Source: a virus (taxonomy: Duplodnaviria > Caudoviricetes). From it: DNA of 64,000 nucleotides. The stretch is from positions 1 through 64,000 of the IMG/VR virus record IMGVR_UViG_3300020577_008743; one strand, 5' to 3'. The notes under the pieces are model-generated. The model ran no database searches and was not told the origin of the DNA. It saw only the letters and a list, made by a program, of their open reading frames with translations. The position numbers were made by a program, and so were the translations under genes. This document shows, piece by piece, positions 1-64,000 of the stretch. Within the stretch, counting starts at the first letter, position 1, and each line of letters starts with the position of its first letter.

Positions 1-125
1 CCACCTGACCAGAAATTCTTTAAAGTAAGCTAAGTGCTTGATTTATATAGATATTTTTGGGACAAAAAGGTTGTCCAGGCCCTGTTTTGCTCCCGCTCTT
101 TATTACTTGGATTAAGATACCGAGT

Positions 126-347
126 ATGAAGATAACTAAAGAGCTGGTTGAGAACCTGGAAATGATCGAAGCTGTACTTGCGCAAAAAAGTAAACAGCTT
201 CAAGAAGCTATTAAGCTTATAGGTAAAGATGAAGATTGCCCCGAGGATATAAAGGAGGCTTTGGAAGAATGCAAGTTGAAGTATTCCAAGCTGGCTTCAG
301 ACCTGGTTATTCTTCGAGCTACCCATGGACTTTTCATTCGTCGTTAG
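126..347 (+). CDS. hypothetical coiled-coil protein
   Basis: ORF track; ATG at 126 preferred over the upstream TTG. Confidence 0.55.
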   Translation: MKITKELVENLEMIEAVLAQKSKQLQEAIKLIGKDEDCPEDIKEALEECKLKYSKLASDLVILRATHGLFIRR

Positions 348-356
348 GTAAAATTG

Positions 357-365
357 TGGTATAAG
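357..365 (+). promoter_or_regulatory. TGGTATAAG extended -10-like promoter motif (also at 5590, 8200, 22536, 31167, 35323, 35551, 43683, 45931, 49667; variants at 33590, 37936, 39310)
   Basis: Ten exact copies seen, on + strand, at gene boundaries just upstream of genes or RNAs; resembles TGnTATAAT. Confidence 0.75.
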
Positions 366-416
366 CTGATGTGATCAAAAGATCACGTACCAAATTTTAC
401 TTACGAGAATAGGTGA

Positions 417-1694
417 ATGACTAAGTTAATAGACCTACCCCTAACCCAACTATACCAACGCCCCTCCATCACTGCCTCCGTTGAAGAGGCCATCCGCTCC
501 AAAGAAGACTTCTCTCGGATTCAGCCTAGCTATTGTCAAGCTGTCTGCAAGTTGAAATGCAAACAGTTCGCTAACACGGAAGGTGTCAGACTTCTGGATC
601 ATCGTCCTGACGTCCTGATCATACAGGACCACAACGCCCTGCCTGATACTAGATACAACAAATCCAGTCATCAGATCGAGGAAGCCAACCTCAAGATTCT
701 CCGAGCGTTGATAAAGCAGTGCTTTCCAGACGGGACCACTTACTACGTTTCCAACTTGCTGAAATGCGGAGTAACCCCCGCCGACATGATAAAAGGAAAA
801 GGCCCTGGAGTTACAGTCCTCTCCAAGTGTGCCCCTTACCTTTTATCCGAGATTGAACGCTGTGCTCCAACCATTATCATTAGTCTGACGACATCCTGTA
901 CCAAAGCCCTGGGATTCACCAAGAAGAGCAATACAAACAATCGTGGTGAGATTCACAGATTGGCAGACGGCACTCCAGTCATCTTTACTTTGCACCCCAA
1001 GCTTACAACCATGATTCGTCAGAATGCTTCTGGCGCAATGTGGGGTCCTGACTATTGGGAAGTTATAAAGCGAGATTTCGTCAAAGCCTCCAAGTTGTTA
1101 TCCGGAGAGCTTGATCCAGGTACTCTTGACGAGGGTATTACTCAAGCCCAAACCAAGATTCAAATCGCAGATACGCTACAAGCCGTTAAAACGGCCGTAG
1201 AACGCATTTTGAGCCTGGGTAAGACCAAGATAGTCAGCTTCGATACTGAAACGACTGGGCTCGATCCTTGGGCTCCTGAAGCCAAGCTGTTAACTATTCA
1301 GTTCGGCTACAAGAACGAACAGGGTGAATACGAAGCAGTCGTCATTCCTTTATGGCACCGAGAGAACAAAGCTTACCGCCCAGAGGAAGCCTGGGCCCTG
1401 CTGTTACCAATACTTGAAAGATCCGACGTCCCAAAAATAGGTCACAACGCCAAATTCGATATACTATACATTTATGCAACTACCGGTTGCAGAGTACAGG
1501 GATTGGTGTATGATACCATGCTCGTTCTACACAACCTCAATTCCGGAGTTCAGGGCTGCTATGGTCTAAAGGCCGCAGTCTGGGATTGGATACCCGAGAG
1601 TAATCTGGGGGGCTATGAAGATAAGCTACCTAGTCTTACAAAGACGAAAAAAGAGGTAAAAGGAGAAGAACAAGGAGAAATGAGTGACGATTAA
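417..1694 (+). CDS. DNA polymerase A N-terminal part: uracil-DNA-glycosylase-like domain plus 3'-5' exonuclease motifs I/II
   Basis: CAPYLLSEIE..TLHP (UDG-like); SFDTETTGLD (ExoI); GHNAKFD (ExoII); SPO1-like architecture. Confidence 0.85.
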   Translation: MTKLIDLPLTQLYQRPSITASVEEAIRSKEDFSRIQPSYCQAVCKLKCKQFANTEGVRLLDHRPDVLIIQDHNALPDTRYNKSSHQIEEANLKILRALIKQCFPDGTTYYVSNLLKCGVTPADMIKGKGPGVTVLSKCAPYLLSEIERCAPTIIISLTTSCTKALGFTKKSNTNNRGEIHRLADGTPVIFTLHPKLTTMIRQNASGAMWGPDYWEVIKRDFVKASKLLSGELDPGTLDEGITQAQTKIQIADTLQAVKTAVERILSLGKTKIVSFDTETTGLDPWAPEAKLLTIQFGYKNEQGEYEAVVIPLWHRENKAYRPEEAWALLLPILERSDVPKIGHNAKFDILYIYATTGCRVQGLVYDTMLVLHNLNSGVQGCYGLKAAVWDWIPESNLGGYEDKLPSLTKTKKEVKGEEQGEMSDD

Positions 1695-2340
1695 ACGGTA
1701 TGATACGTATGAGGACTTTGAGTACAACGATCTTCTTACGTATGCAGGTATAGACTGCCTGGCAACAAGTCGACTTTTAGCCAAGCTGGGACCGCAGATA
1801 TTTGAGAAGCCCAGCTATACAGAAGTCAAGGCAGGAGCGTCTAGTAAAGTAACACTGATGTCTATAAGTGAATCAATGGAACGGTATCTGATGCCGGCTT
1901 TTGAATTCATTTGTGACATGGAAATCAATGGCATTAAATATGACGTTGCTCTCAACCAGCAAGTTGGGAATCGAATGCAGCAAGAAATTGCTACTCTCGA
2001 AGACGATATATTTGCTTCCATTGGAAGAGAACTGGACTTGAACTCCGGCAAGGTAATGGCCGAGTTTCTATACGGTGAAAAAGGCTACGAGCCTCCTGGA
2101 TATACAAAGACAGGGGAACCATCTACGGATGGGGATGCCATGGCTGAACTTGCCAAGAAGTACGAAGGAGACTCTGGCTGGCTTAAGGCAATTGGTAAAC
2201 GTAACGACATTGCCAGCGTATACAGAACATTCGTTAGAGACTATGTTGCCGAACACGTCAAGAGAGATGGAAGAGTACACCCTTCCTACAACCTTAACGG
2301 GACTAGCTCTTTTCGTATAACCGGGGATAAACCTAACCTT
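1684..2340 (+). CDS. polA: DNA polymerase A C-terminal gene, exon 1
   Basis: YAGID (ExoIII), MEINGIKYD, DGRVHPSYN..TSSFRITGDKPNL; GTG start after AAGGAG. Confidence 0.85.
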
Positions 2341-2993
2341 AAAGTTTGAGGCTTTACTAAGAAATTAGTATTGACAAACGGTGCGAATTGCTGGAAACTC
2401 TGACCGAGTAATGTCGAAGACAATCAGCAGCCATTTAAAATGAAACTTTGTAAGAATTGTAACCAACATCCGATAAAATACCGCACAGCTAAGTATTGTG
2501 TGGAATGTTCTATTTCAGTTAGAAAAGCTAATGCTAGAAATAGAACTATGAAATACATGTTAAAAAACAACATGATTCAGAACCCAGGAGTTGGGACAGG
2601 GAAAGCCAATACTAAAGGTGTAGAAGATTCTAACTACACTAATGGTCGGAGCTTTTTCATGAAGATACGAGAACAAATTCTCAATGATAGAAAAAGTTGC
2701 AACAGATGTAACAGGTTGCTTCTTCCTAAGAGAAAAGGTCAGTGGTGTGTACACCACATAGATCACGACAGAACTAATAATGTCATTGAAAATTTCGAGC
2801 TTTTGTGTATCACCTGTCATAATAAAGAACACAAAGTAGTCAACCATTTCAAGTGGTTCAGAGACTATCCTATTATAGGAGTAGGCGCCAAGGGGCGTCG
2901 AAGCACACCGGGTCCTGAAAAGGATCATGATATAGTCCGACCTGTTGAGAAATCAACAGAGAGCTAAATACCGATTAGTTCGCAACACAAGTG
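2341..2993 (+). mobile_element. group I intron 1 in polA
   Basis: Exon ends in U (AACCTT), pairing with GAGG in P1; core elements AATTGCTGGAAACTC, AATCAGCAGCC, GTTCAGAGACTA, GATATAGTCC; ends in G2993; splicing restores PNL|TQLPRP. Confidence 0.9.
2440..2967 (+). CDS. intron-encoded HNH homing endonuclease
   Basis: CNRC..VHHIDHDRTNNVIENFELLCITCHNKEH; N-terminal CxxC pairs. Confidence 0.88.
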   Translation: MKLCKNCNQHPIKYRTAKYCVECSISVRKANARNRTMKYMLKNNMIQNPGVGTGKANTKGVEDSNYTNGRSFFMKIREQILNDRKSCNRCNRLLLPKRKGQWCVHHIDHDRTNNVIENFELLCITCHNKEHKVVNHFKWFRDYPIIGVGAKGRRSTPGPEKDHDIVRPVEKSTES

Positions 2994-3289
2994 ACACAAC
3001 TACCCCGTCCAAAACATGGATACAACGTTCGTGAGTTTTTTACCGTCGACCAAGGCAACCTGTTTATAGCCTTCGACTTTAGTAGTGCAGAAGTAAAAGT
3101 ATTAGGAGCGTTATGTCGAGACCCTGCTTTGTTGAGGGCTATCCATGAAGGAAGAGATTTCCATAGCTTTTCAGCAGCGAACATGTATGGTATTCCATAC
3201 GACGAATTTGTACACGTGTTAGAAGATGACTCCTCTCCATTGAAGAAGAAGTACAAGGAGATGAGACAAAATGCAAAAGCACTTACCTT
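2994..3289 (+). CDS. polA: DNA polymerase A exon 2 (motif A)
   Basis: FIAFDFSSAEVKVL, DFH, RQNAKALT. Confidence 0.88.
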
Positions 3290-3547
3290 AAACTAACCTG
3301 AGGCTACATCAAGGAATTGATGATAGAAAACAACGAGAATTCGGTGGAACTCTAAGGCAGAGATGCTATGACAATACCGAGCCGAGCTGAGTGATAATCA
3401 CTTGGAAGGTGTAACGACTATCCCTGCGGGGAGTAGGACTCAAGAGAGTTCGAAGCACGTTGAGCCCAGTTCGGGCTGTGATATAGTCTGTACTTTCGAG
3501 AAATCGAAAGAGACCTAGTGGAATCGATTAGATCGTAACATGAATAG
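3290..3547 (+). mobile_element. group I intron 2 in polA (no ORF)
   Basis: ACCTT|AAA with GAGG P1; GAATTCGGTGGAACTC, AATACCGAGCC, GTAACGACTA, GATATAGTCT; ends in G3547; splicing restores motif B KALT-F-GILYG. Confidence 0.9.
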
Positions 3548-4121
3548 TGGAATTTTGTATGGTTCTTCTCCGGCCGGCGTAGCCATGAACATGGGCGTAA
3601 CCCTGGAAAAAGCACAAGAACTGATTCGTATGTACTTCGATTTGTATCCTAAAATCGAAGAGTTTGTGGCAGATTCTCATCGTATGGCGGAGTTGAACCA
3701 CATGGTTGTAACCCCATTTGGTCAAAGAAAGCACCAGTTTGGAGCACGTCCTGAATACAAATACACCGCAGTTTATAACGCTGCCAAACGTAATTCACAG
3801 AACGTCAGAATCCAAAGCCCTACCTCAACCCTGGGTCTGGTCTGCTTTACCGAACTTAACAAGCGTATCAAGAAACTCGGAGGGAAAAGCCTTTGCACAG
3901 TCTATGACTCAGTAGAATTGGAAATCCCCATAGCCAGGGCAGCAGAGGCTATCGAAACCGCTTTTTACTGCATGAACGATTACCCACAAGAGACATTCGA
4001 TTGGCTTGATTTCCCTATTGGAGTTGAAGGGGAAATAGGTTATAATTGGGGGGATGTCTCAACGGTTCATCGCGGTGTTACCCAAGAGCAAATAGAACAG
4101 AAGATAGGATTAAACGAATGA
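3548..4121 (+). CDS. polA: DNA polymerase A exon 3 (motifs B/C)
   Basis: GILYG, RNSQNVRIQS, TVYDSVELE. Confidence 0.88.
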
Positions 4122-4312
4122 TTTTCACCGTTCTCATGACGGAGATAGAAGAAAGGTTGGTAGAGGTTGAAGTAGAAGCACCCTCTGTGGAGATTGCAAA
4201 GCAGAGGGCGGTAGACGCTTACATGGAGTCAATAGACTGCGGGACCATACGTAGTTCCACAAGCTCCATTCCGTTAGACTCAATCATTGTGAAGGCAGTA
4301 GACGAGGTATGA
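4118..4312 (+). CDS. hypothetical protein
   Basis: ATGA overlap with polA stop. Confidence 0.5.
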   Translation: MIFTVLMTEIEERLVEVEVEAPSVEIAKQRAVDAYMESIDCGTIRSSTSSIPLDSIIVKAVDEV

Positions 4313-4707
4313 AAACCCTGTACGAAATAGTAGAAGAGTCCGTTTTCCTTGATGCCGAACTGGAAGATGACCTCAGCGTTGTCGAAGAGGTATTGGAAGA
4401 AGTCGTCGCTGAAGCTGTGGTTGAACAGACTCCCCCTCAGCCAGACCTTTCCGGCAGTTCCAGACGTCGTCCCGACCAATGGATTAAGACAAGAGATTGC
4501 TGGTGCAACGAGTGCCGGTTTCATTCTCAGACTGAGCCGGGGTGGGAGGAATGCCCCGGCAAGCATGTAGTCGGAGCTAAACGTATCTCTCTATGGGCTA
4601 CTAATCCCGAGTACATTCGGGGTCTTACTGATGATGATCTAAGGGTTCAGGCCAAAGAAGCTAACATCTCGGCAAACATCATGCCTATCAGCCCCGAAGA
4701 CCAATAA
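4309..4707 (+). CDS. hypothetical acidic protein with CxCxxC motif
   Basis: ORF track; GAGG RBS; overlapping start. Confidence 0.55.
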   Translation: MKTLYEIVEESVFLDAELEDDLSVVEEVLEEVVAEAVVEQTPPQPDLSGSSRRRPDQWIKTRDCWCNECRFHSQTEPGWEECPGKHVVGAKRISLWATNPEYIRGLTDDDLRVQAKEANISANIMPISPEDQ

Positions 4708-4718
4708 CGATAATTATC

Positions 4719-5258
4719 ATGACAGACCGTACCTACCACTTGGGAATAGATCCTGGCGTCAGAAATCTGGCTATATCTCTGATCGATGATTCCGGCAAAT
4801 TCATTTCTGGAGACGTCTTTGATGCTAGACCCCCAGAAACAGACATTCGCGACTCCATAGATGCCGTAACTTCCTTTATTCTTCAGGTAACCGGCAGTGG
4901 GAGCAAGATCATCTCAAGTGTAGGTATAGAGCGTTATGTCCCGTATGCAGGAACCTACACCAACAATGCTGAAGAGATACTCATGCTTACGGGAGCTATC
5001 GTTTATGTTTGCCAGCGTCACGTCAATCTGATTCGTCCTCCTGAAATCAGGCTGTTTCGTGCCATAGACTGGAAACCTTCTTTGTGCAAGACTTTGGTGA
5101 GAACCAAGGGTTTCAGTAACCCTTCAACTTCATTTGACAAGAAATACAGCAAAGCAGCTGCTGAAGCAATAACAGGAACACCTTTCAAAAATGATCACTT
5201 GGCTGATTCAACGTGTCTCGCGTTTCATGCATGGACCAAAATCCAAACCACAAACTGA
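4719..5258 (+). CDS. RuvC-like Holliday junction resolvase
   Basis: LGIDPG, GIERY, DHLADS RNase H-fold motifs. Confidence 0.8.
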   Translation: MTDRTYHLGIDPGVRNLAISLIDDSGKFISGDVFDARPPETDIRDSIDAVTSFILQVTGSGSKIISSVGIERYVPYAGTYTNNAEEILMLTGAIVYVCQRHVNLIRPPEIRLFRAIDWKPSLCKTLVRTKGFSNPSTSFDKKYSKAAAEAITGTPFKNDHLADSTCLAFHAWTKIQTTN

Positions 5259-5538
5259 TAGCAATACACACATATCCCATACCGGATCCAATATTTCCAT
5301 CGAAGGCCCCACCGACCCAAGCGTGGTTGATGGAGAGAGTTTCGTTGAAATTCCCCCGGCTGACCCTGTATCCGATATGCTCGATGAGTATGAAAGATGG
5401 ATTGCTAAGTCTTGTTTCAACTATACCACGGATACTATGGTGACGGGTCCGGATGACCCTCTGTTGAAACTGATTTTGGCGGAATTTCCAGAAACTCTGG
5501 TGGTACCTACGGTTCGTACACGAGCCTACGTCAGATAA
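5191..5538 (+). CDS. hypothetical protein
   Basis: ORF track. Confidence 0.45.
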   Translation: MITWLIQRVSRFMHGPKSKPQTDSNTHISHTGSNISIEGPTDPSVVDGESFVEIPPADPVSDMLDEYERWIAKSCFNYTTDTMVTGPDDPLLKLILAEFPETLVVPTVRTRAYVR

Positions 5539-5549
5539 TCTGACTAAAG

Positions 5550-5577
5550 AATAGCCGACTTCGGCCGGTTATTTTTT
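5550..5577 (+). terminator. intrinsic terminator
   Basis: AATAGCCG..CGGTTATT hairpin followed by T-run. Confidence 0.65.
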
Positions 5578-5646
5578 AGCCTCCGAGTGTGGTATAAGGA
5601 AAATGTAGTAGGAGTTTCTTTACCACAACCCACCCGAAGGAACATC

Positions 5647-6480
5647 ATGTCCCACACCCGCATTGACCTGGTGATCATCGATCCCCAGAACGATTTCATC
5701 GACGCTCCTGGTAAGCCCGGGTCCCTGGCCGTTCCCGGTGCCTACGACGATATGGGCCGGCTGGCGAAGTTCATCAGCCGTATGGGCAACCGGCTGTACG
5801 ACATTCACGTGACCATGGACACTCACAACGTCCTGGACGTGGCCCATCCCCGTGCCTTCATCAACGCCTCGACCGGAAACAACCCGACGCCGTTCACCAT
5901 GATCGACCCTGCTGACATCGGCAAGGTCTGGCTGGGCCTGACCAACGAGATGACCCGCCGGTTTCACGATTACTCGGAGCAGCTCAAGTCCAGGGCTCGC
6001 TACCCGCACATCATCTGGCCCGAACACTGTCTGAAGGGCAGCTGGGGCCACAACATCGACGAGCGTGTTCTCGAGGAACTGCAACGCTGGGAAGTGTCGG
6101 CCATCGGTCAGTTCGACGTGATCACCAAGGGCACCAATCCCTGGACCGAACACTACTCCGCAGTCCAGGCCGAGATCCCCGATCCGCAAGACCCCAGTAC
6201 GCAAGTGAACGTTGACTTCGTTCGCCTGCTGCAGGAATCCGACATCGTCGTCCTCTGCGGGGAGGCCCTGTCTCACTGTCTGGCCAACACCGGCCGGGAC
6301 TTGCACGGGCAGTTCAACAGCCTGTTCAACCCCACCGGCACCGGCAAACGGGCTGAGTTGGTTCTGCTTCGCGACTGCACCTCCAACGTCCCAACTTTCG
6401 AGAAGCTCGGCGACGACTTCATCAAGGACTTTCAGTCCTGGGGCGGCAAGGTCATGAACTCGACGGACTTCGGCACCTGA
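5647..6480 (+). CDS. nicotinamidase/isochorismatase-family cysteine hydrolase
   Basis: IIDPQNDF, TMDTH, WPEHC, KG..EHYS, GEALSHC. Confidence 0.85.
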   Translation: MSHTRIDLVIIDPQNDFIDAPGKPGSLAVPGAYDDMGRLAKFISRMGNRLYDIHVTMDTHNVLDVAHPRAFINASTGNNPTPFTMIDPADIGKVWLGLTNEMTRRFHDYSEQLKSRARYPHIIWPEHCLKGSWGHNIDERVLEELQRWEVSAIGQFDVITKGTNPWTEHYSAVQAEIPDPQDPSTQVNVDFVRLLQESDIVVLCGEALSHCLANTGRDLHGQFNSLFNPTGTGKRAELVLLRDCTSNVPTFEKLGDDFIKDFQSWGGKVMNSTDFGT

Positions 6481-6485
6481 CGGAC

Positions 6486-6695
6486 ATGAACCTGTTTCAA
6501 ATAGTCGCAGCCCTGAAAAATGCATCGGTTGATCTTGAACCGGTAAGCAGGCAAGTGGTGGGGGCAAATGCCATTTGCAAGGGCTGTGGTCACGCTCAAA
6601 TCAAGGAAACGGAAGGGGGATGGTGCTACATGTTCAAAGATCCCCCTTCAGGCACCTGCACTCAACACACGAAGTTCAACCTGCGAAGGAAATGA
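6486..6695 (+). CDS. small Cys-rich hypothetical protein
   Basis: CKGC..CYMF..C; fills the gap between neighbours. Confidence 0.5.
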   Translation: MNLFQIVAALKNASVDLEPVSRQVVGANAICKGCGHAQIKETEGGWCYMFKDPPSGTCTQHTKFNLRRK

Positions 6696-6696
6696 C

Positions 6697-7428
6697 ATGC
6701 GCTTCGGCATGAACGACAACGACACCCAGACCCATACCGGCCCGAGCAACTTCCAGTACACCGGGGTTCGCTTCGAACGACTGAAGAACGCCGGCTACAC
6801 CCTGGTCTGCATTCTGGTCGACACGACTGGCTCCACCATGGGCTACGTGAACGACTTCCACAAGCTGATCCTCAAGGTCATCGGCGCCTGCCGGGCGCAC
6901 CCCATGAAGGAGTCCCTGCTCATTCGCGTCTGCGAATTCAACTCGAGCATCGGAGTGAAGGAGATCCACGGCTTCATCCCCGTGATCAACACGAAGGACT
7001 CCGACTACCCCTCCCTGGTGGCTCAGGGCGCAACGCCTCTGTACGACGCCATGTACTCGGCCGTCGGCAGTGTCGATGACTATGCCCGACAGCTGACGGA
7101 CAAGGAGTACAACGTGAATGGCGTGGCCTTCACCATCACGGACGGCGGCAACACTCACTCGGCCGTCGGGCTGAGAGATGTCAAGACGCTGATGGAGGGC
7201 GCAGTCTCCGGAGAACATCTGGAGTCCTTCCGCCACATCCTGATCGCCGCTGGTGCCGAGGTGTCTCATCTGGCCTCCGATGCCAAACTGGCCGGCGCCG
7301 AGTACGTTCCCATCGGTTCTGCCGACGAGAAGAACCTGGCCAAGCTGGCTGACTTCATCAGTGGCAGCATCAGCGCAACCAGCCAGTCCCTGGGAACCGG
7401 CGGGCCCAGTCAACCGCTGACGTTCTAA
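6697..7428 (+). CDS. vWA domain protein (TerY-like)
   Basis: MIDAS-like DTTGST, GATPLYDA, TITDG. Confidence 0.8.
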   Translation: MRFGMNDNDTQTHTGPSNFQYTGVRFERLKNAGYTLVCILVDTTGSTMGYVNDFHKLILKVIGACRAHPMKESLLIRVCEFNSSIGVKEIHGFIPVINTKDSDYPSLVAQGATPLYDAMYSAVGSVDDYARQLTDKEYNVNGVAFTITDGGNTHSAVGLRDVKTLMEGAVSGEHLESFRHILIAAGAEVSHLASDAKLAGAEYVPIGSADEKNLAKLADFISGSISATSQSLGTGGPSQPLTF

Positions 7429-7435
7429 CGAACTC

Positions 7436-7640
7436 GGCTCCGTAGCTCAAATGACAGAGCTTCTTCATCGCAAACCGTACGGAGAATAGGGCAGTAATGG
7501 GGTGGAGTGACTCATCCATCCCCGTGAAGTCCCGGTTAGTCACCGGGCCTAACAGGAATCCGAACGTACGAGAGGCTTTGTGACGGCGTGGGGTAGCTGC
7601 CACGTCAGAGATGGGGGTTTGAATCCTTCCGGAGCCACCA
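7436..7640 (+). ncRNA. 205-nt RNA with tRNA acceptor, D and T arms and a large structured insert replacing the anticodon arm
   Basis: GGCTCCG/CGGAGCC-A-CCA; GCTC/GAGC D stem; GGGGG-TTTGAAT-CCTTC T arm; internal hairpins. Confidence 0.75.
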
Positions 7641-7643
7641 AAA

Positions 7644-7963
7644 TTCGAGAGCAAGGTTAGGATGTTGGAGCAACGTCTCCATCATTTAAAGAGTAGGTAG
7701 AAGTGGGACTTAGTCGTAACACGGAGGAATCTTCCAAGCGCCCATAAAAAGGTCTTGATACCCTCTGTCCTCTCACAAACAGAGAGTTGGCTAGGTGGTT
7801 ACACTGGAGCTAGGCGTCCTTAGGAGGCCTCAGTTGTCCCCCGAAGAACACGAAAAGGCTTGTGTTGTTGTACGGCCGTAGCTAGGTCAAGGTCCGACAA
7901 CTAAGTAACCCTTTTGGCCAAAACCCTTGCGGGGCAGTGGCACACTATCCTTGACTCGAACCA
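7644..7963 (+). ncRNA. putative ~320-nt end-paired structured RNA
   Basis: TTCGAG..CAAGG.TAG pairs with CTA.CCTTG.CTCGAA followed by CCA; no + strand ORF. Confidence 0.5.
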
Positions 7964-7966
7964 TAC

Positions 7967-8188
7967 ATGAACTACTACGAACCAATTCAAATTAATGGAG
8001 GCGTACTGTGGCGGCGTAGGTCCACGGAAGACGAGATTACTCTGTTGGAACTTCCCCCGGACCTGTACCGAGACTTGAGGGATTTGGCCGAAGCCAGAGG
8101 CATGTCTACGGAAGCCTTCATAGAATACGCCCTGGAGGTTGCGATTTTGGTTAGAGGGCACGGCCTAACAGAACCGCCGAAGTATTAG
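7967..8188 (+). CDS. small ribbon-helix-helix-like DNA-binding protein
   Basis: LELPPDLYRDLRDLAEARGMSTEAFIEYAL pattern. Confidence 0.5.
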   Translation: MNYYEPIQINGGVLWRRRSTEDEITLLELPPDLYRDLRDLAEARGMSTEAFIEYALEVAILVRGHGLTEPPKY

Positions 8189-8200
8189 CGGTTCTTTTTT
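8171..8200 (+). terminator. intrinsic terminator
   Basis: GAACCGC/GCGGTTC hairpin plus T-run, abutting a promoter motif. Confidence 0.7.
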
Positions 8201-8234
8201 GGTATAAGACAAAGTATCCAACTAGGAGTCATTC

Positions 8235-9266
8235 ATGAAAGTCAGAAACCAGTATATAGCCATTCCCCTAAACGACAACACCGATCTGTGCGTTTCTGTC
8301 GATTCCTACGTCGCCCGGGGCAAACGGCATGAACGTGATCACACCGTTTGTCAGGACTACGCTGCTACCGGGGTGATAAGCGATGGCTGTCCTACACTGG
8401 TTGTTGCGGATGGTTGTAGCGCCAGTCTCGGTTCCGAACTCGGTGCCATGCTGAACTGCCACATGTGGATGACTTTTGCAAGCACTCACCGTATGCGCTA
8501 TCCTGACATGACAAAATGGGCGTCGATCTGGAAGTTCAACTACATTCGTAGCGTCGAAGACTACCGCAGTGGCGGCTTGATGGACGACGGAGAAGGAAGC
8601 ATTTTCGATGCCACCATGCTGTCCGCCATGTTCATCCCCTCCATGAACTCTGTCATTCTCACAGTTCAGGGAGACGGGGCCTGGCTGGCTGTCTACGAAA
8701 AATCGAACGGAGAATTGGTTTACTGTTTCGACTACCTGACGTGGAAAACCGGCATGCCTCCGTATCCGTCCTACGCCCTGGACAATGATCGAATGACGGC
8801 TTACTGGACTCACAGTCAGAAGCTTCTCAGCGGCAGAGCGGAAGGGGTGTGGACTGCTTCGGAAACGGAAGGATTTCTGAAGGTTACTTCTTCGGTGGCT
8901 CTAAGCGATGTCCTTCCCGTTGGCGCCCTTACGGACAACTTCGGTCTGGTCATTGAACTCCCCCGTCTTCGTGATGAACCCGACGGCCAGTGGAAGTTGA
9001 AGACATTTTCCGTGTTCACTGACGGAGTGCTGGATATTCGTCATGAAAACGAACTTCCTCTATACATCAACTATCCTGCAGGCTTGGTGAAGGACCTGAC
9101 TGACTACAAGTCCACCGCCGGGGATTTCCAGTTTCGCCGTTGCCGAGCCTTTTTCAAAGGACTGGCGGTGGACGGGGTTTTCCCTGAAGATGACTTTTCT
9201 GTAGCAACAATGCTGTTTGAAGAACGGAGGCTGCCGGATGGCGACGATAACAGTGGTAATGCATGA
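8235..9266 (+). CDS. PP2C-like protein phosphatase (TerY-P type)
   Basis: G.RH....CQD, VVADGCS, FTDGV, EDDFS. Confidence 0.8.
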   Translation: MKVRNQYIAIPLNDNTDLCVSVDSYVARGKRHERDHTVCQDYAATGVISDGCPTLVVADGCSASLGSELGAMLNCHMWMTFASTHRMRYPDMTKWASIWKFNYIRSVEDYRSGGLMDDGEGSIFDATMLSAMFIPSMNSVILTVQGDGAWLAVYEKSNGELVYCFDYLTWKTGMPPYPSYALDNDRMTAYWTHSQKLLSGRAEGVWTASETEGFLKVTSSVALSDVLPVGALTDNFGLVIELPRLRDEPDGQWKLKTFSVFTDGVLDIRHENELPLYINYPAGLVKDLTDYKSTAGDFQFRRCRAFFKGLAVDGVFPEDDFSVATMLFEERRLPDGDDNSGNA

Positions 9267-10980
9267 TGGAAACCAGGTAAAACTGCCTGAGTCTTCCTTC
9301 ATTTTCCAGGGGGGCCAAGGGTCCATCTACGGCGTCGGAAAGCGGGTCTTCAAGATCTACACCGATACCAAGGCAAACTATGACTGGGTCGCCAAAAAGG
9401 TCCAGGCCTTGGCACCTCTTGGCAAGAATCCGCTGATCGTGGCTCCCACCGGCATTCTTCGGAATCCGGCGGGGAAGATCATTGGGTACCACATGCCCAT
9501 GCAAAAGGGGGACTCTCTCGTCTCCCTCTACCCCAATTCGGCCTGGCAAAAGCTGGGTCTTACTGAAAAGGACGCTGCCGACATATCCCTTCGGCTGAGA
9601 GAAATCGTTGCCTTTGCCCACTCCAACAAGGCTCTGCTCATCGACGGAAACGAGATGAACTACCTGGTGGAGAACAAGCTTCCACATGCTATTGACGTTG
9701 ATTCCTGGCAGATCGGCGAGTTCAAGGCAACGGCAATCATGGCCAGCATTCGTGACTACCACGCCAAGGAATTCACGGAGTTGACCGATTGGTTCGCCTG
9801 GGGCGTCGTCACATTTCAGCTTTTCACGGGCCTGCATCCTTACCGTGGCAAACACCCTTCGTTCAAGCCTGGTCAGATGCAGGAAAGAATGGAGAGGAAC
9901 CTGTCGTTGTTTGACAAGAATGTCTCCTCTCCGCCGTTCATGAGGTCTCTTAATACCATACCCAAGAACCTTTTGGCGTGGTATGAGGACGTATTCCAGA
10001 ACGGAAAGCGCAGTCCCCCTCCTGATGAAAAGAGCTACAAGGAAGCTCCAGCAATTCCCACTCCTGCCGTAACGGCGCTCAGGACCGTTCAGACACCCGG
10101 CGGCTCCATAACCTACACCAAGGTTTGCGAAGCACCCGCCGACATCGTCACTCTGCTTACCGGCAGAGTTCTGGTCCTGACAGACGGAGCGTATCGTCTA
10201 GTTGGTGACAAACTCAAGCTGGCGTACAAGTTCAAGGCCCCGGGGCATCACTCCGTTGTGGTTACGAAGGAAGGCAATATCGTAATCTTGGAACCCATGC
10301 TGCCGGCTGCCTCGAGCTTTTGGGTTGTTGTGGTACCGCCCAACGGCCAAGTCTACAACTCCTCATGCCCCCTTTCCATCCGTGATCATTTCGTTTCTGG
10401 AAACAGGGTTTTTGGGGTACAAGAAGGAGGATCGGGGCTTCTTGAGCTGGAAATCCTGGTCCTGCCGAACTTCAATGCAATCATCGGCGTGAAGAGCACG
10501 TGGGGAGCAATGATAAACTCCCTGAAATATGATGACCTAACGGGATTCGGAATCTACTTTGTGGTTGGCGGCACTGCGGTTCTCGTAGCCCCACAGGAAA
10601 CCGGCCTGGTCAGTTTTGTGGTTCCGCAGCTCAATCAGAAACGTATTGTAACCATTTGGGGTCACGGGAGTTTCTTCACTTGTGTGACTTTGGAACGGGA
10701 CGGCACGTACCAGAAACATGAGTTCTTCTTCAACACAGGAGGTGTAACGAAATACTGGCAATCCCCTACCGACTCCTCCCAGCTCAACGTCGCAGTAACA
10801 TCAAAAGGAGCCGTGGCGACCATTCCCACTGACGGGAAACTTGTGTTGTTCACGGCAGACAGTACCAACGTCCGCATGGTATCTGACGGGAAACTTTCGT
10901 CCAGAAATCCTCTCGTATTTGTCGACGGCAAGATGTCGATGATCGAAGGCCGGTACCTGTGGGACATTTCCCTCAAATAG
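9238..10980 (+). CDS. Ser/Thr protein kinase (TerY-associated type) with C-terminal beta-rich domain
   Basis: QGGQGSIY, FKIY, DGNEMNYL, IDVDS, DWFAWGV, HPY. Confidence 0.82.
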   Translation: MATITVVMHDGNQVKLPESSFIFQGGQGSIYGVGKRVFKIYTDTKANYDWVAKKVQALAPLGKNPLIVAPTGILRNPAGKIIGYHMPMQKGDSLVSLYPNSAWQKLGLTEKDAADISLRLREIVAFAHSNKALLIDGNEMNYLVENKLPHAIDVDSWQIGEFKATAIMASIRDYHAKEFTELTDWFAWGVVTFQLFTGLHPYRGKHPSFKPGQMQERMERNLSLFDKNVSSPPFMRSLNTIPKNLLAWYEDVFQNGKRSPPPDEKSYKEAPAIPTPAVTALRTVQTPGGSITYTKVCEAPADIVTLLTGRVLVLTDGAYRLVGDKLKLAYKFKAPGHHSVVVTKEGNIVILEPMLPAASSFWVVVVPPNGQVYNSSCPLSIRDHFVSGNRVFGVQEGGSGLLELEILVLPNFNAIIGVKSTWGAMINSLKYDDLTGFGIYFVVGGTAVLVAPQETGLVSFVVPQLNQKRIVTIWGHGSFFTCVTLERDGTYQKHEFFFNTGGVTKYWQSPTDSSQLNVAVTSKGAVATIPTDGKLVLFTADSTNVRMVSDGKLSSRNPLVFVDGKMSMIEGRYLWDISLK

Positions 10981-10990
10981 GAAACATCAA

Positions 10991-11611
10991 ATGCCCTCCC
11001 TTTCAACTCTTGCAAGAGGTTTGGCCGGCGCCATCCTTGGCCGCCCTGACCTTCCCAACCCGGAAACGTCGCAAGACAAGTTTCATTTCTTCCGCTACGT
11101 CCGGCCCTACGACCCCAAAAACCCGTACAGCAAGCCGACGGAGCCCGACATCATCAGTGACATGAACCATGGCCCCCACGGCGGTGTCACGTTCTATTTC
11201 GAATGGAGGCCGGTCTCCAGAACCGCACGGTTCGGCTTCTCTCTCTGTCACGAGAACGACCCTTTCATCAAGGCCGAGGGTAGAAACCAGGCCAAGGAAG
11301 CATTCGACGCCGGGGATATCTACACCATCACCAACGTGCTGGACAAGATGTCCCTTTGTGACAACGTTCGTATCGGTCTCCACCGGCATTTCCATCCCTC
11401 CCGAGGCCCTGACATCACGAAGTTCCTGGGGGGTGAGTTCGCAATTCTGGATGTCTCCTCCTCGAACTTCGAATCCACGAAGGAGATGATGGACCGCTTG
11501 ACCGGCCTGAACGCCTGGCTCCGTCTTGTTCGCCGGCAGGAAGAACACTTCCAGCCGTACATGAAACTGGACTCCGACGACCTGGAAGAGCTCGCCAGAC
11601 AACCTCACTGA
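10991..11611 (+). CDS. hypothetical phage protein
   Basis: GC3-rich ORF; followed by a terminator at 11633-11656. Confidence 0.65.
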   Translation: MPSLSTLARGLAGAILGRPDLPNPETSQDKFHFFRYVRPYDPKNPYSKPTEPDIISDMNHGPHGGVTFYFEWRPVSRTARFGFSLCHENDPFIKAEGRNQAKEAFDAGDIYTITNVLDKMSLCDNVRIGLHRHFHPSRGPDITKFLGGEFAILDVSSSNFESTKEMMDRLTGLNAWLRLVRRQEEHFQPYMKLDSDDLEELARQPH

Positions 11612-11658
11612 ACAACGCAACAACAACACAGGAAAGGGGCTAAACACCCCTTTTTATA

Positions 11659-12417
11659 ATGAAAACTCTAGGTAGAAGACTAAAATACTGTACTATTACA
11701 GGTGCGGACGACGACACGGATATCGCGGACCTGTTAGCTTTACAAGAAGAATACCCATTTCTTGAGATGGGACTTCTAATCTCGGAAACCAGACAGGGCA
11801 CTCCTAGGTACCCCAGTAAGGAGTGGATTGCCGACTTACACGAAGACTTAAACCAAGATGGATTCGGTTTTAATGTAGCACTCCACCTCTGTGGGAAAGT
11901 AGCCATCAAGCTCCTCTTCAACCAAAGGATGGAGAAAGTCACAGGACTGGCGCATTCCTGTGAATGGCAACACCCCTCCGGAGAATCCTTCCGCTACCAG
12001 TTCAATCTGACTCACAACACCTTGAAAGAAATACCCTCGGCAGAGTTTCATTGGAGGACGGGACTAAAAGGGCTGTCTCAAATCATTCTCCAATACAAAG
12101 AGAAAACCTCAGAAACTGTATTCGATCTGGTTCACGGGTGTCTACCTGGTAAAATAGCCCTCTTGGTAGACGAGAGTGGGGGTACTGGAAAGAACATTGA
12201 ACAATTCCCTTCATTTTTGGGTGTTTTCACTGGATACGCCGGAGGCCTAGGGCCTGACAACATCGAATCTACAGTCATGTCCTTGGCTAGTGATCATCCC
12301 GGTATGTACTGGCTGGACATGGAAACGAACGTGAGAACCGAGGATACCCTTGATCTTGACAAGGTTGAAATAGTGCTTAAAACAATACAACGAATGAAAA
12401 ACGAAGGACTTGCATGA
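11659..12417 (+). CDS. TrpF-like TIM-barrel phage protein
   Basis: TITGAD, HLCG, LVDESGGTG, GYAGGLGPDN, WLDMET. Confidence 0.7.
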   Translation: MKTLGRRLKYCTITGADDDTDIADLLALQEEYPFLEMGLLISETRQGTPRYPSKEWIADLHEDLNQDGFGFNVALHLCGKVAIKLLFNQRMEKVTGLAHSCEWQHPSGESFRYQFNLTHNTLKEIPSAEFHWRTGLKGLSQIILQYKEKTSETVFDLVHGCLPGKIALLVDESGGTGKNIEQFPSFLGVFTGYAGGLGPDNIESTVMSLASDHPGMYWLDMETNVRTEDTLDLDKVEIVLKTIQRMKNEGLA

Positions 12418-12860
12418 GCGAAAAACTGGTACTGTTGCTGGAAATCCTGGGTTGGATGGCGGATAACAATCACAAATACTATTACGTTGATGTTATTCGC
12501 GACGGATCCGGGGATCTACTCGTGGGGATAGAAGATATACCATTCGACACTAGGGAAACCTGGAATTTGTTCAAGGAGATTCATGAGTATGTGATTGCAG
12601 ATGGTAAAATCTCCACAAGTTGGATACCCCTCCTATGTCAGTATTCTTTGGCTAAAGAATATTTGTCTCTCACCTATTGTTGTTTCACCGAAAAACAGGT
12701 ACAAGAATTAGAGAAGTGGGTTGTTTTCAAAGACAAGCCTGATTTCAGCAAGAATAAAAACGAGCCCGAATCGGAACATTCCCCGATTGCTGAAGAGCAG
12801 GCTCAGAAATGGCACCAGTCGGTGATCTACCGTCTGCTACAACTATTCAGACTAGGATAA
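12414..12860 (+). CDS. hypothetical protein
   Basis: ORF track; overlapping start. Confidence 0.55.
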   Translation: MSEKLVLLLEILGWMADNNHKYYYVDVIRDGSGDLLVGIEDIPFDTRETWNLFKEIHEYVIADGKISTSWIPLLCQYSLAKEYLSLTYCCFTEKQVQELEKWVVFKDKPDFSKNKNEPESEHSPIAEEQAQKWHQSVIYRLLQLFRLG

Positions 12861-12865
12861 AAACG

Positions 12866-13624
12866 ATGCGTAGAGACATGAAAAAGGTAATCTGTGAGTC
12901 TCGTAGGAGGTACGGATCTTCGTTCAGTGCCAGCAGGTTGAGAGGGACCAAATCCCTCTCTAATGATGAGTTGTTCCCTACTCGTGTTCCTATGCGCAGA
13001 ATTCATTCCAGCCCCAAAGAATTCGGAGAGAATCTCACTCCTCTTCTGAAGTTTTTGGAAACCAACGCGGGTAGAAACTGGAATGATGTCTATTCCGAAA
13101 TCCGGGAAAGCTTGAAGACCAAGAGCACTATCGATATGCACATTCTGATTCATCTGGAACAGTTTGTGACGATAACCGGGCTGTACGTGGAAGACGGAGA
13201 GGTGTGGGTCCTTCCTAGGTTCAATCTCTGGAATAGAAACTACCTTGCTTTTGATTTTTGTGAATTCTTCGTCCATCCCCAAACCGGTATTCTCGTCTCT
13301 TGCGCTGAGCACAAAGCCAAACGGGCCTCCGAACGGAAAAAGGAAAAAGCCAGGAAAGACGCAGAGAGAGCGCGCAAGTTTGTGAAAATGGGGGAAGCCA
13401 GTTTTGCGTACAAGGTGAATGGGGTGTGGCAGGAATTCTATCTCTCCCCATGCGTCTATCCCGGGGGAGGTGTTAGGCCCTCGTGTTACTACAACGATAA
13501 AGAGCTGTATGGGTATGCTCAAAGGTTTTTCACCTCCAAGCAATTTACTCACAACAACTTACGGACCCGCACCCTGAGCAAGAAGGAAATCCGTAACCTC
13601 AAACTCAATCAGGAACCCAAATGA
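12866..13624 (+). CDS. hypothetical basic protein
   Basis: ORF track; GRNWNDVYSEI, FVHPQTGIL. Confidence 0.6.
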   Translation: MRRDMKKVICESRRRYGSSFSASRLRGTKSLSNDELFPTRVPMRRIHSSPKEFGENLTPLLKFLETNAGRNWNDVYSEIRESLKTKSTIDMHILIHLEQFVTITGLYVEDGEVWVLPRFNLWNRNYLAFDFCEFFVHPQTGILVSCAEHKAKRASERKKEKARKDAERARKFVKMGEASFAYKVNGVWQEFYLSPCVYPGGGVRPSCYYNDKELYGYAQRFFTSKQFTHNNLRTRTLSKKEIRNLKLNQEPK

Positions 13625-14466
13625 AAATCAACAGCAAATACCGGGACTACTATGATGGGGTTCAGAGCCATGGTTTTGACTCTGACCTCGTCTGGCTGAG
13701 AATACCTGAGCCGATACAAGGCAGGGTTTATAACTACGGAGCCGAAGACGATCCCTGTGATCCCATTCTGGAAGAAATAAACGAGTTGATCGAAACCTGG
13801 GTTGAAGATACTGCTCCTGGGTACCTGGATAGTGAGATGTGCTTCGCCGTAGTCGAAGGCAGAAAGAAATGTGCTCTGGAGGTACGAAAGGTGGCTATCA
13901 TTTTCTGCGGGGCCCTGTACCGAGGAGTTACCCTGGAAGTTAACACCTGGACTCCGGACAAAGTGATACGGGCTTTTAGAATGTGCTGGACCCAAGCCGA
14001 CGTTGAAAAAGCTTGTAGAGACCTTTCCATTTCGTGGAACGATACTCGCAAGTTTCACGGAAGCAGAAGCCCTCAGAGTAAATTCAAAACTCCAGAAGAA
14101 TGGCTCAACTCCATGTTCATCGTCAAAAAGGAGTTGGAGAAAACGAGAAACTGGGCATTAAAAACTCGCATTCCAATTCTGGCCATCGGCAAGGATCCCC
14201 ACAACACCATTCGCAGGGATTTTGAGCCAAGACAAATCCCCATCACCAAAAACGCTCTTCTCAAAGATTTCGAATTCTATCGCATAGTTTCTCCTGAACA
14301 AGTTTACCAAGAACTTGCGATGTTTCTTTCCAATGTTGCAAACCCTGACCCAGTCATGGTACAATTGACGGATATGGACAAGCAGAAGAAGTTTGGGTTC
14401 ACTCATCAGTACTCCTTTCGTAAGGAACCGGGTGAAAAGAGAATCAAAAAGAGAAGACATAAATAA
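13621..14466 (+). CDS. hypothetical phage protein
   Basis: ORF track; MKI.SKYRDYYD start. Confidence 0.6.
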   Translation: MKINSKYRDYYDGVQSHGFDSDLVWLRIPEPIQGRVYNYGAEDDPCDPILEEINELIETWVEDTAPGYLDSEMCFAVVEGRKKCALEVRKVAIIFCGALYRGVTLEVNTWTPDKVIRAFRMCWTQADVEKACRDLSISWNDTRKFHGSRSPQSKFKTPEEWLNSMFIVKKELEKTRNWALKTRIPILAIGKDPHNTIRRDFEPRQIPITKNALLKDFEFYRIVSPEQVYQELAMFLSNVANPDPVMVQLTDMDKQKKFGFTHQYSFRKEPGEKRIKKRRHK

Positions 14467-14472
14467 CAACAA

Positions 14473-14548
14473 GCCCTTGTAATTCAGTGGTTAGAATAGC
14501 TGCTTTGTAAGCAGAAGGTCGTGGGTTCGAATCCTACCGGGGGCACCA
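14473..14548 (+). tRNA. tRNA-Thr(UGU)
   Basis: cloverleaf, TGT anticodon, CCA. Confidence 0.9.
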
Positions 14549-14557
14549 AATTCCAGT

Positions 14558-15091
14558 ATGAAAGTAATCAATCTATTCGCCGGCCCGGGGGCTGGCAAGA
14601 GCACAACAGCAGCTCGTCTTTTTACCTATTGTAAGGACAGTGGAATCAACGTTGAGTTGGTCACGGAGTACGCAAAGGACTTGACGTGGGAACAGCGGGA
14701 AGACATTCTCCAGGATCAGTTGTATGTCACGGCCAAACAGAACCGTAGATTGGCCCGACTAAAAAACAAGGTTGATTTTGTTATAACTGATAGCCCTCTT
14801 CTCCTTGGTTATCAGTACGCACTCCCTGATTACTTCCCCAAGACCTTCAAACCTTTCGTAGTAGACTTATGGAACAGCTATGATAACCACTGCTATTTCC
14901 TCGGTAGAGTAAAACCGTACCGAACAGCAGGCAGATCACAGACAGAACAAGAAGCCGTTGGCATAGACGGAGATATTCGTAAAATGCTGAAAAACATGGA
15001 AATCAAGTATTTAGAAGTTAACGGGGATGAGTCAGGGGCTAAACACATCTTCACCGACATACTTGCTATTCTAGCCCTTCCTAAGGTATAA
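14558..15091 (+). CDS. P-loop kinase/ATPase (NadR/AAA_28-like)
   Basis: GPGAGKST, ITDSP. Confidence 0.75.
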   Translation: MKVINLFAGPGAGKSTTAARLFTYCKDSGINVELVTEYAKDLTWEQREDILQDQLYVTAKQNRRLARLKNKVDFVITDSPLLLGYQYALPDYFPKTFKPFVVDLWNSYDNHCYFLGRVKPYRTAGRSQTEQEAVGIDGDIRKMLKNMEIKYLEVNGDESGAKHIFTDILAILALPKV

Positions 15092-15119
15092 GAAGTTGAT
15101 ACACTTTCGTGAGGTTGAA

Positions 15120-15368
15120 ATGTCCGATAACAGAAGTACGTTCGAAAAATATACCGGTATGGAGCTGGGGGAGTTCGTCTTCGGAGGAATAATACTGATG
15201 GCTGTAGTGGCCATGGTCCTGGATGATGGTCCGAAAAAGGCCAACAAATATTATCGGTGTCTCGACAACGAAGCTGTGAGTAGAACTAAGGCTGGCTTGC
15301 CGCCGTTATCCGACAATGATGTTAGGAAACGCTGCGCTGACCTAACCGGCTACAAGCCAACAACTTAA
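15120..15368 (+). CDS. small membrane protein
   Basis: one hydrophobic segment; GAGG RBS. Confidence 0.5.
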   Translation: MSDNRSTFEKYTGMELGEFVFGGIILMAVVAMVLDDGPKKANKYYRCLDNEAVSRTKAGLPPLSDNDVRKRCADLTGYKPTT

Positions 15369-15394
15369 CTAAAGGGGAACCTCCCCTTTTAACC

Positions 15395-16201
15395 ATGATA
15401 ATTCCTCAAAATACTGAATACGAATATGTGATGGTAGACCTTGAAACTCTCGGTCTATCTTCAAAATCCCCAGTCCTGTCCATCGGCGCTGTGTTGTTCA
15501 ACCTCACCGACCTGGACACTATGGAAAGCATTAATTCCGCAGACCCAACCAGGACTTTTTACGTAGAAATAGAAGCAGAAGACTGGCTTAAATATGGAAG
15601 AGTAGCAGACGCAGAAACAATCCAATGGTGGATGGCTCAAAGTGACTCTGCCAAAGCCGTGTTCAACCGGACAAGTCCACATAAAACCTTCGCAGTTCCA
15701 GCATTGAATCAATTTAATACCTTCGCCTTTGGTAATCGTCCCAGAGGTCTGTGGTCCAATGGTGCCAATTATGATGTAGTCATTCTGTCTGACTGGGCCA
15801 AAGACATGAAACGTGCAGGGGAGGAAGTCCAATACGATAGCAAGTTCAACTGGGAATACGATGTAAGAACACTCCTTGAGTTAGCCAAGAAATTGACGGG
15901 ATTCGATAAGAAAAGCGTCCCAAGGGTGGGTACTTACCACAATGCTCTCGACGATGCAAAATACCAGGTATTATTGGTACAAGAAGCATGTAGGAGTCTT
16001 AATCCCAACAAGTCCGCAGTGAGATACGTAGAGTCTGTTGAGCCGGGAGTTCTCCCCCAGCCGCCGATTGACACTTCTTACCTCCAGAAAATTGCTCCGA
16101 ACGCGTTTCCCGCTCATACTCAGGAGCAGGCCAGCGAAGCTTTGTTTTTGGACGGAAAGCGAGACTTCATTTCTCCAGAGGATAAAAGAAAGTACTCATG
16201 A
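15395..16201 (+). CDS. DEDDh 3'-5' exonuclease
   Basis: MVDLETL, WSNGANYD, DVRT, HNALDDA. Confidence 0.82.
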   Translation: MIIPQNTEYEYVMVDLETLGLSSKSPVLSIGAVLFNLTDLDTMESINSADPTRTFYVEIEAEDWLKYGRVADAETIQWWMAQSDSAKAVFNRTSPHKTFAVPALNQFNTFAFGNRPRGLWSNGANYDVVILSDWAKDMKRAGEEVQYDSKFNWEYDVRTLLELAKKLTGFDKKSVPRVGTYHNALDDAKYQVLLVQEACRSLNPNKSAVRYVESVEPGVLPQPPIDTSYLQKIAPNAFPAHTQEQASEALFLDGKRDFISPEDKRKYS

Positions 16202-16947
16202 CAACGAAAAGCATCTGGTTGATCGACCTTGACGGAACCGTGTTCGATTTCAACGGGAGATTTGTAAAGCTTTGGAATGAATGGGTGACTACCGCAACGG
16301 AGCAATTGTACGGCGAAATTCGTACGGTTCCGAAACCCGTAATTCTGAAGAACAGCTGGCAGAAAAAAGGATTTGGTCGACAGGATGACATACTAACAGC
16401 GTTCCTCATCAAAGACCCGGTCCCCGCCAAGTTTCACATGCATGAGGCGTGGCCAGACAAGATGACGGACGAGGACTCCAAATGGCTTATGAGTCAGCCC
16501 AGGTTTTTCGAGGATATGGATCTGTTGCCCGGGGCAAAAGAGGCTCTAACTTCCATTCTCGCCTCGGGCACCATCGAGCCTTTCCTTTGCACAGCGCCCG
16601 TTGTTTCTTCTCCGATCTGCTGGACCGAAAAAGTGCAAGCAGTGAAGAGAAAACTGGGCCCGCACTGGGTTGATCGTCTCATTATCACCCATGACAAGAC
16701 TCTGGTCAACGGAGACATTCTGATTGATGACAAGCCTAAGATAAGGGGTATCAACGAAGAAGACACCCCTTGGGTTCATGTCATTTTCGACGCTCCCTAC
16801 AATCGAACTCCTTCGGAATGGGGCACATGCCTCAGACAGCACGCCTCTCTCGCCCATCTGTGCCCGAACCAGTACCCCCCTGTCCCCCGAATCACCTGGG
16901 ACAACTGGGTTGCTCTTTTGGCCCCTCCCATAACTTTCAGACGGTAA
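16198..16947 (+). CDS. HAD 5'(3')-deoxyribonucleotidase (NT5C-like)
   Basis: IDLDGT, EK, DKTL.GDILIDDKP, PYN. Confidence 0.85.
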   Translation: MTTKSIWLIDLDGTVFDFNGRFVKLWNEWVTTATEQLYGEIRTVPKPVILKNSWQKKGFGRQDDILTAFLIKDPVPAKFHMHEAWPDKMTDEDSKWLMSQPRFFEDMDLLPGAKEALTSILASGTIEPFLCTAPVVSSPICWTEKVQAVKRKLGPHWVDRLIITHDKTLVNGDILIDDKPKIRGINEEDTPWVHVIFDAPYNRTPSEWGTCLRQHASLAHLCPNQYPPVPRITWDNWVALLAPPITFRR

Positions 16948-16957
16948 CCACACCTAA

Positions 16958-17033
16958 GCGGGTGTAGCTCAATTGGTAGAGTATCTGCCTTCCAAGCAGA
17001 ATGTTGTCGGTTCGATTCCGATCACCCGCTCCA
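16958..17033 (+). tRNA. tRNA-Gly(UCC)
   Basis: cloverleaf, TCC, U73-CCA. Confidence 0.92.
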
Positions 17034-17060
17034 CTCCCCCTCCTTTCCTTTGGAAATGAA

Positions 17061-17756
17061 ATGATACCTCTCTTCGCCTTCTTCGCCGAACTCACCCTTT
17101 GGGGGTGGGTCATCGTGGTACTGCTTTTCGCCAGCCTCATCGGATCGACAAACCAGTTCGTCCCCTGCCGGCGTTCCTGGGGCTTTGGAGATTTCTCTCT
17201 ACTATTCCTGATCATTTTCGCCGTCCTGTTTCACTACTACGTCGTAGCGTTGCCATTGAGCTGGGCGGTCGGCCGAGACATTGCTGTCTACTATTTCGTC
17301 GGTTTCTTCCTGTATCCCTGCTTCGAGTGGTACTTGGTCTTAGGGGAGCTCAGAAAGGGGTTGGAGAAAAAGAGAAAGCAGTGGACTCAGGTGTACGGAG
17401 CCAGTACAGATTCCAAACTGACCGCCCTGTTTCTGCAAAGCAAGAAAGTGCTGAATGACGATGAGAAAGTGCAAAAGTCCAACCAGTCCCGCGCCCGAGA
17501 CATGCGTGACGAGCTCATCAGCGTGTTCACTCGGTTGGGCCTCAATCCCAACATGGACACTTTCGACACGGAAGCAGACTTCGCCCCTCGTGCCGAACAT
17601 CACAAGTCCCTGCTGGGCTATTGGGCTTTTTGGTGGCCATTCATCGCCCTGAACCGAACCTTCGGCGACTTCCTGAACTGGCTGTGCAAGCTCCCTGGCC
17701 GCATTTTCCGGCCAATTCTCAACAGCCTCTCCTCTTCCATAATGAAGGACGTGTGA
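17061..17756 (+). CDS. multi-pass membrane protein
   Basis: several TM segments. Confidence 0.6.
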   Translation: MIPLFAFFAELTLWGWVIVVLLFASLIGSTNQFVPCRRSWGFGDFSLLFLIIFAVLFHYYVVALPLSWAVGRDIAVYYFVGFFLYPCFEWYLVLGELRKGLEKKRKQWTQVYGASTDSKLTALFLQSKKVLNDDEKVQKSNQSRARDMRDELISVFTRLGLNPNMDTFDTEADFAPRAEHHKSLLGYWAFWWPFIALNRTFGDFLNWLCKLPGRIFRPILNSLSSSIMKDV

Positions 17757-17759
17757 TCC

Positions 17760-18500
17760 ATGAACAAAGACAATCTCATCAAGTACGGTGTCCAATCCCT
17801 CGCCATCATGGTGGCGGGGTTTTTCATCGCCCCCTTCGTCTTTCAGGCCATCGGCGGTATCATCGGGCTCGGTGTGGCAGCGGGCCTGGCTGGGGCCATG
17901 GTGTATTTCTCCCCCTGGATGGCCATGAAGGCTGCCAACCTTCGTCTCAAGGCGATGAAGGCCGAGGCCATAAAGAATCCGGTGGAAACGCTTCAAATCC
18001 AGTTGGTAACGGCACAAGGAGAGGTGGAGAAATCCCGGCGAGAGTTGGTGGATTTTGACGCTGCCCTCCGGACTTTCAGGGATGAAGTCAACGGCCTTGC
18101 CAAAAGCTTCCCGGGCTCCGAGGAGAAATTCAAGGAGCAACTCGAAGAAATGGAGCGAGGTTTGCAAGCCAAGAGGGATCTCCGTAATGCTGCCATTCAA
18201 GCCATGGGCGAGTTCGAGAAGGTTGTCCAGAGAGCCGAAGCGGAATGGAGAGTCACCCAAGCCATGATCAATGCGGGAAAGGCCTCCAAATCCTCCGTTG
18301 ATCTGGCCGTGCAAAAGATTCTCGGCAACACGGCTCTCACCTCGGTTCAAAACGGCATGAACAGGGCTTTGGCCGACCTGAAAACTCTCAACTTGGCTGC
18401 CCCTCCGGTCATCGATCTCCCCCGGCCTTCTTTGGACTTTCGTCAGTCCGAACAGGTCTTCATTCCTGCAACACCAACCAAGAAGGAGCTTCGAGTTTGA
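17760..18500 (+). CDS. membrane-anchored coiled-coil protein (PspA/IM30-like)
   Basis: N-terminal TM hairpin, NPVETL, long helical region. Confidence 0.55.
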   Translation: MNKDNLIKYGVQSLAIMVAGFFIAPFVFQAIGGIIGLGVAAGLAGAMVYFSPWMAMKAANLRLKAMKAEAIKNPVETLQIQLVTAQGEVEKSRRELVDFDAALRTFRDEVNGLAKSFPGSEEKFKEQLEEMERGLQAKRDLRNAAIQAMGEFEKVVQRAEAEWRVTQAMINAGKASKSSVDLAVQKILGNTALTSVQNGMNRALADLKTLNLAAPPVIDLPRPSLDFRQSEQVFIPATPTKKELRV

Positions 18501-18656
18501 ATGCGAATTTTCGGCATAGTGCTGATCCTGCTCGTGCTGGGGGCCCTGGTCTTCTCAAACCCGGAACTTCTTCACGGAGGGGGCTCCAGCCCCAACCCCA
18601 CCCCCAGCAGTTCATCATCGTCGTCTTCGGATGACGCCTTCAAGCAGTTCAAGTAA
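18501..18656 (+). CDS. 51-aa single-TM protein with Ser/Pro-rich tail (below ORF-track cutoff)
   Basis: MRIFGIVLILLVLGALVF..SSSSSSSSDDAFKQFK; AAGGAG upstream. Confidence 0.6.
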   Translation: MRIFGIVLILLVLGALVFSNPELLHGGGSSPNPTPSSSSSSSSDDAFKQFK

Positions 18657-18666
18657 AGGAACGATC

Positions 18667-19611
18667 ATGAAATTGTATATCAATGTACCCCGGCTTCTCT
18701 TCTCTCTGTTCATCCTTCTGGCTCTCTGCCTGTTTGCCAACTACGCCGGGGCCCAGACTCTCAAGGTCGCAACCGGAGACCCAAAAGGGAACTATTCCCG
18801 CATCTTCAAGGAACTGATGGCCGCCTGTTCCAACACCATTCAGGTCGGTGAAGTGAATACGGATGGCTCGAACTCCAACGTCGACATGATCGTTCGCAAT
18901 GAGGTCAACGGCGCAGTGGTTCAGCCCGACGTCCTCAAGTTCCGGGCGTTCAACGAAGACCTGTCCGGGTTCAAGACCCTGTTCACCCTATACCCGGAGG
19001 AGATTCACATCGTTGCCAAGGCCGTTTCAGGGCTGACCTCCGGCGGCACTGGGGTGGGATCCTTGCGTTTCAACACCAAGGACGTGGTGTTCAACAGCGT
19101 CGATGATCTGAACGGTTACAAGATCGGCGCTGCTGGTGGCAGTGTCATCACCGCGAGACTGATCAAGTCTGTTGCCGACTTGAAATATGAGGTTGTGACT
19201 TTCAGTAGCAACGACCTGGCCAAAGCTGCACTGGACAAGGGGGAAATCCAGGCCCTCCTCCTGGTCGGTGGTCAGCCCATGGCGTTCGTCGATGCTCTGG
19301 GGCCGAACTACAAGCTCCTGCGCATCTCGGAAACGGCGTCCGACAAGCTGAAAGCAGTCTACTCTCCAGCCAAGCTGACCTACACCAGAATGGGCCCTGC
19401 CGGCACCGGCATTCAAACCATGGCTCAGCGTGCCACTTTCATTGTGGTGGACTACAAAACGCCGAAGATGTCCAGTCAACTGTTGGCCCTGCGTAGCTGC
19501 ATGACCGACAAGCTCGACGATCTGAAGGAGAAAACTGGCAATCATCCCAAGTGGCGTACCGTCAATCCTGAAGACAAGGGCAACTGGGTCTGGTACACCG
19601 GCACCAAATAA
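18667..19611 (+). CDS. TAXI-family periplasmic substrate-binding protein
   Basis: signal peptide, VATG..GNY, TDGS..N, VQPDV, LYPEEIHIV. Confidence 0.75.
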   Translation: MKLYINVPRLLFSLFILLALCLFANYAGAQTLKVATGDPKGNYSRIFKELMAACSNTIQVGEVNTDGSNSNVDMIVRNEVNGAVVQPDVLKFRAFNEDLSGFKTLFTLYPEEIHIVAKAVSGLTSGGTGVGSLRFNTKDVVFNSVDDLNGYKIGAAGGSVITARLIKSVADLKYEVVTFSSNDLAKAALDKGEIQALLLVGGQPMAFVDALGPNYKLLRISETASDKLKAVYSPAKLTYTRMGPAGTGIQTMAQRATFIVVDYKTPKMSSQLLALRSCMTDKLDDLKEKTGNHPKWRTVNPEDKGNWVWYTGTK

Positions 19612-19617
19612 CAACCA

Positions 19618-19703
19618 GCCCGGGTGGCGGAAAATGGTAGACGCAGAGGACTCAAAATTCTCCGTCGAAAGACGTGCGGGTTCGACTCCCGCCCCGGGCA
19701 CCA
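19618..19703 (+). tRNA. tRNA-Leu(CAA)
   Basis: type II cloverleaf, CAA, CCA. Confidence 0.92.
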
Positions 19704-19721
19704 ACAAGTTAGGAAGAGAAA

Positions 19722-20006
19722 ATGGTAATAGGCGATAAGCCCGTACTCTCTTCTTCTTTTTTATCGACTGTAGGCAACGCCGTTGACGGAAGAACCCTAT
19801 GTAGATTAAAAGAAGAAGTTGAACTTGCAAGGCTTAGATTAAAGCAGTTTGAAGACGATTGTAAAACATGCCGAAGTTTTCGGCCCTGGATAGTAGAAAA
19901 GTACAAGCTTGTGTGCGGTGATCCATACTCCCTAGGTTTTGTTGCAAAAAAGCCCGGTACTGCTTATTGTCCCGAATGTGGGACTTGTGTAATGGATAGG
20001 AGTTGA
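19722..20006 (+). CDS. hypothetical Zn-ribbon protein
   Basis: CKTC..CPECG. Confidence 0.5.
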   Translation: MVIGDKPVLSSSFLSTVGNAVDGRTLCRLKEEVELARLRLKQFEDDCKTCRSFRPWIVEKYKLVCGDPYSLGFVAKKPGTAYCPECGTCVMDRS

Positions 20007-20383
20007 TATTGTCCGAAATATTCGTATTTGGTAGTAACCTGGCCGGCAGACATGGAAAAGGTGCAGCCTTATTCGCGGCCCAGTACTACGGTGCTGTCTA
20101 CGGCCAAGGAGCAGGAAGAACTGGAAACGCCTACGCCCTCCCTACGAAGGGTAACAATATGCACGTCCTTTCGTTGCAAGTAATAAAGGCTTACATCACT
20201 GACTTTCTGGAATACGCAAGAACTAATCCTGACCTAAGATTTTACGTTACAAAAGTAGGGTGTGGTCTTGCTGGTTACACCTCTGAACAAATCGCTCCTA
20301 TGTTCAAAGGGGCTCCTGAAAACTGTAGATTCGACCAAGAGTGGATCGACATTCTAAAGAAAGAAGAAAATGGAAGCACTTAA
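20003..20383 (+). CDS. conserved phage protein (IFVFGSN family, macro-like fold suspected)
   Basis: IFVFGSNLAGRHGKGAA, YALPT, VGCGLAG. Confidence 0.65.
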   Translation: MILSEIFVFGSNLAGRHGKGAALFAAQYYGAVYGQGAGRTGNAYALPTKGNNMHVLSLQVIKAYITDFLEYARTNPDLRFYVTKVGCGLAGYTSEQIAPMFKGAPENCRFDQEWIDILKKEENGST

Positions 20384-23022
20384 CCTTGTCAACCAACTCC
20401 CCGGCAATACTCATCTGGGATTTAGAGATGCAATTCATATTCCAATAGTGGTAATGAAGATGGAGAAATTCGGTAACAACTCTTGGTTTGATCCCACGGC
20501 CGGACAACCAGTCATGTTGAAACCAGGTACCAGAGACACAGTTATTGCTATTACTTCGAATCAAATTGATCGTCCTGAAGTCCTTGGTATTTTGAATCCA
20601 TATATGACTTGGGATCAGTGTGGAGATTTATACGATAAAGAGAGAAGAGACGGTTATTGTATTGTAACCGTGTTTCTGAAACCCGGAACTTCAACAGGCG
20701 TCACCCATCACTATACCCACCCCGTTTTGGATGACCCCCATCAGCTGGACGCCCACGAGACATGGCTACGTAACTTTGCTGCTAGCTGGGGTTTTAACTA
20801 CGATGAAATGATTAGAATCGGAACTACGGTTGGGACACACGGGACGGGTTCTGAATGGAAAGAATACATTACTGCCCAGGGTGTAGACCTACACAGTGAA
20901 GGTGAACTTGGTGAGGACCTGGCAAGATTCTGGGAACATCTTGAAGGCTTGAACCGCGAACGTTACCCGGCAGAAAACAGAGCCAAACTGGGTTGGTCCT
21001 GTTCCTGCTAATTCGTTGTTTGTATGGTAAAAGAGAGGGTGAAAACCCTTTCTTTACTGGAGTGAATAATGGCTACAAAGCAGCAGCAAATTGAGCAGTT
21101 GGAGAAATTGCTTGGTGATCTATACGACCACGTGATACGTAACACTTGTTTTCACGAAAGTACTCATCGTGGTGGCGCCATTTGGGAAATCTGTGATGAC
21201 TGCGGTGAAAAATGGGCGGATGACAGGGGCGGGAAGCCTGAATTCAAACTCCCTAAGTCTGTTCAAGCAGCGAAAGACTATATAGATGACCTGACAGCAA
21301 AAGCCGATCACTTAGTTCATGAAGCGGTAGAGAACGACTGTGAAGACCAGGGGTTTACTCGTATCGACCAAGGTTGTTTCAACTGGAAGTGTTTTACTTG
21401 GGAACAGGGCGCTGGCAAGCCAACTAGGCCTAAACTGGTACAACAAAGACATTATGGAGTCTGGTTCTGGGTTTGCCCCAAATGTGATGGATACTACGGA
21501 GAAGCTGGGAAATGAGACTTTGGGATAAAACACTGCTTGAAATGAGGAATTTGGTAGACTTATCTTGCATCAAGACAGTTACTTCGTTGCATCATCTCGA
21601 ACCTGACGAAAATCCTTCCGATATTTGGTTAGCCAGGGATAGGTTCACTGAACACGTACATGTCTCCCGAGAGATACGAGAGTACATTGCAGAGGTGCTG
21701 AGGGATCTAAATAGGTATGATTTCGAAGTAGAATCCGCATTTTATCGAGTTGAACATAAACATTGGAACAGTCTAGAAAAGAAAAGAACCTAGAAATGAC
21801 CGAACAAATTACTGAAGCAAAACAACGACTTGAACAGGCTTTGCCTTACATCTTCGAGTCTTTTCAAAAGGCCGGAAAAGAAGGAAACCCTGTCCTATTC
21901 GTAGCCAGTCAAGACCCAACCGGCGGTGGTAAAATGCTGGCAAGTATCAATGATCCGGAACAGCTGCTCAAGGATATCGCAGTAGTTATCGGAATTTCTT
22001 ATGAGGTAAGTGATGAACAACGTAATAAAGGCGATGCCGGCCGATTCCTTGCAAAGTTCGGGCTGAATGGACATTGATATGACCAAACCAACTTTGATTG
22101 CTCAAGCCGTTGCGTCTCTCTATGGGTATCGTCGTCCTGAACTGGAGGCCGCATGGTGGCCTTGGTTTTATCCCGATGGTGATTTCTACGGCCTTGAACT
22201 GACGATTCAGAATTCGGTGTTAGACCCTCCTTTAAGACGTGGTACTTACACAGGGGGGTGACGTTAAATGGCCTATTGCAGATGGGGGGGACGATAGTGA
22301 TGTCTACGTCCTCCATACTGGCGTCTGGGTAACCTACGTAGGCAACAACCCAAGTGAAGAGACAATAGCTAAATTGGGGGGCAGCTCTTTTCAGGACAAA
22401 ACTCCTGGGGAATGTCTACGTCGGCTCCTGAACATGCGTAAGGAAGGTTTGTTAATTCCACAGTATGGTATTGATAGACTCAGAAGAGAAGACCAGCAGC
22501 TCACCCAAAACGGATTTATCAGCCCTCGATAACTTTGGTATAAGTGTAATGTAAGCAAACCACTTAACCTGTCGGGAGAAAACACATGGGAACCATATCT
22601 GTTGCACGTCCTGTGACAAGCTTGCAAGCCACAGATTTCGTCAAGAAGTACAACGAAGGTGGGTACCCGGGCCAGAGCTTCGGTCTGGCATTCGTCAACG
22701 AATTTCGGCTTGACCGTGAAGATCCCGACGTTCAGGAGCTGCTGGAAGAGCCGAATGCCTCTTGGGCATATGCTCTGGCCTACAACTACTTCGTGGAGAT
22801 TTAACTACGAAATACGATGACTCAGAAAAAGAAACGTACACGCTAGAGCCGCACAGTTTCAACATGAAGATTTGTCACTGGTTGTACTGTTCCAAATGCG
22901 GGAGTGTATTGCTGAACAATCCGTTCAGTCGTTGGGCAGCCGACAAGGGCTGTAATTGGAACCTTCATCCCTCATACGCTTCTGAAAGGGCTAAAACTGG
23001 GATGAATTACAAAAAGAGGTAA
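20370..23022 (+). other. run of small hypothetical genes (20370-21011, 21069-21515, 21512-21793, 21796-22077, 22067-22261, 22239-22532, 22586-22804, 22762-23022)
   Basis: tightly packed, overlapping + strand ORFs. Confidence 0.55.
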
Positions 23023-23026
23023 CGGA

Positions 23027-23719
23027 ATGAAAATAGTGGAATTCGTTTGGGAGGCAACTTGGCCGGTTCTGCTGGCCCTCCTGCTGTGCTTTGCAATTGT
23101 CGGAGGGGTTGAAGCCCAAACCCTGAAGGTGGGAGATCTGACCAAGGAGCAGCGGGTTGTGCTCTACGCTCATCTGGCCAAACTCCGTGCGGAATCAGCC
23201 GCTGAGTATGCGACTAAGAAAGAACAGGCTGCGAAGCTCAGAGGGGCGGGGGAGACTGTTAAGGAGGTTGTTGGAGCCGTCTCGGCTGCTATCCCCCCTC
23301 CCCAAAAGGTTGATGAATGGACCCAAGTCGGAGCCAACATTGGCAAGGGTCTGGTTGCAGCGGCCAAGGAGATCGGTACTGCAACCGTGGACTTCTCCAA
23401 AACCGATTTAGGTAAAATCACCGTTGGAGTGATTGTATGGAAGGTGATTGGTAGGGAGCTGGCGGATACGGCCTCAGGGATTGTTCGGTACTTTACTCAT
23501 CTCTTTGCAAGCCTTCTTTTTCCTCTTGTTTGGTTTCTCGGAACCTGGTATTATATTCGGGCTGTCAAAATAACTGGGATCACAAGAGCAGAGGGCAGGA
23601 TCTTTTCATACGTAAGCAAGATTGATAGAGAAAAACTAACAGAAAACGAAAAAGTCACTTTTGTTATGTCCGGAGCTATTGCATTTATTGGAATGGTGTG
23701 GGCTCTAGTATCAATTTAA
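23027..23719 (+). CDS. membrane protein
   Basis: signal/TM segments. Confidence 0.6.
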   Translation: MKIVEFVWEATWPVLLALLLCFAIVGGVEAQTLKVGDLTKEQRVVLYAHLAKLRAESAAEYATKKEQAAKLRGAGETVKEVVGAVSAAIPPPQKVDEWTQVGANIGKGLVAAAKEIGTATVDFSKTDLGKITVGVIVWKVIGRELADTASGIVRYFTHLFASLLFPLVWFLGTWYYIRAVKITGITRAEGRIFSYVSKIDREKLTENEKVTFVMSGAIAFIGMVWALVSI

Positions 23720-23725
23720 CAACTC

Positions 23726-23816
23726 GGAAGGTTCGGTTAGAGGTCCATACCACCTGTTTGGAAAACAGGAGCTGGCGTGAGCTGGCCCACAGGTTCGAAT
23801 CCTGTACCTTCCGCCA
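23726..23816 (+). tRNA. tRNA-Ser(GGA)
   Basis: GGA anticodon, long variable arm, GCCA; atypical D arm. Confidence 0.85.
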
Positions 23817-24040
23817 AATTCATTATAAACAGTAATAAGGAAACAACAACATGACCAGTATTGTACGTATTATCGTTGACCATCTCATGCCGGGTAAGAA
23901 AATCGTGGTGAGAGAACAACCGAAAGGATGTGATTCCGGAGCGGTAGGGGGGGCCCCTCGTCTGGAAATCACTCAAGCCGTGGAATCCAAACAAACCCTT
24001 GCAGTGTGGGACTCCAACCAACTGGTAATCACGGAAGAAG

Positions 24041-24676
24041 ATGATCCCCTCGGAACCAACTAAGTTCATCTTTCTGGACATAGACGGAGTTCTTAATTCC
24101 CTTCGGACAGCAGTAGCCGTGAAGGAGGGCATTAGGCACTTCATGGACCCTGTTGCGGTTCAGCTTTTGGCTACACTCCACAAAGCCACCAAGGCTGAAA
24201 TCGTGGTATCGTCTACCTGGAGAAAAGAGTTTGAGTTGGAGGCAATTCGTCAATTTCTCATTCGAGCGGGGTGGGAGAATCCTCCTGTTTTGCGGTATAA
24301 GACACCGGCACTGGACCACGGCTTTCGTGGAGAGGAAATAGCTCAGTTTTTAGATGGTTTGATTCAAGAGGGAAAAGTCGTAGAATCCTACGCAATCTTC
24401 GATGATAACTCGGATTTTTATACTGATTGTCCCGATGAATATACCCGAGTTAAAATAAGTAGGCTGAGAACAGAAGACAAACCGGGACGGTTTCGTAACA
24501 ATCAGCCATTGATTCAAACTGCGGATGCATACGGATTATGTGCTTCGCATGTCAAGATAGCCCAATATGTTCTCAATATCCTGCCGAACAACCCAAACGG
24601 AAACAAGGATTACATGAGAACCATTTCACACCTTCGTGAAGCAGAATGCAACACGGAGCTGTATCAACCGTTGTAA
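24041..24676 (+). CDS. HAD-family phosphatase (Swiss-Army-knife RNA-repair type)
   Basis: FLDIDGVLNS, VVSSTWR, RGEEI, IFDD. Confidence 0.75.
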   Translation: MIPSEPTKFIFLDIDGVLNSLRTAVAVKEGIRHFMDPVAVQLLATLHKATKAEIVVSSTWRKEFELEAIRQFLIRAGWENPPVLRYKTPALDHGFRGEEIAQFLDGLIQEGKVVESYAIFDDNSDFYTDCPDEYTRVKISRLRTEDKPGRFRNNQPLIQTADAYGLCASHVKIAQYVLNILPNNPNGNKDYMRTISHLREAECNTELYQPL

Positions 24677-24682
24677 TTTAGG

Positions 24683-24758
24683 TGCCAGATAGCTCAGTTG
24701 GTAGAGCAGCACGCCGTTAACGTGCCGGTCCTGGGTTCGATCCCTAGTCTGGCAGCCA
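24683..24758 (+). tRNA. tRNA-Asn(GUU)
   Basis: cloverleaf, GTT, GCCA; C33. Confidence 0.9.
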
Positions 24759-24769
24759 CCTATTCAAAT

Positions 24770-25309
24770 ATGCTAACACAACTACAAGCCCTTAAATTGG
24801 TGAGGCTTGAACGCGCCCATCAAGACAACAAGTGGGGAAATATAGACGAAAACCAACAGTCCTTGCCTGGGTATCTGATAGTCGCAAGAGCAGAACTTGC
24901 TGAAGCTGGGGAAGGATGGCTTAAAGACCTGAATGGCAGGCACTCCTGTCTTGCGGAATTGGTCCAAACCGCCGCTGTGTGCATCTCCGCCATAGAACAA
25001 TACGGAGATTATAGAGAGCTTTTCTCTCTATACGAACAAGAGCTTTTTGACAGGCTTCGTGAACAGGACAAAGGCTACGTTGCTGACTTGGAACGGGCCA
25101 ATGACTATCTCCATGATCGGCTAGAAGACAATCGGGTTTATGACTTTGAAGGTAACATAATACAAGTCAAACCAGGTTCAGTTCCTGATGGAATTGAATG
25201 TCGAGATGAAACCATCAAACTCATGAGAGATGTAATAGGCGAAAAGGACGAAGAGATAGCCCGACTCCAAAATCTGCTATATGAAAAGGGAGTTGGTGAG
25301 GCCCAATGA
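24770..25309 (+). CDS. MazG-like helical nucleotide pyrophosphatase-like protein
   Basis: ERAHQDNKWG..ELAEA..ELVQTAAVC. Confidence 0.5.
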   Translation: MLTQLQALKLVRLERAHQDNKWGNIDENQQSLPGYLIVARAELAEAGEGWLKDLNGRHSCLAELVQTAAVCISAIEQYGDYRELFSLYEQELFDRLREQDKGYVADLERANDYLHDRLEDNRVYDFEGNIIQVKPGSVPDGIECRDETIKLMRDVIGEKDEEIARLQNLLYEKGVGEAQ

Positions 25310-25799
25310 ATCAAAAGACGGAGTTGCCCAAGCCTAATGTTTTACACACTCAAATAGTAAACGATCACGTAATCAAATTTCCCTTCCCCTGCAAGTTTTG
25401 CACAGAGCATTCCGTCTACGGTAACATTCACGGCGAGTTCTTCTGCCCTGATCACTGGATTGAACAATGGCAAACAACCAAGACCACAAATATGTATTTA
25501 TCGCCTTCTCAAAAAGCTGGGGAGATGAATTTGAAGTCACCGGAATCTACTGTTGTCCCACAGATCGCTGGAACAACCTGAGAAATAGAATAGAAAAAGT
25601 ATTCGCCAAAGAGAAGAAGCCGATTTCTAGATATTTTGGGACCAACCAATGTCTCGATTTCAAAGACTACGAGGACTGGTTGGATTGTGTGGATATTGTT
25701 CCCGTAAGCGAAGCTTTTTACAATGAATGGTCTACCGTTATTCCCAGACATACCTCAGAAGGCTATGTCGGAGTTTTCATAGATATTGGAGCATGAGTA

Positions 25800-27098
25800 A
25801 TGACCAAACCCCTTAGAACTATCATTTATGGTGGCGGAACTTTCAACCCCGTTCGTGTCCACATTGCTTTGGCAGCAATGGCCTTTGGTGAAACCGCCAG
25901 GTTCATCTATGACGACTTGGTTGCCAACTGTGAAGTAGACGACGTGGTTCTTCGTTTGACCAAGATGGCAGACCCTACTCGGTCTAAGCTGGTTACGAAC
26001 GAGGATGTGGAAAAGCAACTGATGATTGACGTTGCCGATCCAACTACGAAGACAATTGTGTTCAACGTGGCCCTTTGCGATTTCGAAGGAACCATCGACG
26101 GGGTTAAGTCTGGGAAGTATGCCTCTCGCCTGAAAAGCAGAGCCGGTCCGATAACCATGGACCTTACCGCTTCCCCCAAACTCTTGGGCAAGATCAGAAA
26201 AGAACGCAAGGACATCTTTCTGGTTGCTTTCAAAACCACGTGTGGTGCCACTCACGATGAACAGTACAAAGCCGGCTTGAACTTGTTGAAGGAAGCTAGT
26301 TGTAATCTGGTTTTGGCCAACGATATACTAACTGAACGAAATATCATCATCGTTCCGGAAGAGGCTTATTACACGGCGGAGGATTTTACCGGATTTGTTG
26401 ACCTAGCCTGGCTGGCAGATGACATAACAAACGACCGGCACAAAATTCTGTATATGCTGACAGATATGATGATGTCTCGTCGGAACTGTACTTTCACTCG
26501 CTCGACCGTTCTGCCAGCCCTGCCAGGCAAGGGACTTCTGTGGAAAGATGGGGCAGTTCCAGTAGTACTGAAGACGGTGGTGGACCACTGCATCTCAAAA
26601 GGGGCCTACAAGCCCTTTAGGGGGGCTACAGCAGGCCATTTCGCCTATCGGATATCTGACCATGAATTTGCTACATCCCGCCGTAAAACCGATTTTAACC
26701 ATCTCTCCGAACTCGGCCTTGTCTATGTTAAAAGTAGTTCACCAGATTCAGTTCTGGCATTTGGGGCAAAGCCTTCAGTCGGCGGGCAGTCTCAACGGAT
26801 TATCTTCGCTGAACACCCGGGGTTCACAAATATTGTCCATTTTCATAGCCCCCCAAGAGAAGGGGTAGTGGTTCCAGAGGCTCCTGAGCCCCAATGGAAG
26901 TACGAATGTGGTTCACACCAGTGTGGACAGAACACTTCCGATGGGTTGGTTGATGTTGGCCCGGGCATCAAATCTGTTTATCTATCCAACCACGGTCCAA
27001 ACATCGTCTTTACCAACGATGCTGATCCACAAGAAGTAATTCACTACATAGAGGAAAACTATGACCTTTCTCAGAAAGTCGGAGGACTCGTTTCTTGA
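25800..27098 (+). CDS. CoaB (phosphopantothenate-cysteine ligase)-like domain fused to class II aldolase-like domain
   Basis: GGGT, ALCDF, FLVAFK, LVLAND; C-terminal GHF, PSVGG, HFH, HG. Confidence 0.65.
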   Translation: MTKPLRTIIYGGGTFNPVRVHIALAAMAFGETARFIYDDLVANCEVDDVVLRLTKMADPTRSKLVTNEDVEKQLMIDVADPTTKTIVFNVALCDFEGTIDGVKSGKYASRLKSRAGPITMDLTASPKLLGKIRKERKDIFLVAFKTTCGATHDEQYKAGLNLLKEASCNLVLANDILTERNIIIVPEEAYYTAEDFTGFVDLAWLADDITNDRHKILYMLTDMMMSRRNCTFTRSTVLPALPGKGLLWKDGAVPVVLKTVVDHCISKGAYKPFRGATAGHFAYRISDHEFATSRRKTDFNHLSELGLVYVKSSSPDSVLAFGAKPSVGGQSQRIIFAEHPGFTNIVHFHSPPREGVVVPEAPEPQWKYECGSHQCGQNTSDGLVDVGPGIKSVYLSNHGPNIVFTNDADPQEVIHYIEENYDLSQKVGGLVS

Positions 27099-28102
27099 CC
27101 TGGGTAATCGGATTGTAAGGCGGTCTGAGATACTAGAAGTTTACTACGGTAAACTGTTCGAATCAGAGAAGTTTCGAAAGCAGGAAATAACTGTCTTTTT
27201 CAAAGATACTAAACAAGGATTGATAGTGGAGGGTTTCGACGCAATCAGAGTCCTCTGGGAGCTCAGCCCCACTTCGCTGGAAGGTAAGCATTTCTACTGG
27301 GCCAAGAACTCTTGGTGGTTTCACAATCTCGTTGGCCATCCGGTCATGCAACTTTTGGCTTTCGTTGGACTAACCTCTTTGGCGTTGAAAATACATGATA
27401 AAACAGTCCCTTACCCGAAGCCAGTTGTGGCTGATAGATAATTGGATGGACGTTGCAAGGGATCTGGAGAACAGAGATCCTAACCCGGTAGTTCTTAGTA
27501 TGAGGTTGACCAACAGAATTCCTCCGATGTTTTTTCCAGCCAGACCCAAATTTCGTATCAATCACTACAATACGGACGATAGGTTTAGCGTGGTTGATGT
27601 CCCAGAGAATCCCGTGCCAGGAGAAGGTGTTGATATTTTGAATTTGAAGAAAATTGCTTCTATGACACCAATCGATCTATTGTGGCCATCGAAGCTAAGC
27701 AGTAGGGGACTTCGTGATCTAAGCAATTCTCGCCCAGTATACGGCGGGTGTTATCTCAGGCACACCGTTCCTACTCCGGGGGTTAGATCTGATGTAGTGC
27801 GATTTCTTGACTGGATTTTGGAAGGAGAACACGGTACTGTTTTCTGCCCTAGGCTTTTATCCAATTCCGGATTCTATCGTTGGAATAACTATATTGGGGT
27901 TTTAACGGCTTACACCCCCGGGGAATCTCCTTTTGATGATTCCGATCTAATAAAACCAACTCACGTTGCATATCGTAGGATTGACTTTCTTAAACTCGCT
28001 CGTGATAGTTACCAACGAATTTCAAGAATAACCTCCCCCCAGCCTAACAAATACACCAAGATGCTGGAAGTCCGATCCATAATCAAGTTTTTCCTTGCTT
28101 GA
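27061..28102 (+). other. two hypothetical genes (about 27061-27441 and 27395-28102)
   Basis: ORF track. Confidence 0.5.
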
Positions 28103-28127
28103 CTTACCACAAACTGCCGGTTATAAT
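28099..28127 (+). promoter_or_regulatory. sigma70-type promoter for the tRNA cluster
   Basis: TTGACT-17 nt-TATAAT. Confidence 0.7.
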
Positions 28128-28172
28128 AAGCGTCAGTATTGTGGTACAAGAAAAACGGTAAGGATGTTATTT

Positions 28173-28249
28173 GGGTCGCTAGCTCAGTCTGGTAGAGCAG
28201 CGGACTTTTAATCCGTTGGTCACTGGTTCGAATCCAGTGCGGCCTACCA
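28173..28249 (+). tRNA. tRNA-Lys(UUU)
   Basis: cloverleaf, TTT, CCA. Confidence 0.92.
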
Positions 28250-28256
28250 CAAATTT

Positions 28257-28332
28257 GGGGCCATAGCTCAGTTGGGAGAGCGGGTGCTTTGCAAGCATCA
28301 GGTCGTCGGTTCGATCCCGTCTGGCTCCACCA
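28257..28332 (+). tRNA. tRNA-Ala(UGC)
   Basis: G3.U70, TGC, CCA. Confidence 0.93.
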
Positions 28333-28561
28333 AATTCTAACCGGATTGATCATGAAATTGACAGTTCAGTTCTTGAAGCTAAGAGCCAGGCATCATCTCT
28401 TGAAGTATCGTGATCTAACCGAAGGCTTGTCGTGCGGCAGAACACTGGCGGAAGAAATACGTCCGCAAGCCCACTTGCACAAGTTGAAATTCAATATGAT
28501 CATGAACAGGTTAGGAAGCATGGATCCTTCCTGTCCTGCAGCAAGGCTGTAAAACAGTTTC

Positions 28562-28653
28562 GGGAGAATAGCTCAATTGGTAGAGCAGCGGATTTATATC
28601 CCGTGCGTTAGATAAACGGTTGGTTGAGGGTTCGAGCCCCTCTTCTCCCACCA
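28562..28653 (+). tRNA. atypical tRNA, possibly Ile(UAU), with ~16 extra nt in the anticodon/variable region
   Basis: perfect acceptor, D and T arms and ACCA; irregular middle. Confidence 0.65.
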
Positions 28654-28670
28654 TTTTCCGAAAGTTAGAA

Positions 28671-29102
28671 ATGAGAACCAAATTTATGCCATACACGGTT
28701 GCCAAGGTCTTGGTACCTAGCAACCACGAAGCCATGATCTGTCTGGCCGACCTTGGCAGTAACTTAGTAGCCGGAGAGGGGTGGGACCACCGAATACGAT
28801 TGTATTTCCAGGATGTTGACTCTGACACCCCCGGTTCCTTTACCAGGTGGCATGCCAACTCAATCTACCTGTTTTTGAATGAGTTGCCGAAAGAGATCGA
28901 CACGATTTACGTCCATTGTTTCGCCGGAGTTTCCCGTTCTGCTGCTGTGACGAAGTACATCGCTGAACGGTACAACATCGAGGAAGCCTTGGAAGAGTTT
29001 CGGTCGTACACGCTGTACAACAAGCGCATCTACCGAATTTTGCGCAACAACTGTCCGGTACTTGGGCCTGTCCCGACGGATTATTCCAACGTAGGTTCCT
29101 GA
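28671..29102 (+). CDS. dual-specificity/tyrosine phosphatase-like protein
   Basis: VHCFAGVSRS CX5R motif. Confidence 0.8.
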   Translation: MRTKFMPYTVAKVLVPSNHEAMICLADLGSNLVAGEGWDHRIRLYFQDVDSDTPGSFTRWHANSIYLFLNELPKEIDTIYVHCFAGVSRSAAVTKYIAERYNIEEALEEFRSYTLYNKRIYRILRNNCPVLGPVPTDYSNVGS

Positions 29103-29115
29103 AAAGGAGAAAGTC

Positions 29116-29319
29116 ATGGCAATCGTGGTTTGCAACAGCTGCCGGCGTAGCTATCAGAAAATCCGGGCTTCCGACAAGTGCCCCAACTGTGATTCGGGCT
29201 CCAGACGTCGTGGTAGTTTCGATGACGACGATGACGGAGACTCGGGTTCCATCTTCGCCGGTACCATCGGTTTCGGCGGCAGGGATGATGACTCCGGAGG
29301 GTACAGTGGCGACGATTAG
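29116..29319 (+). CDS. small Zn-ribbon protein with Gly/Asp tail
   Basis: CNSC..CPNC; AAGGAG RBS. Confidence 0.55.
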   Translation: MAIVVCNSCRRSYQKIRASDKCPNCDSGSRRRGSFDDDDDGDSGSIFAGTIGFGGRDDDSGGYSGDD

Positions 29320-29493
29320 AAAAGCGCCAGACAAATTTGCCTGCACGTACTGCGGCAAGGAACATTCGTCCTACAACGGAATGGGGACGGATGTTTCCTG
29401 CTGCGGAGAAGTCGGGCACGTCAATCCCATGGCCAACTGGGACGTGAAGGGTCCGTACTTCGTGTACGAAACCCCGACGAAAATCGAAACAAC

Positions 29494-29579
29494 TGCGGGA
29501 TAGTGAGTAGCTGGTAGCTCTGAGGTCTCATAAGCCTCCGCCCTTGGCCCCGTCGGTTCGAGTCCGACTCCCGCAACCA
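29494..29579 (+). tRNA. tRNA-Met(CAU), atypical (extra nt before D stem, enlarged variable loop)
   Basis: TGCGGGA/TCCCGCA-ACCA; CAT. Confidence 0.8.
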
Positions 29580-29592
29580 ATTTGAGGTAACA

Positions 29593-29889
29593 ATGAGCAA
29601 GAAGTCAAAAGCACGGGCCTCCCTCGAACGTAAGAAGGAAAAGGCCCGCCGCAAAGAATCCCAACGGCTGAAGTACCAGTCCATGCGGGACCAGGGAATC
29701 AACAGCAAGAGCAAACGCTTTTTGCTGCGTTCCAAGCGCGGCCGCAAATCGCTCAGCAAGCACATGCACCTGGTGGCCAACTGTGGCAATCCAGGCTGCA
29801 AGAACTGCTTTCCGCGTGAAAACGTGATGCATTTCGAGATCGGTTGTCGGGTCTACGCCCACGTCGTTGCGAATGCTCATCTGATGTAA
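29593..29889 (+). CDS. highly basic hypothetical protein
   Basis: K/R-rich, CGNPGCKNC; GAGG RBS. Confidence 0.6.
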   Translation: MSKKSKARASLERKKEKARRKESQRLKYQSMRDQGINSKSKRFLLRSKRGRKSLSKHMHLVANCGNPGCKNCFPRENVMHFEIGCRVYAHVVANAHLM

Positions 29890-29894
29890 ACTGC

Positions 29895-29970
29895 TGTCCC
29901 GTCGCCAAGTCTGGCCTAAGGCACCGGATTTTGATTCCGGCATACGTTAGTTCGAATCTAACCGGGACTG
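29895..29970 (+). tRNA. tRNA-Gln(UUG)
   Basis: TTG anticodon; CCA not encoded. Confidence 0.85.
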
Positions 29971-30160
29971 CCCTTCACTACAAACCAAATGAACCCTATT
30001 TTTGCAAGCCTTTTTTTCGATATACAGCCTCCGCCGGAGCTGTTGTTGTTCTTTGCTATTCTAGCAGCAGGTCTTGCGCTATTAGTAGGGACAATAGAAA
30101 CCTGGCTCTGGTTCACCAATTGGGCCAAAAATCGCCATAAATAACAAGGACTTAAAATAT

Positions 30161-30448
30161 ATGAACAAGACAATCAAAGCCAAATGGGTAGCTGCCCTGA
30201 GATCCGGCAAATACAAACGAGCCGAAGGGGTGATGAGAAAAGGGACGGCTTCGAATCCCGAAGGCTTTTGCTGCCTGGGAGTACTCTGCGACGTTGTGGG
30301 TCAAAAGAGATTCAAGGCTCAAAGCACCTTCAGCAATCCTGCTATAAACCACCTCCTTCCCCACAACGTACGACAACGTCTTGGCTACATGAATGACGGG
30401 GGTAAGACGTTCAAAGAAATAGCCAATTACATCGAGCAAAATCTATGA
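30161..30448 (+). CDS. hypothetical protein, paralog of 33632-33979
   Basis: shared W..ALRSG.Y, C.LGVL, ND..G.TF..IA..IE. Confidence 0.65.
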   Translation: MNKTIKAKWVAALRSGKYKRAEGVMRKGTASNPEGFCCLGVLCDVVGQKRFKAQSTFSNPAINHLLPHNVRQRLGYMNDGGKTFKEIANYIEQNL

Positions 30449-30649
30449 TTGCCTTTATCTTTGCAGCCTTTTTCGGGCTGGTCGTCGTAGGAGCAAACAC
30501 TCCTACCGTCGAGGAAAAGTATGGCAATGACTGTGCCAAGAAAGCACGGGAATACGCCAGCACCAAACCAGTGTTTACCGGTATGACTCCAGACTATGTG
30601 CTGGAATATGCTGAGAAGAACTGTACCAAACTCTCCAAGTAATCCAGCA

Positions 30650-30725
30650 GTGAGGCTAGCTCAATTGGATAGAGCTCCTGATTGTGACTCAGGAAGATGT
30701 GAGTTCGAATCTCCACCTCACCCCA
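30650..30725 (+). tRNA. tRNA-His(GUG), irregular
   Basis: GTG, C73-CCA; no encoded G-1; imperfect T/acceptor junction. Confidence 0.7.
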
Positions 30726-31219
30726 AGAATACAGGAAACACAATTATGAAGTTGGAATTTTTCGCAATCAGTCATGATGGTGGGGATGGGTCCAGGTCCG
30801 TAGTTTTTTACAATGGTGCGGAAGAAGCCCTTGAAGAACACAACAAGGAGGCTGAAACTTCTGAAAACCCCAAGTTTGAATTCGTCGATGACTACAAGGA
30901 TTGGATGCATGATGATCCTTACGAACGAGGGGAGTACGATAGCGTAAAAATGGAATTAGTCAAAGGTAAACTGACGAAACCGGTTTGGATGTCGTTCGGT
31001 TGATATGACGAACTACCGTAGAAAGCAGTTTAAAAAATACCAGGAAAGCCGAGAACAGTTCGAATTTCAACGTAAGAAAGCTCTCCTTGCTTGTTTTGGA
31101 TTGCTTTTGATCGGTATTTGGGCTCTCGCTCTGATAGTCGCATTTTGGCCTAAATAATCCCTTTTGTGGTATAAGTGATTTGGAAGGGACTTCCTTCTAA
31201 CTCACGAAAAGGGAAAATC

Positions 31220-31993
31220 ATGAGCAATACCAATCGCGTTTACTGGACGCCGGAAGAAGTGTTTGCGCTGGCAACAGCGTACTTTCTGGCCATCAACTTC
31301 GGCGATCCGGTGCCGAATCACATGCGCCTCAAGCTGTTCAACGAGGTGCAGGCAGAAGTGCTGGAACCGCACCGCCGTCGTCGGCTGAACGCCGTCACGG
31401 TCTGGGGCACGGAGATGGATGAAGCCATGGAAGCACTGGAAGCGGAGTTCGTCAGAATCACTCAAGTCGAGCTTCCGGAAGTTCAGCTGTCCGAACAGGA
31501 GATGAGAATCTCCACGGTCACCAACATGTTCGAGCACGCTGTGCGGGCCTTCACCGCTCCGGCCGACGAGCTCCTGCACAAGCTGGAAGTCCGCATTGCC
31601 GGCATCGAAGAGCTGCTGCTTCACGTCGCCGACCGCATGGACAACATCCAGGTCCGCGCAGCGGTGGAAGTCAAGACGGTGCCCTGGGTGGCAGACGCCA
31701 AGAAAGCAGAAGAGCTTCCTGCGTTGACGGTGGTGGGCTGTAGCGTCGACATCGCCAAACATCTCAAACAGGTCTATACCAACCTGGCTGAGTTGCGCTT
31801 CATTCAGGGGACCTCCCTCCGTGCGGTGCAGCGACTTTCCGATGGCAATAAGATCCTCGTCGGACGGCACAACTTCCACGCTGTCAAGGCCATCTTACAG
31901 CGCAGCAAGCTGCCCCACACCGTCGTGTCGGAGTCTGCTGTGTCGGCCTGGGATAGTGCCGTGCGGCAAGCATTGTTCGAACAGCCGGCGTAG
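31220..31993 (+). CDS. hypothetical protein
   Basis: own promoter motif, GC3-rich codons, hairpin terminator at 32011-32043. Confidence 0.7.
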   Translation: MSNTNRVYWTPEEVFALATAYFLAINFGDPVPNHMRLKLFNEVQAEVLEPHRRRRLNAVTVWGTEMDEAMEALEAEFVRITQVELPEVQLSEQEMRISTVTNMFEHAVRAFTAPADELLHKLEVRIAGIEELLLHVADRMDNIQVRAAVEVKTVPWVADAKKAEELPALTVVGCSVDIAKHLKQVYTNLAELRFIQGTSLRAVQRLSDGNKILVGRHNFHAVKAILQRSKLPHTVVSESAVSAWDSAVRQALFEQPA

Positions 31994-32045
31994 CAACAAG
32001 CAGTAGCAGTACCCGGAGGGAGATTAATGTCTCCCCCGGGTTTAT

Positions 32046-32131
32046 GGACAGGTGGCTGAGCGGTTAAAGGCGGCGGACTGTAAATCCGTTCCCTTCGGGG
32101 TACGTAGGTTCAAATCCTACCCTGTCCACCA
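32046..32131 (+). tRNA. tRNA-Tyr(GUA)
   Basis: type II cloverleaf. Confidence 0.93.
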
Positions 32132-32413
32132 CTTTCTTTTACGAACCACAGACCATGAACGAAAAACCACAACACGTTCCAACCCTGGAAGAAATCCAGT
32201 GGAGAAACATCAAGAAGGTGGTCAGGGCCATCGCTGATCTCTGTTTTGAGTCCAAAGATCATCCCCAGTACGGAACCTGTCACCTTGCTGTGGTGAATTC
32301 CCTGACAGCAAAGGACGGGCTTGGGCATATCGAATTGGAACCCCTAGTTGTTCCGACAGTTCCTGCAGTTGAACATCTCAAGCCAGCACGAAGAAAGCTG
32401 TAACAGTTGTAAC

Positions 32414-32489
32414 GGCACGTTGGTCGAGTGGTTTAGGCACTTGCCTGTCGAGCAAGAGTACAAGGGTTCGAACCCCTTACGTGTCGCCA
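32414..32489 (+). tRNA. tRNA-Asp(GUC)
   Basis: GTC, GCCA. Confidence 0.88.
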
Positions 32490-32494
32490 AGTTT

Positions 32495-32571
32495 GTCCGT
32501 ATCGTCTAACAGGAATAGGACATCACCCTTTCACGGTGAGTATTCGGGTTCGAGTCCCGATATGGACGCCA
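32495..32571 (+). tRNA. tRNA-Glu(UUC)
   Basis: TTC, GCCA. Confidence 0.9.
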
Positions 32572-32583
32572 AGGAAATAGAAA

Positions 32584-32958
32584 ATGATGGTAGTTTGGCA
32601 TTGGTGTGATAGAATACCTACCACCAAATCAAGGTGGATTTCTTATCCGCGAATTTTGTGTTCAATGTGTAGTCCAGCAAAACCCCTCATACAATTGGAA
32701 TTGCCAATAGGAACCGCTCCAGATAGTAAAAATGAAATGGATCAACCAGTAAAAATAACTCCGAAATTTAGCTTGTACAGAAAACGTGGTATAACAGAGA
32801 TGAGGCCCTACGTCCCTGGGGAAGATCTCACAGGAATCTCCGTTAATGGAGAAGATACTCCTGAGCCGGGTGGAATGATAGCCCGTAACAGTGACAACCA
32901 CAAGGATCAATGGTACGTTGCAAAGCGTACTTTCTCAAAAATTACGAAAGGTATTTAA
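32584..32958 (+). CDS. hypothetical phage protein (start uncertain; possible C-terminal frameshift)
   Basis: EMRPYVPGE..GGMIARN..DQWYVA. Confidence 0.55.
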   Translation: MMVVWHWCDRIPTTKSRWISYPRILCSMCSPAKPLIQLELPIGTAPDSKNEMDQPVKITPKFSLYRKRGITEMRPYVPGEDLTGISVNGEDTPEPGGMIARNSDNHKDQWYVAKRTFSKITKGI

Positions 32959-33315
32959 ATGACTGAACAAGAGCAACAAACCGCATCCAAAATCCGCAAC
33001 ACTGACCTAGCCATTGCATTTCTGATGGCCATTCTCATTGGTCTGTTGGCCTTCGGATACAACACAGCAACCGCTGGTGAAATTCATCGGTCTCAAAAGG
33101 CACGGCTTGACTTCGTGAAAGCCAACAAATGCCCCGCCACTGGCAAAAACAAACTGCCATGCAAAGGCTACGTGATTGACCACGTGAAACCCCTCTGTGC
33201 TGGCGGTGCTGACTCTCCGACCAACATGCAGTGGCAAACCGTTGCAGACGCCAAGAAAAAAGACATTGGCGAAAAACAACAGTGCGCAATTCTTCGCAAA
33301 CAGGTGAAAAAGTAA
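32959..33315 (+). CDS. HNH nuclease with N-terminal signal/TM segment
   Basis: CPATG..IDHVKPLCAGGAD..NMQWQT. Confidence 0.75.
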   Translation: MTEQEQQTASKIRNTDLAIAFLMAILIGLLAFGYNTATAGEIHRSQKARLDFVKANKCPATGKNKLPCKGYVIDHVKPLCAGGADSPTNMQWQTVADAKKKDIGEKQQCAILRKQVKK

Positions 33316-33321
33316 CAACAT

Positions 33322-33408
33322 CGGGGTGTAGGTCCGTAATCAGGTAGCGGTCTCGGCTTGGATCCGAGTGGGAAACCCTTGCAGGTTCAAATCCTGCCTC
33401 CCCGACCA
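33322..33408 (+). tRNA. tRNA-Pro(UGG), atypical (variable-arm hairpin)
   Basis: CGGGG start, TGG, ACCA. Confidence 0.8.
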
Positions 33409-33631
33409 TAACATGAAATCCGTCTACGTAGTTTACAGCAAGACGCAAGACGAATTAACGTTGAACAATAAAGCGTTTGAAGACTACTCTGATTCCTGGA
33501 AATACAGGCAAGAGTTAGACCAGATGTTTGGTCCAAACGCTTTTTTAGGACCAATGTTGATGAACGTCGTTCTGAAAATTGAAAATTGATGGTATAAAAA
33601 AGAGCAACTATCTTTATGAAAGAACAATAAC

Positions 33632-34969
33632 ATGGCAATGAATGAATCTCTGAAAAGAGCTTGGGTGTATGCTCTGAGAAGTGGTGAGTACAGACAAATC
33701 AAAGGCAGACTATCGTATGCCGGCGGCTACTGCGCTTTAGGCGTGCTTGAAAAGCTTGCCTCCAACCGGACGGGGCAACCGTTTACCTCCCAAATCGGAA
33801 CCCTGTCTCTCTCAACCGCCAAGCTTGCTGGAATCGGATGCAACCCCGTGGTAAAAATCCCATTGGGGATGAACCTCAAGGACGTCGTTCCTGGTCAATA
33901 CGTTACCATCAGCACGTTGAATGACAACGCTGGTGCCACATTTGAACAAATCGCTGGAATCATCGAAACACAACTGTAAGGAGTTAAAATGGCCACCAGA
34001 AAAACCATTCTCAAGCCTTATCTTTCGGAATTTGAATATCTCAAGGCCAAAGCCAGCCCGAAAGACATCTGTGATGCTCGTGGTGTCTCCCCATTCTCGG
34101 TGTCCATTTTTAGCGGGGCTGATTACTCCGCAAAGATTGGTGTGGTTTGGGCGAAAGGCAGTGAAGTAGCTATCTATAGTGCCGGGGGTGATCTGGTCTG
34201 GGGTACTTCCTCCAGGCGTACCATTTACCTAAAAGGGAAAGTTCCTTTATATTCTGGTATCTACAGCAGCAGAGATACCCTCACCAAGAGAGTGACCAAA
34301 GTTCCAGTCACTGACATCAGCTACGACGAAGTTACTCGCATTGAAAGATTCCCCTCCTTTCAGGCTTGGATCACTGGGCCGGTAGCAGCCTAATCATGGA
34401 AAAGACCTTAAAAATCAAGGACTTAACAGAGCAGGAAATAAACCTCTATATTGCAACGTTAGTCTTGAAATATCCCGAACAGGGTTACAAGGTCTTTATC
34501 AGTGAAAACACGGGGAAGTGTGTAGCACGAAAATCAACCGGAAACGCCCCGTGTGAATACGAGGAAAGAAGCTGTGACTTTGCGGCACTGTGGGATCCTC
34601 TAAAGGTCATATTTGCCGACGTTCCGCAGCTCATTCCTGAAAATCTGGTTGAAAGTTTGAGGTACGTTCTAACGCTGCGTTACGGGGAAACAATTGATAT
34701 CTCTTGATTTTGCAAACCTTGTCGAAAAAGTGGGAAACCCAGAAGTCAGCAGACCATGGAAAGACCACAGATTGAAGATTGATGCAGAATACGTAGGAAT
34801 CCCAAATATGGAACTTGCCGAACTCATGGCTTTCTGTTTGAAGCACATGAAAGAGATACAAGAAGGGCTGGAGCTACGAGACAAACTCCGTCCTACCAAT
34901 TGCGCACTGTTGGACAGGGCTACTCTTTTGTATAAGAAGTCAACCTCAGTTCCGCAAGCTGTGCTATAA
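33632..34969 (+). other. four hypothetical genes (33632-33979, 33989-34393, 34396-34707, 34694-34969)
   Basis: ORF track. Confidence 0.55.
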
Positions 34970-35022
34970 TCAAGTCTCAATAGGCCTTCGGGCCAACAAA
35001 GCAAAACTAAAAGGAAAACAAA

Positions 35023-35283
35023 ATGCAATTAAACACCGCACGTCGCCAACTGGCAAGAAAAGTAAGAAACTTCCGGGCCGAGCGTCAACTCACCCAAACC
35101 GAGCTGAGCAATCGCGCCAGCATCGGTGTCTCGCGCAGAACCCTTCAACGTCTTGAGAATTCTGACGTGGTGGCTTATAATCCCAAGCTTTCCACTCTGC
35201 TCAAGCTGGCTCATGGCTTGAACACTGACGTGTCTACTCTGATTGGGCAAATCTCCCGTCAGACTACTGCTGCAGAGCAGTAA
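35023..35283 (+). CDS. XRE/Cro-type HTH regulator
   Basis: LTQTELS..VSRRTLQRLE..NPKLSTLLKLA. Confidence 0.85.
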   Translation: MQLNTARRQLARKVRNFRAERQLTQTELSNRASIGVSRRTLQRLENSDVVAYNPKLSTLLKLAHGLNTDVSTLIGQISRQTTAAEQ

Positions 35284-35336
35284 TTTCGAATTGAACAATA
35301 CTCTGAAAATCCCCCCTATTCCTGGTATAAGACTGT

Positions 35337-35502
35337 GGAGGATTCTCAGGGTATCAATGGTTGTTGAGTTCAATTTGGAAAATTGTGGCCTAACAAGCCG
35401 GGATCTAACAAATCTAACTTAGTGACCAAGAGGAAGAGCTACTCTTTCTTGTTCCATCTGCACGAGGCAGAATCCAAGGCGGGTCGAGCCTGTGAATCCT
35501 CC
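35337..35502 (+). ncRNA. putative structured RNA A
   Basis: starts just after promoter motif 35323; GGAGGATTC.CAGG pairs with CCTG.GAATCCTCC. Confidence 0.55.
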
Positions 35503-35563
35503 CCTTCGGGCAAAAGTGTGGAAAATCAGCTTCCATAAAAATCAAATTGCTGGTATAAGACAG

Positions 35564-35780
35564 TGTGATAAAGTATTATCGCGACTTCCGAACCCCTACT
35601 AAAGGTAGGGTCTAGCGGTTCAAGTCCTCGGTGCAAATCCGTGGCAAGTCAAGCGATGAGAGCATGCAACGTGCTCACTTTTCTCCACCTGGGTGGCCCC
35701 AAACCAGAGCTGGAGACCAGGACTGATCAATAGATGTAGTAGTTCTTCCCAGATCACGTCATAAAACAGAGTTTATCACA
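35564..35780 (+). ncRNA. putative structured RNA B
   Basis: starts after promoter motif 35551; TGTGATAAA/TTTATCACA closing helix; several hairpins. Confidence 0.55.
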
Positions 35781-35805
35781 AACGGATTTGTAGTACGGTA
35801 GTAAT

Positions 35806-35985
35806 GGAATAAGTCATAAAGCTGCCTAGGCTTGAGGAGAGGAAACTTCTCCACTTTTCTTTCGTGTCCGGTGAACCGGCACGAGGACTTAAACGACCAC
35901 CTTTATATATATATAAAGTATATTAAAGGGCCCCCTGGAGCAGCTCAGCCAGGCGGGGCTGCAAAGTCGTTGAGTTATTCCACCA
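35806..35985 (+). ncRNA. putative structured RNA C ending in an acceptor-like stem plus ACCA
   Basis: GGAATAA/TTATTCC-A-CCA. Confidence 0.5.
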
Positions 35986-36353
35986 GTTTCAGTTTCAAAG
36001 TTTAAACCTGGTTAAAGTACCCTAATAAAACCAAAAAAGGGGTGAATGAAACGTTCACATTTTCTCTTCCACACAAGCACACTCAATAGAAAATCTCCTC
36101 GCAAAACCTGCTCGGAGTGGTGGTCTTGTGTGGACAATGGACTGACGGTCCGACAACCAATGCGCCTCCGGCAGCTATGCGTTGTTCGAAGACGTCGTCG
36201 ACACTACAACTGATGTCTGCTGGTTGCGTATCGGCAGGCGCGATACCCAGCGGGCCGCCGGACACAAGAAGCGTACTCTTCAGCTGCTCGAGCACCTCCG
36301 CCACGGCACTGGTAGAACGGCTCCTTCAGTCATAAGTCAGTCGAGTTTAACCA

Positions 36354-36430
36354 GGGACTATAGCTCAATTGGTCAGAGCGAAGAACTCATAATTCTGGGG
36401 TTACAGGTTCGAGCCCTGTTAGTCCCACCA
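36354..36430 (+). tRNA. tRNA(CAU): Ile2 or elongator Met
   Basis: cloverleaf, CAT, ACCA. Confidence 0.85.
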
Positions 36431-36481
36431 ATCCCCCGTAGTAGACCAGCAACAACACATAACCGCACCGAGAAAGACCGT

Positions 36482-36661
36482 ATGACAAAGTCGCTCTTCG
36501 TACTGAAAAACACTAAAACCGGGAAAACATCGGCGGAGACCTTCGCAAACAAGATGGACGCGAAGAATGAACGACGAGCGAGAAACGGAATCAGCAAGGA
36601 CGGCAAGGAAATCCTCACCTGGGTCGTGGCTTACGGCCCGGATCATCACAAGTCGGCTTAG
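36482..36661 (+). CDS. small hypothetical protein
   Basis: ATG at 36482 within ORF-track frame. Confidence 0.55.
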   Translation: MTKSLFVLKNTKTGKTSAETFANKMDAKNERRARNGISKDGKEILTWVVAYGPDHHKSA

Positions 36662-36696
36662 AAATAGGTCATCGTAACTGAATGAAAGGCTTCACC

Positions 36697-37500
36697 ATGG
36701 ACGCCCGGAAATCCGTAGCACTGCACACCCTCGTCGCTGTTCGCCCGACGTTGGAAACAACCCTGAAAACGATCTCAGCCGAAACGGACAACTCCTTCCG
36801 AAAACCCGAAAGCCTGACGGAATGGGAAAAGACCTTCACATCGACGGTCACCTGGCCGGAAGGCTCCGAGGCTCTGAAGGTCGCTCTGGAATCCCAACGT
36901 TCCGGTCACCGTGCGGCGGTCACTTCAACTCAGGATCGAATCGGTTACGAAGCCGCCGAACAGGTCAAGTACTGGGACTTGATGCACAACATCGAGCTGG
37001 GCAACCAGGTCGCGGTTGCTGACGTGGTCCTAAAAGACGGCACAGTCTTGATGACCCGCGTCCCCGCAACGCACTTGCGTCGACTGGATACGTGGCTCAC
37101 CACCTTCCGCAACCGCATCGCGAACTGTCCCACGGTCCCGTCAACTATCAACGTGGAACAGGCCTCCCGCAACGGCAGAATGGTCTACGCCGGACCGGTG
37201 AAAACCATCACCGTGTACGAGGAAACCAAAAGCTGGGTGAAGGTCGCCGAGGCCAATGTACACCAGAAGGAAGCCACCGTCCGCGAAGCCGTCACCAAGA
37301 CGCCAATCGGCATCGAGAAGGAGATCAACTACTACGGCATGCCCACTTCTTCGGAGAAGGCACAGCTGCTGACCCGTCTTGATGAGCTGATCGTGGCAGT
37401 CAAGGAGGCGATCACTGAATCAAACACGGTGACCATCGAACCCGTTTCGGTCTCCAAAACTCTCATGGCCTATGCCTTCACCGGCAAGGTCAATGCCTGA
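36697..37500 (+). CDS. conserved elongated coiled-coil/beta-hairpin protein (DUF7873-like by recall, unverified)
   Basis: ADVV..G.VL...VPAT.L..L....; K..L..R.D.L..AVK.A..E.N pattern. Confidence 0.65.
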   Translation: MDARKSVALHTLVAVRPTLETTLKTISAETDNSFRKPESLTEWEKTFTSTVTWPEGSEALKVALESQRSGHRAAVTSTQDRIGYEAAEQVKYWDLMHNIELGNQVAVADVVLKDGTVLMTRVPATHLRRLDTWLTTFRNRIANCPTVPSTINVEQASRNGRMVYAGPVKTITVYEETKSWVKVAEANVHQKEATVREAVTKTPIGIEKEINYYGMPTSSEKAQLLTRLDELIVAVKEAITESNTVTIEPVSVSKTLMAYAFTGKVNA

Positions 37501-37666
37501 AAAGGAATGAAGTCGTAAGTTTGGCTAACGCACATTGCGCAACTCACAGCTGACATTGGGTCTGATAACCCTGAGGGTTATCTTGCAAGGCCCACAAACG
37601 CACAACGCAAAACGCCAAACAAACGCACATAACTTCCTGGAGTAGAAAACCGCCGAAAACATCGCC

Positions 37667-37780
37667 TTGGAGTTTCAAACGAAATCGTGTCGGGGGTTCG
37701 AGCCCCTCCGCCGCTTCAAATTGCATACTAACGTGTGTAATTCGGAGCGGTGTAACTCAGTGGTAGAGTACGGTTTCCAA
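37667..37780 (+). ncRNA. circularly permuted tRNA-like domain within the 37500-37900 non-coding region
   Basis: T arm, then CGCCGCT, hairpin linker, AGCGGTG, D arm; closed by GAAATCGT/ACGGTTTC. Confidence 0.8.
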
Positions 37781-37949
37781 TACACCCAAAAAACCTCTAA
37801 TGAGCGTGGTCAAAAGCACAACCAGGTATACTAATAGCGTATATTGCTACCAATGATACCAGGTCCCTATGGGGTCGGATAATGCCCTGTGGGGACCGCT
37901 TAATGCAGATTTGGATTCAATAAGTCTCCATTAAGCGGTATAAGAATAT

Positions 37950-38515
37950 GAAGGTAAAGTAACTGCTGTACTAAAAAAAAGCAAAGTGGGTGTAACATCC
38001 ACACGTTTCTTTCAGTCCTAACAACTTGTGTCGTTCGCCTTTGGGCTCACTGGCCCCCTAACGGGTGCCCCACAAGTTGCCAGCTCTGATGAGCTGGGCC
38101 TCAGGATCCAACGACTGGGTCCCCGGGGACTGGATGTCTTCTTGCACACCCGGTGCATTTTGGATGCTGAGCAAGATGGGCAACGCAATTGCCCGCCGGC
38201 TCAGTGAGATCTGCAGACATCGTCACCTGGTGTTGTTCTGGATCCCGAAGGTCGAGTTTACCTACATTAGCAACAGAAGTAGAAACAAAATGAATTCAAG
38301 AATTGAGGCTCTGGGAACAACATTGCGCCGCCTGAATGTCGGAACAAGGTCTTCCCCCCTGTGAGTTCGGCATTCCGCAATTTGGCGTCCTCCCGCCGAG
38401 TTGCATACCAATGCCCAGAGCCTCAACCTTACAAACGAAGAGCGTAAGCTCATGAATACGCCATCAACGAAGCTGACCACTTCGTTTCAAGCCCGGTCGT
38501 TCTTCGTTTGTTTTA
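37950..38515 (+). ncRNA. putative large structured RNA
   Basis: follows CGGTATAAG at 37936; 13-bp and 14-bp helices plus nested hairpins; no convincing ORF. Confidence 0.55.
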
Positions 38516-38523
38516 GCCACAAT

Positions 38524-38661
38524 TAGGACCGCAGAATTACGATTATCTATAATAGCTGACATGCTGCAGGTTCGAGTCCTGCCTGGCCCACCATCTATGG
38601 GTCCAGTGGCGAAATGGTATACGCATCAGCCCTAAACCAGTCGTATTCATAATTTGTCCTA
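38524..38661 (+). ncRNA. Y RNA-like 1 (YrlA type, tRNA-like domain)
   Basis: TAGGAC-CG..TTTGTCCTA stem, TTATC, T arm-acceptor-D arm order. Confidence 0.85.
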
Positions 38662-38670
38662 TTCTTCAAC

Positions 38671-38729
38671 GGGGGCGAAGTAGAAACTTATGAAGTTCGC
38701 AGCTTCTATTTTTCGATACGCTTCCACCA
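38671..38729 (+). ncRNA. 59-nt alanine-acceptor minihelix-like RNA
   Basis: GGGGGCG/CGCTTCC-A-CCA with G3.U70. Confidence 0.6.
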
Positions 38730-38734
38730 ACAAA

Positions 38735-39061
38735 ATGTCTCACACAACCGAGTTGTACTTCGAGTCACATATCACTATTGAGCCCGTGTTCGATGAAAGA
38801 CTGGAACAGTTCAAGGGAATATGTGCTTCGGAGGGTTTCAAGGCAGCAGAGCTGCTGATGAAAAAACGTTCGGGTGATACCGCTGAACGTTCGCAGTACG
38901 ATACCTTTTGCACTAGTAGAGATCTTATTTATGATAAAATCCAGACTAGAACATTAACCTTGGTCGAAAAGTTGCAGTCTTCCGGGTTTGACGTCTGGAG
39001 ATATAAGATTGAGAATACCTTGTTGGATGTTAGACTTAAATTAGAGTCTAAAATCCAGTAG
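38735..39061 (+). CDS. hypothetical protein inside the Y RNA cluster
   Basis: YFESHITI..WRYKIE. Confidence 0.65.
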   Translation: MSHTTELYFESHITIEPVFDERLEQFKGICASEGFKAAELLMKKRSGDTAERSQYDTFCTSRDLIYDKIQTRTLTLVEKLQSSGFDVWRYKIENTLLDVRLKLESKIQ

Positions 39062-39162
39062 GGCAAAAGATTCGATTGTTGTTTATATTACTAAATATAT
39101 TGAGTCTGTAAAAGCTGTTTGCAGTAGAATCAAGAAACATTCGTAGTACTAGAAGCATCCTC

Positions 39163-39224
39163 AGGGCCGCAGGAAGATCGGTTATCCCCTACACTGATGA
39201 CTCCGATTTCCGTATTTTCGCCCT
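39163..39224 (+). ncRNA. Y RNA-like 2 (minimal)
   Basis: AGGGC-CG..TTCGCCCT, GGAAGATCGG/CCGATTTCC, TTATC. Confidence 0.75.
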
Positions 39225-39234
39225 TCCCCCAATT

Positions 39235-39295
39235 AGAGCCGATTTGAGCTGGGTTATCCTTCTAAGATACCTCCCCATCTCAGTTCCCTTGCTCT
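39235..39295 (+). ncRNA. Y RNA-like 3 (minimal)
   Basis: AGAGC-CG..TTGCTCT, TGAG.TGGG/CCCA.CTCA, TTATC. Confidence 0.75.
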
Positions 39296-39324
39296 CCCTC
39301 TTGTAGTTGTGGTACAATCAACTT

Positions 39325-39453
39325 TTGAGCCGCTGTTAAATTCCGTTATCTTCCTTAGAAATAGGAAGTTGCGGGTTCGAATCCCGTCGCCAGCTTATAT
39401 CTGGCGTAGTTTAATTGGTAAAACTAAAACCGGAACTACACTAATTCGCTCAA
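39325..39453 (+). ncRNA. Y RNA-like 4 (tRNA-like domain)
   Basis: TTGAGC-CG..TTCGCTCAA, TTATC, GGTTCGAATCC, CGCCAG/CTGGCG, TAGTTTAATTGGTAAAAC; TGTGGTACAAT just upstream. Confidence 0.85.
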
Positions 39454-39460
39454 CCCCATT

Positions 39461-39530
39461 TAGGGCCGTCAGGTTATGTCGGTTATCTCACTTTTAGCGA
39501 AAACCCCGATTAACCATAAATTTTGCCCTA
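39461..39530 (+). ncRNA. Y RNA-like 5 (minimal)
   Basis: TAGGGC-CG..TTTGCCCTA, GGTTA..TCGG/CCGA.TAACC, TTATC. Confidence 0.75.
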
Positions 39531-39549
39531 CTGATTTAAATTTCAATTT

Positions 39550-39609
39550 GGAGCCGCTTAAAACTGGGTTATCAATTGGTGATTACTCCCCAGTCTAACT
39601 TTTCGCTCC
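39550..39609 (+). ncRNA. Y RNA-like 6 (minimal)
   Basis: GGAGC-CG..TTCGCTCC, ACTGGG/CCCAGT, TTATC. Confidence 0.75.
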
Positions 39610-39663
39610 TCCCGTTTAAACAAAGATTGCTGGGTTCAAACCTCTTTCTTTTAGCTGTTCAAA

Positions 39664-41609
39664 ATGACCTCTCACAGAAAAATTACCCCGTCTGAACGAA
39701 ATATTCTCCACCTCATAAATCGTAGCATAGCGGATTCAGAAGGCTGGTGTAATGTAAGTTCTGCCGTGTTTCCCCTTGTCAAAGACTTTGACTCTGAACT
39801 AGTTGAAATAAACGGCAACAAAATTCGGTTGACATCGGTAGGTAAGATACTTGCAGATTGGACTTGATTATGACCGACTCAGAACTAATACAAAATGCGG
39901 CTAAAGCCATCGGACTCATTGCAACCCCGATATTTACGGAAAATTTCGAGGGCCAGGAGTGGTGGGCGTATGAAGAAGGCAAGCCTACACAAACGCTAAG
40001 GCCGTGGAATCCTCTTGTGGATGATGGGGATGCCCTACGGTTGCTCGTAGAACTTGGAGACTATGTCCAGGAGGGGAGCTGGCCTTATATGTGGGGAGAG
40101 GCCCAAGAACAGGCTAAAGAAAACGATGGGCAAATAGACTGGTGTAAGGTTGTTCGTAGAACCATAGTAAAAGCTGCCGCCAATAAATGGTTAAGGATGG
40201 ATAGATCAAATGAAAAAGCAACCTCTAAATCCGCAGATTGAAAAACTTCTCGAGTTGTTAGACAAGGCCACGGAAGAACAACGAGGCAGCGAGAGGGCCC
40301 TGTACCTGTTGCTGAAACTCAATGTCGCTGTTCTTCCTGAACTGGATTACAGTTTTCACAAGGCTTTCAGACAGTATGATGTAACTGAGTCCGGTGAAAT
40401 GGATATGGCAATCTGGCATCTTTTAGGGGTTTCAAAGACGTTCTGGGAGGTGTTCGGGAAAATTACCGGAACAGATGATGAGGAGCCCGGCGAAGATGGC
40501 TAGAATAGAACTTATCTTCCCCGAGGAAGGATACCGTGAAGTAATCGGTGAAAGAGCACTCACTTTGGAAGAGGCTTTTGAAGCAGGAGTATTTTGGGCG
40601 ACCAGGCAGTTTCAAAGTAAATTCGGCATGTACTACCGCAAAGATGAGTGGGGAGAAAGAGACTACGTAGATGTAAAGTCCATTTTCCCCGATCATGTCA
40701 GGGACAAGATATGACCTGTAGGTTTTGCAACAAACCTTCCGTCAGTTACTACGATATATCTTTGACTGGTATTGGCAATTTCATTGAATACTGCAAGAAT
40801 CACCAGGAAGAGGCTCGTCAAAAGCGCGATGAGCATGATAGATATTGGGAAGAAATCCGAAAGGAAGTTATGAGGGAAAATGGCTAAAGTAACCTGGACA
40901 ATAGAGGATCACATATGTAGTTCTTGCGGGGGTCGAATAGTAAGATCAGCCAAGGGAACTGGTCCCACCCCTGGAGGAAATCCCGTATACAAGTGTTCTT
41001 TATGTGGTAAAGTTACAACAGAAATGGGAGGTCATTCCCTGTGTTGGTGCGGATATTCACAGAAATCCAATAACAACTCCCTTCCATATAAATGCGTTCC
41101 GTATTCGATATTAGAGAAATACCCTGACGGCTTAAGTTACTTTAAGTTTTGTGGATGTGATCCTAGGCGGGGAGGGGAAGTGGGAGTAATGTTAGAGGAG
41201 GATTGGAATGAACTTAGAAAAAAAGACATTGCCGTACAAGTCATACCACCAACAGCTGATTGAGGCTAACACCAAAACAGAGGCTCTTCGAGAACTAATC
41301 TCAACATTGGGTGAATTGTTGGTAAAAGAACAGGAAGCCCGTATTTTATACGAAGATGCTGTATGGAAAATGGTCAACGATGGTTGGTTAGTCCACGGTC
41401 CGGAAGGCATGAGTGAAGCTCAACAAGCTGTCTATGATGTTTGTAAAAATCATCCGGAGCTAAAAACTCGAATAAAACAAAAGCAAGAAGAACAGAGAAA
41501 TTACGAAGAAGCTACGAACAGAAATGTTCGGCTAGAATCCACTCCGGGAACATACGTACCAAATCCCAAACCCCTACCAGCCTGGCGTCGTTTGTTTCGC
41601 TGGCTGTAA
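39664..41609 (+). other. run of small hypothetical genes (39664-39867, 39858-40241, 40210-40503, ~40496-40714, ~40711-40887, 40880-41263, 41208-41609)
   Basis: overlapping + strand ORFs. Confidence 0.55.
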
Positions 41610-41615
41610 CCAAAT

Positions 41616-41743
41616 TTGAGCCGTTAGAATTTGATTATCCAATCGCAGGACGTGGTCAAAGGTTCGAATCCTTTCTCCCCCGCCATCAATGGGGGAGTAG
41701 CTCAGAGGTAGAGCACGTAAACTCGAATTCTGTTTTTGCTCAA
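41616..41743 (+). ncRNA. Y RNA-like 7 (tRNA-like domain)
   Basis: TTGAGC-CG..TTTGCTCAA, TTATC, AAAGGTTCGAATCCTTT, CTCCCCC/GGGGGAG, TAGCTCAGAGGTAGAGC. Confidence 0.88.
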
Positions 41744-41750
41744 TTCCAAT

Positions 41751-41881
41751 TTGGACCGAAGTTATTCAGTTATCGCTCCCAATGCGCCAGATCGGTTAAG
41801 TCCAGCACCCGTTGATTCATGGGTCGTAGTGTATAGAAGCACGGCGCATATTTTCAATTGATTAACGTTCACTTTGTCCAA
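41751..41881 (+). ncRNA. Y RNA-like 8 (degenerate tRNA-like domain)
   Basis: TTGGAC-CGAA..CTTTGTCCAA, TTATC, TGCGCC/GGCGCA enclosing T-, acceptor- and D-like hairpins. Confidence 0.8.
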
Positions 41882-41921
41882 CTCTGTTTTTACCCGTAGT
41901 AAACCAACCTGGAGAACCGAA

Positions 41922-43598
41922 ATGTCTGCAAAGAATCTTGTGAATCACCTCGTTCCGGGCCGCTATGCTTCCATTCCTGCGAAGCGTACTCCCGCCGCCC
42001 CGAAGGTGACCAAATCCACCAACCCGAACGCTGGCCTGCCGCCAGTGTCCACTTCTGCGTATCAGAAAACCGCCGCCGGCCAAGTTCAAAACTCGTCCGG
42101 AGCCTATGTTGGCAAATTGGATGTGTGGGCTCATCTGAATCGGTTTCTCATTCTCGGCACTTCCGGCTCGTCCTACTACGCCTCAGAGCGCAAGATGACC
42201 GTTGACATGGCCAAGGCCGTGGAAGCTGCAGTGAAATACAACGGCATTTCCACCGTCGATCTGATCGTGGAAATCAGCCAAGCCGGTGCCGCTCCAAAGA
42301 ATGATCCGGCCTTGCTGGCTCTGGCCATCTGCGTCGCCAAGGGGGATGATTCCACCAAGGCCTACGCAATGAACCAGCTGCCGAAGGTAGCCAGAATTTC
42401 GACTCACCTGTTCGATTTTCTGACCTACGTTCAGGCCATGAGAGGCTGGGGAAGAACCCTGAAAGAAGGTGTTGCCAACTGGTATACTTCCAAGGATCTG
42501 AACCCCTTAGCCATGCAGATGACGAAGTATCGTCAAAGAAATGGCTGGACTCACCGCGACGTTCTGAGACTGGCTCACCCGAAGCCCACCTCCGAGTCCA
42601 TGAACAATCTGTTCAAGTGGGCCATCAAAGGTCCAGAAGCACTGGAAAGAGGTGCGGAAATCCCTGAACAAGTCATCGGCTTCGAGAAGGCAAAGACCGC
42701 AGGTTCCGGTACTCTGGTCAAACTGATTCAGGATTACCGCCTGACCTGGGAGATGATTCCGACTGAGATGCTGAATGATGCCAACGTGTTTCACGCTCTA
42801 GTCATGAGCATGAATCTCGAGGCCATGATTCGCAATCTGCCGCGCATCACCAATCTCAACTTGTTGCTTACTCGGGAAGTCAGGGACCGTATTCTGAGTC
42901 TTCTGAGAAACGCAGAGGAGATCAAGGCCAAGCGGTACCATCCCCTCAAGGCTCTGGTGGCTAGAAAGACCTACGCCAGTGGCCGAGGTCTGAAGGGTAG
43001 CATGACCTGGGTACCCAACGCCGAGGTTGCCAGGGCCCTGGAAGACACGTTCTATCTGGGGTTCGATGCAGTGGAACCCACAGGCAAAAGACTTCTGTTG
43101 GGTATCGACGTCTCCGGCTCCATGACCATGGGCCAAGTAGGGGGCATGCCCCTTGCTCCGTACGAAGCTGTTGCCGCAATGGCAATGGTTACGGCACGTT
43201 GCGAACCTCTGGCAGAAATCCTCGGCTTTTCGTACAACCTGCAAGACCTTGGTATCAAGAACACCGATACTCTGGCCCAGGTTCTGAAGAAAGTGCAATT
43301 GGCTCGATTTGGAAGTACGAATCCCGGAGCACTAATTCAGTACGCAGCCAAGAAAGGCAATGTGGAAGGCCTGGTCGTCTACACCGACAACGAAGTGAAC
43401 CAAGGTTCCAGCGTTGCGGCAGAGATGAAGAAATATCGCACCAAGGCTTCTGTGGCCAGAGCAACGATGACTGTAGTCGGAATGACGGTCAACAATTTCA
43501 CCCTAGCCGACCCCAAAGATCCAGACATGCTCGACATTGTTGGATTCGATACCGCTGCTCCAGCAGTGATGTCCGAGTTCATCAAGGGCACTTTCTGA
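41922..43598 (+). CDS. rsr: Ro60/Rsr TROVE-vWA RNA-binding protein
   Basis: RFLILG, KYRQRNGWTHRDVLRLAHP, AMIRNL, IDVSGSM, YTDNE, MLDIVGFD. Confidence 0.95.
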   Translation: MSAKNLVNHLVPGRYASIPAKRTPAAPKVTKSTNPNAGLPPVSTSAYQKTAAGQVQNSSGAYVGKLDVWAHLNRFLILGTSGSSYYASERKMTVDMAKAVEAAVKYNGISTVDLIVEISQAGAAPKNDPALLALAICVAKGDDSTKAYAMNQLPKVARISTHLFDFLTYVQAMRGWGRTLKEGVANWYTSKDLNPLAMQMTKYRQRNGWTHRDVLRLAHPKPTSESMNNLFKWAIKGPEALERGAEIPEQVIGFEKAKTAGSGTLVKLIQDYRLTWEMIPTEMLNDANVFHALVMSMNLEAMIRNLPRITNLNLLLTREVRDRILSLLRNAEEIKAKRYHPLKALVARKTYASGRGLKGSMTWVPNAEVARALEDTFYLGFDAVEPTGKRLLLGIDVSGSMTMGQVGGMPLAPYEAVAAMAMVTARCEPLAEILGFSYNLQDLGIKNTDTLAQVLKKVQLARFGSTNPGALIQYAAKKGNVEGLVVYTDNEVNQGSSVAAEMKKYRTKASVARATMTVVGMTVNNFTLADPKDPDMLDIVGFDTAAPAVMSEFIKGTF

Positions 43599-43881
43599 TT
43601 TACAGTTTCACGTACTAGCCCAAAAACCGACTGGGTTGGTATTTTAGGGTGCAGAACATCGTACCCTTTTTTAGCCTTTACTTGGTATAAGGGAAATAAC
43701 GAGACGAATTATTTAAGGAGCAGTTATGGACGTGACGGGAAAGGATTCAAAATACTTACGTGGTGTTAAAGACACCCTATCGTGGGCACTTACCGGGAGC
43801 GGAACTAAGTTGCATCGCAGCGTCAGGGAAATTTCCGAGCTTATGCATAAGGCCGACGATGCAGAGAAGGCTGCCCTCACA

Positions 43882-44061
43882 CGATAGTTTGTTGGACCTC
43901 GTAGCAGTAGCTCTGGCCGTCAATTTTCTGGTTACCCTCTGGACTTGAAAGGATTCTTACCTTGCTCAACATCATTCGCAGCCTCATCACGGAACGGCTC
44001 AACGCCTACAAGAAGGAACGGGACGAGCTGATCAAAATCTCGAAACTTCCGTTGATCGTTC
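43882..44061 (+). repeat. 180-bp direct repeat, copy 1 (copy 2 at 44719-44898)
   Basis: identical by inspection; gives identical protein segments in two ORF pairs. Confidence 0.92.
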
Positions 44062-44066
44062 ATATG

Positions 44067-44612
44067 ATGGACGTGATAGGGAAGTCAGAAGAGTTCAAAC
44101 GAGGAGCAATAGAAGCTCTGACGTGGGCCCTGGAGCAGGGGCTGATTCCAAACGCCAAGACCTTCACTGCTTTGGCCATCGAGGGTCTGAAGAAAGAACT
44201 GGGGTCTGCTCAAGAACCTGAGCTCGAAACTTGGTGGGAACAAAGGGGGCTTGTCTCATACGGAGTGGGCAGAACCACATGGTCAGAATGGAGCAGAATA
44301 CCCGTCGAAGAGGTGGAACGATACAAACAATGGGCCGCAAAAACCCCTAACCGAGTGCAGATTCGAATGGTTCGACAAGTTTCTCGTACCTGTTTAGAGG
44401 TTATCTTTCCCACTGAACCAACCCCGCTGAATAGCAATGAAAAGGAACTCGAAACCCTTCTTCGTGAAGCCTGGTCCGTCATTCGCTGGCATTGTTTCGG
44501 CCAGTGCAGAACCGAGGGGGTGGAGGGTATGATTACTCCGGCAGAAATCGACGCCAAGATCCACGTCAAGTTGACCGGCAGAATGTCGGATCAGGAAAGG
44601 GCAGGGCAATGA
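44067..44612 (+). CDS. hypothetical protein (start affected by upstream insertion)
   Basis: MDVIGKSEE.. frame of ORF 43962-44612. Confidence 0.55.
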   Translation: MDVIGKSEEFKRGAIEALTWALEQGLIPNAKTFTALAIEGLKKELGSAQEPELETWWEQRGLVSYGVGRTTWSEWSRIPVEEVERYKQWAAKTPNRVQIRMVRQVSRTCLEVIFPTEPTPLNSNEKELETLLREAWSVIRWHCFGQCRTEGVEGMITPAEIDAKIHVKLTGRMSDQERAGQ

Positions 44613-44798
44613 CTGTCTTGATGAAAGCTACAATTACTCTGGCCGTTGTCTGGGGGATCTTGCTTTGCTGGAGCCATGATGAGCGATTGCGGGGCTGTCC
44701 TTGGTGTCGAGGAGTGGTCGATAGTTTGTTGGACCTCGTAGCAGTAGCTCTGGCCGTCAATTTTCTGGTTACCCTCTGGACTTGAAAGGATTCTTACC

Positions 44799-45299
44799 TT
44801 GCTCAACATCATTCGCAGCCTCATCACGGAACGGCTCAACGCCTACAAGAAGGAACGGGACGAGCTGATCAAAATCTCGAAACTTCCGTTGATCGTTCCG
44901 GCGGGTCAAACCCCCAACTACAGCCCAGAAATTCGTCGGTTGATTGCATATGTGGATGCCTATACGGACATCCTCAACCGCATCGACACCAAGGTAGTTG
45001 ACATTGCCGACGTTAGCCCGACAATGACGGAGGGGGAGAAACAGTTGGCAATGCTCAATTCCTTTCTGGGTGAAATCAGCCCGGAGAACTGGGTGACCGA
45101 AATCCTGGACCGTTCCAACCCGGAGACTGTCGAACGTCTGACCAAGGCCGTGGATTCGTTGACGTTCTGCCCGGCCAACTTTCCGGCCATGCTGTACCTG
45201 TGGTACATGAATAAGTTTCATCCGGCCACACCCAAGTTCGACGTTCCGATGGAACCCATCGACCCACCACAACCTCCCCCTGCTCCCGACGCAGCCTGA
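44799..45299 (+). CDS. hypothetical protein
   Basis: TTG start after AAAGGA. Confidence 0.6.
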   Translation: MLNIIRSLITERLNAYKKERDELIKISKLPLIVPAGQTPNYSPEIRRLIAYVDAYTDILNRIDTKVVDIADVSPTMTEGEKQLAMLNSFLGEISPENWVTEILDRSNPETVERLTKAVDSLTFCPANFPAMLYLWYMNKFHPATPKFDVPMEPIDPPQPPPAPDAA

Positions 45300-45309
45300 A
45301 AGGACCGCA

Positions 45310-45918
45310 ATGAGTCAGCCACCAGTTTACCGCAACACTCTCCCCGATCATCTGTTTCAGATGTACCCGCTGTTGAAACGTACCCTCACGCTGATTCAGC
45401 TGGGACACGCCGGTCAGTTGTACAACGGGCATCCTTACTGGCATCATCCGGTGCGGGTTGCCATGAGGCTGGAATCACTGTGGGTACAGAACGAGGGGTC
45501 TTTGCTGTATTCCGCTCTTCTTCACGACTTGATCGAAGATACTTCCCTGGAAGTCGATGATTTGAAGGAGTTCGGATATTCCGACACCGTGGTAAAAACG
45601 GTCAAAGCCCTGACTCATGATGCATTCGATACCCGGACGTACATGGAGTATGTCCAGGACATCACCATTCATCCGGAGTCTTTCGTTCGCCACGGAGCCA
45701 GCCTTGTCAAGTTGGCAGACCTGACGGAGAACGTGAACGGAGCCAGGTTTCTGCCCATGGAGAAAAGGGGAAGAATGGAACGTTACGGAAAGGCAATATC
45801 GGTCATTCAAGACTCTCTCATTCTTCACAGCCCCTGGGTAGCCCACTCCGTCCACGTCGGTGAGTTGGACGCAGCCAAGCTTGAGATGTGGTTCGGCCAT
45901 CCCCCAGCGTTTCTGTAA
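45310..45918 (+). CDS. HD-domain hydrolase ((p)ppGpp hydrolase/Mesh1-like)
   Basis: HAGQ..PYWHHP, ALLHDLIEDT, VKLAD..N. Confidence 0.8.
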   Translation: MSQPPVYRNTLPDHLFQMYPLLKRTLTLIQLGHAGQLYNGHPYWHHPVRVAMRLESLWVQNEGSLLYSALLHDLIEDTSLEVDDLKEFGYSDTVVKTVKALTHDAFDTRTYMEYVQDITIHPESFVRHGASLVKLADLTENVNGARFLPMEKRGRMERYGKAISVIQDSLILHSPWVAHSVHVGELDAAKLEMWFGHPPAFL

Positions 45919-45959
45919 CCGGCTCAAACCTGGTATAAGGAGTTGGAAGTAAAACAAGT

Positions 45960-46036
45960 CTGCCCGTAGCTCAGTTGGATAGAGCACCGAGCTTCTACCT
46001 CGGGTGTCGGGGGTTCGAATCCCTCCGGGCAGGCCA
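45960..46036 (+). tRNA. tRNA-Arg(UCU)
   Basis: cloverleaf, TCT, GCCA. Confidence 0.92.
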
Positions 46037-46093
46037 CTCTCATTTCGCAGTTTTCAACGAGGAAATTCACCTCGTTTTTTCGGAGTCGAAGCA

Positions 46094-46777
46094 ATGTACA
46101 CAGTAAGTCCGAATCTCAAACCTCTCACGCTCATTCCGGAAGTCTTTGAATACGTAGCAGGGAAAATTGAAAGGGACTACCGAGATTATGGTTATGTTTT
46201 CGGTCTCTGTTCCATCTTCAACAATCTAATCCATAATCCCTTATTTATAAATCCCCTCCCGTATTCAGATGTCGTATACAGAAAAAAAGCGGCGGAGTTT
46301 CACATGGCTCTATTGTCGGTTTTGATGAGCAAGAAATCCGGCAAAAACTACTGGTGGCCCTCCAACATCCTGTGGTTGCATAACGAACAGGTTTTAGCTT
46401 TATCCCCCCGAATCATCGCCTGTCAACTGGCTGCTGAAGTAGTCAGAGACATACCGAAAACTCCGACAGAGGCTTGGAGGAAAAAGTACTACAGAACGGC
46501 GGTGTTTTTGAACTGCAAAGCCACGGAAGGCCTATGCTGTCAGATGGCAAGCGAATCTCGAGAGTTGGTGACTAAATTTGGCCATTCGCACTGGTACGCA
46601 TGGGACTTAGAGGACGCCAGTAGAGCTTTATTGAAAGGACCGGGGAATAAAATCCGGACGACTTCAAAGAAAAGTGGCTACTGGTGGTACAATCCCCAAG
46701 AACGAAAACTGGCCCTGTCCGAACTGATTCACCGGGCCTTCATCGAAGACATTCGAAACCCCCTGCATATTTACTAA
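46094..46777 (+). CDS. hypothetical protein
   Basis: ORF track. Confidence 0.5.
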   Translation: MYTVSPNLKPLTLIPEVFEYVAGKIERDYRDYGYVFGLCSIFNNLIHNPLFINPLPYSDVVYRKKAAEFHMALLSVLMSKKSGKNYWWPSNILWLHNEQVLALSPRIIACQLAAEVVRDIPKTPTEAWRKKYYRTAVFLNCKATEGLCCQMASESRELVTKFGHSHWYAWDLEDASRALLKGPGNKIRTTSKKSGYWWYNPQERKLALSELIHRAFIEDIRNPLHIY

Positions 46778-46781
46778 CCGC

Positions 46782-47114
46782 ATGCTACAACTAAAATGGA
46801 TGGGAACCCTGCTCTGTGCAGCAGGGATTCTCCTAACCTCCTTCAACGTCTTTCCCCTCAACATCATTTTAGGGGGAATAGGCTCTTTTCTATGGGTGAT
46901 AGCCGCAGCAAAAGTGAAAGACAAGCCCCTGTTGACAATCGAGGCCTATGCGTGTATCGTATACGTGATGGGCCTTGTGACATGGTTTTTCTCTCCACCA
47001 CCGCCTCAAGCCGTAGAGAAAGTCTGTTCTCCACCTCCAATCACACAAAAAGGGCTCAAAAGGGATTGGGACGAAACCGATAGAATAGTAATAAGACCGT
47101 TGGATCCCCTATAA
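46782..47114 (+). CDS. small 3-TM membrane protein
   Basis: hydrophobic segments. Confidence 0.6.
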   Translation: MLQLKWMGTLLCAAGILLTSFNVFPLNIILGGIGSFLWVIAAAKVKDKPLLTIEAYACIVYVMGLVTWFFSPPPPQAVEKVCSPPPITQKGLKRDWDETDRIVIRPLDPL

Positions 47115-47116
47115 CT

Positions 47117-47206
47117 GGAAGAATGGCCGAGTGGTTAAGGCAACGGATTGCTAATCCGTCACTGACGTGAGTTGGTGCCAGGGTTCGATTCCCTGTTCTT
47201 CCGCCA
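47117..47206 (+). tRNA. tRNA-Ser(GCU)
   Basis: type II cloverleaf, GCT, GCCA. Confidence 0.92.
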
Positions 47207-47217
47207 ATATTCAAGGA

Positions 47218-47658
47218 ATGAAAATGAAGTATAGTCATTTTTACACCGCAGTTTTTGCAGCAGGAATACTGGGGGGTTTAGCCACTTGGTGGGTCACTTT
47301 GCCGCCTTTGTTTCAGGCTAGCGTTTACTGGATAGTGTTTTCTGGGTTTACGGTGCTGGTTGACCTATACATTGCGTACCGTCAGGTCAGCCTACAATCC
47401 AGTCAGGACTTTGATGCAAAAAGGATCAGTTTCTCCTTACTGCATGACATGATATTGGTTCAGTCAGGAAAAGACCGGGCCTTTGCTTGTTTGGTCGCCG
47501 TACTACTCCTGTCCCTATCCCTGTTTTTGACTCCACCAGCAACTGAGTATTTATATGGAGCGGTCTGCTATTTCAGCTGGTTCATGTTTACCCAGTCTAT
47601 ACTGGACTTGATATATTACTGGCGCAACTACAAACCCAGAGTGGACAAATTCATATGA
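47218..47658 (+). CDS. membrane protein
   Basis: 4 TM segments. Confidence 0.55.
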   Translation: MKMKYSHFYTAVFAAGILGGLATWWVTLPPLFQASVYWIVFSGFTVLVDLYIAYRQVSLQSSQDFDAKRISFSLLHDMILVQSGKDRAFACLVAVLLLSLSLFLTPPATEYLYGAVCYFSWFMFTQSILDLIYYWRNYKPRVDKFI

Positions 47659-48185
47659 ACATCTTCTTTCTAGCCGACGAACCAAGACGCTGTGCCATTA
47701 ACCACTGCGATAAACACGTCGTCAAAATGATTCTGGAATACGCCCAACTTTTGAGCACAGCAGTGGAACTCACAACCGGTACCGGTTTAGGGTATAAGAA
47801 AACGCATGAGAATCATCCGTGCTCTGTCTGGGTTCGTGAAAGTGCTGCCAATTTTTGGTGGTTATTCAACATGGCAACGTACCTGACCCGGGAATACAAC
47901 TTTCGTTACAACAAAGATCACAAATCTGCCGAAATTATTCAGAGGGCGGGGGCTTACACGCAGTTCTTTCCCGGCTATTCAGAGTACAAAATCCAAGACT
48001 TTAGCACGGCTCCACAATGCATGCCGGAAAGGTATCGGTCCAATTCTCTGTTTTACTCCTACCAGGTGTATTACATCGCTGAAAAACTTCGGTTTGCAAA
48101 ATGGAAAATGGATGGGCCCCCTCCCTGGACATTAGATTTGAAATGGATGCGTCCAGAAACAAAAGAACTATTAGGAATAGATTAA
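47655..48185 (+). CDS. pyrimidine-dimer DNA glycosylase (DenV-like) family protein
   Basis: MNIFFL, DKHVVKMILEYAQLLST, THENHPC, PQCMP. Confidence 0.75.
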   Translation: MNIFFLADEPRRCAINHCDKHVVKMILEYAQLLSTAVELTTGTGLGYKKTHENHPCSVWVRESAANFWWLFNMATYLTREYNFRYNKDHKSAEIIQRAGAYTQFFPGYSEYKIQDFSTAPQCMPERYRSNSLFYSYQVYYIAEKLRFAKWKMDGPPPWTLDLKWMRPETKELLGID

Positions 48186-48186
48186 C

Positions 48187-48696
48187 ATGAATGAAACAAT
48201 CATAGGAGACAGTACAGGAGATTTTCACATCCTTAAGGGGGGGTATATGACCCCTGCAAGCTCCGGGGATTACTCTCGTCTGACAGGAATGCAGCACCCC
48301 TGGAAAGACAGACATAGAGACATCTCTTGGCCCCTGCCCCCCGTTCAGTCCAAAGAACTTCCCCCGATGCAGCCTGAAACTCCGAAGGCTAAAAAAGAGG
48401 TCCCAGCTTCGGAATTTCTAGAGGAGGCTTCTAGAGTAATGAAGGCTAGAGCTGCTCAACGGGATGCCCAGAACGGCGAACGTAGCATGGCCAAAACCGT
48501 GGAAATGTTCAACGCCTATAAGGGAATAAGTCTGTCGGAATCCGACGGCTGGGTGTTCATGGTCCTACTCAAATTGGTGAGAGGATCTCAGGGCCAGTTT
48601 CACATGGACGATTACGTTGATGGGTCGGCGTACTTCAGCCTGCTGGGGGAAGCCGAATCAAAAGGGAGGGAACCCCGTGAAGATTCAAGTACTTAG
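48187..48696 (+). CDS. conserved phage protein (DUF6378-like)
   Basis: ERSM, MVLLKLVR, DDYVDG.AY. Confidence 0.6.
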   Translation: MNETIIGDSTGDFHILKGGYMTPASSGDYSRLTGMQHPWKDRHRDISWPLPPVQSKELPPMQPETPKAKKEVPASEFLEEASRVMKARAAQRDAQNGERSMAKTVEMFNAYKGISLSESDGWVFMVLLKLVRGSQGQFHMDDYVDGSAYFSLLGEAESKGREPREDSST

Positions 48697-49408
48697 TGAT
48701 CTACACTACGAATTCAACGAAGGTTACTATTTAAAAAAAGAGCACTTCGTTGGAGACGTAATAGTCCTGGCTGGGGACATCTGTAGCCTACCGGATCACA
48801 GATTTGCAGATCTTCCGGATGTACCTGTGATTCATGTGCTGGGTAATCATGAACACTATGGCAAGAACTTTGTCGATACCAAGCGTAAGACGGAAGATGC
48901 TTGGCTGCGGCTAGGCAAAGAGAACGTCAGCGTGCTGAACAATCAGGTTCGAGTGGAAGACGGAGTCAGATTCCTCTGCACCACTCTTTGGACTGATTTT
49001 CTCACCGAAGACAAAATGTATCAGATGGCTGAGTGTAAAAGGGGAATGAACGATTTCTACCAAATTCGTAACTTCACCACCGCCACCTGGATCTACGAAA
49101 ATGACGTGGCCGTGACGTGGCTGAAGCAGGAACTGGCCAAAGAGCACGAAGGAAAGACGGTGGTAGTTACTCACCATGCCCCTTCTTTCAAAAGCAATGG
49201 GGAATGGTACAGAAACAGTAGTATCCGTGCCGGGTTTTGTACTGACATGGAGTATCTAATGAAGGAGGAGAAGATTGACCTCTGGATTCACGGTCACACT
49301 CACGAACCGGCCGATTACATGGTTGGATCAACAAGAGTGGTGTGTAATCCTCTGGGGTATCGAGCTGAGAATCCCAGATTTCAAGAATCGCTTGTAGTAG
49401 AAATTTGA
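48677..49408 (+). CDS. calcineurin-like metallophosphoesterase
   Basis: SDLH, LAGDI, GNHE, THHAP, HGHTH. Confidence 0.88.
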   Translation: MKIQVLSDLHYEFNEGYYLKKEHFVGDVIVLAGDICSLPDHRFADLPDVPVIHVLGNHEHYGKNFVDTKRKTEDAWLRLGKENVSVLNNQVRVEDGVRFLCTTLWTDFLTEDKMYQMAECKRGMNDFYQIRNFTTATWIYENDVAVTWLKQELAKEHEGKTVVVTHHAPSFKSNGEWYRNSSIRAGFCTDMEYLMKEEKIDLWIHGHTHEPADYMVGSTRVVCNPLGYRAENPRFQESLVVEI

Positions 49409-49955
49409 AAGGAAACATCTTGAACAGACTCACTATTTCGCTTGATAAAGAACTCCTTACTCTTGAAGGAGAACATGGAATTTGCTCTCTGCCTGTTGAT
49501 CATCTCAGCACCGCTTTAAGAGCCGAATTGGTGAAGCTGACGGGCTGGGATATGAGCGAATTTTTCTATCCAGGCTCTCTTTTGTTGTGTAAGGTGACTA
49601 GAGTCACGGTGCATCCCCTTTCTTCGGTATACCTGGCCTACCTTTCTGATTTCCACATCAAGGAATTGGTATAAGTAAAGTACAGGGGGGTTATTCTCTG
49701 AAACCGAAAAGGACTTGATATGGACCTCAATCGTCGAAGGAAGGGAGCGGGCTTGTTCCGTCGGAACAGGACACCGTCCATGCTGAAGGGCGGAGACAGG
49801 CCTACCGTTCACATCCCCAAGGCTGGGAAACGCCCCCGGGAATCCCGCAAACCGCTCACCACAGTTCAAACCTGATTCATCCTCGTCTTCCCTACGATTC
49901 CTAACGGAATCTTTCGGCCCGATTCACTGGGCCTTTTTTCGCTTCAGGAATTCTC

Positions 49956-50429
49956 ATGGCATATGTACTGAAAATCAATCCCAGAAACAAGATATTGCTT
50001 TCCCTTCTGGCGATGGACCGGAAACTTCTTATTCACGTAGGGCATCCGTACCTCTGCGGAAATCTCTGCGACCTAGCCCTATGGGGAGTTAAACTTCTTC
50101 TCTGCCTTGCCGCTACTTTAATCTGGTACGGATTTCTGTGGGGAACCATGGCCTGTGCTGCGTATGTAACATACGGAATTTGGAACGATATATTTATCCC
50201 CTCAACAGATCACTCCACCTGGGGTGTGGCTAAGGTGATGTTTGTATTCTTCGGAACCTGCATTGGTTGGATGGTATTCATTGTGTGGATACTGCCCATT
50301 CTTTTACGAACAGGTGTACGTTGGATAAAACTTCTATGGGGGAAACTTACTGAGTCGATGTTCTGTATCACTATTGACTTTGATGATCGTAAGTTGGACG
50401 TTCCCAAACGTCGAGGAGAATATGAATAA
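49956..50429 (+). CDS. membrane protein
   Basis: TM segments. Confidence 0.55.
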   Translation: MAYVLKINPRNKILLSLLAMDRKLLIHVGHPYLCGNLCDLALWGVKLLLCLAATLIWYGFLWGTMACAAYVTYGIWNDIFIPSTDHSTWGVAKVMFVFFGTCIGWMVFIVWILPILLRTGVRWIKLLWGKLTESMFCITIDFDDRKLDVPKRRGEYE

Positions 50430-51659
50430 ATGAGCCAACACGAAGTACTAATATACAAGGCAAAGCTGCTGCCTCATCCCAACGCGGATATGATAGAGCT
50501 TTGTCAGATCGGAGACTACCTCTCTATTGTCAAGAAGGGTGATTTCAAGGAAGATCAGCCGGTAGCCTATATTCCTGAACAATCAATTGTTCCAGAACCT
50601 CTTTTGGAAGAAATGGGGTTGAAGAACAAGCTCTCTGGTGCAGCCCGAAACCGGGTCAAAGCCATCAAGTTGCGTGGTACTCTATCCCAGGGCTTGGTGT
50701 ACGTCAAACCGGGAGGTTACGCCGAAGAGGACGTAGGTCGAAACGTAGCTGAAGAGCTGGGGATCATCAAGTGGTCTCCGACTCTACCGGTCCACCTACG
50801 AGGAAAAGCCAAAGGCATGGCTTACGATATTACTGTCAACTACGATATAGAGAATATCAAAAAATGGAACCGACACATTGAAGAAGGGGACTTGGTAGTA
50901 ATCACCGAGAAAATTCATGGAACAAACGTCCAGATTGGTTATGCTCCACGTTGTGGGAGCAGTGGCGGAGGGGTGGGCATTAGTTATGACGGACAGTCTT
51001 CCTCCGGAGGGCCCGATGGAGGTGGGTCAGGCGTTGACGTGGTCTCATCCGAGACCAGGAATATTCTGTTTGAGAACTCATTCTGGGTTAGTTCAAAAGG
51101 TTTGGGTGGTAGGGGAATCATTCTCGATATGGAAGATTCCTCCAACGTTTACGCCAATATTGCTCGTTCCATCGAATATAACCTTCTTGAGAAAATCCGC
51201 AATTTTTACACCGGAAAAAACCTCAGACACATCGAGTATCTCTCAGGCCTTCAATGCCCCCCGATAGTCCTGATAGGAGAAATATTCGGGCCAGGTATTC
51301 AAACAGGTTTTCACTACGGTCAAACCAAGCCTGAATTCAGGCTATTCGACATTGCTGTAGGCCCTCGTAATAACAGGATGTACCTGAGCTGGGACGATTA
51401 CATGCAAGCAGCCTTTATCATGGGCATTCCGACAGTCCCTACTTTGTATATCGGTCCGTTCTCAAAAGAGATTCTGGCACAGTACACCTCTGGCAAGGAA
51501 AAGGTTACCAACCATTCCCACCACATGAGGGAAGGTTGCGTAGTTCGGTTGATCAATGAGAAGTCTTCAGGAAACCTGGGCAGGGTTATTCTGAAGAGCA
51601 TATCGGAAGAGTATCTAACTAGAAAAGGTACCGAGGAAGAATTGACGGAGTACCAGTGA
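50430..51659 (+). CDS. ATP-dependent RNA ligase (DRB0094/Rnl2-like)
   Basis: HPNAD N-terminal domain, EKIHGTN, GEIFG, FRLFDI, REGCVV, ILKSIS. Confidence 0.88.
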   Translation: MSQHEVLIYKAKLLPHPNADMIELCQIGDYLSIVKKGDFKEDQPVAYIPEQSIVPEPLLEEMGLKNKLSGAARNRVKAIKLRGTLSQGLVYVKPGGYAEEDVGRNVAEELGIIKWSPTLPVHLRGKAKGMAYDITVNYDIENIKKWNRHIEEGDLVVITEKIHGTNVQIGYAPRCGSSGGGVGISYDGQSSSGGPDGGGSGVDVVSSETRNILFENSFWVSSKGLGGRGIILDMEDSSNVYANIARSIEYNLLEKIRNFYTGKNLRHIEYLSGLQCPPIVLIGEIFGPGIQTGFHYGQTKPEFRLFDIAVGPRNNRMYLSWDDYMQAAFIMGIPTVPTLYIGPFSKEILAQYTSGKEKVTNHSHHMREGCVVRLINEKSSGNLGRVILKSISEEYLTRKGTEEELTEYQ

Positions 51660-51665
51660 CGGAAA

Positions 51666-51944
51666 CTAGGAGCAGCTTTTAGCCGCTGCTTCTAGTTTTT
51701 CCTCGTAGCTTTGACGAAGTTCAATCTCGGCCAGTGCTTTTTTTATCTTGGAAAAGACGTTTTCTTCTGGACTGGTGGAATCCAAAGGCATTACTGGACG
51801 TTCGGGTAAAGTAACCTTGCAAGGAACCTGCACAGCTACGTTTACTATCTTGTCTTCAGTTTTGATTATAGGAGCTTGGCTGGAAGCGCAGCCTACTAAG
51901 AGTAAGGCGAATAGTGGAATCAGCATTTGTTGTAGGGGTTTCAT
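51666..51944 (-). CDS. o-spanin (Rz1-like lipoprotein)
   Basis: lipobox LLVGC, Pro-rich; overlaps i-spanin. Confidence 0.8.
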   Translation of the reverse strand: MKPLQQMLIPLFALLLVGCASSQAPIIKTEDKIVNVAVQVPCKVTLPERPVMPLDSTSPEENVFSKIKKALAEIELRQSYEEKLEAAAKSCS

Positions 51945-52338
51945 TTCTCTTTTTTCGTGTTGCCAGGTATTCGTTCAGAATCTTGTCCCCCTCTGAACAA
52001 TAGTCGGTAGTGTTTGGAGTTCTAGCCAAAAGCTCTTGGGCCAAGGATTCGTTCTTAGAGGCTCTTTTTTTAGCCTCTGATACCTCGGTAGCAGCTTTTG
52101 CTGATCGTTCGTCTGAGGCCGTTTTAAGGGCCTCTATGCTGGCATTCTGCTTGTCTATGTCCCTGTCCTTGCTTGCCAGGGTTCCTTCCAGGTTCTTTAC
52201 TGCCTGTTTGAACTCGCCTATGTCCTGGTTAAGCTGGCCGTTCTGGTTTTCCAGATATTTGATTCTCCAGCCCATCAAACCAATAACGACAATCAATACA
52301 ACCAAGCCTATGAGTTGAATTTGTGAAAAGCCAAACAT
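51856..52338 (-). CDS. i-spanin (Rz-like)
   Basis: N-terminal TM plus coiled coil. Confidence 0.78.
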   Translation of the reverse strand: MFGFSQIQLIGLVVLIVVIGLMGWRIKYLENQNGQLNQDIGEFKQAVKNLEGTLASKDRDIDKQNASIEALKTASDERSAKAATEVSEAKKRASKNESLAQELLARTPNTTDYCSEGDKILNEYLATRKKRNETPTTNADSTIRLTLSRLRFQPSSYNQN

Positions 52339-52339
52339 A

Positions 52340-52648
52340 TCAGATCATGGACCAAGTAGGAGAGCCGGTGATAACCGTGTAACTTCCCCCTCCAGTGGTA
52401 CCAGTGTCTCCAACTCTGTGAATTGCCAACCCGCCCAAAGTACAAGTAGCTGAACCAGTGAGGGCTGTGGTGGTATGACCACAAGTGGCCAAACCTTGAC
52501 TCCCAACTACGCAAATAGCTGCTCCATCCAAAGTCCCAATAGGGGATCCAGTGGTGAAAGTGACTGTGTATGCTACTGGGGTTACTCCATGGAGCGTGCA
52601 AATTCCGGAACCGGTATCTCCAACTCTTGCTACTGCTTGAACTGTCAT
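52340..52648 (-). CDS. PAAR-like spike tip protein
   Basis: ARVGD, CGH, HRVGD repeats. Confidence 0.75.
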   Translation of the reverse strand: MTVQAVARVGDTGSGICTLHGVTPVAYTVTFTTGSPIGTLDGAAICVVGSQGLATCGHTTTALTGSATCTLGGLAIHRVGDTGTTGGGSYTVITGSPTWSMI

Positions 52649-55600
52649 GTCAGTATTCCTGTAACTTTAACGGAGGCTGCAACGTAGCCTTGTAGAGGGA
52701 TATCAGCCTGTGGGGCAATGTACTTAAGCAACGTTGCAAACCCGTTAGCAAAACTGATTCTGTAGCCGGTATCCATCTGAACTAAAAACAACTCATACCA
52801 CAAATTTCCAGGTCCGTATCCTTGTAGATCGTAGGGTTTGATTCGTATGGAAACCAAAGAATTATCATAGTCCATCTCAATGGAACTGTCAAGGCTGGAA
52901 TACGTTTTGATAAGGGTGTCACTACCTTTTTCAGGCCTTACGTACAGAGTGGCTACGTAGTTGGATATATCCATCGGGAGATTGGTGGAAGAGTCTCTCC
53001 ACTCAAACTCTATTGTCTTGTCCGATATCGGTGAGACGTTGAAGTTATAGAATATTGTCATCTTATCACGCTATTACGGTACTTTCTTGGTGGATACTAC
53101 GACCCTATCCACTCCTCCAGCCGAAGAGTTGGTTTTCTGAACCGTCTTGGACTTGATGTCTATGTTGGCAGCGGAAATACCTTTGTCCAACGGGGTTTGA
53201 GAGCCAAAGACCTTATCTTTGACATCTTCGTTGTAAATCCACACTCCGTTGTAGTACATGGCCGAACCAAGGAGTTCTGCAGCCACAAGAAGTTGTAACT
53301 GACGGGCAGTAAGATTGCTCTCGAGAATCTCGTCCCAGACTCCGGCTGCAATTTCAGAAACCGTAGGAAAGGTCGAAGAGCCCGAACCAGAGCCGGAGCC
53401 ATCCCCGGTAATAACAGTAGCTGCTGCGCTTGAAAGAACCAGGACCTGAGGACTTCCGGTATTTATGATTCTGTTCAAAGCGTCGGACAGGTTCCCCCCC
53501 GTGACTGTAGCCTGGTATGATCCCGCTGCGAACTTTAGCTTCCACTGGTTTCTAAGGCTGGCAGTAATACCAGTAAAGACTGAGCTGCCGAGGTCGTCTT
53601 TCCCCACGGCAGCAAGAATGGAAGGTTCAACTATTCCTCTTTCGCTAGCCTCTTCTTGTCTTATGGTGTTGACTAAAGTCTGAACAGTAAGCGGCTGTGC
53701 GTCGGCTTGAGGAACGTTGATGAAGCTCGACGCATAGTCGAAAGTAATAGTCAAAAGACACCTATATCAATTAGGTAGCTACTGGGTCAACTGTTCTGAT
53801 AGCGGAGAAGGAAACATCGGAACTTCCAACTGCGCCAGAGTTCTCGAACGGAAGAATTGAATTCCCTGCTCCAGTGGCGTACTTACGTACTCTATACACA
53901 ACGTTGAATCCTGTCAAGTATGTAATGGGTTGGGCAGTGACAGAAGTGCTGGCAGCCGCTTGATCCACCAAGGGAACGTAACAATAATCCGTGGATGAGT
54001 ATGTAGCCGCCAAGGTTCCGCTGAGAGTGAAGACTCCTGTTGCCTTGTTTAGAGCGGTGTAAGTATACCCTACATCCGCCAGTCTGATAACCCCCGTGCT
54101 GGCTATATCAGTGGGCACTGCTCCTGTCATAGCGGTGCTGGAAACAGTTTGAGAAATAGAGACTGAATATGTACCCGTGCTTCCGGTGCTTCCCGTAAGC
54201 TGAGCAGTAATCAAGGTTCCTGTAGTTACTCCAGTCCCGGTAACCATGGATCCGTAGGCAAGGGTTCCGGAACCCACAGCACTTACGGTCATTGTCGTGC
54301 CTGAAATGCTTGCGGTAAAGGTAGAAGTAGTATCTACCGTAACTGTTCCTGCGCCACTTGTTGCAGTCTTGATCTTGAATTGATTTCTGTTGATAACCAA
54401 GCTGCCAGAGCCGGTTGATCTTGCAACCAGTACTCTGTCTCCACTTACAACTCCGGTAACAGACACGGTTACCGAGAGAGGAGGAGTACGAGTGTTACCC
54501 GCGTTGTCAATCAGTACTCTGTTGTTTGAATCAGAAACATTGGTGATAAGAACGCCTCTCGCACCAAAGATCTTACCACCAGCAAACGTGCCGAAGGGAG
54601 ATTGTTTCGTTTCTGCGTAAGTATTTGAATAATAACGATAAAACTTACCGTCTCTAGTCGTCGGAGGAGAACCTGCAGCCCTTGCTCCCGCAGTTGCGTA
54701 CTTCAAGTACTTGTAAACTTGGAGACAAGTAAGGCCGGCTCCGTTTACAGTAATATCATAGTTTTCGTTGTTGCCATCGCCGTCAATGTCTGCTGCGTAC
54801 GGGCCGGCATATGAAATGGTAACAGCACCATAGCTACCCCCGGTTCCATCATCGTTAGTATCGACTGAGGTAGCCAGCGGAACAGGGTTTCTACCCCCGG
54901 TTGCCGTAGCAGTTGCGGAGAAGTTATCGTACAGGTTACCCAAGTCTCGAACATAGGCAGTAATTGCCTTTGCGGTGCCATCGGTGGAAATGTCAGAGCC
55001 AGCTACAGTTACTTTGACTAACTGATCTACGTGACCACTGGCGTAGCCCGGAGGGGCAGAGAGTGCCAAACTGTTTTGGTACAGGTATACAACCCCGCCA
55101 GCAACCAAAGTGCCGATGGTATAGAAGTTGGCCCAAATATCCTCTCCAGAAGCTTGGGAGGGTCCCGTTCCTGCTCCGGTTCCTCCGGTGGTGGAAATGT
55201 TGCCTGAAAAAGTTTGAGCAGAACCTGGAGTTCTTACCCATATTTTCTTCGCGGTATTGTCGTAAGCAAGTAAAGTTCCAGTACCAGTCGTAGCTCCAAC
55301 GATGGTTTTGCCAATGTCCCCGGCAACCCAAGAGGCGGAAACGGTAGTTAAGGTAATTTGATAAATAGCGGTACTAGTGGCATAAGTTGTGGCATCCCAA
55401 CCTATGGTCCTTACAGAGCCGCCGGTGAGATATCCATAACTAGTGTCGTCAATCATCCACCCGTTGATGAGAGCATATTCTGTCGGGGTCGAGGCCGACA
55501 TTGGAACTGGGTCATCCATCTGAGTTGCGTTATCAAACTCATTCATGATCTCGGAATACAAAGCGTTTACCGTTATACGACTAGACCCAGTATTATGCTT

Positions 55601-58600
55601 TATAAGTCTGAGAGCAGTATCGTATTGCCAGTCAGTCAGATTGGTGAAGTTAACAAATGCCATTTCTTGCCTTGAATTTAGTTAGGTACTCTGATTTTAG
55701 CTTTTGGCCGGTTAGGCTATTGTGTCCGGCACTTGAATAACATAGACGTTCACTACTCCGGTACTAGCCGTTAAAAAGGTTTCAAACGGTAAATATTTCT
55801 GTCCGGTAGTGCCCTTCCTAAGTCGCAGCCGAAGATCGTTCAAGGGATTTCCTATGCTGTAATAGTATAGAGTCAGATCAAACTGGGCTATAGTCGAATC
55901 CAGAGTTCCGGATACAACCCCTAGATTTGAGCTGGTACCCCCAGCAGCAGCATTAGTGGAACTAACAAATACCCCGTATTCAGATCCTGCAATAGAGTTT
56001 TGAATTCTAAGGGTAAAAGATCCTACCGGTTCTGAATCGAGTCTTTGTCTTCCGAGAGAGATGCTACCTTGTGGGTAAATGCCCGTATCGGTATTCAAAG
56101 TCAGTATTGAAGGCTGAGTAACCCACGTTAGGGTTGTAAAGGAGGTCATGTTACAACGAATTCCGGATCAATAAATATTGCTGAAGTTCCACTGGAACAA
56201 GGGCTGAATATAATCCATTCCACTGTTATTTCCGTGTTCTGTTGAACGGAAGCCGCCGATATTGAAAACTTCTTAGGCACGTAGTTAGCCCAACTTCCTA
56301 TGTTGGCCCAAGTGTCTCCGGCCGAAGAGGGATCGTCTTTCAACATAGTGGAGTACGACTGTGGGTTATTAGAAGAATCCACCCAAGATACTCGCACACC
56401 AAACTGTTGTTTACCGGTTGTTAAGGTAGAGTCATGACAAAATTTACAGTCAATAGTTCTCGCCCCGGTGGCTAGTCTGTTGTATATCGTTGTCCGGTAT
56501 GAAAAAGGATAATGTATAGACATTACGTTGGTGCTGTACCAAGATAACTGTATTGAATAGGATGTTCCATCTGGCATTGTTGCGGCCAGAGTTGGAAAAG
56601 GCGTTAAGCTGGCCGGATTCCAATACGCTGCCCCACAGGAATTTTCGTATCTTTGAGCTCTATTGTCTGGACCGCCAATAAAACTAAGAAAGTTGTTTCT
56701 TGGAATTCTACCCATAGCAAGCTGTGCTTGTAAGCCCACTACCACGGAGTCTATGTTTAGGTTGTAATTACCTTCAACAACAAAATGAAAAGGGGAGGTT
56801 GTAACGCCGGTTATACCGGAAGTTAGTAACTGTACTCTTGGGTATAGACCGTTATTGGTTGAGAATCTGCATCTAGTTATTCTAAGCTCTACTCCACTAG
56901 AACCGCCCAAAGTTCCAGACGCAAGTAATGGTTGCGCATCCGCTGGGCTACCCCCAAGATTGAACAAAAAATCACAATTATCAAATTCTCTGACCCCGTT
57001 TGTAGCAGCGCCCAGGGTGAGAATGCCGACAGAAGGTAAAGTAGATCTGGAATAAGTAGATTGAGTGATCTTACAATCTTGAAATCTGTACGTCATCGTA
57101 CCGCTGGCAGAGGTTCCAAACCCCCACATGGAGCCCGAACCAATCCCACTTCCCCCATCCGCAAATTCCATTCCGATACCCGTGAATCTTCCAGTTGCAC
57201 CGTCCATTACTCTGCCTGTTGCGCTGGCAGCACTAACATCGAATGTTACTTTTGCATTGTAGGGGTACAAACATCTCCAGACTACGTCAGTACCTGCTGA
57301 CCCGGAATTATCAGGCCTGAAATACACGAAACTACTACCCCCACAAACCAGATTAAGGGTAAACACTCCGGTCCCTGAATCTCCGGTCCACTTCGTAGCA
57401 GAATCAAATATCAAGTTGAGGGGGGACCCGGCAGCGGTTCTATTAAAGTGAACGCTGGAGCCCAAAGTAATACTCTTTCCAGAAGCAGTTCTGACGTAAA
57501 CAAAGTCTTGTTCATTTAATGCTGCCTGGCTAGTCTTGGGACTAACCATTGGTTTACCTACTGCTATTCCGTAGGCAGCGGCGGCTATAGAACTACTCAC
57601 TCCTATAGCGGAAGGGTTGATAAACCATCCGAAGCATCCGCCGGTGCCACCCGTAAATTGAGTGATAGTCGGAGTGCCCCAACTTGCAGTTGCTAGAGCC
57701 CAGTTAGAATTAATAGAATTATTACATTGAGTACTCCCCACTCTCGACATTACCTCTAGCGTAGTACCGCTTGTGTTTCTAGTAAATATAAGGTTTCGAA
57801 GTTGAGGAACTCCGTAAGCAACTCCGGCTCCAACCGCAGTTGTACTTGCGTTCATAGCAGTGACTAAATTATCTATTGAGTTTGTTAAAGCAGCCCCGAC
57901 ATTAAATTGGTTGCCCGTGGCTCCAGAAGCAACTGCAGTAAACACAATCCCGCAGACAGTTACGGTTGCCCCGGCGGAGCAATTGATACCAAATACTATA
58001 CTGCCTATAGAAGAGGCCCCTGATGCAGTAGTCGCAGTTCCATCTCCTTCCTGAGGGGTATTCCAAGTAGGAGTGGTCCCTATATTCGTGGCGTATGCCC
58101 CATGATCTACATAATAATCAGCCATGATATAACTCGTCTTCTGTTGGTGGGGTATCTAGAATTATCAAGGCTCTGCCTGTTCCTAGTAGCCCGAAAGCCT
58201 CTAATTGTTGAACTCCTGCCCTCGTGTCAGGTCGTTTTAAATCAATGAAAGTAGCAACGGTTAAATCTGCTTGAGAAGCTCTGAGTGACGCTGCCAACCC
58301 CCTGGCTTGCATACTTGCTTGAGGATTGTCCAAACCGGCTATTTCAATAGCTATTTTCTCGTTTGAAGTAAATCTGTTTCTAAAGGCAAGCTTGGTTATC
58401 TTCCAAGGCCCATTGTATGGTATCGTCTGGGGAGTTTCTGGTGGGACTATGGTGTAGTCATAGTCAGAAACTGGCCAGCTGTCCCAAATCACCTGAGAGT
58501 CGGCTTGGTATCTATATACTTCCTTGCCGTCAGATTTTCTTGTAATTTTATATTCAGTCATTTCAATTGTAAGTTATAACAAGGTTTCCAACAGCGAACT

Positions 58601-59009
58601 TCTTCGCAGCAGAACCAAGTCCAACTGTGATTTTACTAGGAAATGTAGCGTAGTACAACAGATTTCCACCACTGGCCGAGTCATACAATCCAAACGCTAC
58701 GAGATCTCCCCAACTAGCAGTCGGGACTGCAAAGTTGACGTCCACCAGATTGCTGGTAGAACCAGAAGTTCCCGTGGAAGGAGCGGTGTTGGTTCCTTGA
58801 GTGGTGGACCAATTCGCGGAACTGGAAGTAGCTATGGCAGCTCTGGCATACCCCGTTCCTACCGTACTTACTTCTGTTCCAGTGTCAGAGTCTCCGGGAG
58901 AGACAGTGAAAAGGGCTACATAAATCGTACTTGGAGCAGTGTAGGGAGTTTGTTTGAAAACGTGATCAATCAGTTTGTTTTCTAGATAGTTTGAAAGTCC
59001 GCTTGCCAT
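52645..59009 (-). other. virion/tail-associated structural genes (52645-53061, 53074-53754, 53771-55663, 55712-56149, 56146-58125, 58118-58561, 58563-59009)
   Basis: contiguous G/T/S-rich beta-type ORFs in the late operon. Confidence 0.65.
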
Positions 59010-59095
59010 GGTGTTTCCTAGTTATTTTAAATAGAAACCCCGGAATGAATCCGGGGCACGAGATTAGAAAAAGTCCGTCCCTTCCTATACTCGAT

Positions 59096-59761
59096 TTATC
59101 GGCGTACCTCAAAGGCTACTTTAAAGTCTGGGCAGTCATAAAACATTTGAGGCGTTAAGTTGTTTACGTTGGCTATCATAGCCTCCAAGTTGGGAAACTT
59201 GGTTGTGTAATCCGGTAGTGATTTGAGAGCATCCCTGCAGACTTCCACACAGGAAACGTGGGAACTATCAGAGACATCGAACAGATTATCGTAGGGCTTG
59301 CCAAGGTCTTGAAGCCCGCCAGTTACTACCTTCGTCCAGTCTGAGAGTTCCATGTTCTTTGGAATCAGAACGGCCACTGAGTCACAGTCGAAGGCCTCCA
59401 TGAATGTGGAGAGCTTAGTCCCAGAACCGAGAGCTTCCAGAATCATGAAATCGTTATCTGATTTAACTACATCCCCTTCAACGTTCATCATGGAGTGAGT
59501 CCAATGAGAGCCTTTTCCTGTTGTGAGCAGAGAGGCCAGGGAAATAAGGTAAGAAGTCAAATGACAACTTCTTCGAGTTAAGAGGATGTAGTGATCCTTA
59601 ACCAGAGCCTTACGAAGCCAGTTATGGTCTTCTTCCGTAAGTCTGTAATACAAGCCGCCGTTTATCGCTGCCTGTAGTCTGGGCCATCTAATCCAGGAAA
59701 AGATGGAGAAGACGAAGGTTAAAACTTTGTAGGCAAACGTTTGGTACTTATTAGGCATCAC
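59096..59761 (-). CDS. permuted papain-like NlpC/P60 (YiiX/YebB-like) protein
   Basis: WTHS..EA..GKPYD..SCVE. Confidence 0.7.
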   Translation of the reverse strand: MMPNKYQTFAYKVLTFVFSIFSWIRWPRLQAAINGGLYYRLTEEDHNWLRKALVKDHYILLTRRSCHLTSYLISLASLLTTGKGSHWTHSMMNVEGDVVKSDNDFMILEALGSGTKLSTFMEAFDCDSVAVLIPKNMELSDWTKVVTGGLQDLGKPYDNLFDVSDSSHVSCVEVCRDALKSLPDYTTKFPNLEAMIANVNNLTPQMFYDCPDFKVAFEVRR

Positions 59762-60108
59762 TTACTCCCAGGTTCTTTCCCCTGTGTGTTTGGATTTCTA
59801 TCCTTACCCCAGATTCTACCGGCAATGAAAGTACCTGCGTAAAGTCCAGCGTAACCCTCCGTCATTTTTCCTTCGTTTAGTAATACGATAAAACCGTAGG
59901 TCATAGTGACCAGCACGGTTATGAATGCAAATTTGTAAGACGATACTTTCCCTGTGGTGTCATCCAACACCAGAGACCATAAATCAAAGTTAGTATTTTT
60001 GTTGAAATGAGCTGCTACAAGGCTAGCCATCAGCAACAAAAGAGCTACAAATCCAAGAATTTGGATAAGAGATAGCTTAGCTAACAGAACAGCAATATGC
60101 TCAATCAT
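59758..60108 (-). CDS. holin candidate
   Basis: 3 TM segments next to endolysin. Confidence 0.55.
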   Translation of the reverse strand: MIEHIAVLLAKLSLIQILGFVALLLLMASLVAAHFNKNTNFDLWSLVLDDTTGKVSSYKFAFITVLVTMTYGFIVLLNEGKMTEGYAGLYAGTFIAGRIWGKDRNPNTQGKEPGSK

Positions 60109-60632
60109 GCTCCGAGCTCTTTCTTGGCTCGTTCCCAGAACTTCAATCGGTCATCGTAACCGTTATACCCGCCATTGATTTTCTTGGTTATCAAACGAAA
60201 ATCCCCGGCATCGGCCAGGGGATTTAGATTTTTGTACACATGCCAAAACCATCCAGCGGATTTGACTGCATAATCGGGCTGTTCTAAGACGGCTGGATTA
60301 GAGATCAAATCAACGCCTAGATAATCACCGAGAAGTTTATAGTTGTTTCTTCCGGTTATTTGTATCAATCCTCTGCCTTTGAACTTGGGGCCGTCTCCAG
60401 GTTGAGTATTACCCAAGTCTTTTCTACCCTCATAGGCTTTTCCATCGGCCAGTTCTCTGACGTATCGAAACTGTCCCGATTCATGTGCTAGCTGGGCTAA
60501 AAAAGCGGCCTGCCTAGCTGGGGTGTTAACCTCGAACATCTCCAAGGCTTCTTCTACATGGGGGCCGAATTTGTCCACGTTGGCTTGTGTAGCCAGCGGC
60601 ATTATTTTGCGAAGGACGGAGGTATCAAACAT
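60105..60632 (-). CDS. GH19 endolysin
   Basis: FLAQLAHES, FKGRGLIQITG, INGG.NG..DR. Confidence 0.92.
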   Translation of the reverse strand: MFDTSVLRKIMPLATQANVDKFGPHVEEALEMFEVNTPARQAAFLAQLAHESGQFRYVRELADGKAYEGRKDLGNTQPGDGPKFKGRGLIQITGRNNYKLLGDYLGVDLISNPAVLEQPDYAVKSAGWFWHVYKNLNPLADAGDFRLITKKINGGYNGYDDRLKFWERAKKELGA

Positions 60633-61811
60633 TTAAAAAGCTCTTGTAGGGTTGAATGTTAAAAACAAATTGAGCCGGTTTGGTCATGTCTTCATTCATG
60701 AGCTTCCAGCCCATTCTGAATCTAAGACATTTGTTGCTGGTTCCGTACTGTTTGACTAGGTAAAGCATCCAGACATTGCTGTATTCCACAAACACAAATC
60801 CAGATTTTCCTTGGGGTTGGTCTTGAGTAGTAGGGTCTCCTTTTACTACTCTAGTACCGGAAGGAACTCTTCCCAGGACGCTTATGTCGAATCCGTAACC
60901 AGGATTTCTTATCAACCAAAGGACTTGGTTTATATAGATTTTAATACAATTGGTGTCTACATCCGCATCGTTTCTGAACAACCTGTGCTCTGATTTAAAT
61001 CCCGAATCCCCGTTCAGAGAATTGTCAGGAGTCTGAAACCAGCTCAACCAGGAAGGTAGCCAACCCTGTTTATCGGCAAAAAGAGGCCATAGCCAAGCCG
61101 TAGATATGGCGAACAGGGTGAACAGGCCACCTTGAATAAACAGACGGAACCAGGTTATGTATTTCATAGAGCTGATAAGCTATTAATTGTTTGGGTAAGA
61201 ATGTCAACCACTTGTATCTGGGTAGTAGCTGCTGCTACTCTAATCTTGCCAATACGTCTTTGTTCTTCGATTTGATCGGCTTTGTAGTACCAAGCCCCAG
61301 CAGTGGCAGTAATGTAGTCAACAACACTTTGTATAGTCGCACTAGGATCTGCTGATCTGAAGGCCATAACTTCTGCGTACAGGCCAGGGTATGTTATTCT
61401 GTCAATAGTAAGTGGCTTTCCATTGGCAACCCAGAGAGTGCTGCTGGACAACTTAAGCTGGTACGTGATTTCCTGAGCAGTTCTTTCAGTGACATATCTA
61501 CGGCTGACTTCCCCCGCTTTGGAATCTATTTGTAGCGCAGACCTTTCCTTCATCTGAACAAGTTCGTCAACGTCGAAATTAGCTTGGTGATAAGCTACAA
61601 CAACATCAATATCATCAGAAACCTTGGATTGAGCTCCTGGAATATCATTGCCAGGTTTAAGGGAAAGACAAAGAGAGTCCTCCACTTCCATTTCAATGGT
61701 TCTGGCATCCCCTCCAAGCTTGAACGTCCACTTATAGTCTCCCAGTAACACTCCGAGACTCTTGTGGAGCCTGCCTGCGTTAAAAGGGGGATTGATTACT
61801 TTAGTCAGCAT
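60625..61811 (-). other. two hypothetical late genes (60625-61167, 61164-61811)
   Basis: ORF track; tail-fibre neighbourhood. Confidence 0.55.
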
Positions 61812-61813
61812 AT

Positions 61814-62800
61814 TTAGAAGTCGGCGTCAGCAGTGACGTATGTGGTTGAGTCTGCGCAAGAGAAAGAAGAAGCTCCCGTAGCGTTCTGAGTTGCGTAAAC
61901 CATAAGACTGGAGTCTGTGATCCCATTTATCGTGGGCTGGGCGGAGTTGGATACCGTCCAGGTGCCTACTTTTGTTGGGCTGGGGGGAGCTATTCTCATT
62001 TTGACCGGGAAAATTATAGGGATCGAAAAAGCATCTTGGGAAGTCGAAGAATAAGATCCTCTTAAGGCTCCGCTGACTCCACCAAATTTCTGGTAGTATC
62101 TTTGACAGCCCCTCCAGATCTCTCCTTGGGGAAGCATTTCGAAATCCGAAGCAACTCCACCAATCTCAAGCTGGACCTGAGCAATATCAAAAGTGCCTGA
62201 TTGCTGGCCAAGTGAATTCGTTCTTGCGTTGTAAGTAGAACCTGCATCTAACCAAAAAGCCAGCCTTAAATAGCTGGTTTCAATAGTGGAGCTTACTGTG
62301 GCCACAATAGCCGGAACTGTGAAAGTGGAAGTGAATTTTTGCCACGTTGTAGTCAAACCGTAAGTCGTAACACCAATACTGGTTACATCAGAGCCTCCGC
62401 CGGAGCCAAAGCTTTGAATAGCTTCTGTGGCTATGTTCTTGGAGGCGTCAGCCTTGGCCAGGAAAGAAAGAGTAACTGTCTGACCTTGGGTAAGAGTCAC
62501 GTCTTCCAAGCTGGTGTATAAAGCTGCAAAGTTACCGGCTGCTGCCGAAGTAACAACAGCACAGCGGTTGTAGTATCTCGGGTTATTTGGAACTGCAGTC
62601 TGAATACCGAAAGCCTGTTGGCTATTAGCTATAGTTGAGCCGGTTGAGTTGGTGAACCATCTATCAGCAAGGTATCTGGAAGAACCAGCAACGGCAGAGT
62701 TCGACGTGCCTCTTTGCCAGATGTCAAAGTTTCCGTTAATGACCAGATTTCTACCTCTGGCCGGGCTAACTCCTGCTTGTGGGATTTTATCTACTGGCAT
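61814..62800 (-). CDS. tail fibre-associated carbohydrate-binding protein
   Basis: RNLVINGNFDIWQRG, ADRW, VQLEIG, CQRYYQ. Confidence 0.75.
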   Translation of the reverse strand: MPVDKIPQAGVSPARGRNLVINGNFDIWQRGTSNSAVAGSSRYLADRWFTNSTGSTIANSQQAFGIQTAVPNNPRYYNRCAVVTSAAAGNFAALYTSLEDVTLTQGQTVTLSFLAKADASKNIATEAIQSFGSGGGSDVTSIGVTTYGLTTTWQKFTSTFTVPAIVATVSSTIETSYLRLAFWLDAGSTYNARTNSLGQQSGTFDIAQVQLEIGGVASDFEMLPQGEIWRGCQRYYQKFGGVSGALRGSYSSTSQDAFSIPIIFPVKMRIAPPSPTKVGTWTVSNSAQPTINGITDSSLMVYATQNATGASSFSCADSTTYVTADADF

Positions 62801-62802
62801 GT

Positions 62803-63876
62803 TTAGTATTTAACGCAAAATAGTACGACAATGTTTCGGGGACGAGTTTCTATAGCAACTCTAGGTGTCCCATTTGTTCCATCTGAAATTGCTTGTTGAA
62901 CTGCATCCGGCATTCTTGAGGTTTGTGGGCCTGATTGAATAGCAGCATATCCACCGCCGGAGCCTGCTGCTGTTCCTTGAGAGTAAAATGCATGCCAATG
63001 ACCCTGGAAAGCATCTGTTTGATTGGTACCAAAAGTTCTACCTGAATCAACACCTCTTCCCCCATCATAGCCTCTTAGGAACTCTCCTCTAAGATCAGGG
63101 ACTCTAAATGTAGTGCTAAGATCTCCGGAAGAAAATGCACCTTGATTTCCGCTGGACCAAGAAGCTTCGGCTATCACATTTCCACTGCTCTGAGCAAAAC
63201 TCCACAAAGCAGGGTAATTACTCCTAAGGATAGAACTGCCGTCAAGGGCAAGATACCCAGAAGGGGCACTAGTTCCCAGCATGTTAATAACCGTTCCAAC
63301 AGGGTTGGCGTTGATAATAAGGGGGTTTATGAGCCTGAATCCACCAGCACTTCCGTTAAGAGTAGAATCATAGATGTATATGTGTTTACCACCAACAGCT
63401 CCGGCTACTGGATCATTGCCACTGTTATCATAAATTCGTTTGACGCCCAGTCCGTCTACGTTAATGGTAGGGGTAGAGCTCACACTAAGGGCCGGAGCAC
63501 CTACTTCTATAACCATGTTTTGAACATAGCCGACGAAGGCCGGAACGAATGAAGCAATTTGTGCATCCCCACTTCCCGTTGCCTGAGTTGAAGCTATTGA
63601 TCCACTAAGTCCGGCTGATCCGCTTACAACCCCCGCGTACCATACTAGTACGGCAGATCCGGCAGCAAGGCCTGCCCCAGAGTTTATTGTCAAAACCGCG
63701 CCATTAAGAGTATAGTTCGTTCCCGCCCTTTGGATGACCCCGTTTACGAATACCAGAATTGCATTTGGAGAACCAGGAGCTCTTCCAAGGGTGAAGTTTG
63801 TTTGACCAGAAGTAGCAACAAAATAATCTACCGGGTGATCTTCACGAATTAGTTGTTTACCGATTAATCCTGGCAT
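62803..63876 (-). CDS. tail fibre protein with tail-collar domain
   Basis: PVGTV..APSGYL..DG, FRVPDLRGEFLRG, ETRPRN. Confidence 0.85.
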   Translation of the reverse strand: MPGLIGKQLIREDHPVDYFVATSGQTNFTLGRAPGSPNAILVFVNGVIQRAGTNYTLNGAVLTINSGAGLAAGSAVLVWYAGVVSGSAGLSGSIASTQATGSGDAQIASFVPAFVGYVQNMVIEVGAPALSVSSTPTINVDGLGVKRIYDNSGNDPVAGAVGGKHIYIYDSTLNGSAGGFRLINPLIINANPVGTVINMLGTSAPSGYLALDGSSILRSNYPALWSFAQSSGNVIAEASWSSGNQGAFSSGDLSTTFRVPDLRGEFLRGYDGGRGVDSGRTFGTNQTDAFQGHWHAFYSQGTAAGSGGGYAAIQSGPQTSRMPDAVQQAISDGTNGTPRVAIETRPRNIVVLFCVKY

Positions 63877-63878
63877 GT

Positions 63879-64000
63879 TTATTTACCTATTGCCATCCAA
63901 TAAAATTGAGAAGTTTCTGCAGCTGCAGTCTGACCGACTCTACGATAGTAGTTGAATCCAGAAGTTGTAACCGATTGAATATTAACGGTTAAGTTATTGC
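63879..64000 (-). CDS. 3' end of a tail fibre-type gene (partial)
   Basis: reads ..TTSGFNYY..FYWMAIGK* on the - strand. Confidence 0.6.
   Translation of the reverse strand, partial: NNLTVNIQSVTTSGFNYYRRVGQTAAAETSQFYWMAIGK

What the first reader, a model, noticed from the sequence alone, without database searches (positions are those of the whole stretch)
7436..7640. tRNA shell with a ~140-nt domain replacing the anticodon arm and a compensated elbow pair
Seen: perfect 7-bp acceptor with ACCA, D stem and T stem. The D loop has GA instead of GG and the T loop has TTTGAAT instead of TTCGAAT, so the G19-C56 tertiary pair becomes A19-U56. This compensatory change argues for selection on the L-shape. 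The insert has nested helices (TCGCAAA/TTTGTGA, CGTACG/CGTACG, GGGGTGGA/TCCATCCCC, CCCGGT/ACCGGG). It has no G3.U70 and no obvious tag ORF, so it is not tmRNA; no group I core motifs were seen. It sits inside the vWA-PP2C-kinase locus.
Basis: partly seen in the sequence, partly recalled or inferred. Interest (0 to 1): 0.75.

Follow-up and report, generated by a model that had tools for sequence, protein, structure and literature searches.

The report
Phage tRNA-shaped RNA with large insert
An uncultured phage carries a 205-base gene with a complete, evolutionarily maintained tRNA outer shape, but about 147 bases of folded RNA sit where the anticodon arm belongs, so it is most likely a non-decoding tRNA-like RNA of unknown role.

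Summary
The tRNA shell at 7436-7640 is real: a 7-bp acceptor stem plus ACCA, a D arm, a T arm and a 5-nt variable-loop-like GAGAU. ARAGORN and Rfam do not call it a tRNA, tmRNA or intron.

Only one divergent ortholog was found (L006, 87% identical here). It has a canonical GG D-loop with a UUCGAAU T-loop, where the window has GA with UUUGAAU. Position 15/48 (the Levitt pair) also switches, A-U to G-C. None of the 8 shell substitutions breaks a stem, and hairpin 7497-7525 changes compensatorily. This points to selection on the L-shape, but it rests on two sequences.

A vestigial anticodon-like hairpin (UCUUC/GGAGA, 14-nt loop) is possible, which would place the extra ~120 nt in the variable-arm position.

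There is no canonical anticodon loop, no G3.U70, no conserved tag ORF and no group I signal. The element lies inside an operon (promoter-like motif at 5591, terminator at 8171-8200) and shares leader and trailer motifs with the phage's genuine tRNAs.

Best reading: it is cut out by tRNA-processing enzymes as a stable tRNA-scaffolded RNA. Its function is unknown, and no expression data were available.

The parts
7436..7442 (+). 5' acceptor strand GGCUCCG (tRNA positions 1-7)
   Evidence: Pairs perfectly with 7630-7636. In the ortholog, C6->U keeps a U.G pair.
7445..7460 (+). D arm GCUC-AAAUGACA-GAGC, with U8 A9 before it and U26 after it
   Evidence: The stem is invariant in the ortholog. Four D-loop positions change, including A15->G and the GA->GG re-registration.
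7462..7485 (+). Possible vestigial anticodon arm: UCUUC / GGAGA with a 14-nt loop AUCGCAAACCGUAC
   Evidence: With the shell constrained, pairing probability is 0.83-0.88 in the window and 0.33-0.35 in the ortholog. The stem is invariant, so covariation cannot test it. The loop is not a canonical 7-nt anticodon loop.
7497..7525 (+). Hairpin HP1 (AUGGGGUGGA - GUGACUCA - UCCAUCCCCGU)
   Evidence: 13 of the 26 ortholog differences fall here, including a 2-nt indel. All are compatible with the hairpin: one pair changed on both sides and three wobble-preserving changes. Pairing probability >0.9 in both sequences.
7531..7547 (+). Hairpin HP2 candidate CCCGGU-UAGUC-ACCGGG. Its loop AGUC is complementary to GACU in the HP1 loop.
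   Evidence: The complementary strings are present. The top two pairs are lost in the ortholog, and thermodynamic probability is low. GACU/AGUC complementarity is retained in both orthologs; I read this by eye from alignment A3.
7566..7583 (+). Invariant segment holding GUACGAGAGG (identical to the 23S rRNA sarcin-ricin loop core) and GGCUUUG (an alternative partner for the 3' acceptor strand)
   Evidence: the 10-mer equals E. coli 23S positions 2655-2664; it occurs once in the window; sub-threshold tRNA and mascRNA alignments use GGCUUUG as the acceptor strand.
7585..7606 (+). Hairpin HP3 GGCGUGG-GGUAGCUG-CCACGUC
   Evidence: Pairing probability ~0.96 in both sequences. It is invariant between the orthologs.
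7608..7612 (+). Variable-loop-like GAGAU (G44 A45 G46 A47 U48). U48 is the partner of A15.
   Evidence: U48->C in the ortholog matches A15->G: the Levitt pair goes from A-U to G-C.
7613..7629 (+). T arm GGGGG-UUUGAAU-CCUUC
   Evidence: U56->C in the ortholog accompanies GA->GG in the D loop.
7630..7640 (+). 3' acceptor strand CGGAGCC, discriminator A (G in the ortholog), encoded CCA
   Evidence: A trailer AAATTC follows, like the AATTC after tRNA-Thr, Ser(GGA) and Ala.
5591..5598 (+). GGTATAAG promoter-like motif that probably starts the transcription unit containing the element
   Evidence: 14 copies in the window, all on the + strand, against 1.1 expected.
6700..7428 (+). vWA (YegL/TerY-like) gene ending 7 nt before the element
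   Evidence: Homologs carry PF00092 and YegL names. The stop codon is at 7426-7428.
7644..7963 (+). Second structured RNA, or a leader, between the element and the RHH gene
   Evidence: RNAalifold against the ortholog gives 85 pairs, 7 of them changed on both sides.
7967..8188 (+). 73-aa ribbon-helix-helix-like gene
   Evidence: The ORF is conserved in the ortholog. No other homolog was found.
8171..8200 (+). Intrinsic terminator GAACCGC-loop-GCGGUUC-U6, directly followed by the next GGTATAAG motif (8201-8208)
   Evidence: Read from the sequence. It is identical in the ortholog.

Best explanation
This is a phage gene for a non-decoding, tRNA-derived RNA of about 205 nt.

It is transcribed within the operon that runs from the GGTATAAG motif at 5591 to the terminator at 8171-8200. 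That operon holds the nicotinamidase-like gene, the vWA gene, this element, a second structured RNA and an RHH gene.

The intact acceptor/T-arm stack, the D-loop/T-loop elbow and the encoded RCCA make it a substrate for the host's tRNA-processing enzymes (RNase P at G7436, 3' trimming at A7640). Those enzymes would release it with defined ends. They would also sever the vWA message from the downstream RNA.

The L-shaped core acts as a stable scaffold or recognition handle. The roughly 147-nt multi-hairpin domain inserted between U26 and G44 is the part that does the specific job: binding a protein or RNA, or acting as a decoy for a factor that reads the tRNA elbow or CCA end.

Shown: the sequence anatomy, conservation in one ortholog, the pattern of compensatory substitution and the operon context. 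Inferred: transcription, processing, stability and any effector role.
For: 1. The shell is complete and specific.
2. Ortholog L006 is ~85% identical over 8 kb and 87% identical in the element.
3. Of the 8 shell substitutions, only one lies in a stem, and it keeps the pair (C6-G67 to U6.G67). A15-U48 becomes G15-C48. GA/UUUGAAU becomes GG/UUCGAAU.
4. In a neutral simulation, P(no stem pair broken) = 0.034 and P(positions 15 and 48 both change and stay Watson-Crick) = 0.007.
5. The insert is also constrained. HP1 absorbs 13 differences, including a 2-nt indel, without losing pairing. Stretches of 28-31 nt are invariant.
6. There is no usable anticodon arm. ARAGORN default finds nothing, Rfam tRNA scores 20.9 bits against a threshold of 29, and ARAGORN intron mode gives different, poor models in the two orthologs: Thr(tgt) versus Cys(gca).
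7. The leader (TAA-CGAACTC) and trailer (CCA-AAATTC) resemble those of bona fide tRNAs in the same phage, and 15 of 18 of those tRNAs encode CCA.
8. Distant vWA-PP2C loci have only a terminator at this spot. A 52%-identical vWA relative (L007) has a different tRNA-like 5' half 21 nt after its stop codon. tRNA-type genes therefore sit at this site in more than one lineage.
Against: - Only two distinct sequences exist. Formal covariation statistics have no power: 114 of 500 shuffles reach the observed value.
- The 19-56 compensation needs a one-nucleotide re-registration of the D loop.
- Overall identity of the element (87%) is barely above that of the flanks (85%).
- The inner fold is unresolved.
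- No partner or target is known.
- An alternative 11-bp helix (7454-7464 with 7571-7581) that would destroy the D arm is also compatible with both sequences.
Confidence: 0.5

Rival explanations
1. It is a precursor of a real decoding tRNA. Either the extra RNA is removed by an unrecognised splicing route, or the mature tRNA keeps a giant variable arm and an enlarged anticodon loop.
For: - The 5' part reads like a tRNA through the anticodon loop in the window: UCUUC then A-U-CGC-A-A, with U33 and A37.
- A UCUUC/GGAGA stem exists.
- Other tRNAs of this phage that are normally short carry extra arms, at 92, 86 and 81 nt.
Against: - No 3' anticodon-stem strand lies next to the variable loop.
- The only candidate stem closes a 14-nt loop.
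- The ortholog has C at position 33 (UC->CU swap).
- ARAGORN intron mode gives mutually inconsistent, poorly paired solutions in the two orthologs.
- No group I or other ribozyme match appears even at E<=10.
- At ~110-150 nt the insert is shorter than any group I intron I know of (from memory).
- No RtcB is encoded in the 97-kb contig, which is 63% complete.
Confidence: 0.12
2. It is only an mRNA-processing signal (tRNA 'punctuation', like the MALAT1/mascRNA arrangement). Selection keeps the RNase P/Z-recognised shell so the operon transcript is cut after vWA. The insert has no function of its own.
For: - It starts 7 nt after the vWA stop codon, inside an operon.
- All the conserved tertiary features are those read by RNase P.
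- The 3' part of the ortholog gives a sub-threshold mascRNA-like alignment (23.4 bits).
Against: - A plain tRNA or a minihelix would serve this purpose.
- The insert shows compensatory maintenance of HP1 and long invariant stretches.
- The insert is kept at the same length, within 2 nt, in the ortholog.
Confidence: 0.15
3. It is a tmRNA-like or otherwise ribosome-directed RNA: a chargeable tRNA-like domain joined to a functional internal domain.
For: - The topology matches tmRNA: acceptor and T arm at the ends, a large domain in place of the anticodon arm.
- Short frames with the same stop codon exist in both orthologs. Examples are ..CAA ACC GUA CGG AGA AUA GGG CAG UAA and GUC CCG .. CAC CGG GCY UAA (read from A3).
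- It contains the sarcin-ricin-loop 10-mer.
Against: - It has C3-G70 rather than G3.U70.
- It has a true 4-bp D stem, unlike tmRNA.
- ARAGORN's tmRNA search and the Rfam tmRNA families are negative.
- The longest frame is broken by a 2-nt indel and a lost stop codon in the ortholog.
- None of the tag-like frames ends in the usual hydrophobic ..AA.
- The discriminator differs between orthologs (A versus G).
- No SmpB is encoded in the contig.
Confidence: 0.04
4. It is a decaying tRNA gene disrupted by an insertion, with no present function.
For: - It is not recognised by tRNA finders.
- Its identity to the ortholog is only slightly above that of the flanks.
- It was found in a single phage lineage.
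Against: - The substitution pattern avoids or compensates every shell pair, including two tertiary pairs.
- HP1 is maintained through 13 changes.
- The same sequence is present unchanged in many independent samples.
Confidence: 0.08

Closest known systems
tmRNA (SsrA)
   Same: The acceptor stem with CCA and the T arm form the ends of the molecule. A large structured domain sits where the anticodon arm would be.
   Different: No G3.U70, no conserved tag reading frame and no detectable tmRNA pseudoknot pattern. This element has a true D stem, a canonical Levitt pair and a 5-nt variable loop, and it is much shorter. ARAGORN and Rfam do not recognise it as tmRNA.
YrlA-type bacterial Y RNAs (tRNA-mimicking partners of Ro60/Rsr; Chen et al. 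2014, PMC4201824)
   Same: A tRNA-like module joined to a second functional module. The same phage encodes several YrlA-like RNAs at 38.5-41.9 kb.
   Different: In YrlA the tRNA-like part is circularly permuted: the acceptor stem is closed by a loop, and the RNA ends form the Ro-binding stem. Here the ends are the acceptor stem with CCA. There is no GCCG...GUUAUC-type module like the one in the phage's Y RNAs, and the element lies 31 kb from them.
tRNA-like processing elements such as mascRNA at the MALAT1 3' end, and tRNA punctuation of polycistronic transcripts
   Same: A tRNA-shaped element embedded in a longer transcript, expected to be cut by RNase P and 3' processing enzymes and to end in CCA.
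   Different: Those elements are about 60 nt with a reduced anticodon region. This one carries a 147-nt conserved insert, and it is bacterial/phage. The mascRNA match is far below the Rfam threshold (23.4 versus 42.5 bits).
Class II tRNAs and non-canonical tRNAs with long variable arms
   Same: If UCUUC/GGAGA is the anticodon stem, the extra RNA emerges where the long variable arm of Leu, Ser and Tyr tRNAs emerges. Position 48 still pairs with position 15.
   Different: Known variable arms are about 10-25 nt, while this would be about 120 nt with several hairpins. The anticodon loop would be 14 nt instead of 7 and would lack a conserved U33.
Engineered 'tRNA scaffold' RNAs (an RNA of interest inserted in place of the anticodon arm for stable expression; from memory)
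   Same: The same design: an intact acceptor, D and T core, with cargo replacing the anticodon stem-loop.
   Different: That design is artificial. A natural phage-encoded example has not, to my knowledge, been described.

Membership tests
Canonical decoding tRNA (Rfam RF00005) | 7-bp acceptor stem, discriminator base, CCA | tested here: met
   7436-7442 pairs with 7630-7636, followed by A and CCA.
Canonical decoding tRNA (Rfam RF00005) | D arm and T arm with the elbow contacts (G18, 19-56, T54-A58) and the 15-48 Levitt pair | tested here: met
   G18 is present. The 19-56 pair is A19-U56 in the window and G19-C56 in the ortholog. The 15-48 pair is A15-U48 in the window and G15-C48 in the ortholog. 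U54 and A58 are present.
Canonical decoding tRNA (Rfam RF00005) | 5-bp anticodon stem with a 7-nt loop (U33, purine 37) between positions 26 and 44 | tested here: not met
   The only stem candidate closes a 14-nt loop, and the ortholog has C at position 33. ARAGORN default finds nothing and its intron mode is inconsistent between orthologs.
Canonical decoding tRNA (Rfam RF00005) | Score at or above the Rfam gathering threshold | tested here: not met
   20.9 bits (window) and 17.5 bits (ortholog) against a threshold of 29, and only for the 3' 64 nt.
tmRNA | G3.U70 alanine identity pair | tested here: not met
   C3-G70 in both orthologs.
tmRNA | Conserved tag reading frame with a resume codon and a stop codon | tested here: not met
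   The long frame is broken by a 2-nt indel, and its stop codon UGA becomes GGA in the ortholog. The short frames have no tag-like C-terminus.
tmRNA | Recognition by the ARAGORN tmRNA search or the Rfam tmRNA models | tested here: not met
YrlA / Y RNA | 5' and 3' ends form the Ro60-binding stem, and the tRNA-like module is permuted | tested here: not met
   The ends form an acceptor stem with CCA. The motif shared by the phage's own Y-like RNAs (GCCG...GUUAUC) is absent.
tRNA gene with a group I intron | Group I core (P3-P9) detectable, and exons that join to give a canonical tRNA | tested here: not met
   No Intron_gpI hit at E<=10 in either ortholog. No exon junction yields a canonical anticodon arm.
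RNase P / tRNA-processing substrate | Coaxial 12-bp acceptor/T stack, intact elbow, 3' RCCA | tested here: met
   The sequence features are present and conserved. Actual cleavage cannot be tested with these tools.
RNase P / tRNA-processing substrate | A processed RNA with 5' end at 7436 and 3' end at 7640 exists in vivo | not testable with these tools
   No RNA run was listed for this sequence.

The most novel reading that the evidence does not exclude
This is a natural 'tRNA scaffold': a previously undescribed class of phage RNA. A fully maintained tRNA core, possibly even chargeable or bound by EF-Tu, RNase P or other elbow or CCA readers, carries a dedicated effector domain in place of the anticodon arm. 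That domain might act as a decoy for a host tRNA-end-targeting or ribosome-targeting defence factor. It contains a GAGA loop embedded in the sarcin-ricin-loop 10-mer. It is distinct from both tmRNA and Y RNAs.
Probability: 0.25. Interest if true: 0.8.

Novelty: new variant of a known kind. Interest (0 to 1): 0.55.

Why it matters
Apart from tmRNA, natural RNAs that keep the complete, unpermuted tRNA core and swap the anticodon branch for a large domain are essentially unknown.

A phage-encoded example would show that viruses use the tRNA fold as a processing and stability scaffold for other RNA functions, or as a mimic aimed at enzymes that read the tRNA elbow or CCA end.

This phage also carries about 18 tRNAs, several YrlA-like Y RNAs with Ro60, and other structured RNAs. 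It looks like a rich natural source of tRNA-mimicry devices.

The claim can be tested directly with a Northern blot or RACE, an RNase P assay and structure probing.

Tried and rejected
**Homolog hunt**
- blastn of 7300-8300 against phage records: no match.
- The search for related loci with vWA, PP2C and PolA-exo in viral contigs, and with a vWA alignment in metagenome contigs: only distant loci, none with a tRNA at this site.
- The 76-kb related phage record G001 has no vWA gene and no such element.
- Exact-pattern scans of viral contigs and of genome contigs: one chance hit in a coding region, otherwise nothing.
- Protein searches with PP2C, vWA and RHH and cluster members yielded one divergent ortholog (L006, which is the same phage as L005) and one identical copy (L025). 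L007 and L026 end too early.
- No paralog of the insert exists in the 97-kb contig.
- No clear parent tRNA among the phage's own tRNAs.

**Expression**
- No RNA holder was listed.
- Laying four DNA runs gave only short, identical contig pieces.

**Other checks**
- RtcB and SmpB were not found in the contig, which is 63% complete.
- The count of structure pairs on two sequences has no statistical power.
- A genome-wide RNAduplex target scan timed out.
- The TAACA-type motif shows only a weak strand bias.
- Resemblances to RNase P, SRP and 6S RNA that I considered by eye have no Rfam support.
- An attP/tRNA-fragment reading is rejected: both tRNA halves are present, and no integrase was noted among the nearby genes that were scanned.
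- Literature searches found no description of this kind of RNA.

Full report
**Setting**

The window is the first 64 kb of a 97,490-bp IMG/VR phage contig, estimated 63% complete. ARAGORN finds 17 tRNAs and Rfam finds 17, partly the same ones. Most of them encode CCA.

The finding lies between two genes:
- Upstream is a YegL/TerY-type vWA gene ending at 7428. Its homologs carry PF00092.
- Downstream is a PP2C phosphatase gene (8235-9266; PF13672, E = 2.7e-10), followed by a weak kinase match.

Yes for the shell. The sequence at 7436-7640 reads:
- GGCUCCG (7436-7442), then U8 A9
- D arm GCUC-AAAUGACA-GAGC (7445-7460), then U26
- about 147 nt of insert
- GAGAU (7608-7612)
- T arm GGGGG-UUUGAAU-CCUUC (7613-7629)
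- CGGAGCC (7630-7636), then A and CCA

A custom scan for this grammar (T arm with a UUYRA-type loop, 7/7 acceptor pairing, NCCA, U8, A14, a 4-bp D stem, and 60-700 nt between the acceptor start and the T arm) was run on both strands of the whole contig. It returned only this element and a 92-nt tRNA, so the shell is not chance.

Standard detectors do not call it:
- ARAGORN finds no tRNA or tmRNA here.
- Rfam at gathering thresholds finds nothing.
- In E-value mode Rfam gives only a 20.9-bit tRNA alignment of the last 64 nt, which uses an internal GGCUUUG as the acceptor strand.

**Homologs**

The lineage is rare. Searches by DNA, by neighbouring proteins and by exact patterns in phage, viral, metagenome and genome collections gave little. 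They produced:
- One divergent ortholog, L006 (the same phage as L005). It is 85% identical over 8 kb.
- One identical copy from another sample, L025.

Distant vWA-PP2C loci (L002, L009-L018) have only a terminator between the two genes and no tRNA.

A relative with 52% vWA identity (L007) has a different tRNA-like 5' half (GGCCACC-UA-GCAU-ACUGGGGA-AUGC...) 21 nt after its stop codon, just before the contig ends.

**What the ortholog shows**

The two elements differ at 26 of 207 columns.

In the 59-nt shell there are 8 differences:
- C6->U, which keeps a U.G pair with G67. It is the only one of the eight that lies in a stem.
- A15->G together with U48->C. This is the Levitt pair, changing from A-U to G-C.
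- Three D-loop changes turn AAAUGACA into AGAGGUUA. This restores a canonical GG, and it comes together with U56->C (UUUGAAU to UUCGAAU).
- A73->G.

The GG sits one position earlier in the ortholog's D loop, so the pair does not align column for column.

A neutral simulation placed 8 random substitutions in the shell:
- P(no stem pair is broken) = 0.034.
- P(positions 15 and 48 both change and stay Watson-Crick) = 0.007.

With only two sequences the formal shuffle test has no power: 114 of 500 shuffles reach the observed value. I therefore regard selection on the L-shape as well supported but not proven.

**The insert**

Hairpin HP1 (7497-7525) takes 13 of the 26 differences, including a 2-nt indel, and stays fully paired. 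One pair changed on both sides and three changes preserve a wobble pair. The indel also rules out a reading frame running through it.

HP3 (7585-7606) is invariant and thermodynamically dominant.

- UCGCAAA/UUUGUGA becomes C.A and G.G at two of its seven pairs in the ortholog.
- CCCGGU/ACCGGG loses its two top pairs.
- CGUACG/CGUACG is invariant and so untested.
- With the shell enforced, all three have pairing probability <=0.06 in both sequences.

The segment right after U26 instead tends to form UCUUC/GGAGA (7462-7485) with a 14-nt loop. Its probability is 0.85 in the window and 0.34 in the ortholog. If that is a vestigial anticodon arm, the remaining ~120 nt emerge where class II tRNAs carry their variable arm. 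This fits the canonical-looking G44-A45-G46-A47-U48 just before the T stem. It also fits the unusual extra arms in this phage's 92-, 86- and 81-nt tRNAs.

The fold of the central part (7526-7584) is unresolved. Features noted there:
- The HP1 loop GACU and the HP2 loop AGUC remain complementary in both orthologs.
- GGCUUUG (7574-7580) can replace the 5' acceptor strand. By my estimate this has about a 14% chance of arising at random.
- An 11-bp helix between 7454-7464 and 7571-7581 would compete with the D arm.

**What it is not**

- **Not a decoding tRNA.** There is no 7-nt anticodon loop. Position 33 is U in the window but C in the ortholog. ARAGORN's intron mode yields different, poorly paired models for the two orthologs: Thr(tgt) with a 109-nt intron and Cys(gca) with a 116-nt intron.
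- **Not a group I intron host.** There is no Rfam intron or ribozyme hit at E<=10 in either ortholog.
- **Not a tmRNA.** It has C3-G70 and a true D stem. No frame is conserved, because the UGA that ends the long frame is GGA in the ortholog. No detector hit was obtained, and no SmpB is encoded on the contig.
- **Not a Y RNA.** The phage's YrlA-like RNAs at 38.5-41.9 kb are circularly permuted tRNA mimics with a GCCG...GUUAUC module. This element has neither feature.

**Context and likely mechanism**

GGTATAAG occurs 14 times in the window, always on the + strand, against 1.1 expected. It looks like the phage's promoter element. Copies lie at 5591 and 8201.

A clear intrinsic terminator (8171-8200) precedes the second copy. 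The element is therefore internal to a transcript that carries, in order:
- the nicotinamidase-like gene,
- the vWA gene,
- the element,
- a 320-nt structured RNA (7644-7963; 7 pairs changed on both sides against the ortholog),
- a conserved 73-aa RHH-like gene.

The element's leader (TAA-CGAACUC) and trailer (CCA-AAAUUC) resemble those of genuine tRNAs in the phage: TAA-CAACUC before tRNA-Ser, and CCA-AAUUC after Thr, Ser and Ala.

The features under selection are the acceptor/T stack, the elbow and RCCA. From established knowledge, these are what RNase P, 3'-end processing and the CCA enzyme read, and the anticodon arm is dispensable for them.

The best-supported mechanism is therefore excision by the host tRNA-processing machinery. 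This would yield a stable L-shaped RNA that presents a conserved ~147-nt domain, and at the same time cut the operon transcript after vWA. What the domain binds is unknown.

**A curiosity**

7566-7575 (GUACGAGAGG) is identical to E. coli 23S rRNA positions 2655-2664, the sarcin-ricin loop core. It occurs only once in the window. The nucleotide equivalent to A2665 is missing, so a full bulged-G motif cannot form. I treat this as a lead only.

**Verdict**

This is a real, conserved, tRNA-derived RNA gene of a kind not described for phages, to my knowledge and in the literature searched. Its closest analogues are:
- tmRNA, for topology;
- mascRNA-type processing elements, for maturation;
- engineered tRNA scaffolds, for design.

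It fails the membership tests for tRNA, tmRNA, Y RNA and intron-bearing tRNA. Evidence is limited to two sequences, and no expression data were available.

I rate it a new variant of a known kind (tRNA-like non-coding RNA), with interest 0.55.

Noticed in passing
window 7644-7963: A 320-nt RNA directly after the element, closed by a terminal stem (UUCGAG.../...CUCGAA) and ending at the RHH start codon. Against the ortholog, 85 predicted pairs include 7 changed on both sides. The terminal 'CCA' is not conserved in the ortholog. There is no Rfam match, apart from a weak DUF805b-like hit at 7665-7699 that recurs in the ortholog.
   Followed up: partly
window 7967-8188: A 73-aa ribbon-helix-helix-like ORF, conserved in the ortholog with many amino-acid changes. 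No other homolog turned up among 5.8 billion proteins. Its stop codon lies inside the terminator hairpin.
   Followed up: partly
window, 14 sites (e.g. 358, 5591, 8201, 35324, 35552, 37937): GGTATAAG occurs 14 times, all on the + strand, against 1.1 expected. It is probably the phage's promoter -10-type element.
   Followed up: partly
window 38524-41881: Eight Y-RNA-like genes. Several have a circularly permuted tRNA-like module (T arm, closed acceptor hairpin, D arm) between GCCG...GUUAUC and a closing stem, so they are YrlA-type RNAs. An earlier scan note places a Ro60 gene beside them; I did not check that.
   Followed up: partly
window 28562-28653, 29494-29579, 33325-33405: tRNAs of normally short classes (Ile-UAU-like at 92 nt, Met at 86 nt, Pro-UGG-like at 81 nt) carry extra arms in the variable region. 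The Ile-like one has an A31-C39 mismatch.
   Followed up: no
window 417-4121: The family A DNA polymerase is split into at least three ORFs (417-1694 exonuclease plus a weak UDG match, 1684-2349, 3540-4121), with unrelated ORFs in between.
   Followed up: no
L007:1557-1607: In a phage whose vWA is 52% identical, a different tRNA-like 5' half (GGCCACC UA GCAU-ACUGGGGA-AUGC A GAUAU UGGU) begins 21 nt after the vWA stop codon. The contig ends before the rest.
   Followed up: partly
window 7566-7575: GUACGAGAGG is identical to E. coli 23S rRNA positions 2655-2664 (the sarcin-ricin loop core) and occurs once in the window. The flanks could form a CGAA/UUUG stem with a C-GAGA-G tetraloop, but they lack the A2665 equivalent.
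   Followed up: partly

What the first reader, a model, noticed from the sequence alone, without database searches (positions are those of the whole stretch)
36697..37900. Coiled-coil gene followed by an RNA with AACGC repeats and a circularly permuted tRNA-Trp-like domain
Seen: directly after the stop codon lies ~400 nt without an ORF. It has A/C-rich unpaired repeats (AACGC at 37527, 37597, 37604, 37611, 37622, three at 7-nt spacing) and a GATAACCC/GGGTTATC hairpin. Then come a T arm, 3' acceptor strand, hairpin linker, 5' acceptor strand and D arm, continuing into CGGTTTCCAA (Trp-like; A1-U72), and a closing GGTCCC/GGGACC hairpin. It has no Ro-binding stem, so it is not one of the Y RNAs. 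Inference: a dedicated protein-plus-RNA system in which the repeats are multimeric binding sites for the protein and the tRNA mimic docks on a ribosome, synthetase or nuclease.
Basis: partly seen in the sequence, partly recalled or inferred. Interest (0 to 1): 0.8.

Follow-up and report, generated by a model that had tools for sequence, protein, structure and literature searches.

The report
Phage tRNA-mimic RNA paired with DUF7873
The "permuted tRNA" is a real, structurally conserved tRNA-mimic RNA of the bacterial Y-RNA (YrlA) type that sits just after a gene of unknown function (DUF7873) in 16 of 18 loci from very different phages, most of which lack the usual Y-RNA partner Ro60, so the two probably form a previously undescribed protein-RNA pair.

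Summary

The core, 37674-37779, is a tRNA mimic in the YrlA order:
- T arm
- 7-bp acceptor stem closed by a 30-nt extension hairpin
- D arm
- 7-bp closing helix, GAAAUCG/CGGUUUC

There is no closed anticodon loop. One C of the CCA triplet lies in the closing helix, and the triplet is not conserved in relatives.

Rfam's nearest family is YrlA, at 24.5 bits against a cut-off of 69. A Ro60 gene lies 4 kb downstream, behind eight other Y-RNA-like elements.

The DUF7873 gene (36697-37500) is followed on the same strand by one or two such RNAs in 16 of 18 loci. These come from phages of Proteobacteria, Actinobacteria and Cyanobacteria.
- A covariance model built from seven loci finds five untrained ones at 58-86 bits.
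- It gives the top hit in each of the four complete genomes scanned.
- 27 of 28 base pairs show compensatory changes.
- Eight of nine complete DUF7873 phage genomes have no Ro60.

So this is a conserved, Ro-independent DUF7873 plus tRNA-mimic module. Physical binding is only inferred.

The AACGC repeats are real but only marginally above chance, and their sequence is not conserved. DUF7873 has no recognisable fold.

The parts
36482..36661 (+). small 59-aa ORF directly upstream of DUF7873; possible third member of the module in this clade
   Evidence: 41-59% identical homologues sit in the same position in L009, L017, L019 and L020. No Pfam family.
36697..37500 (+). DUF7873 gene (267 aa)
   Evidence: Pfam PF25283, E 6.4e-25, 88.7 bits against a cut-off of 27. 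The family has 1776 clusters at 50% identity. The AF2 model has pLDDT 91. No PDB or BFVD fold match.
37524..37673 (+). A/C-rich leader with five AACGC copies (37527, 37597, 37604, 37611, 37622)
   Evidence: Positions confirmed. A metatranscriptome contig covers 37524-37667 and has a junction exactly at 37524. The repeat sequence is shared only with L017. Other lineages carry other short repeats.
37557..37592 (+). hairpin GGGUCU / GAUAACCC-UGA-GGGUUAUC / UUGCA bulge / AGGCCC
   Evidence: Present in the MFE fold of the 410-nt region. L009 and L017 also carry a GC-rich hairpin early in the leader.
37681..37687 (+). 5' strand of the closing helix (GAAAUCG), in the place of the anticodon stem 3' strand
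   Evidence: Pairs with 37771-37777. All five core pairs show compensatory changes across homologues.
37688..37708 (+). variable-loop equivalent UGUC plus T arm (GGGGG / UUCGAGC / CCCUC)
   Evidence: All five T-stem pairs covary. C48 and G15 are invariant in A6.
37709..37752 (+). acceptor stem (CGCCGCU / AGCGGUG, 7 bp) closed by a 30-nt insert that forms a 10-bp extension helix with a UAAC loop
   Evidence: The acceptor pairs in 100% of cells and all seven pairs covary. The extension helix pairs in 95.7% of cells.
37753..37770 (+). U8-A9, D arm (ACUC / AGUGGUA / GAGU), A26
37771..37777 (+). 3' strand of the closing helix (CGGUUUC). The following CAA completes the alleged CCA 'anticodon'.
   Evidence: Direct pairing with 37681-37687. 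The MFE fold of 37555-37791 shows the cloverleaf-like domain.
37778..37861 (+). 3' tail of unknown extent, A/C-rich
   Evidence: Partly alignable with L009 and L017. The 3' end is not determined.
37862..37897 (+). hairpin GGUCCC...CGGAUAAU...GGGACC. It may end the RNA or belong to the next unit.
   Evidence: Conserved in L009 and L017 and directly followed by a conserved block, TTCAAT-N17-TATAAG (promoter-like; my reading), at 37921-37949. No U tract follows it.

Best explanation
The stretch holds a two-part phage module, possibly three-part in this clade. It consists of the DUF7873 gene and, starting about 25 nt after its stop codon, a non-coding RNA.

The core of the RNA (37674-37779) is a tRNA mimic built like YrlA-class Y RNAs:
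- variable-loop remnant and T arm
- acceptor stem that is closed, and roughly doubled in length, by an extension helix
- D arm
- a closing helix where a tRNA would have its anticodon stem

The 5' leader and 3' tail leave the structure where the anticodon loop would be.

Shown: the RNA structure is under selection. The gene-RNA pairing is conserved across phages of three bacterial phyla. The pairing does not depend on a phage Ro60 gene.

Inferred: both are transcribed from the same strand. DUF7873 binds this RNA, either the leader or the long acceptor arm. The L-shaped tRNA-like elbow lets the particle engage a host factor that recognises tRNA shape. In this window the module lies beside a Ro60 gene with eight Y-RNA-like genes and an RNA ligase, so the likely field of action is RNA surveillance, repair or tRNA-directed conflict with the host. 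That last step is speculation.
For: Structure:
- The Rfam YrlA model aligns T arm, acceptor and D arm.
- On alignment A6 (7 sequences) 96.3% of cells pair and 25 of 28 pairs have changes on both sides. Slid controls give about 42%, and 0 of 500 shuffles reach the observed values.
- On A9 (11 sequences, 4 of them not used in training) 27 of 28 pairs are compensatory.

Coupling to DUF7873:
- A homologous RNA lies on the same strand, 89-604 nt after the stop codon, in the window, L009, L017, L019, L020, L021 and L023.
- The same holds in Klebsiella phage KpLz-2_45, Rhizobium phages RHph_Y65 and RHph_Y1_11, Ralstonia phiRSL1, Vibrio phage K479, Gordonia phages Ronaldo and Phendrix, Arthrobacter phage Mimi and Pseudanabaena phage PA-SR01.
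- Covariance model R1 scores these RNAs at 58-104 bits. It scores Ro-adjacent elements at 28-55 bits and tandem-tRNA artefacts at 33 bits or less.
- In the complete genomes of 79-297 kb the top hit is always the one after DUF7873.

Ro independence: no TROVE protein is found in 8 of 9 complete DUF7873 phage genomes, and the control genomes respond correctly.

Expression hint: an RNA-library contig covers 37524-37667 and has a junction exactly at 37524.
Against: - No direct evidence that the protein binds RNA. DUF7873 has a neutral median pI of 7.0 and no recognisable RNA-binding fold.
- In two loci no complete element was found: L022 has none and L028 only a partial one.
- In several phages the elements behind DUF7873 have short acceptor loops like ordinary YrlA (L025, L027). 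The long acceptor arm is therefore typical, not universal.
- Four of the 18 loci carry a Ro60 gene within about 6 kb (window, L009, L019, RHph_Y65), and L020 has Ro-type Y-like elements. A functional tie to Ro60 therefore remains possible.
- Conserved adjacency fits a cis-acting mRNA element as well as it fits a protein-RNA particle.
Confidence: 0.5

Rival explanations
1. It is simply a ninth Y RNA of this phage's Ro60 system. Ro60 (phage or host) binds its leader and tail, and the tRNA-like module tethers an effector as in YrlA. DUF7873 would be an accessory or an unrelated syntenic gene.
For: - The topology is the same as YrlA, which is the best Rfam match.
- Ro60 lies at 41874-43598, with eight Y-like elements between.
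- The L009 homologue carries a canonical UAGGGCCG in its leader.
- Cut at 37555-37791, the window's RNA can close with UUGGGU/ACCCAA, like the UUGAGC/GCUCAA stems of the neighbouring elements.
- DUF7873 and Ro60 lie within about 6 kb of each other in four of the loci.
Against: - The compound motif GRRCCG-N-DTTATC occurs eight times, all between 38526 and 41775, and not in this RNA.
- The long-range terminal stem is not conserved in L009 or L017.
- GNCGAA at 37652 lacks the trailing G, and the hexamer is common by chance.
- Eight of nine complete DUF7873 phage genomes have no TROVE protein yet keep the RNA. Use of a host Ro60 could not be tested.
Confidence: 0.2
2. It is a cis-acting part of the DUF7873 transcript. 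The tRNA-shaped 3' element would be cut by RNase P or RNase Z, or would block exonucleases, so setting the mRNA's 3' end or stability, as tRNAs embedded in operons do.
For: - The RNA is always on the same strand, 89-604 nt behind the stop codon, with no convincing promoter or U-tract terminator between.
- The module often sits in phage tRNA gene clusters, where co-transcription and RNase P punctuation are the rule. That rule is established knowledge of polycistronic tRNA processing.
- N-C-C follows the acceptor 3' strand in most copies.
Against: - A processing signal would not need the conserved extension helix, the closing helix or the full set of elbow nucleotides. Nor would it need to be tied to one protein family across three host phyla.
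- Many other genes in the same tRNA regions lack it: in whole genomes the high-scoring element occurs once, after DUF7873.
Confidence: 0.17
3. It is a circularly permuted tRNA (Trp) or two-piece tmRNA-like gene. The transcript would be cut in the linker and matured to a CCA-ended, chargeable molecule.
For: - The permuted order matches that of two-piece tmRNA genes. Rfam's beta_tmRNA model hits positions 86-150.
- Joined in silico, the two halves are called a tRNA by ARAGORN.
- Several homologues encode N-CCA after the acceptor 3' strand: L009, L014, L019, L020.
- The 97-kb record (CheckV estimate 63% complete) has no tRNA-Trp.
Against: - The window's copy reads UCAA, not NCCA.
- There is no closed anticodon loop, and no anticodon is conserved across homologues.
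- The beta_tmRNA hit scores 19 bits against a cut-off of 84, and ARAGORN reports no tmRNA.
- Position 3-70 is C-G, not the G-U of alanine identity.
- The linker is a conserved, covarying helix continuous with the acceptor stem, not a disposable spacer.
Confidence: 0.05

Closest known systems
YrlA (Rfam RF02553), the tRNA-like subfamily of bacterial and phage Y RNAs (Chen et al. 2014, PMC4201824)
   Same: - The same permuted order: variable region, T arm, closed acceptor stem, D arm, then a stem replacing the anticodon arm.
- Conserved elbow nucleotides and the G15:C48 pair.
- Longer acceptor stems were already noted for some YrlA RNAs.
- Found in phages.
   Different: - Scores 24.5 bits against a gathering score of 69.
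- No clear GNCGAA(N0-1)G Ro-binding motif.
- A long A/C-rich leader.
- Its conserved neighbour is DUF7873, not Ro60, and most phages that carry the homologues have no Ro60 gene.
The eight Y-RNA-like elements of this same phage (38524-41881) next to Ro60
   Same: Same strand and region. Three or four of them also carry a permuted tRNA-like module. The 5' context is similar (AUUGGGUC against AUUUGAGCC or AAUUGGACC).
   Different: - They share GRRCCG-N6-18-DUUAUC and a 5-6 bp terminal stem followed by a U-rich 3' strand. This RNA does not.
- Their acceptor loops are 5-10 nt against 30 nt here.
- They score 28-55 bits with the R1 model, against 87 bits for this RNA.
Two-piece (circularly permuted) tmRNA of alpha- and beta-proteobacteria
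   Same: The gene order is T arm, acceptor 3' strand, intervening segment, acceptor 5' strand.
   Different: It has a full D arm. There is no G3:U70, and no tag reading frame or pseudoknots were detected. The intervening segment is a conserved helix. The Rfam score is far below the cut-off.
Permuted tRNA genes of Cyanidioschyzon merolae and other algae
   Same: The 3' half lies upstream of the 5' half, and a complete cloverleaf results after re-permutation.
   Different: Those mature through a circular intermediate into decoding tRNAs with an anticodon loop. Here no anticodon loop or conserved anticodon exists, and bacteria are not known to have that splicing endonuclease pathway (general knowledge, not tested here).

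Membership tests
YrlA (RF02553) | Score at or above Rfam's gathering threshold (69 bits) | tested here: not met
   24.5 bits, covering model positions 27-81 only. Homologues in other phages score 29-38 bits.
YrlA (RF02553) | tRNA-like module in the order T arm, closed acceptor stem, D arm, with tRNA elbow nucleotides | tested here: met
   Covariation is shown. G15, C48, U8, G18G19 and UUCRA are invariant in A6.
YrlA (RF02553) | GNCGAA(N0-1)G motif near the 5' end, the proposed Ro60 contact (PMC4201824) | tested here: inconclusive
   GCCGAA at 37652 is followed by AA, not G. The hexamer occurs 162 times in the window against about 126 expected, so one copy means little.
YrlA (RF02553) | Encoded next to a Ro60 (TROVE) gene | tested here: inconclusive
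   In this window Ro60 lies 4.1 kb downstream, with eight other elements closer to it. For the homologues, 8 of 9 complete phage genomes have no TROVE protein.
YrlA (RF02553) | Bound by Ro60 in vivo | not testable with these tools
   Needs immunoprecipitation.
Ro-type Y-like elements of this phage (GRRCCG...UUAUC class) | Compound 5' motif GRRCCG-N6-18-DTTATC | tested here: not met
   There are eight copies, all between 38526 and 41775, and none in 37501-37900. This RNA has GGGUCUG...GGGUUAUC instead.
Ro-type Y-like elements of this phage (GRRCCG...UUAUC class) | Terminal stem joining the 5' and 3' ends | tested here: inconclusive
   UUGGGU/ACCCAA forms in the fold of 37555-37791. In the 410-nt fold a local hairpin replaces it, and it is not conserved in L009 or L017.
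Two-piece tmRNA | Rfam or ARAGORN detection, G3:U70, tag reading frame | tested here: not met
   beta_tmRNA scores 19 bits against 84, on positions 86-150 only. ARAGORN finds no tmRNA. Pair 3-70 is C-G. The tag frame was not examined.
Decoding tRNA (permuted gene) | Closed 7-nt anticodon loop with a conserved anticodon | tested here: not met
   The strands flanking the would-be loop run out into the leader and the tail. The triplet differs between homologues, and re-permutation gives arbitrary anticodons.
DUF7873 (PF25283), for the protein | Pfam score above the curated cut-off over the full domain | tested here: met
   88.7 bits against 27, covering residues 14-266 of the ORF read from 36682 and profile positions 4-242 of 244.

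The most novel reading that the evidence does not exclude
DUF7873 is the dedicated protein partner of a YrlA-like tRNA mimic. Together they would form a Ro60-independent ribonucleoprotein that is widespread in large phages of at least three bacterial phyla. If so, DUF7873 would be the first candidate for the unknown factor that the tRNA-like module of YrlA-class RNAs recruits. The particle could act as a tRNA decoy or an RNA-repair adaptor during infection.
Probability: 0.35. Interest if true: 0.85.

Novelty: new variant of a known kind. Interest (0 to 1): 0.66.

Why it matters
YrlA-class Y RNAs are known tRNA mimics, but to my knowledge what their tRNA-like module binds is still open. They have also been looked for only beside Ro60 genes.

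Here the same RNA architecture is tied to a different, uncharacterised protein family with about 1,800 sequence clusters, almost all from phages. In most cases no Ro60 is present.

This gives a concrete, testable partner for a tRNA-mimic RNA. It assigns a first functional context to DUF7873. It also shows that Ro-centred searches miss a whole set of phage tRNA-like RNAs.

Several carrier phages are cultured: phiRSL1, the Klebsiella jumbo phages, and the Gordonia, Arthrobacter and Rhizobium phages. Binding and knockout tests are therefore straightforward.

No paper in the searchable library mentions DUF7873.

Tried and rejected
- blastn of 36600-39100 against the phage records found no match.
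- Single-protein and alignment-based scans of IMG/VR for DUF7873 and Ro60 relatives found none.
- An exact-pattern scan for the conserved downstream block found none in viral or metagenome contigs.
- A word-based protein search with DUF7873 found only the window's own protein. The exhaustive profile search was needed.
- Fold searches of the DUF7873 model gave only weak matches. Foldseek against PDB and BFVD gave nothing at E 0.001 or better. VIA-align gave a best Z of 7.5, to generic helical bundles.
- PADLOC and PHROGs gave no hit for DUF7873.
- The ESM Atlas returned only DUF7873 clusters.
- GNCGAA and GRRCCG as single motifs are too frequent to be informative.
- I considered a long-range terminal stem, UUGGGU/ACCCAA, as a Ro-type closure. 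I rejected it as established, because L009 and L017 do not conserve it.
- The RNA-library run X19 gave no contig over the DUF7873 ORF. A stretch without cover proves nothing, so this is not used as evidence.
- The Trp origin rests on my memory of E. coli tRNA-Trp only. Short, diverged sequence could not be tested by BLAST, so it is left as a lead.
- P0123's contig could not be read because the sample file was too large.
- No complex prediction was run, because the tool handles protein-protein pairs only and I claim no such pair.
Full report
**Setting**

The window is the first 64 kb of a 97,490-bp IMG/VR virus record. It carries 17 tRNA genes, all on the + strand. Near-identical DNA occurs in sludge, wastewater, river and freshwater metagenomes.

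**The observation**

- Five AACGC copies lie at 37527, 37597, 37604, 37611 and 37622.
- The GATAACCC/GGGTTATC hairpin lies at 37564-37582.
- The T arm is 37692-37708.
- The acceptor 3' strand is 37709-37715, followed by a 30-nt linker.
- The acceptor 5' strand is 37746-37752, pairing 7 of 7 with A1-U72.
- The D arm is 37755-37769.
- CGGTTTCCAA lies at 37771.
- The GGTCCC/GGGACC hairpin is 37862-37897.

The gene at 36697-37500 is a member of Pfam DUF7873 (88.7 bits). Its AlphaFold2 model (pLDDT 91) has four long helices packed on a beta-sheet, so it is not a simple coiled coil.

**What the RNA core is**

Rfam's only matches here are YrlA and the permuted beta-proteobacterial tmRNA.
- YrlA (Y RNA-like) scores 24.5 bits against a cut-off of 69.
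- The tmRNA model scores 19 bits against 84, on the T-arm and acceptor part only.

The order of parts is exactly the architecture described for YrlA (PMC4201824): variable-loop remnant, T arm, closed acceptor stem, D arm, then a stem in place of the anticodon arm.

The strand after the D arm, CGGUUUC (37771-37777), pairs with GAAAUCG (37681-37687) to give a 7-bp closing helix. The first C of 'CCA' is therefore paired. The rest runs into the 3' tail, and there is no closed anticodon loop.

The 30-nt linker is not a loose loop. After one unpaired nucleotide it continues the acceptor stem as a 10-bp helix.

**The Ro60 context**

A Ro60 orthologue (TROVE plus vWA_Ro60) lies at 41874-43598. The called gene, P0002 (558 aa), starts 16 codons further in, near 41922.

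Between this RNA and Ro60 the compound motif GRRCCG-N6-18-DTTATC occurs eight times. All copies are on the + strand and all lie within 38526-41775. Shuffles give 1.6 copies for the whole genome.

Each of these copies folds with a 5-6 bp terminal stem. They are Ro-type Y RNA-like genes, which other readers of this scan also noted.

The RNA under study lacks that motif. It can form a comparable terminal stem, UUGGGU/ACCCAA, when cut at 37555-37791. That stem is not conserved in relatives.

**Relatives of the phage**

One Logan contig, L009, has Ro60 at 68% identity. It shows the same order: a small ORF, DUF7873, a gap of about 960 nt without genes, and then Ro60.

The gap holds a homologous RNA, which gives a full-length YrlA alignment at 29.4 bits. 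Against the window it shows compensatory changes in nearly every pair of the T, acceptor, D and closing helices.

L017 is a third member of the clade.

**The key result**

The DUF7873 gene is followed by such an RNA in distant phages too. In Klebsiella jumbo phage KpLz-2_45, Rhizobium phage RHph_Y65, Ralstonia phiRSL1 and Vibrio phage K479, DUF7873 is followed by an unannotated gap. That gap holds a permuted tRNA-like element.

The same is true of five metagenomic contigs chosen only by DUF7873 similarity: L017, L019, L020, L021 and L023.

It is also true of Rhizobium phage RHph_Y1_11, Gordonia phages Ronaldo and Phendrix, Arthrobacter phage Mimi and Pseudanabaena phage PA-SR01.

Of the 18 loci:
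- 16 have a complete element 89-604 nt behind the stop codon on the same strand
- one has a partial element (Microcoleus phage)
- one short contig has none (L022)

**Covariance model**

I built a covariance model from seven of these RNAs.
- It scores trained and untrained DUF7873-adjacent RNAs at 58-104 bits.
- It scores Ro-adjacent YrlA-like elements at 28-55 bits.
- It scores junctions of tandem tRNA genes at 33 bits or less.

In the complete genomes of KpLz-2_45 (297 kb), phiRSL1 (231 kb), RHph_Y65 (207 kb) and K479 (79 kb), the best hit is always the element behind DUF7873.

On the 11-sequence alignment:
- 96.3% of cells pair, against about 43% for slid partners
- 27 of 28 pairs carry compensatory changes
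- 0 of 500 shuffles reach the observed values

That alignment is fitted to the model. The independent MAFFT alignment of seven sequences gives the same picture.

**Independence from Ro60**

A six-frame TROVE search finds no Ro60 in KpLz-2_45, phiRSL1, K479, Ronaldo, Phendrix, Mimi, PA-SR01 or RHph_Y1_11. It does find one in RHph_Y65, about 5.5 kb downstream of DUF7873. The control genomes respond as expected.

L019 carries Ro60, and both L019 and L020 carry Ro-type Y-like elements close by.

The module therefore often sits beside Ro60 systems but does not require a phage Ro60. Use of a host Ro60 could not be tested.

**Typical features of the DUF7873-associated RNA**
- The acceptor is closed by 24-106 nt that form an extension helix. 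In the window clade and the Gram-negative phages the insert is usually about 30 nt. Some actinophage and cyanophage copies have short loops.
- N-C-C usually follows the acceptor 3' strand, and the two Cs pair with GG before the 5' strand.
- The apical loop is often UUC-N3-4-GAG, but not in the window's copy.
- The leader is A/C-rich and poorly structured.

**The repeats**

AACGC-type repeats are shared only with L017. Other lineages have other short repeats:
- AAACU in L012, L014 and L019
- CUCAAGUU in L020
- AGCGUU in phiRSL1

Against dinucleotide shuffles the individual P values run from 0.007 to 1.0, and the window's is about 0.1. Combined by Fisher's method by hand, they give about 0.002.

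There is thus a weak general tendency to short repeats. The motif is not conserved, and nothing shows that the repeats are protein-binding sites.

**Identity of the tRNA mimic**

Joining the two halves in silico gives ARAGORN-recognised tRNAs. The 'anticodon' depends on where one joins, and it differs between homologues. The window's copy resembles tRNA-Trp from memory only, and no function as tRNA-Trp is indicated.

**Expression**

One metatranscriptome run holds a contig over 37524-37667. It is joined through one untemplated A to 38616-38661, which is the exact predicted 3' end of the first Ro-type element.

A second contig covers 37975-38223 and ends in an untemplated A-rich tail.

The depth is about 2, so these are hints of RNA ends, no more.

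**The protein**

DUF7873 has 1,776 clusters at 50% identity, nearly all of about 250 aa, mostly viral. The median pI is 7.0.

It has no fold match and no defence-system or PHROG annotation. It is not mentioned in the searchable literature.

A 59-aa ORF directly upstream is conserved in five related contigs.

**Verdict**

The RNA is a member of the known kind 'YrlA-like tRNA mimic', but it is not a member of the Rfam family by score and it is not a Ro-type element of this phage.

The new result is its conserved, Ro-independent coupling to DUF7873 across phages of three host phyla. I read this as a protein-RNA module. Binding is inferred, at about even odds.

The main rivals are a ninth Ro60 Y RNA and a cis-acting mRNA element.

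Noticed in passing
window 38524-41881 and 41874-43598: Eight Y-RNA-like elements share GRRCCG-N6-18-DUUAUC and a 5-6 bp terminal stem. From memory, human Y1 and Y4 carry GGUCCG...GGUUAUC. Three or four elements have tRNA-like modules. They lie upstream of a TROVE plus vWA Ro60 gene. Related arrays occur in L009, L019 and L020.
   Followed up: partly
window 36482-36661: A 59-aa ORF directly upstream of DUF7873 is conserved at 41-59% identity in L009, L017, L019 and L020. It has no Pfam family. It may be a third part of the module in this clade.
   Followed up: partly
window 37921-38223: A block TTCAAT-N17-TATAAG (promoter-like; my reading) is conserved in L009 and L017. It is followed by a stem with a UAA triloop (37986-38002) and a highly structured stretch. 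An RNA-library contig covers 37975-38223 and ends in untemplated AAAAACAAA. No Rfam family matches.
   Followed up: partly
window 35660, 35836, 36042, 37986: There are four copies of a 7-bp stem with an NAA triloop followed by ACUUUUCU-like sequence. TGGTATAAGAC boxes lie at 35321 and 35552. This points to a family of short promoter-driven RNAs in the ORF-poor stretch 35300-36350.
   Followed up: no
window 38661 joined to 37524: An RNA contig joins the 3' end of the first Ro-type element back to a point 24 nt after the DUF7873 stop, with one extra A. It could be a ligation chimera of two small RNAs, an in-vivo ligation or a circular RNA. Depth is 2.4.
   Followed up: no
L009 6222-6413: A group I intron hit above Rfam's cut-off (59.1 bits against 50) lies in the related contig, just upstream of the small ORF and DUF7873. 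The corresponding place in the window holds tRNA-Met (36354-36430).
   Followed up: no
window 33325-33405: Rfam calls a tRNA at 29.3 bits, just over the cut-off of 29, that ARAGORN does not report.
   Followed up: no
window 50430-51659 and 45310-45918: An RNA ligase (PF09414 plus an OB-fold domain) and a weak, sub-threshold HD-domain match (20.8 bits against a cut-off of 27.2) lie downstream of Ro60. This hints at an RNA-repair or surveillance region.
   Followed up: no
window 28216-28283: The YrlA model also 'hits' the junction of two adjacent tRNA genes (Lys and Ala). Tandem tRNAs are a systematic false positive for permuted tRNA-like models, at 20-33 bits with my model.
   Followed up: yes

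What the first reader, a model, noticed from the sequence alone, without database searches (positions are those of the whole stretch)
38524..43598. Phage Ro60 gene served by an array of eight diversified Y RNAs
Seen: eight elements (38524, 39163, 39235, 39325, 39461, 39550, 41616, 41751) share one architecture. Each has a terminal helix ending G(G/A)(A/G)C-CG on the 5' side, opposite a pyrimidine run plus the complement. An upper helix follows, then invariant TTATC 11-14 nt after the CCG. Helix sequences differ between copies but keep pairing (covariation). The last copy ends 40 nt before the Ro60 start. Known: Ro60/Rsr binds a bulged-C helix of Y RNAs, and bacterial loci typically carry one or two Y RNAs. 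Inference: one Ro60 ring is loaded with interchangeable RNA adaptors, each with a different effector loop. This would be a modular RNP toolkit for RNA decay/repair, or a set of decoys against host tRNA-targeting defences. Best candidate for the undescribed system.
Basis: partly seen in the sequence, partly recalled or inferred. Interest (0 to 1): 0.92.

Follow-up and report, generated by a model that had tools for sequence, protein, structure and literature searches.

The report
Phage Ro60 gene with eight Y RNAs
An uncultured tailed phage from sludge and river water carries, just upstream of its Ro60 gene, eight small RNA genes that share one Ro60-docking stem but have different tops. This is an enlarged version of the known Ro60/Y-RNA particle, and the same kind of array turns out to be common beside Ro60 genes in other phages and in bacteria.

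Summary
Exactly eight elements share a 5-6 bp terminal helix, a bulged C followed by G opposite a pyrimidine run, an 8-11 bp upper helix and then UUAUC. All eight lie on the + strand between 38521 and 41886, and the last ends about 40 nt before a Ro60 gene (41922-43598). Pairing is kept through compensatory changes, both among the eight copies and across 48 related RNAs from other phages.

Four copies (E1, E4, E7, E8) are YrlA-type, with a tRNA-like T arm, closed acceptor stem and D arm; in E8 this part is degenerate. Four copies (E2, E3, E5, E6) are minimal hairpins of about 60-70 nt. I read them as Y RNAs of the phage Ro60.

The array is not unique. The same 5' motif clusters within 2 kb upstream of Ro60 in 51 of 80 other viral loci, and several of these carry 7-9 copies. 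It occurs in 68 of 80 bacterial or archaeal Ro60 loci, with up to 9 copies. Some apical loops are conserved across phages whose Ro60 is only 45-47% identical.

Two Y RNA classes, polycistronic precursors and the "different partners" idea are already published (Chen 2014). Arrays of this size and the UUAUC hairpin class were not found in the papers searched. This scan has noted similar arrays on other DNA. Expression and Ro60 binding remain untested.

The parts
38521..38666 (+). E1, a long Y RNA of YrlA type. Terminal helix 38525-38529 / 38656-38660. Canonical T arm, closed acceptor-like stem whose loop starts ACCA, and D arm.
   Evidence: Fold. Rfam YrlA full-length but sub-threshold match, 20.7 bits. 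R2 match 38.2 bits, E 6e-7. Apical part resembles L004:4698.
39159..39230 (+). E2, a short hairpin Y RNA (helix ends 39163-39224).
   Evidence: Fold. R1 70.4 bits and R2 55.9 bits.
39231..39301 (+). E3, a short hairpin Y RNA (helix ends 39235-39295). Its loop, UUAUCCUUCUAAGAUAC, is nearly the same as in L005:5174.
39325..39457 (+). E4, a long Y RNA of YrlA type, with an extra V hairpin, T arm, closed acceptor stem and D arm. It starts about 8 nt after the promoter-like GGTACAAT at 39311-39318.
   Evidence: Fold. Rfam YrlA 33.5 bits on the tRNA-like part. R2 18.4 bits with filters off. Motif.
39458..39535 (+). E5, a short hairpin Y RNA (helix ends 39462-39529).
39546..39615 (+). E6, a short hairpin Y RNA (helix ends 39550-39609). 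Its 20-nt apical loop is identical in L004:4579 and L005:4663.
41613..41748 (+). E7, a long Y RNA of YrlA type, with a connector stem, T arm, 7-bp closed acceptor stem whose loop starts GCCA, and D arm.
   Evidence: Fold. Rfam YrlA 36.4 bits, E 1.6e-5. R2 31.7 bits. Best apical matches are L008:5168 and L004:5311.
41751..41886 (+). E8, a long Y RNA with the same three-way layout, but its T and D arms have lost the tRNA signature sequences. The 5' strand reads GGACCGAAG.
   Evidence: Fold. R2 14.3 bits, E 0.11, full-length, with filters off. No Rfam match.
41922..43598 (+). Ro60/Rsr gene, 558 aa: TROVE ring plus vWA domain with the MIDAS motif DVSGS at residue 396.
   Evidence: Pfam. D. radiodurans Rsr 2nvo E 9e-98, Xenopus Ro60 1yvp E 4e-91, human RO60 E 1e-89. 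Residue numbers.
43646..43673 (+). Terminator-like hairpin plus T run that closes the Ro60 unit. It is followed at 43684 by the next promoter-like GGTATAAG.
39311..39318 (+). Promoter-like motif GGTACAAT. The family GGTA[TC]AA[GT] has 21 copies, all on the + strand. Another copy at 37937-37944 lies upstream of E1.
   Evidence: 21 found, 5.65 expected, 0 of 100 shuffles reach it. Sequence context.

Best explanation
The eight elements are genes for Y RNAs, the small RNA partners of the phage's own Ro60 ring protein.

Expression (inferred). They are transcribed with Ro60 as part of one or two + strand units, from promoter-like sites at 37937 and 39311 to the terminator-like hairpin at 43646. Host RNases would then cut them out of the precursor, as shown for bacterial Y RNAs.

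Docking (inferred from architecture and genetic linkage). Each RNA binds the outer face of Ro60 through the shared module: a 5-6 bp helix, a bulged C followed by G, a pyrimidine-rich opposite strand and an upper helix.

Variable parts (shown in sequence). The apical parts differ. Four are tRNA-shaped, with a T arm, a closed acceptor stem and a D arm, and with the Ro60 helix where the anticodon arm would be. Four are short hairpins in which UUAUC can pair with a conserved GAUAA-like stretch.

Function (inferred, about even odds on the detail). The different tops give one Ro60 several particle types that recruit or gate different partners. Candidates are host PNPase or other exoribonucleases, and tRNA-recognising enzymes. 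The likely purpose is RNA surveillance, decay or repair during infection.
For: 1. The shared architecture is real and maintained. Eight hits lie on one strand, all give the same fold, and 92% of stem cells pair against 70% when shuffled.
2. Across 48 distinct relatives, 91% of cells pair against 66% shuffled. There are 162 double-sided changes against 48.7, and the covariation score is 0.63 against 0.20 shuffled and at most 0.12 when partners are slid.
3. The RNA module is genetically tied to Ro60. In 80 other viral Ro60 loci the 5' motif occurs 203 times on the Ro60 strand and 20 times on the other. Of the 203, 171 lie in the 2 kb just upstream of Ro60. In 80 bacterial or archaeal Ro60 loci the counts are 222 against 9.
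4. None of 17 neighbouring ORFs of the window is shared with the other viral loci near Ro60, apart from one unrelated hit. Only Ro60 and the RNAs travel together.
5. E1, E4 and E7 match Rfam YrlA on the tRNA-like part.
6. The protein is a canonical Ro60. His219 aligns with Xenopus His187, whose mutation abolishes Y RNA binding (PMC11277228).
7. Some apical loops are conserved between phages whose Ro60 is 45-47% identical. The E6 loop is identical in L004 and L005, and E7, E1 and E3 also have matches.
8. Published precedent: bacterial Y RNAs lie within 2 kb of rsr on the same strand, come in a tRNA-like class and a long-hairpin class, and are cut from polycistronic precursors (PMC4201824). A phage Ro60 binds two phage Y-like RNAs and host PNPase (PMC12135203).
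Against: - There is no expression or binding data for this phage.
- No individual promoters or terminators were found for most copies, and sigma-70-type scans are not enriched.
- None of the eight reaches the Rfam YrlA gathering score (best 36.4 bits against 69), and no metazoan Y_RNA or sbRNA model matches at E up to 10.
- The published GNCGAA motif is present in full only in E8. The others read RCCG followed by C, U or A.
- E8 scores weakly (E 0.11) and its tRNA-like arms are degenerate.
- The partners of the apical modules are unknown.
Confidence: 0.8

Rival explanations
1. The elements are Ro60-binding sites within the operon mRNA, acting in cis. They would serve for autoregulation, protection from exonucleases or processing punctuation, rather than as stable trans-acting RNAs.
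For: The copies are embedded in one or two long + strand units, and ORFs lie between the three groups of copies. Most copies have no promoter or terminator of their own.
Against: E2-E3 and E4-E6 are packed head to tail with spacers of 0-30 nt and no ORF between them, like tRNA clusters. The tRNA-like modules and the loops conserved across phages are not needed for a plain binding site. Bacterial Y RNAs of the same layout are excised from precursors and accumulate as stable RNAs (PMC4201824).
Confidence: 0.07
2. The elements are tRNA-derived decoys or tRNA-operon relics that act independently of Ro60, for example by soaking up host tRNA-targeting nucleases or tRNA-modifying enzymes.
For: Four copies carry T, acceptor and D arms. 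The phage encodes 17 tRNAs. An RNA ligase and a phosphoesterase lie 5-8 kb downstream.
Against: The tRNA-like modules have no anticodon arm, which is the target of anticodon nucleases. Four copies have no tRNA feature at all, yet share the same terminal module. The module tracks Ro60, not tRNA genes: only 25 of 82 comparison loci have any tRNA gene within the flanks, and the 8-copy arrays of L004, L005 and L008 have none.
Confidence: 0.08
3. The pattern is a chance or repeat artefact, or an assembly chimera.
For: None found.
Against: The strand bias, covariation and synteny are far beyond the controls. One 15.6-kb contig spans the whole stretch with no differences, and contigs from three further studies cover it piecewise.
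Confidence: 0.01

Closest known systems
Bacterial Rsr (Ro60) with its Y RNAs: S. Typhimurium YrlA/YrlB, M. smegmatis YrlA/YrlB, D. radiodurans Yrn1/Yrn2 (Chen et al. 2014, PMC4201824; Rfam RF02553)
   Same: The RNAs are encoded next to Ro60 on the same strand. A terminal stem carries the Ro60-binding motif. [quoted passage not shown] Processing from polycistronic precursors is plausible. The published idea is that several Y RNAs let Ro60 engage a wider range of components.
   Different: There are eight RNAs instead of two. The 5' motif reads RRNCCG, with the full CGAA only in E8. An invariant UUAUC follows the upper helix, which that paper does not mention. None of the copies reaches the Rfam YrlA gathering score.
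Thermus phage phiLo Ro60 with Yrl1 and Yrl2 (NAR 2025, PMC12135203)
   Same: A phage-encoded Ro60 with Y-like RNAs just upstream. The RNAs have a stem-bulge-stem design. A complex with host PNPase was shown there.
   Different: The phiLo protein is only distantly related to this one (E 6e-6 over about 110 residues), whereas this Ro60 is close to Rsr and animal Ro60. phiLo has two RNAs, not eight, and no tRNA-like modules are reported for it.
Vertebrate Y RNAs and nematode stem-bulge RNAs (Kowalski & Krude 2015, PMC4726728)
   Same: [quoted passage not shown] Several paralogs share stems and differ in their loops. From my own recall, not checked here: human Y1 reads GGUCCGAAG, seven more bases, then GUUAUC, which has the same spacing as E8.
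   Different: No Rfam Y_RNA or sbRNA match at E up to 10. The 3' tails are C-rich rather than oligo-U. The genes are not separate polymerase III units. Some copies contain tRNA-like modules.

Membership tests
Y RNA (functional class: small RNA partner of Ro60) | Encoded close to a Ro60 ortholog on the same strand (prokaryotic members) | tested here: met
   All eight lie 40 nt to 3.4 kb upstream of the Ro60 gene on the + strand. In relatives the same motif is concentrated in the 2 kb upstream of Ro60.
Y RNA (functional class: small RNA partner of Ro60) | The 5' and 3' ends pair into a stem that contains a conserved helix with a bulged C and an opposite-strand bulge | tested here: met
   Folds. 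Covariation among the eight copies and across 48 relatives.
Y RNA (functional class: small RNA partner of Ro60) | Physically bound and stabilised by Ro60 | not testable with these tools
The only indirect support is conservation of the residue aligned with Xenopus His187 (PMC11277228).
Y RNA (functional class: small RNA partner of Ro60) | Accumulates as a discrete small transcript | not testable with these tools
   No run on record as RNA holds the stretch.
YrlA (Rfam RF02553) | Score at or above the curated gathering threshold of 69 bits | tested here: not met
   E7 36.4 bits, E4 33.5 bits, E1 20.7 bits, and no match for the others. The loci of two cultured actinophages with Ro60 and of eight viral contigs with arrays also gave no YrlA hit at the gathering score, so the threshold is narrow.
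YrlA (Rfam RF02553) | A tRNA-like domain (T arm, closed acceptor-like stem, D arm) inside the Ro60-binding stem | tested here: met
   Met for E1, E4 and E7. E8 keeps the three-way layout but not the T- and D-loop sequences. E2, E3, E5 and E6 lack the domain and are not YrlA.
YrlA (Rfam RF02553) | The GNCGAAN0-1G motif near the 5' end (PMC4201824) | tested here: inconclusive
   The core (G/A)CCG is present in all eight. The CGAA(N)G part is present only in E8, which reads ACCGAAG.
Metazoan Y_RNA / nematode sbRNA | A match to the Rfam covariance models | tested here: not met
   No such family is listed at E up to 10 over 38300-42000.
Metazoan Y_RNA / nematode sbRNA | A bulged-C lower stem plus a UUAUC motif at the start of the loop | tested here: met
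   UUAUC is invariant in all eight, 11-14 nt after CCG. The motif is described for Y and sbRNAs in PMC4726728.
Ro60 / TROVE protein family | A TROVE ring domain plus a C-terminal vWA domain with a MIDAS motif | tested here: met
   Pfam TROVE 2.8e-39 and vWA_Ro60 1.2e-41. Alignment over nearly the full length with Rsr and with Xenopus Ro60. DVSGS at residue 396.

The most novel reading that the evidence does not exclude
Prokaryotes and their phages have a widespread, so far undescribed 'UUAUC-type' Y RNA family that occurs in conserved multi-member sets; here, and in at least two other phage lineages, the set is four hairpin RNAs plus four tRNA-like RNAs. Each member would have its own conserved apical module and therefore its own partner, making Ro60 a multi-specific RNA-handling platform. 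The shared bulged-C helix, spacing and UUAUC would then point to common descent with animal Y and sbRNAs. They would also suggest that UUAUC is an ancient Ro60-linked element rather than a feature specific to eukaryotic DNA replication.
Probability: 0.3. Interest if true: 0.8.

Novelty: new variant of a known kind. Interest (0 to 1): 0.55.

Why it matters
Ro60 and Y RNAs are conserved from bacteria to humans, and Ro60 is a major lupus and Sjogren autoantigen. What the variable Y RNA loops do is still largely open. This locus offers one Ro60 with eight partner RNAs that share the docking stem and differ in modules, some of which are conserved across distant phages. That gives a compact, cloneable system for asking which partner each module recruits. 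It would also show whether phages use Ro60 particles for RNA decay, tRNA or RNA repair, or counter-defence. A Ro60-like protein of phage Bas63 was reported to counter the Ppl defence system (PMC11482910).

The comparison also shows that published searches limited to YrlA undercount prokaryotic Y RNAs. The hairpin class with UUAUC is abundant beside Ro60 in phages, Chloroflexota, Verrucomicrobiota and others.

Tried and rejected
- Nucleotide search of the 5.3-kb stretch against cultured phage genomes found no match.
- The search for sequencing runs listed no RNA holder. Only DNA contigs could be laid. They confirm the sequence but say nothing on expression. The 'joints' reported there are 20-nt T-arm cross-matches to other organisms' tRNAs.
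- Sigma-70 promoter and intrinsic terminator scans were not enriched over shuffles.
R2, run with filters off, could.
- A loose two-helix descriptor gave many false positives and was replaced by the strict 5' motif with a strand control.
- The supplementary tables of Chen 2014, which give per-phage YrlA counts, are not held. The 2020 Annual Review is not held.
- I considered that the short loops mimic the 16S rRNA 3' end, because of the GAU-AC-UCC stretch. I dropped this: most of that stretch is simply the 3' strand of the upper helix plus the partner of UUAUC.
- I first recalled K170/R174 as the Y-RNA-binding residues of Xenopus Ro60. The review I could read assigns loss of Y RNA binding to H187S instead, so only His187 is used as evidence.


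Full report
**What is there.** The window is the first 64 kb of a 97.5-kb IMG/VR virus record, estimated 63% complete. It is a tailed phage. Tail-fibre genes lie on the - strand. A long + strand region holds 17 tRNA genes.

No further copy of this architecture exists in the rest of the record.

Each copy folds the same way:
- a 5-6 bp terminal helix;
- a bulged C followed by G, opposite a U/C-rich run;
- an 8-11 bp upper helix;
- a loop that begins UUAUC.

The ORF that starts 40 nt after the last copy (41922-43598, 558 aa) is a canonical Ro60. Pfam gives TROVE and vWA_Ro60. It aligns over almost its full length with D. radiodurans Rsr (E 9e-98), Xenopus Ro60 (4e-91) and human RO60 (1e-89).

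**Two classes.** E1, E4, E7 and E8 are 126-136 nt between their helix ends. They carry a T arm, a closed acceptor-like stem and a D arm, with the Ro60 helix where the anticodon arm would be. This is the YrlA layout. Rfam YrlA matches the tRNA-like parts of E7 (36.4 bits), E4 (33.5) and E1 (20.7), all below the gathering score of 69. E8 keeps the three-way layout but has lost the T- and D-loop signatures.

E2, E3, E5 and E6 are 60-68 nt between their helix ends and have only the two helices and a loop of about 20 nt. In this loop UUAUC can pair with a conserved GAUAA-like stretch on the 3' side. Because UUAUC never varies, this third helix cannot be tested by covariation.

**More than chance.**
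- Among the eight copies, 96 of 104 stem cells are standard pairs, against 72.4 +/- 3.0 after shuffling (0 of 2000 shuffles reach it). Eleven of 13 pairs show two or more pair types, for example G-C or A-U at the second and third positions of the lower helix.
- A model of the four short copies (R1) found 96 matches in 81 other viral Ro60 loci. All but two were on the Ro60 strand.
- An alignment of 48 distinct matches gives 91% paired cells against 66% shuffled. It has 162 double-sided changes against 48.7. The covariation score is 0.63, against 0.20 shuffled and at most 0.12 when partners are slid. This alignment was fitted to the model, which favours the structure, but the margins are large.
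- A second model built from that alignment (R2), run without filters over 35-48 kb, ranks the eight as its top eight hits. All are full-length, and these matches give the boundaries used in this report.

**Link to Ro60.** IMG/VR holds 521 stretches that encode a relative of this Ro60, and I fetched 80 of them.
- In those loci the strict 5' motif occurs 203 times on the Ro60 strand and 20 times on the other.
- Of the 203, 171 lie in the 2 kb just upstream of Ro60. The density there is 1.7 and 0.8 per kb, against at most 0.06 per kb in the bins more than 3 kb upstream or more than 1 kb downstream of Ro60.
- 51 of 80 loci have at least one copy within that 2 kb.
- None of 17 neighbouring ORFs of the window is found near Ro60 in those loci, apart from one unrelated hit. 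Only Ro60 and the RNAs are co-conserved.
- His219 of the phage protein aligns with Xenopus His187, whose mutation abolishes Y RNA binding according to PMC11277228.

**The array is not unique.**
- Several viral loci have 7-9 copies: L004/L006/L033, L005/L007, L058 and L008. In all, 26 of the 80 have four or more.
- L004 and L005 also consist of four short and four long members.
- Some members are recognisably the same RNA in phages whose Ro60 is 45-47% identical. The 20-nt E6 loop is identical in L004 and L005. E7 matches L008:5168 and L004:5311, E1 matches L004:4698, and E3 matches L005:5174. The local alignment scores are 26-62, against a shuffled 99th percentile of 25. The lower parts of the stems differ between these copies.
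- E2, E5 and E8 have no clear counterpart.
- The family is not phage-specific either. In 80 bacterial and archaeal Ro60 loci the motif occurs 222 times on the Ro60 strand and 9 times on the other, and 68 loci have at least one copy.
- Chloroflexota and Verrucomicrobiota contigs of 0.3-2 Mb carry 4-9 copies.
- 364 cultured phage genomes, mostly actinophages, encode a Ro60 relative. The two records I inspected annotate no Y RNA.

**Expression.** This is inferred only.
- A phage-specific motif GGTA[TC]AA[GT] occurs 21 times, always on the + strand, against 5.65 expected. In two cases it follows a hairpin and T run.
- Copies lie at 37937 (upstream of E1), at 39311 (about 8 nt before E4) and at 43684. 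The last follows the terminator-like hairpin at 43646-43667 that comes after Ro60.
- This fits one or two transcription units that run through the RNAs into Ro60, with the RNAs cut out afterwards.
- Chen et al. showed such polycistronic precursors for M. smegmatis and D. radiodurans Y RNAs (PMC4201824).
- The same DNA is present in sludge, wastewater and river metagenomes from several studies.

**Mechanism.** My best reading is that these are eight Y RNAs of the phage Ro60 (confidence about 0.8). The docking module and its linkage to Ro60 are shown in sequence; binding itself is inferred. That the different tops recruit or gate different partners is inference. It is supported by the conservation of some tops, and by precedent: Yrn1 and YrlA tether Rsr to PNPase, and phiLo Yrl1/Yrl2 bind host PNPase (PMC4201824, PMC12135203).

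The neighbourhood suggests RNA repair or turnover. It holds 17 tRNAs, an HD phosphohydrolase (45310-45918), a metallophosphoesterase (48617-49408) and an RNA ligase (50430-51659). This context is not shared by the other array-bearing phages.

The decoy idea is weak for anticodon nucleases, because the tRNA mimics have no anticodon arm.

**Comparison and novelty.** The following are already published:
- phage Ro60 with Y RNAs;
- the two RNA classes, tRNA-like and long hairpin;
- the idea that extra Y RNAs widen Ro60's range of partners (PMC4201824, PMC12135203).

I did not find the following in five full-text searches:
- sets of about eight;
- the recurrence of individual members across distant phages;
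- the abundance of a hairpin class with the invariant UUAUC.

UUAUC is a motif so far discussed for vertebrate Y RNAs and nematode sbRNAs (PMC4726728). A review states that bacterial Y RNAs are not homologous to the vertebrate clades. The present family looks more animal-like than YrlA does, but no Rfam Y_RNA or sbRNA model matches, so homology is open.

Earlier notes of this scan describe similar Ro60-adjacent RNA arrays on other DNA. I treat those as leads, not support. I rate the finding a new variant of a known kind, of moderate interest.

Noticed in passing
window, 21 sites, e.g. 358, 5591, 37937, 39311, 43684, 49668: The motif GGTA[TC]AA[GT] occurs 21 times, all on the + strand, against 5.65 expected. 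It is often preceded by TGT/TTGT, and twice it directly follows a hairpin plus TTTTTTAGCC. It is probably the phage's early or middle promoter -10 element.
   Followed up: partly
window 45310-45918, 48617-49408, 50430-51659 (+): An HD phosphohydrolase, a metallophosphoesterase and an RNA ligase (Pfam RNA_ligase plus the PHA02142 OB fold) lie 2-8 kb downstream of Ro60. This may be an RNA end-healing and sealing set. It is not shared with the other Ro60 loci.
   Followed up: partly
window 38590-38610 (E1) and 41680-41700 (E7): The 3' strand of the closed acceptor stem is followed by ACCA in E1 and GCCA in E7, and the stems are 7-8 bp long. M. smegmatis YrlA, which has a 7-bp stem, is cut by RNase P and receives CCA (PMC4201824). 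E1 and E7 may therefore be split into two pieces with a tRNA-like CCA end. E4 and E8 lack the CCA.
   Followed up: no
A3 alignment; window E2, E3, E5, E6 loops: In the short class the invariant UUAUC is complementary to a conserved GAUAA / GAUA / GGUGA stretch on the 3' side of the loop. That would make a third, apical helix closing a 4-9 nt loop. Covariation cannot test it, because UUAUC never varies.
   Followed up: partly
L139, L142, L140 (Chloroflexota), L103, L108, L121 (Verrucomicrobiota), L101, L102: Cellular genomes, some on contigs of 1-2 Mb, carry 4-9 elements of the form GGGCCG, a variable stretch, then GGGUUAUC around their Ro60 gene. In the Anaerolineae loci most copies lie downstream of Ro60.
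   Followed up: partly
window 36682-37500 (+): A DUF7873 protein (Pfam E 6e-25) lies upstream of the region. I did not examine this.
   Followed up: no
window 33325-33405 (+): A weak tRNA match (29.3 bits, right at the gathering score) that ARAGORN does not call.
   Followed up: no
L084 6962-7383 (Gordonia phage Sixama): Rfam finds a tmRNA (88 bits) between the Ro60 gene and the tRNA array. The record's feature table does not list it for that stretch.
   Followed up: no

What the first reader, a model, noticed from the sequence alone, without database searches (positions are those of the whole stretch)
38560..41720. Y RNA tRNA-like domains keep discriminator plus CCA in the loop closing the acceptor stem
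Seen: Y1 has CTGGCCC-ACCA-TCTAT-GGGTCCAG and Y7 has CTCCCCC-GCCA-TCAAT-GGGGGAG; Y4 and Y8 lack CCA. Known: YrlA acceptor stems are closed by a loop. Inference: RNase P plus 3' trimming could open the loop and give a two-piece, CCA-ended and possibly chargeable tRNA mimic tethered to Ro60. The D arms resemble different tRNA classes (Y1 Leu-like TGGCGAAATGGTATACGC), suggesting independent capture of tRNA genes.
Basis: partly seen in the sequence, partly recalled or inferred. Interest (0 to 1): 0.7.

Follow-up and report, generated by a model that had tools for sequence, protein, structure and literature searches.

The report
Phage Y RNAs with built-in CCA
Two of the small RNAs that this phage encodes beside its Ro60 gene are back-to-front tRNA look-alikes whose acceptor stem is closed by a loop written like a tRNA end (N-CCA plus a short leader), a recurring design in phage Y RNAs that most likely lets RNase P open them, as already shown for one mycobacterial Y RNA.

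Summary
Y1 reads CTGGCCC-ACCA-TCTAT-GGG(T)CCAG and Y7 reads CTCCCCC-GCCA-TCAAT-GGGGGAG. Y4 and Y8 have no CCA at that place. All are YrlA-type Y RNAs, that is, circularly permuted tRNA-like modules on a Ro-binding stem. They belong to a set of eight Y RNAs upstream of a phage Ro60 gene.

The CCA is not chance. In a sample of 64 phage modules of this kind, 14 carry CCA exactly at tRNA positions 74-76 (p about 7e-11). Of the 34 loops not closed by a small hairpin, 28 have C74 and 31 sit on a perfect 7-bp acceptor stem. U is the commonest base at -1. The remaining 30 loops are sealed by tetraloop-type hairpins.

In the closest relative (Ro60 68% identical), the Y7 ortholog keeps N-CCA-TCAAT although its stems have diverged with compensating changes. 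The Y1 ortholog has lost the CCA, and the Y4 ortholog has one.

The proposed mechanism is not new. Chen et al. 2014 showed that M. smegmatis YrlA is cut by RNase P, receives a CCA end and stays bound to Ro60, and they raised aminoacylation. What is new here is the fully genome-encoded CCA and its recurrence as a class in phages. No cleavage or charging data could be obtained.

This scan has noted related tRNA-like Y RNAs beside phage Ro60 on other DNA before.

The parts
41922..43598 (+). Phage Ro60 (TROVE + vWA_Ro60) gene, the presumed protein partner of the Y RNAs
   Evidence: Pfam PF05731 at 2.8e-39 and PF25045 at 1.2e-41. There are 6842 homologs at E<=1e-20.
38524..38661 (+). Y1: a YrlA-type Y RNA with a Ro-binding stem (TAGGAC.../...GTCCTA), the GGACCG-N-GATTATC strand and a permuted, Leu-like tRNA module
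   Evidence: Motif scan, fold, sub-threshold Rfam YrlA hit over the full model, Leu-like D arm.
38583..38606 (+). Y1 acceptor hairpin: 3' strand 38583-38589, A73-CCA 38590-38593, spacer TCTAT 38594-38598, 5' strand 38599-38606 (imperfect, with a bulged U or a U-C mismatch). Predicted RNase P site at 38598/38599 or 38599/38600.
   Evidence: Sequence and parse.
39325..39453 (+). Y4: a YrlA-type Y RNA with a closed acceptor hairpin (6 bp plus a 7-nt loop CTTATAT) and no CCA
   Evidence: Its ortholog in L129 carries C-CCA-TCAAT-G.
41616..41743 (+). Y7: a YrlA-type Y RNA with a near-perfect permuted tRNA module
   Evidence: Best Rfam YrlA hit in the genome (36.4 bits), fold, and an RNAalifold consensus with 19 of 27 pairs covarying.
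41675..41697 (+). Y7 acceptor hairpin: CTCCCCC 41675-41681, G73-CCA 41682-41685, spacer TCAAT 41686-41690, GGGGGAG 41691-41697. Predicted RNase P site between 41690 and 41691. Predicted products are about 70 nt (41616-41685) and 53 nt (41691-41743).
   Evidence: Sequence. The ortholog L129:7732-7788 keeps ACCATCAAT with changed stems.
41752..41880 (+). Y8: a Y RNA with a decayed tRNA-like module (degenerate T arm, 5-bp acceptor) and no CCA
39163..39609 (+). Array Y2 (39163-39224), Y3 (about 39233-39300), Y4, Y5 (39461-39530) and Y6 (39550-39609). Y2, Y3, Y5 and Y6 are minimal Y RNAs without a tRNA module.
   Evidence: Motif scan and folds.
37692..37790 (+). 'Y0': a fifth permuted tRNA-like module. 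Its acceptor 3' strand CGCCGCT is followed by T-CAA and a hairpin insert. It has no Ro-binding motif and lies after a DUF7873 gene.
   Evidence: Rfam YrlA 24.5 bits and parse. The L129 ortholog has T-CCA at this place.

Best explanation
Y1 and Y7 are YrlA-type Y RNAs, each a Ro60-docking stem joined to a circularly permuted tRNA body. They belong to an 'openable' subclass. In this subclass the loop closing the acceptor stem is written like a tRNA 3' end fused to a tRNA 5' leader: discriminator, CCA, then about 5 AU-rich bases ending in U just before G+1.

The most likely course has three steps:
1. Host RNase P recognises the 12-bp acceptor/T helix, the D/T elbow and the N73-CCA, and cuts 5' of G+1.
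2. 3' exonucleases trim the few spacer bases back to CCA.
3. The nicked two-piece RNA, held together by the acceptor and Ro-binding stems, stays on the phage Ro60 and displays a free tRNA-like CCA end.

What is shown here is the sequence anatomy, its non-random recurrence and its conservation. The cleavage, the trimming, the Ro60 binding and any later use of the CCA end (protection from exonucleases, docking of tRNA-binding proteins, or charging) are inferred. The inference rests on the M. smegmatis YrlA experiments.
For: - Anatomy.
- Ro60 gene 179 nt downstream of Y7.
- NCCA at positions 73-76 in 14 of 64 phage modules, p = 7e-11, with positional specificity.
- 8 of 52 clusters are all-NCCA, p = 1.4e-5.
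- Among the 34 open loops, 28 have C74 (p = 1e-11) and 31 sit on a perfect 7-bp stem; -1 is U in 15 of the 34.
- The spacers mostly end in C(U/A)AU.
- The other 30 loops are sealed by GNRA/UUCG-type hairpins, so the distribution has two classes.
- The Y7 ortholog in L129 keeps 8 of 9 loop bases, while the T stem differs at 4 of 5 pairs and 5 of the 7 acceptor pairs change with compensation.
- Glu-like and CTCCCCG-type lineages keep NCCA while the spacer length varies.
- This phage's tRNA genes encode CCA in 16 of 17 cases.
- Loci with NCCA modules have more CCA-encoding tRNA genes (82% against 57%).
- About 20 un-permuted tRNA-Y chimeras in the same sample have naturally free acceptor ends followed by NCCA or NC-.
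- Precedent: M. smegmatis YrlA (147 nt) is found as an 82-nt piece (with CA added to give CCA) and a 65-nt piece. Both are Rsr-bound, and M1 RNA cleaves it in vitro. The 7-bp stem is named as the determinant.
Against: - There are no RNA data for this phage.
- CCA is not conserved in the Y1 ortholog, which has a closed TTTGT loop. It switches on and off among paralogs between the two related phages.
- Y1's acceptor helix is imperfect.
- Near-CCA loops (CAA, CTA) exist and look like decay products.
- RNase P action on a leader tied into a 9-nt loop is inferred from one organism only.
Confidence: 0.55

Rival explanations
1. Evolutionary relic. The modules arose from, or were gene-converted by, head-to-tail tRNA genes that encode CCA (3' half of one, spacer, 5' half of the next). 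On this view the NCCA-plus-spacer is leftover sequence with no present role, the RNAs stay closed, and the loops drift towards stable tetraloop closures.
For: - Tandem tRNA-Lys/Ala in this window scores as YrlA (22 bits). The same pitfall is noted by Chen et al..
- 16 of 17 phage tRNA genes encode CCA, and some tandem pairs have 5-7 nt spacers.
- CCA is lost in the Y1 ortholog and gained in the Y4 ortholog.
- CAA and CTA variants exist.
- NCCA modules are associated with CCA-encoding tRNA genes.
Against: - The loop is nearly invariant in the Y7 orthologs while the stems turned over.
- Several lineages keep NCCA while the spacer length changes.
- C74 occurs in 28 of 34 open loops, the commonest base is U at -1 and A at -2, and 31 of 34 stems are exactly 7 bp.
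- The loop spacers (TCAAT, CTAT) do not resemble this phage's own tRNA leaders.
Confidence: 0.25
2. Closed-loop ligand site or decoy. The uncut loop presents N-CCA as a bait for a protein or RNA that reads tRNA 3' ends. Candidates are RNase P, the CCA-adding enzyme, an acceptor-end-modifying toxin or defence nuclease, or a synthetase. This would tether such a factor to Ro60, or soak it up, without any cleavage.
For: Y RNAs act as tethers between Ro60 and effector proteins (the D. radiodurans PNPase case, as summarised). The Y RNA cluster lies inside a large tRNA gene set (17 tRNAs). The loop sequence CCATCAAT is conserved beyond CCA itself.
Against: No candidate partner was identified. The record holds no CCA-adding enzyme and no RtcB. 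The features that are enriched (7-bp stem, U-1, C74) are those of a cleavage substrate. M. smegmatis YrlA is cleaved.
Confidence: 0.12
3. True circularly permuted tRNA genes, as in the red alga Cyanidioschyzon, that mature into working tRNAs.
For: The 3' half precedes the 5' half, and CCA is encoded. The comparison is raised in Wang et al. 2018.
Against: There is no anticodon loop. The anticodon-stem position continues into a conserved Ro-binding helix with free ends. No bacterial splicing endonuclease is known. ARAGORN calls no tRNA here.
Confidence: 0.02

Closest known systems
Mycobacterium smegmatis YrlA (Chen et al. 2014, RNA 20:1715, PMC4201824)
   Same: - It is a Y RNA encoded upstream of Ro60/Rsr with a permuted tRNA-like module and a 7-bp acceptor stem closed by a loop.
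- It is cut at the RNase P site in vivo and by M1 RNA in vitro.
- The 5' piece ends in CCA, and both pieces stay Rsr-bound.
- The authors raise aminoacylation as a possibility.
   Different: - There only C74 is templated, and CA is added after cleavage. Only about 2 nt of loop are lost (147 nt against 80+65).
- Here the whole N-CCA plus a 5-nt leader is templated, as in this phage's tRNA genes.
- Here the Ro-binding strand is of the animal/Deinococcus type (GGNCCG...GUUAUC) and not GNCGAAN0-1G.
- Here several open and closed paralogs coexist in one phage.
Salmonella Typhimurium YrlA / Rfam RF02553 (structure: Wang et al. 2018, doi 10.1101/312249)
   Same: The same permuted order (T arm, closed acceptor hairpin, D arm) on a Ro-binding stem. 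It is a tRNA L-shape mimic.
   Different: Salmonella YrlA has a 6-bp acceptor closed by a small loop. It is not cut by RNase P and has no CCA. The window's RNAs reach only 20-36 bits against the 69-bit gathering score.
Un-permuted 'tRNA-shaped' Y RNAs beside phage Ro60
   Same: The same parts (acceptor, D arm, Ro-docking helix, T arm). The acceptor 3' strand is followed by NCCA or NC-.
   Different: In those RNAs the chain ends lie at the acceptor stem and the Ro helix is a hairpin. Y1 and Y7 would reach the same shape only after being nicked, and as two pieces.
tmRNA and viral tRNA-like structures
   Same: A tRNA-like acceptor/T domain with a CCA end on a non-tRNA molecule. Two-piece tmRNAs from permuted genes are a precedent for nicked tRNA mimics (my own knowledge).
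   Different: Those are shown to be aminoacylated and to act in translation or replication. They have no Ro60 link, and no charging evidence exists here.

Membership tests
YrlA-type Y RNA (Chen et al. 2014; Rfam RF02553) | Encoded within about 4 kb of a Ro60/Rsr (TROVE) gene | tested here: met
   Ro60 lies at 41922-43598. Y7 ends 179 nt upstream of it and Y1 about 3.3 kb upstream.
YrlA-type Y RNA (Chen et al. 2014; Rfam RF02553) | Permuted tRNA-like module: T arm, loop-closed acceptor stem, D arm, flanked by an anticodon-stem analogue | tested here: met
   The RNAalifold consensus has 19 of 27 pairs covarying.
YrlA-type Y RNA (Chen et al. 2014; Rfam RF02553) | Score at or above the Rfam gathering threshold (69 bits), including the GNCGAAN0-1G Ro-binding strand | tested here: not met
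   The best score is 36.4 bits, and the local matches mostly cover only model positions 23-87. The Ro strand here is GRNCCG-N9-11-GNTTATC. Strict Rfam membership fails, but the architecture and genomic context are the same.
YrlA-type Y RNA (Chen et al. 2014; Rfam RF02553) | Bound by Ro60/Rsr in vivo | not testable with these tools
   No RNA or protein data are available.
Bacterial RNase P substrate (pre-tRNA-like) | 7-bp acceptor stacked on a 5-bp T stem, with T-loop UUCRANY and D-loop GG for the elbow | tested here: met
   Y7 is perfect. Y1 has a bulge or a mismatch in the acceptor.
Bacterial RNase P substrate (pre-tRNA-like) | N73-C74-C75 available to pair with the P15 loop, and U at -1 (my own knowledge of RNase P recognition) | tested here: met
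   ACCA...U-1 in Y1 (in the bulged-U register; the other register puts G at -1) and GCCA...U-1 in Y7.
Bacterial RNase P substrate (pre-tRNA-like) | Actual cleavage 5' of +1 | not testable with these tools
   Shown only for M. smegmatis YrlA.
Aminoacylatable tRNA mimic (tmRNA / viral TLS type) | Free 3' CCA end in the mature RNA | not testable with these tools
   This depends on the unverified cleavage and trimming.
Aminoacylatable tRNA mimic (tmRNA / viral TLS type) | Synthetase identity elements | tested here: inconclusive
   There is no anticodon. Y1 has A73 plus a Leu-type D arm. Y7 has G73 and no G3-U70. Neither window RNA has G-1:C73, although two CCA-bearing modules elsewhere do (L129:7571, L033).
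Circularly permuted tRNA gene (Soma et al. 2007) | Anticodon stem-loop restored after processing | tested here: not met
   The anticodon-stem analogue runs on into the Ro-binding helix and there is no 7-nt loop.

The most novel reading that the evidence does not exclude
Open, CCA-ended acceptor arms are a designed and widespread state of phage Y RNAs. They are reached either by RNase P nicking of permuted genes (Y1, Y7) or directly from un-permuted genes. Some of these RNAs would be aminoacylated: Leu-like modules with A73 such as Y1, or modules with G-1:C73. Phage Ro60 would then be tethered to a charged tRNA mimic and, through it, to EF-Tu, synthetases or the ribosome during infection.
Probability: 0.12. 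Interest if true: 0.8.

Novelty: new variant of a known kind. Interest (0 to 1): 0.45.

Why it matters
The role of the tRNA-like half of bacterial and phage Y RNAs is still unknown. Published opinion holds that most YrlAs are closed and are poor RNase P substrates, with M. smegmatis as the exception. In the phage sample examined here, about half of the permuted modules look built to be opened: a 7-bp stem, C74, and U as the commonest base at -1. About a fifth template the full CCA. If they are indeed opened, the free acceptor end is a functional feature and not a curiosity of one species. The window also supplies matched open (Y7, Y1) and closed (Y4) paralogs on one Ro60 for direct tests of RNase P cleavage, stability, partner binding and charging.

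Tried and rejected
- M. smegmatis YrlA for side-by-side comparison: two exact-pattern scans of genome contigs with the primer-derived 5' end from Chen et al. found nothing. The comparison therefore rests on the paper's text.
- blastn of the region against cultured phages gave no match. tblastn with Ro60 found 364 actinophage and other records at 40% identity or less. In the four loci fetched (Bxz1, Cashline, Forza, Comrade), the modules found are closed or of the A-C-U type, none has NCCA, and my scanner found no module in Bxz1.
- The promoter and terminator scan gave no more sites than shuffled sequence. Whether each Y RNA has its own promoter or is cut from a precursor is left open.
- The MAFFT alignment of the 14 NCCA modules misplaced some 5' strands. 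I therefore used my anchored parse and RNAalifold on full-length RNAs instead.
- Single-linkage clustering at 70% identity merged nearly everything, because tRNA-like cores are alike. Only the 80% clustering is used.
- Chance is rejected.
- A permuted working tRNA gene is rejected because there is no anticodon loop.
- A lead from an earlier scan note, that a preprint reports a phage Ro60-like protein countering a defence system, could not be found in three literature searches and one paper look-up (one search was returned with an error) and is not used.
- No CCA-adding enzyme (PF01743) and no RtcB (PF01139) are present in the 97-kb record, which is estimated 63% complete.
Full report
**Context.** The window is the first 64 kb of a 97.5-kb IMG/VR virus record. 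It carries 17 tRNA genes. It also carries a Ro60 gene at 41922-43598, with a TROVE domain at 2.8e-39 and a Ro60 vWA domain at 1.2e-41.

Upstream of Ro60 lie eight RNAs that begin with the strand GRNCCG-N9-11-GNTTATC. They start at 38526, 39164, 39236, 39327, 39463, 39551, 41618 and 41753 (the eighth was read by eye). The ends of each RNA pair in a short stem whose sequence covaries between copies: GGAC/GTCC, GGGC/GCCC and GAGC/GCTC. This is the Ro-binding helix of Y RNAs, of the animal/Deinococcus type.

Four of the eight (Y1, Y4, Y7, Y8) carry a circularly permuted tRNA-like module between the two strands. The order is T arm, acceptor 3' strand, loop, acceptor 5' strand, D arm. Rfam's YrlA model hits these modules below its threshold (36.4, 33.5 and 20.7 bits against 69). 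A fifth such module, without a Ro strand, lies at 37692-37790.

**The observation.** It is correct to the base. Y1 reads CTGGCCC (38583-38589), ACCA (38590-38593), TCTAT, GGGTCCAG. Y7 reads CTCCCCC (41675-41681), GCCA (41682-41685), TCAAT, GGGGGAG, then TA and a canonical D arm. Y7's acceptor is a perfect 7 bp. Y1's has a bulged U or, in another register, a U-C mismatch. Y4 is closed by CTTATAT on 6 bp. Y8 has a decayed T arm and a 5-bp stem. Neither Y4 nor Y8 has CCA at positions 74-76.

I then parsed every T arm that is followed by a 7-nt strand, a loop, its complement and a D arm, and removed true tRNAs called by ARAGORN.

Of the 64 modules linked to a Ro strand, 14 have CCA exactly at positions 74-76. 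Ten of these 14 lie outside the window and its close relative. The probability against loop composition is 7e-11. Among the 40 loops of 7 nt or more, CCA is at offset 1 in 14 and elsewhere in 6. After clustering at 80% identity, 8 of 52 clusters are all-NCCA (p = 1.4e-5).

The loops fall into two kinds:
- Thirty are sealed by small hairpins, many of them GNRA or UUCG tetraloops on one or two extra pairs.
- Thirty-four are open. Of these, 28 have C at position 74 (p = 1e-11) and 31 sit on a perfect 7-bp stem. The base before +1 is U in 15, and position -2 is A in 15.

The spacers after CCA are AU-rich and mostly end in C(U/A)AU. The open loops therefore read like a tRNA 3' end joined to a tRNA 5' leader.

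**Homologs.** The closest Ro60 (68% identical) lies on a syntenic contig, L129. That contig has the same series of RNAs.
- The Y7 ortholog has ACCATCAAT where the window has GCCATCAAT. Its T stem differs at 4 of 5 pairs, and 5 of the 7 acceptor pairs have changed with compensation. This indicates constraint on the loop.
- The Y1 ortholog keeps the Leu-like D arm but is closed by TTTGT, with no CCA.
- The Y4 ortholog has C-CCA-TCAAT-G where the window's Y4 is closed.
- The ortholog of the fifth module has T-CCA where the window has T-CAA.

Each phage thus keeps two or three NCCA modules out of five, but only Y7 shares the state. In unrelated phages, a Glu-like lineage keeps TCCA in 3 of 4 members while the spacer varies from 4 to 8 nt. 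A CTCCCCG-type lineage keeps ACCA in 3 of 4 members. An RNAalifold run on seven full-length NCCA-class RNAs recovers both Ro-stem helices, the T stem and the acceptor stem, with 19 of 27 pairs covarying.

**Relation to tRNA genes.** Sixteen of the 17 tRNA genes of this phage template CCA. Loci with an NCCA module have more CCA-templating tRNA genes than loci without one (65 of 79 against 69 of 121; Fisher p = 2e-4; the loci are not independent). The tandem tRNA-Lys/Ala pair of the window itself scores as YrlA. The tandem-tRNA origin proposed in another note is therefore plausible, but I could not test it. The phage's own tRNA leaders do not share the TCAAT or CTAT ending of the Y RNA loops.

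Y1's D arm is Leu-like: 18 of the 25 nearest D arms among 464 phage tRNAs are Leu, although Leu tRNAs make up only 9% of the set. The D arms of Y4, Y7 and the fifth module are generic. Y8's D arm matches no isotype (best similarity 0.42). Leu-like modules recur in L129, L042, L122 and L054, so this is an old lineage and not a recent capture.

**What is known.** Chen et al. 2014 showed the following for M. smegmatis YrlA, an RNA of about 147 nt with a 7-bp acceptor stem. It is found on Rsr mainly as a 65-nt 3' piece that starts at the RNase P site and an 82-nt 5' piece to which CA has been added to give CCA. M1 RNA cuts it in vitro. The authors suggested that CCA, and possibly aminoacylation, protects the RNA. 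Wang et al. 2018 restate this and judge most YrlAs to be poor RNase P substrates. I found no mention of a templated CCA in Y RNA loops, nor of an open class in phages, in these papers, in a 2026 preprint on tRNA mimics, or in a full-text search.

**Reading.** The window adds a variant in which the whole CCA and a short leader are templated, matching the style of the phage's own tRNA genes. The survey adds that this is a recurrent class. The same sample also holds about 20 un-permuted tRNA-shaped Y RNAs whose acceptor 3' strand is followed by NCCA (6) or mostly NC-. This partly confirms earlier notes of this scan and shows that a free acceptor end on a Ro-docked tRNA body is a normal state in phages.

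I put 0.55 on RNase P opening (higher for Y7 than for Y1), 0.25 on a functionless relic, 0.12 on a closed-loop bait and 0.02 on a working permuted tRNA gene. Charging is possible only for synthetases that ignore the anticodon. Y1 (A73 plus a Leu-type D arm) is the only candidate in the window. I rate charging at about 0.1.

The statements about RNase P recognition come from my own knowledge and not from a tool. They are that CCA pairs with the P15 loop and that U is preferred at -1.

**Limits.** There are no expression or end-mapping data. The survey is a truncated sample chosen by a sequence pattern, although that pattern does not involve the loop. The lineages are only roughly separated. The host is unknown.

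Noticed in passing
window 36682-37790 and L129:4743-5870: A DUF7873 gene (6.4e-25) is followed by about 400 nt with no long ORF. This stretch ends in a permuted tRNA-like module with a hairpin inserted in the acceptor loop and no Ro-binding strand. The gene-plus-RNA pair is conserved in L129.
   Followed up: partly
window 38671-38729; L129:6719-6771: Between Y1 and the next ORF lies a small hairpin RNA candidate. The ORF's true start is probably the ATG near 38735, judged from the L129 homolog. The terminal 6-7 bp stem of the hairpin is followed by ACCA in both phages, and the stem sequences differ with compensation. The fold z-score is -2.6 in the window and -1.2 in L129. The G3-U70/A73 'alanine' pattern seen in the window is not kept in L129.
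   Followed up: partly
window 39163-39224, 39233-39300, 39461-39530, 39550-39609: Four minimal Y RNAs of about 60-70 nt consist only of the Ro-binding stems and a loop, with no tRNA-like module. L129 holds similar ones at about 7122 and 7455, and one with only a T arm at 6478.
   Followed up: partly
IMG/VR loci, e.g. L114:121-244(-), L124:2164-2284(-), L071:3507-3628(+), L049:3805-3930(-): About 20 un-permuted tRNA-shaped Y RNAs have this order: acceptor 5' strand, D arm, Ro-binding strand with GNTTATC, T arm, acceptor 3' strand, then NCCA or NC-.
   Followed up: partly
L129:7571-7630, L033:5870-5927(-), and near-CCA modules in L105, L034, L128, L083: Several modules have C73 opposite a G at -1, the arrangement that marks bacterial tRNA-His. 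Two of them also have CCA. It may equally be an eighth base pair.
   Followed up: no
window 28216-28283: The junction of the tandem tRNA-Lys and tRNA-Ala genes (CCA plus a 7-nt spacer) scores 22 bits as YrlA. This illustrates how a dimeric tRNA resembles the permuted module.
   Followed up: yes
window 45310-45918: An HD-domain phosphohydrolase (phrog_990, 6.2e-24, matching only the middle of a 374-position profile) lies between Ro60 and tRNA-Arg. No nucleotidyltransferase head domain (PF01743) was found in the record.
   Followed up: partly
window 28562-28653, 29494-29579, 29894-29973: tRNA-Ile(TAT) and one tRNA-Met are unusually long (92 and 86 nt, with an insert in the variable region). tRNA-Gln is the only tRNA gene without a templated CCA.
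   Followed up: no
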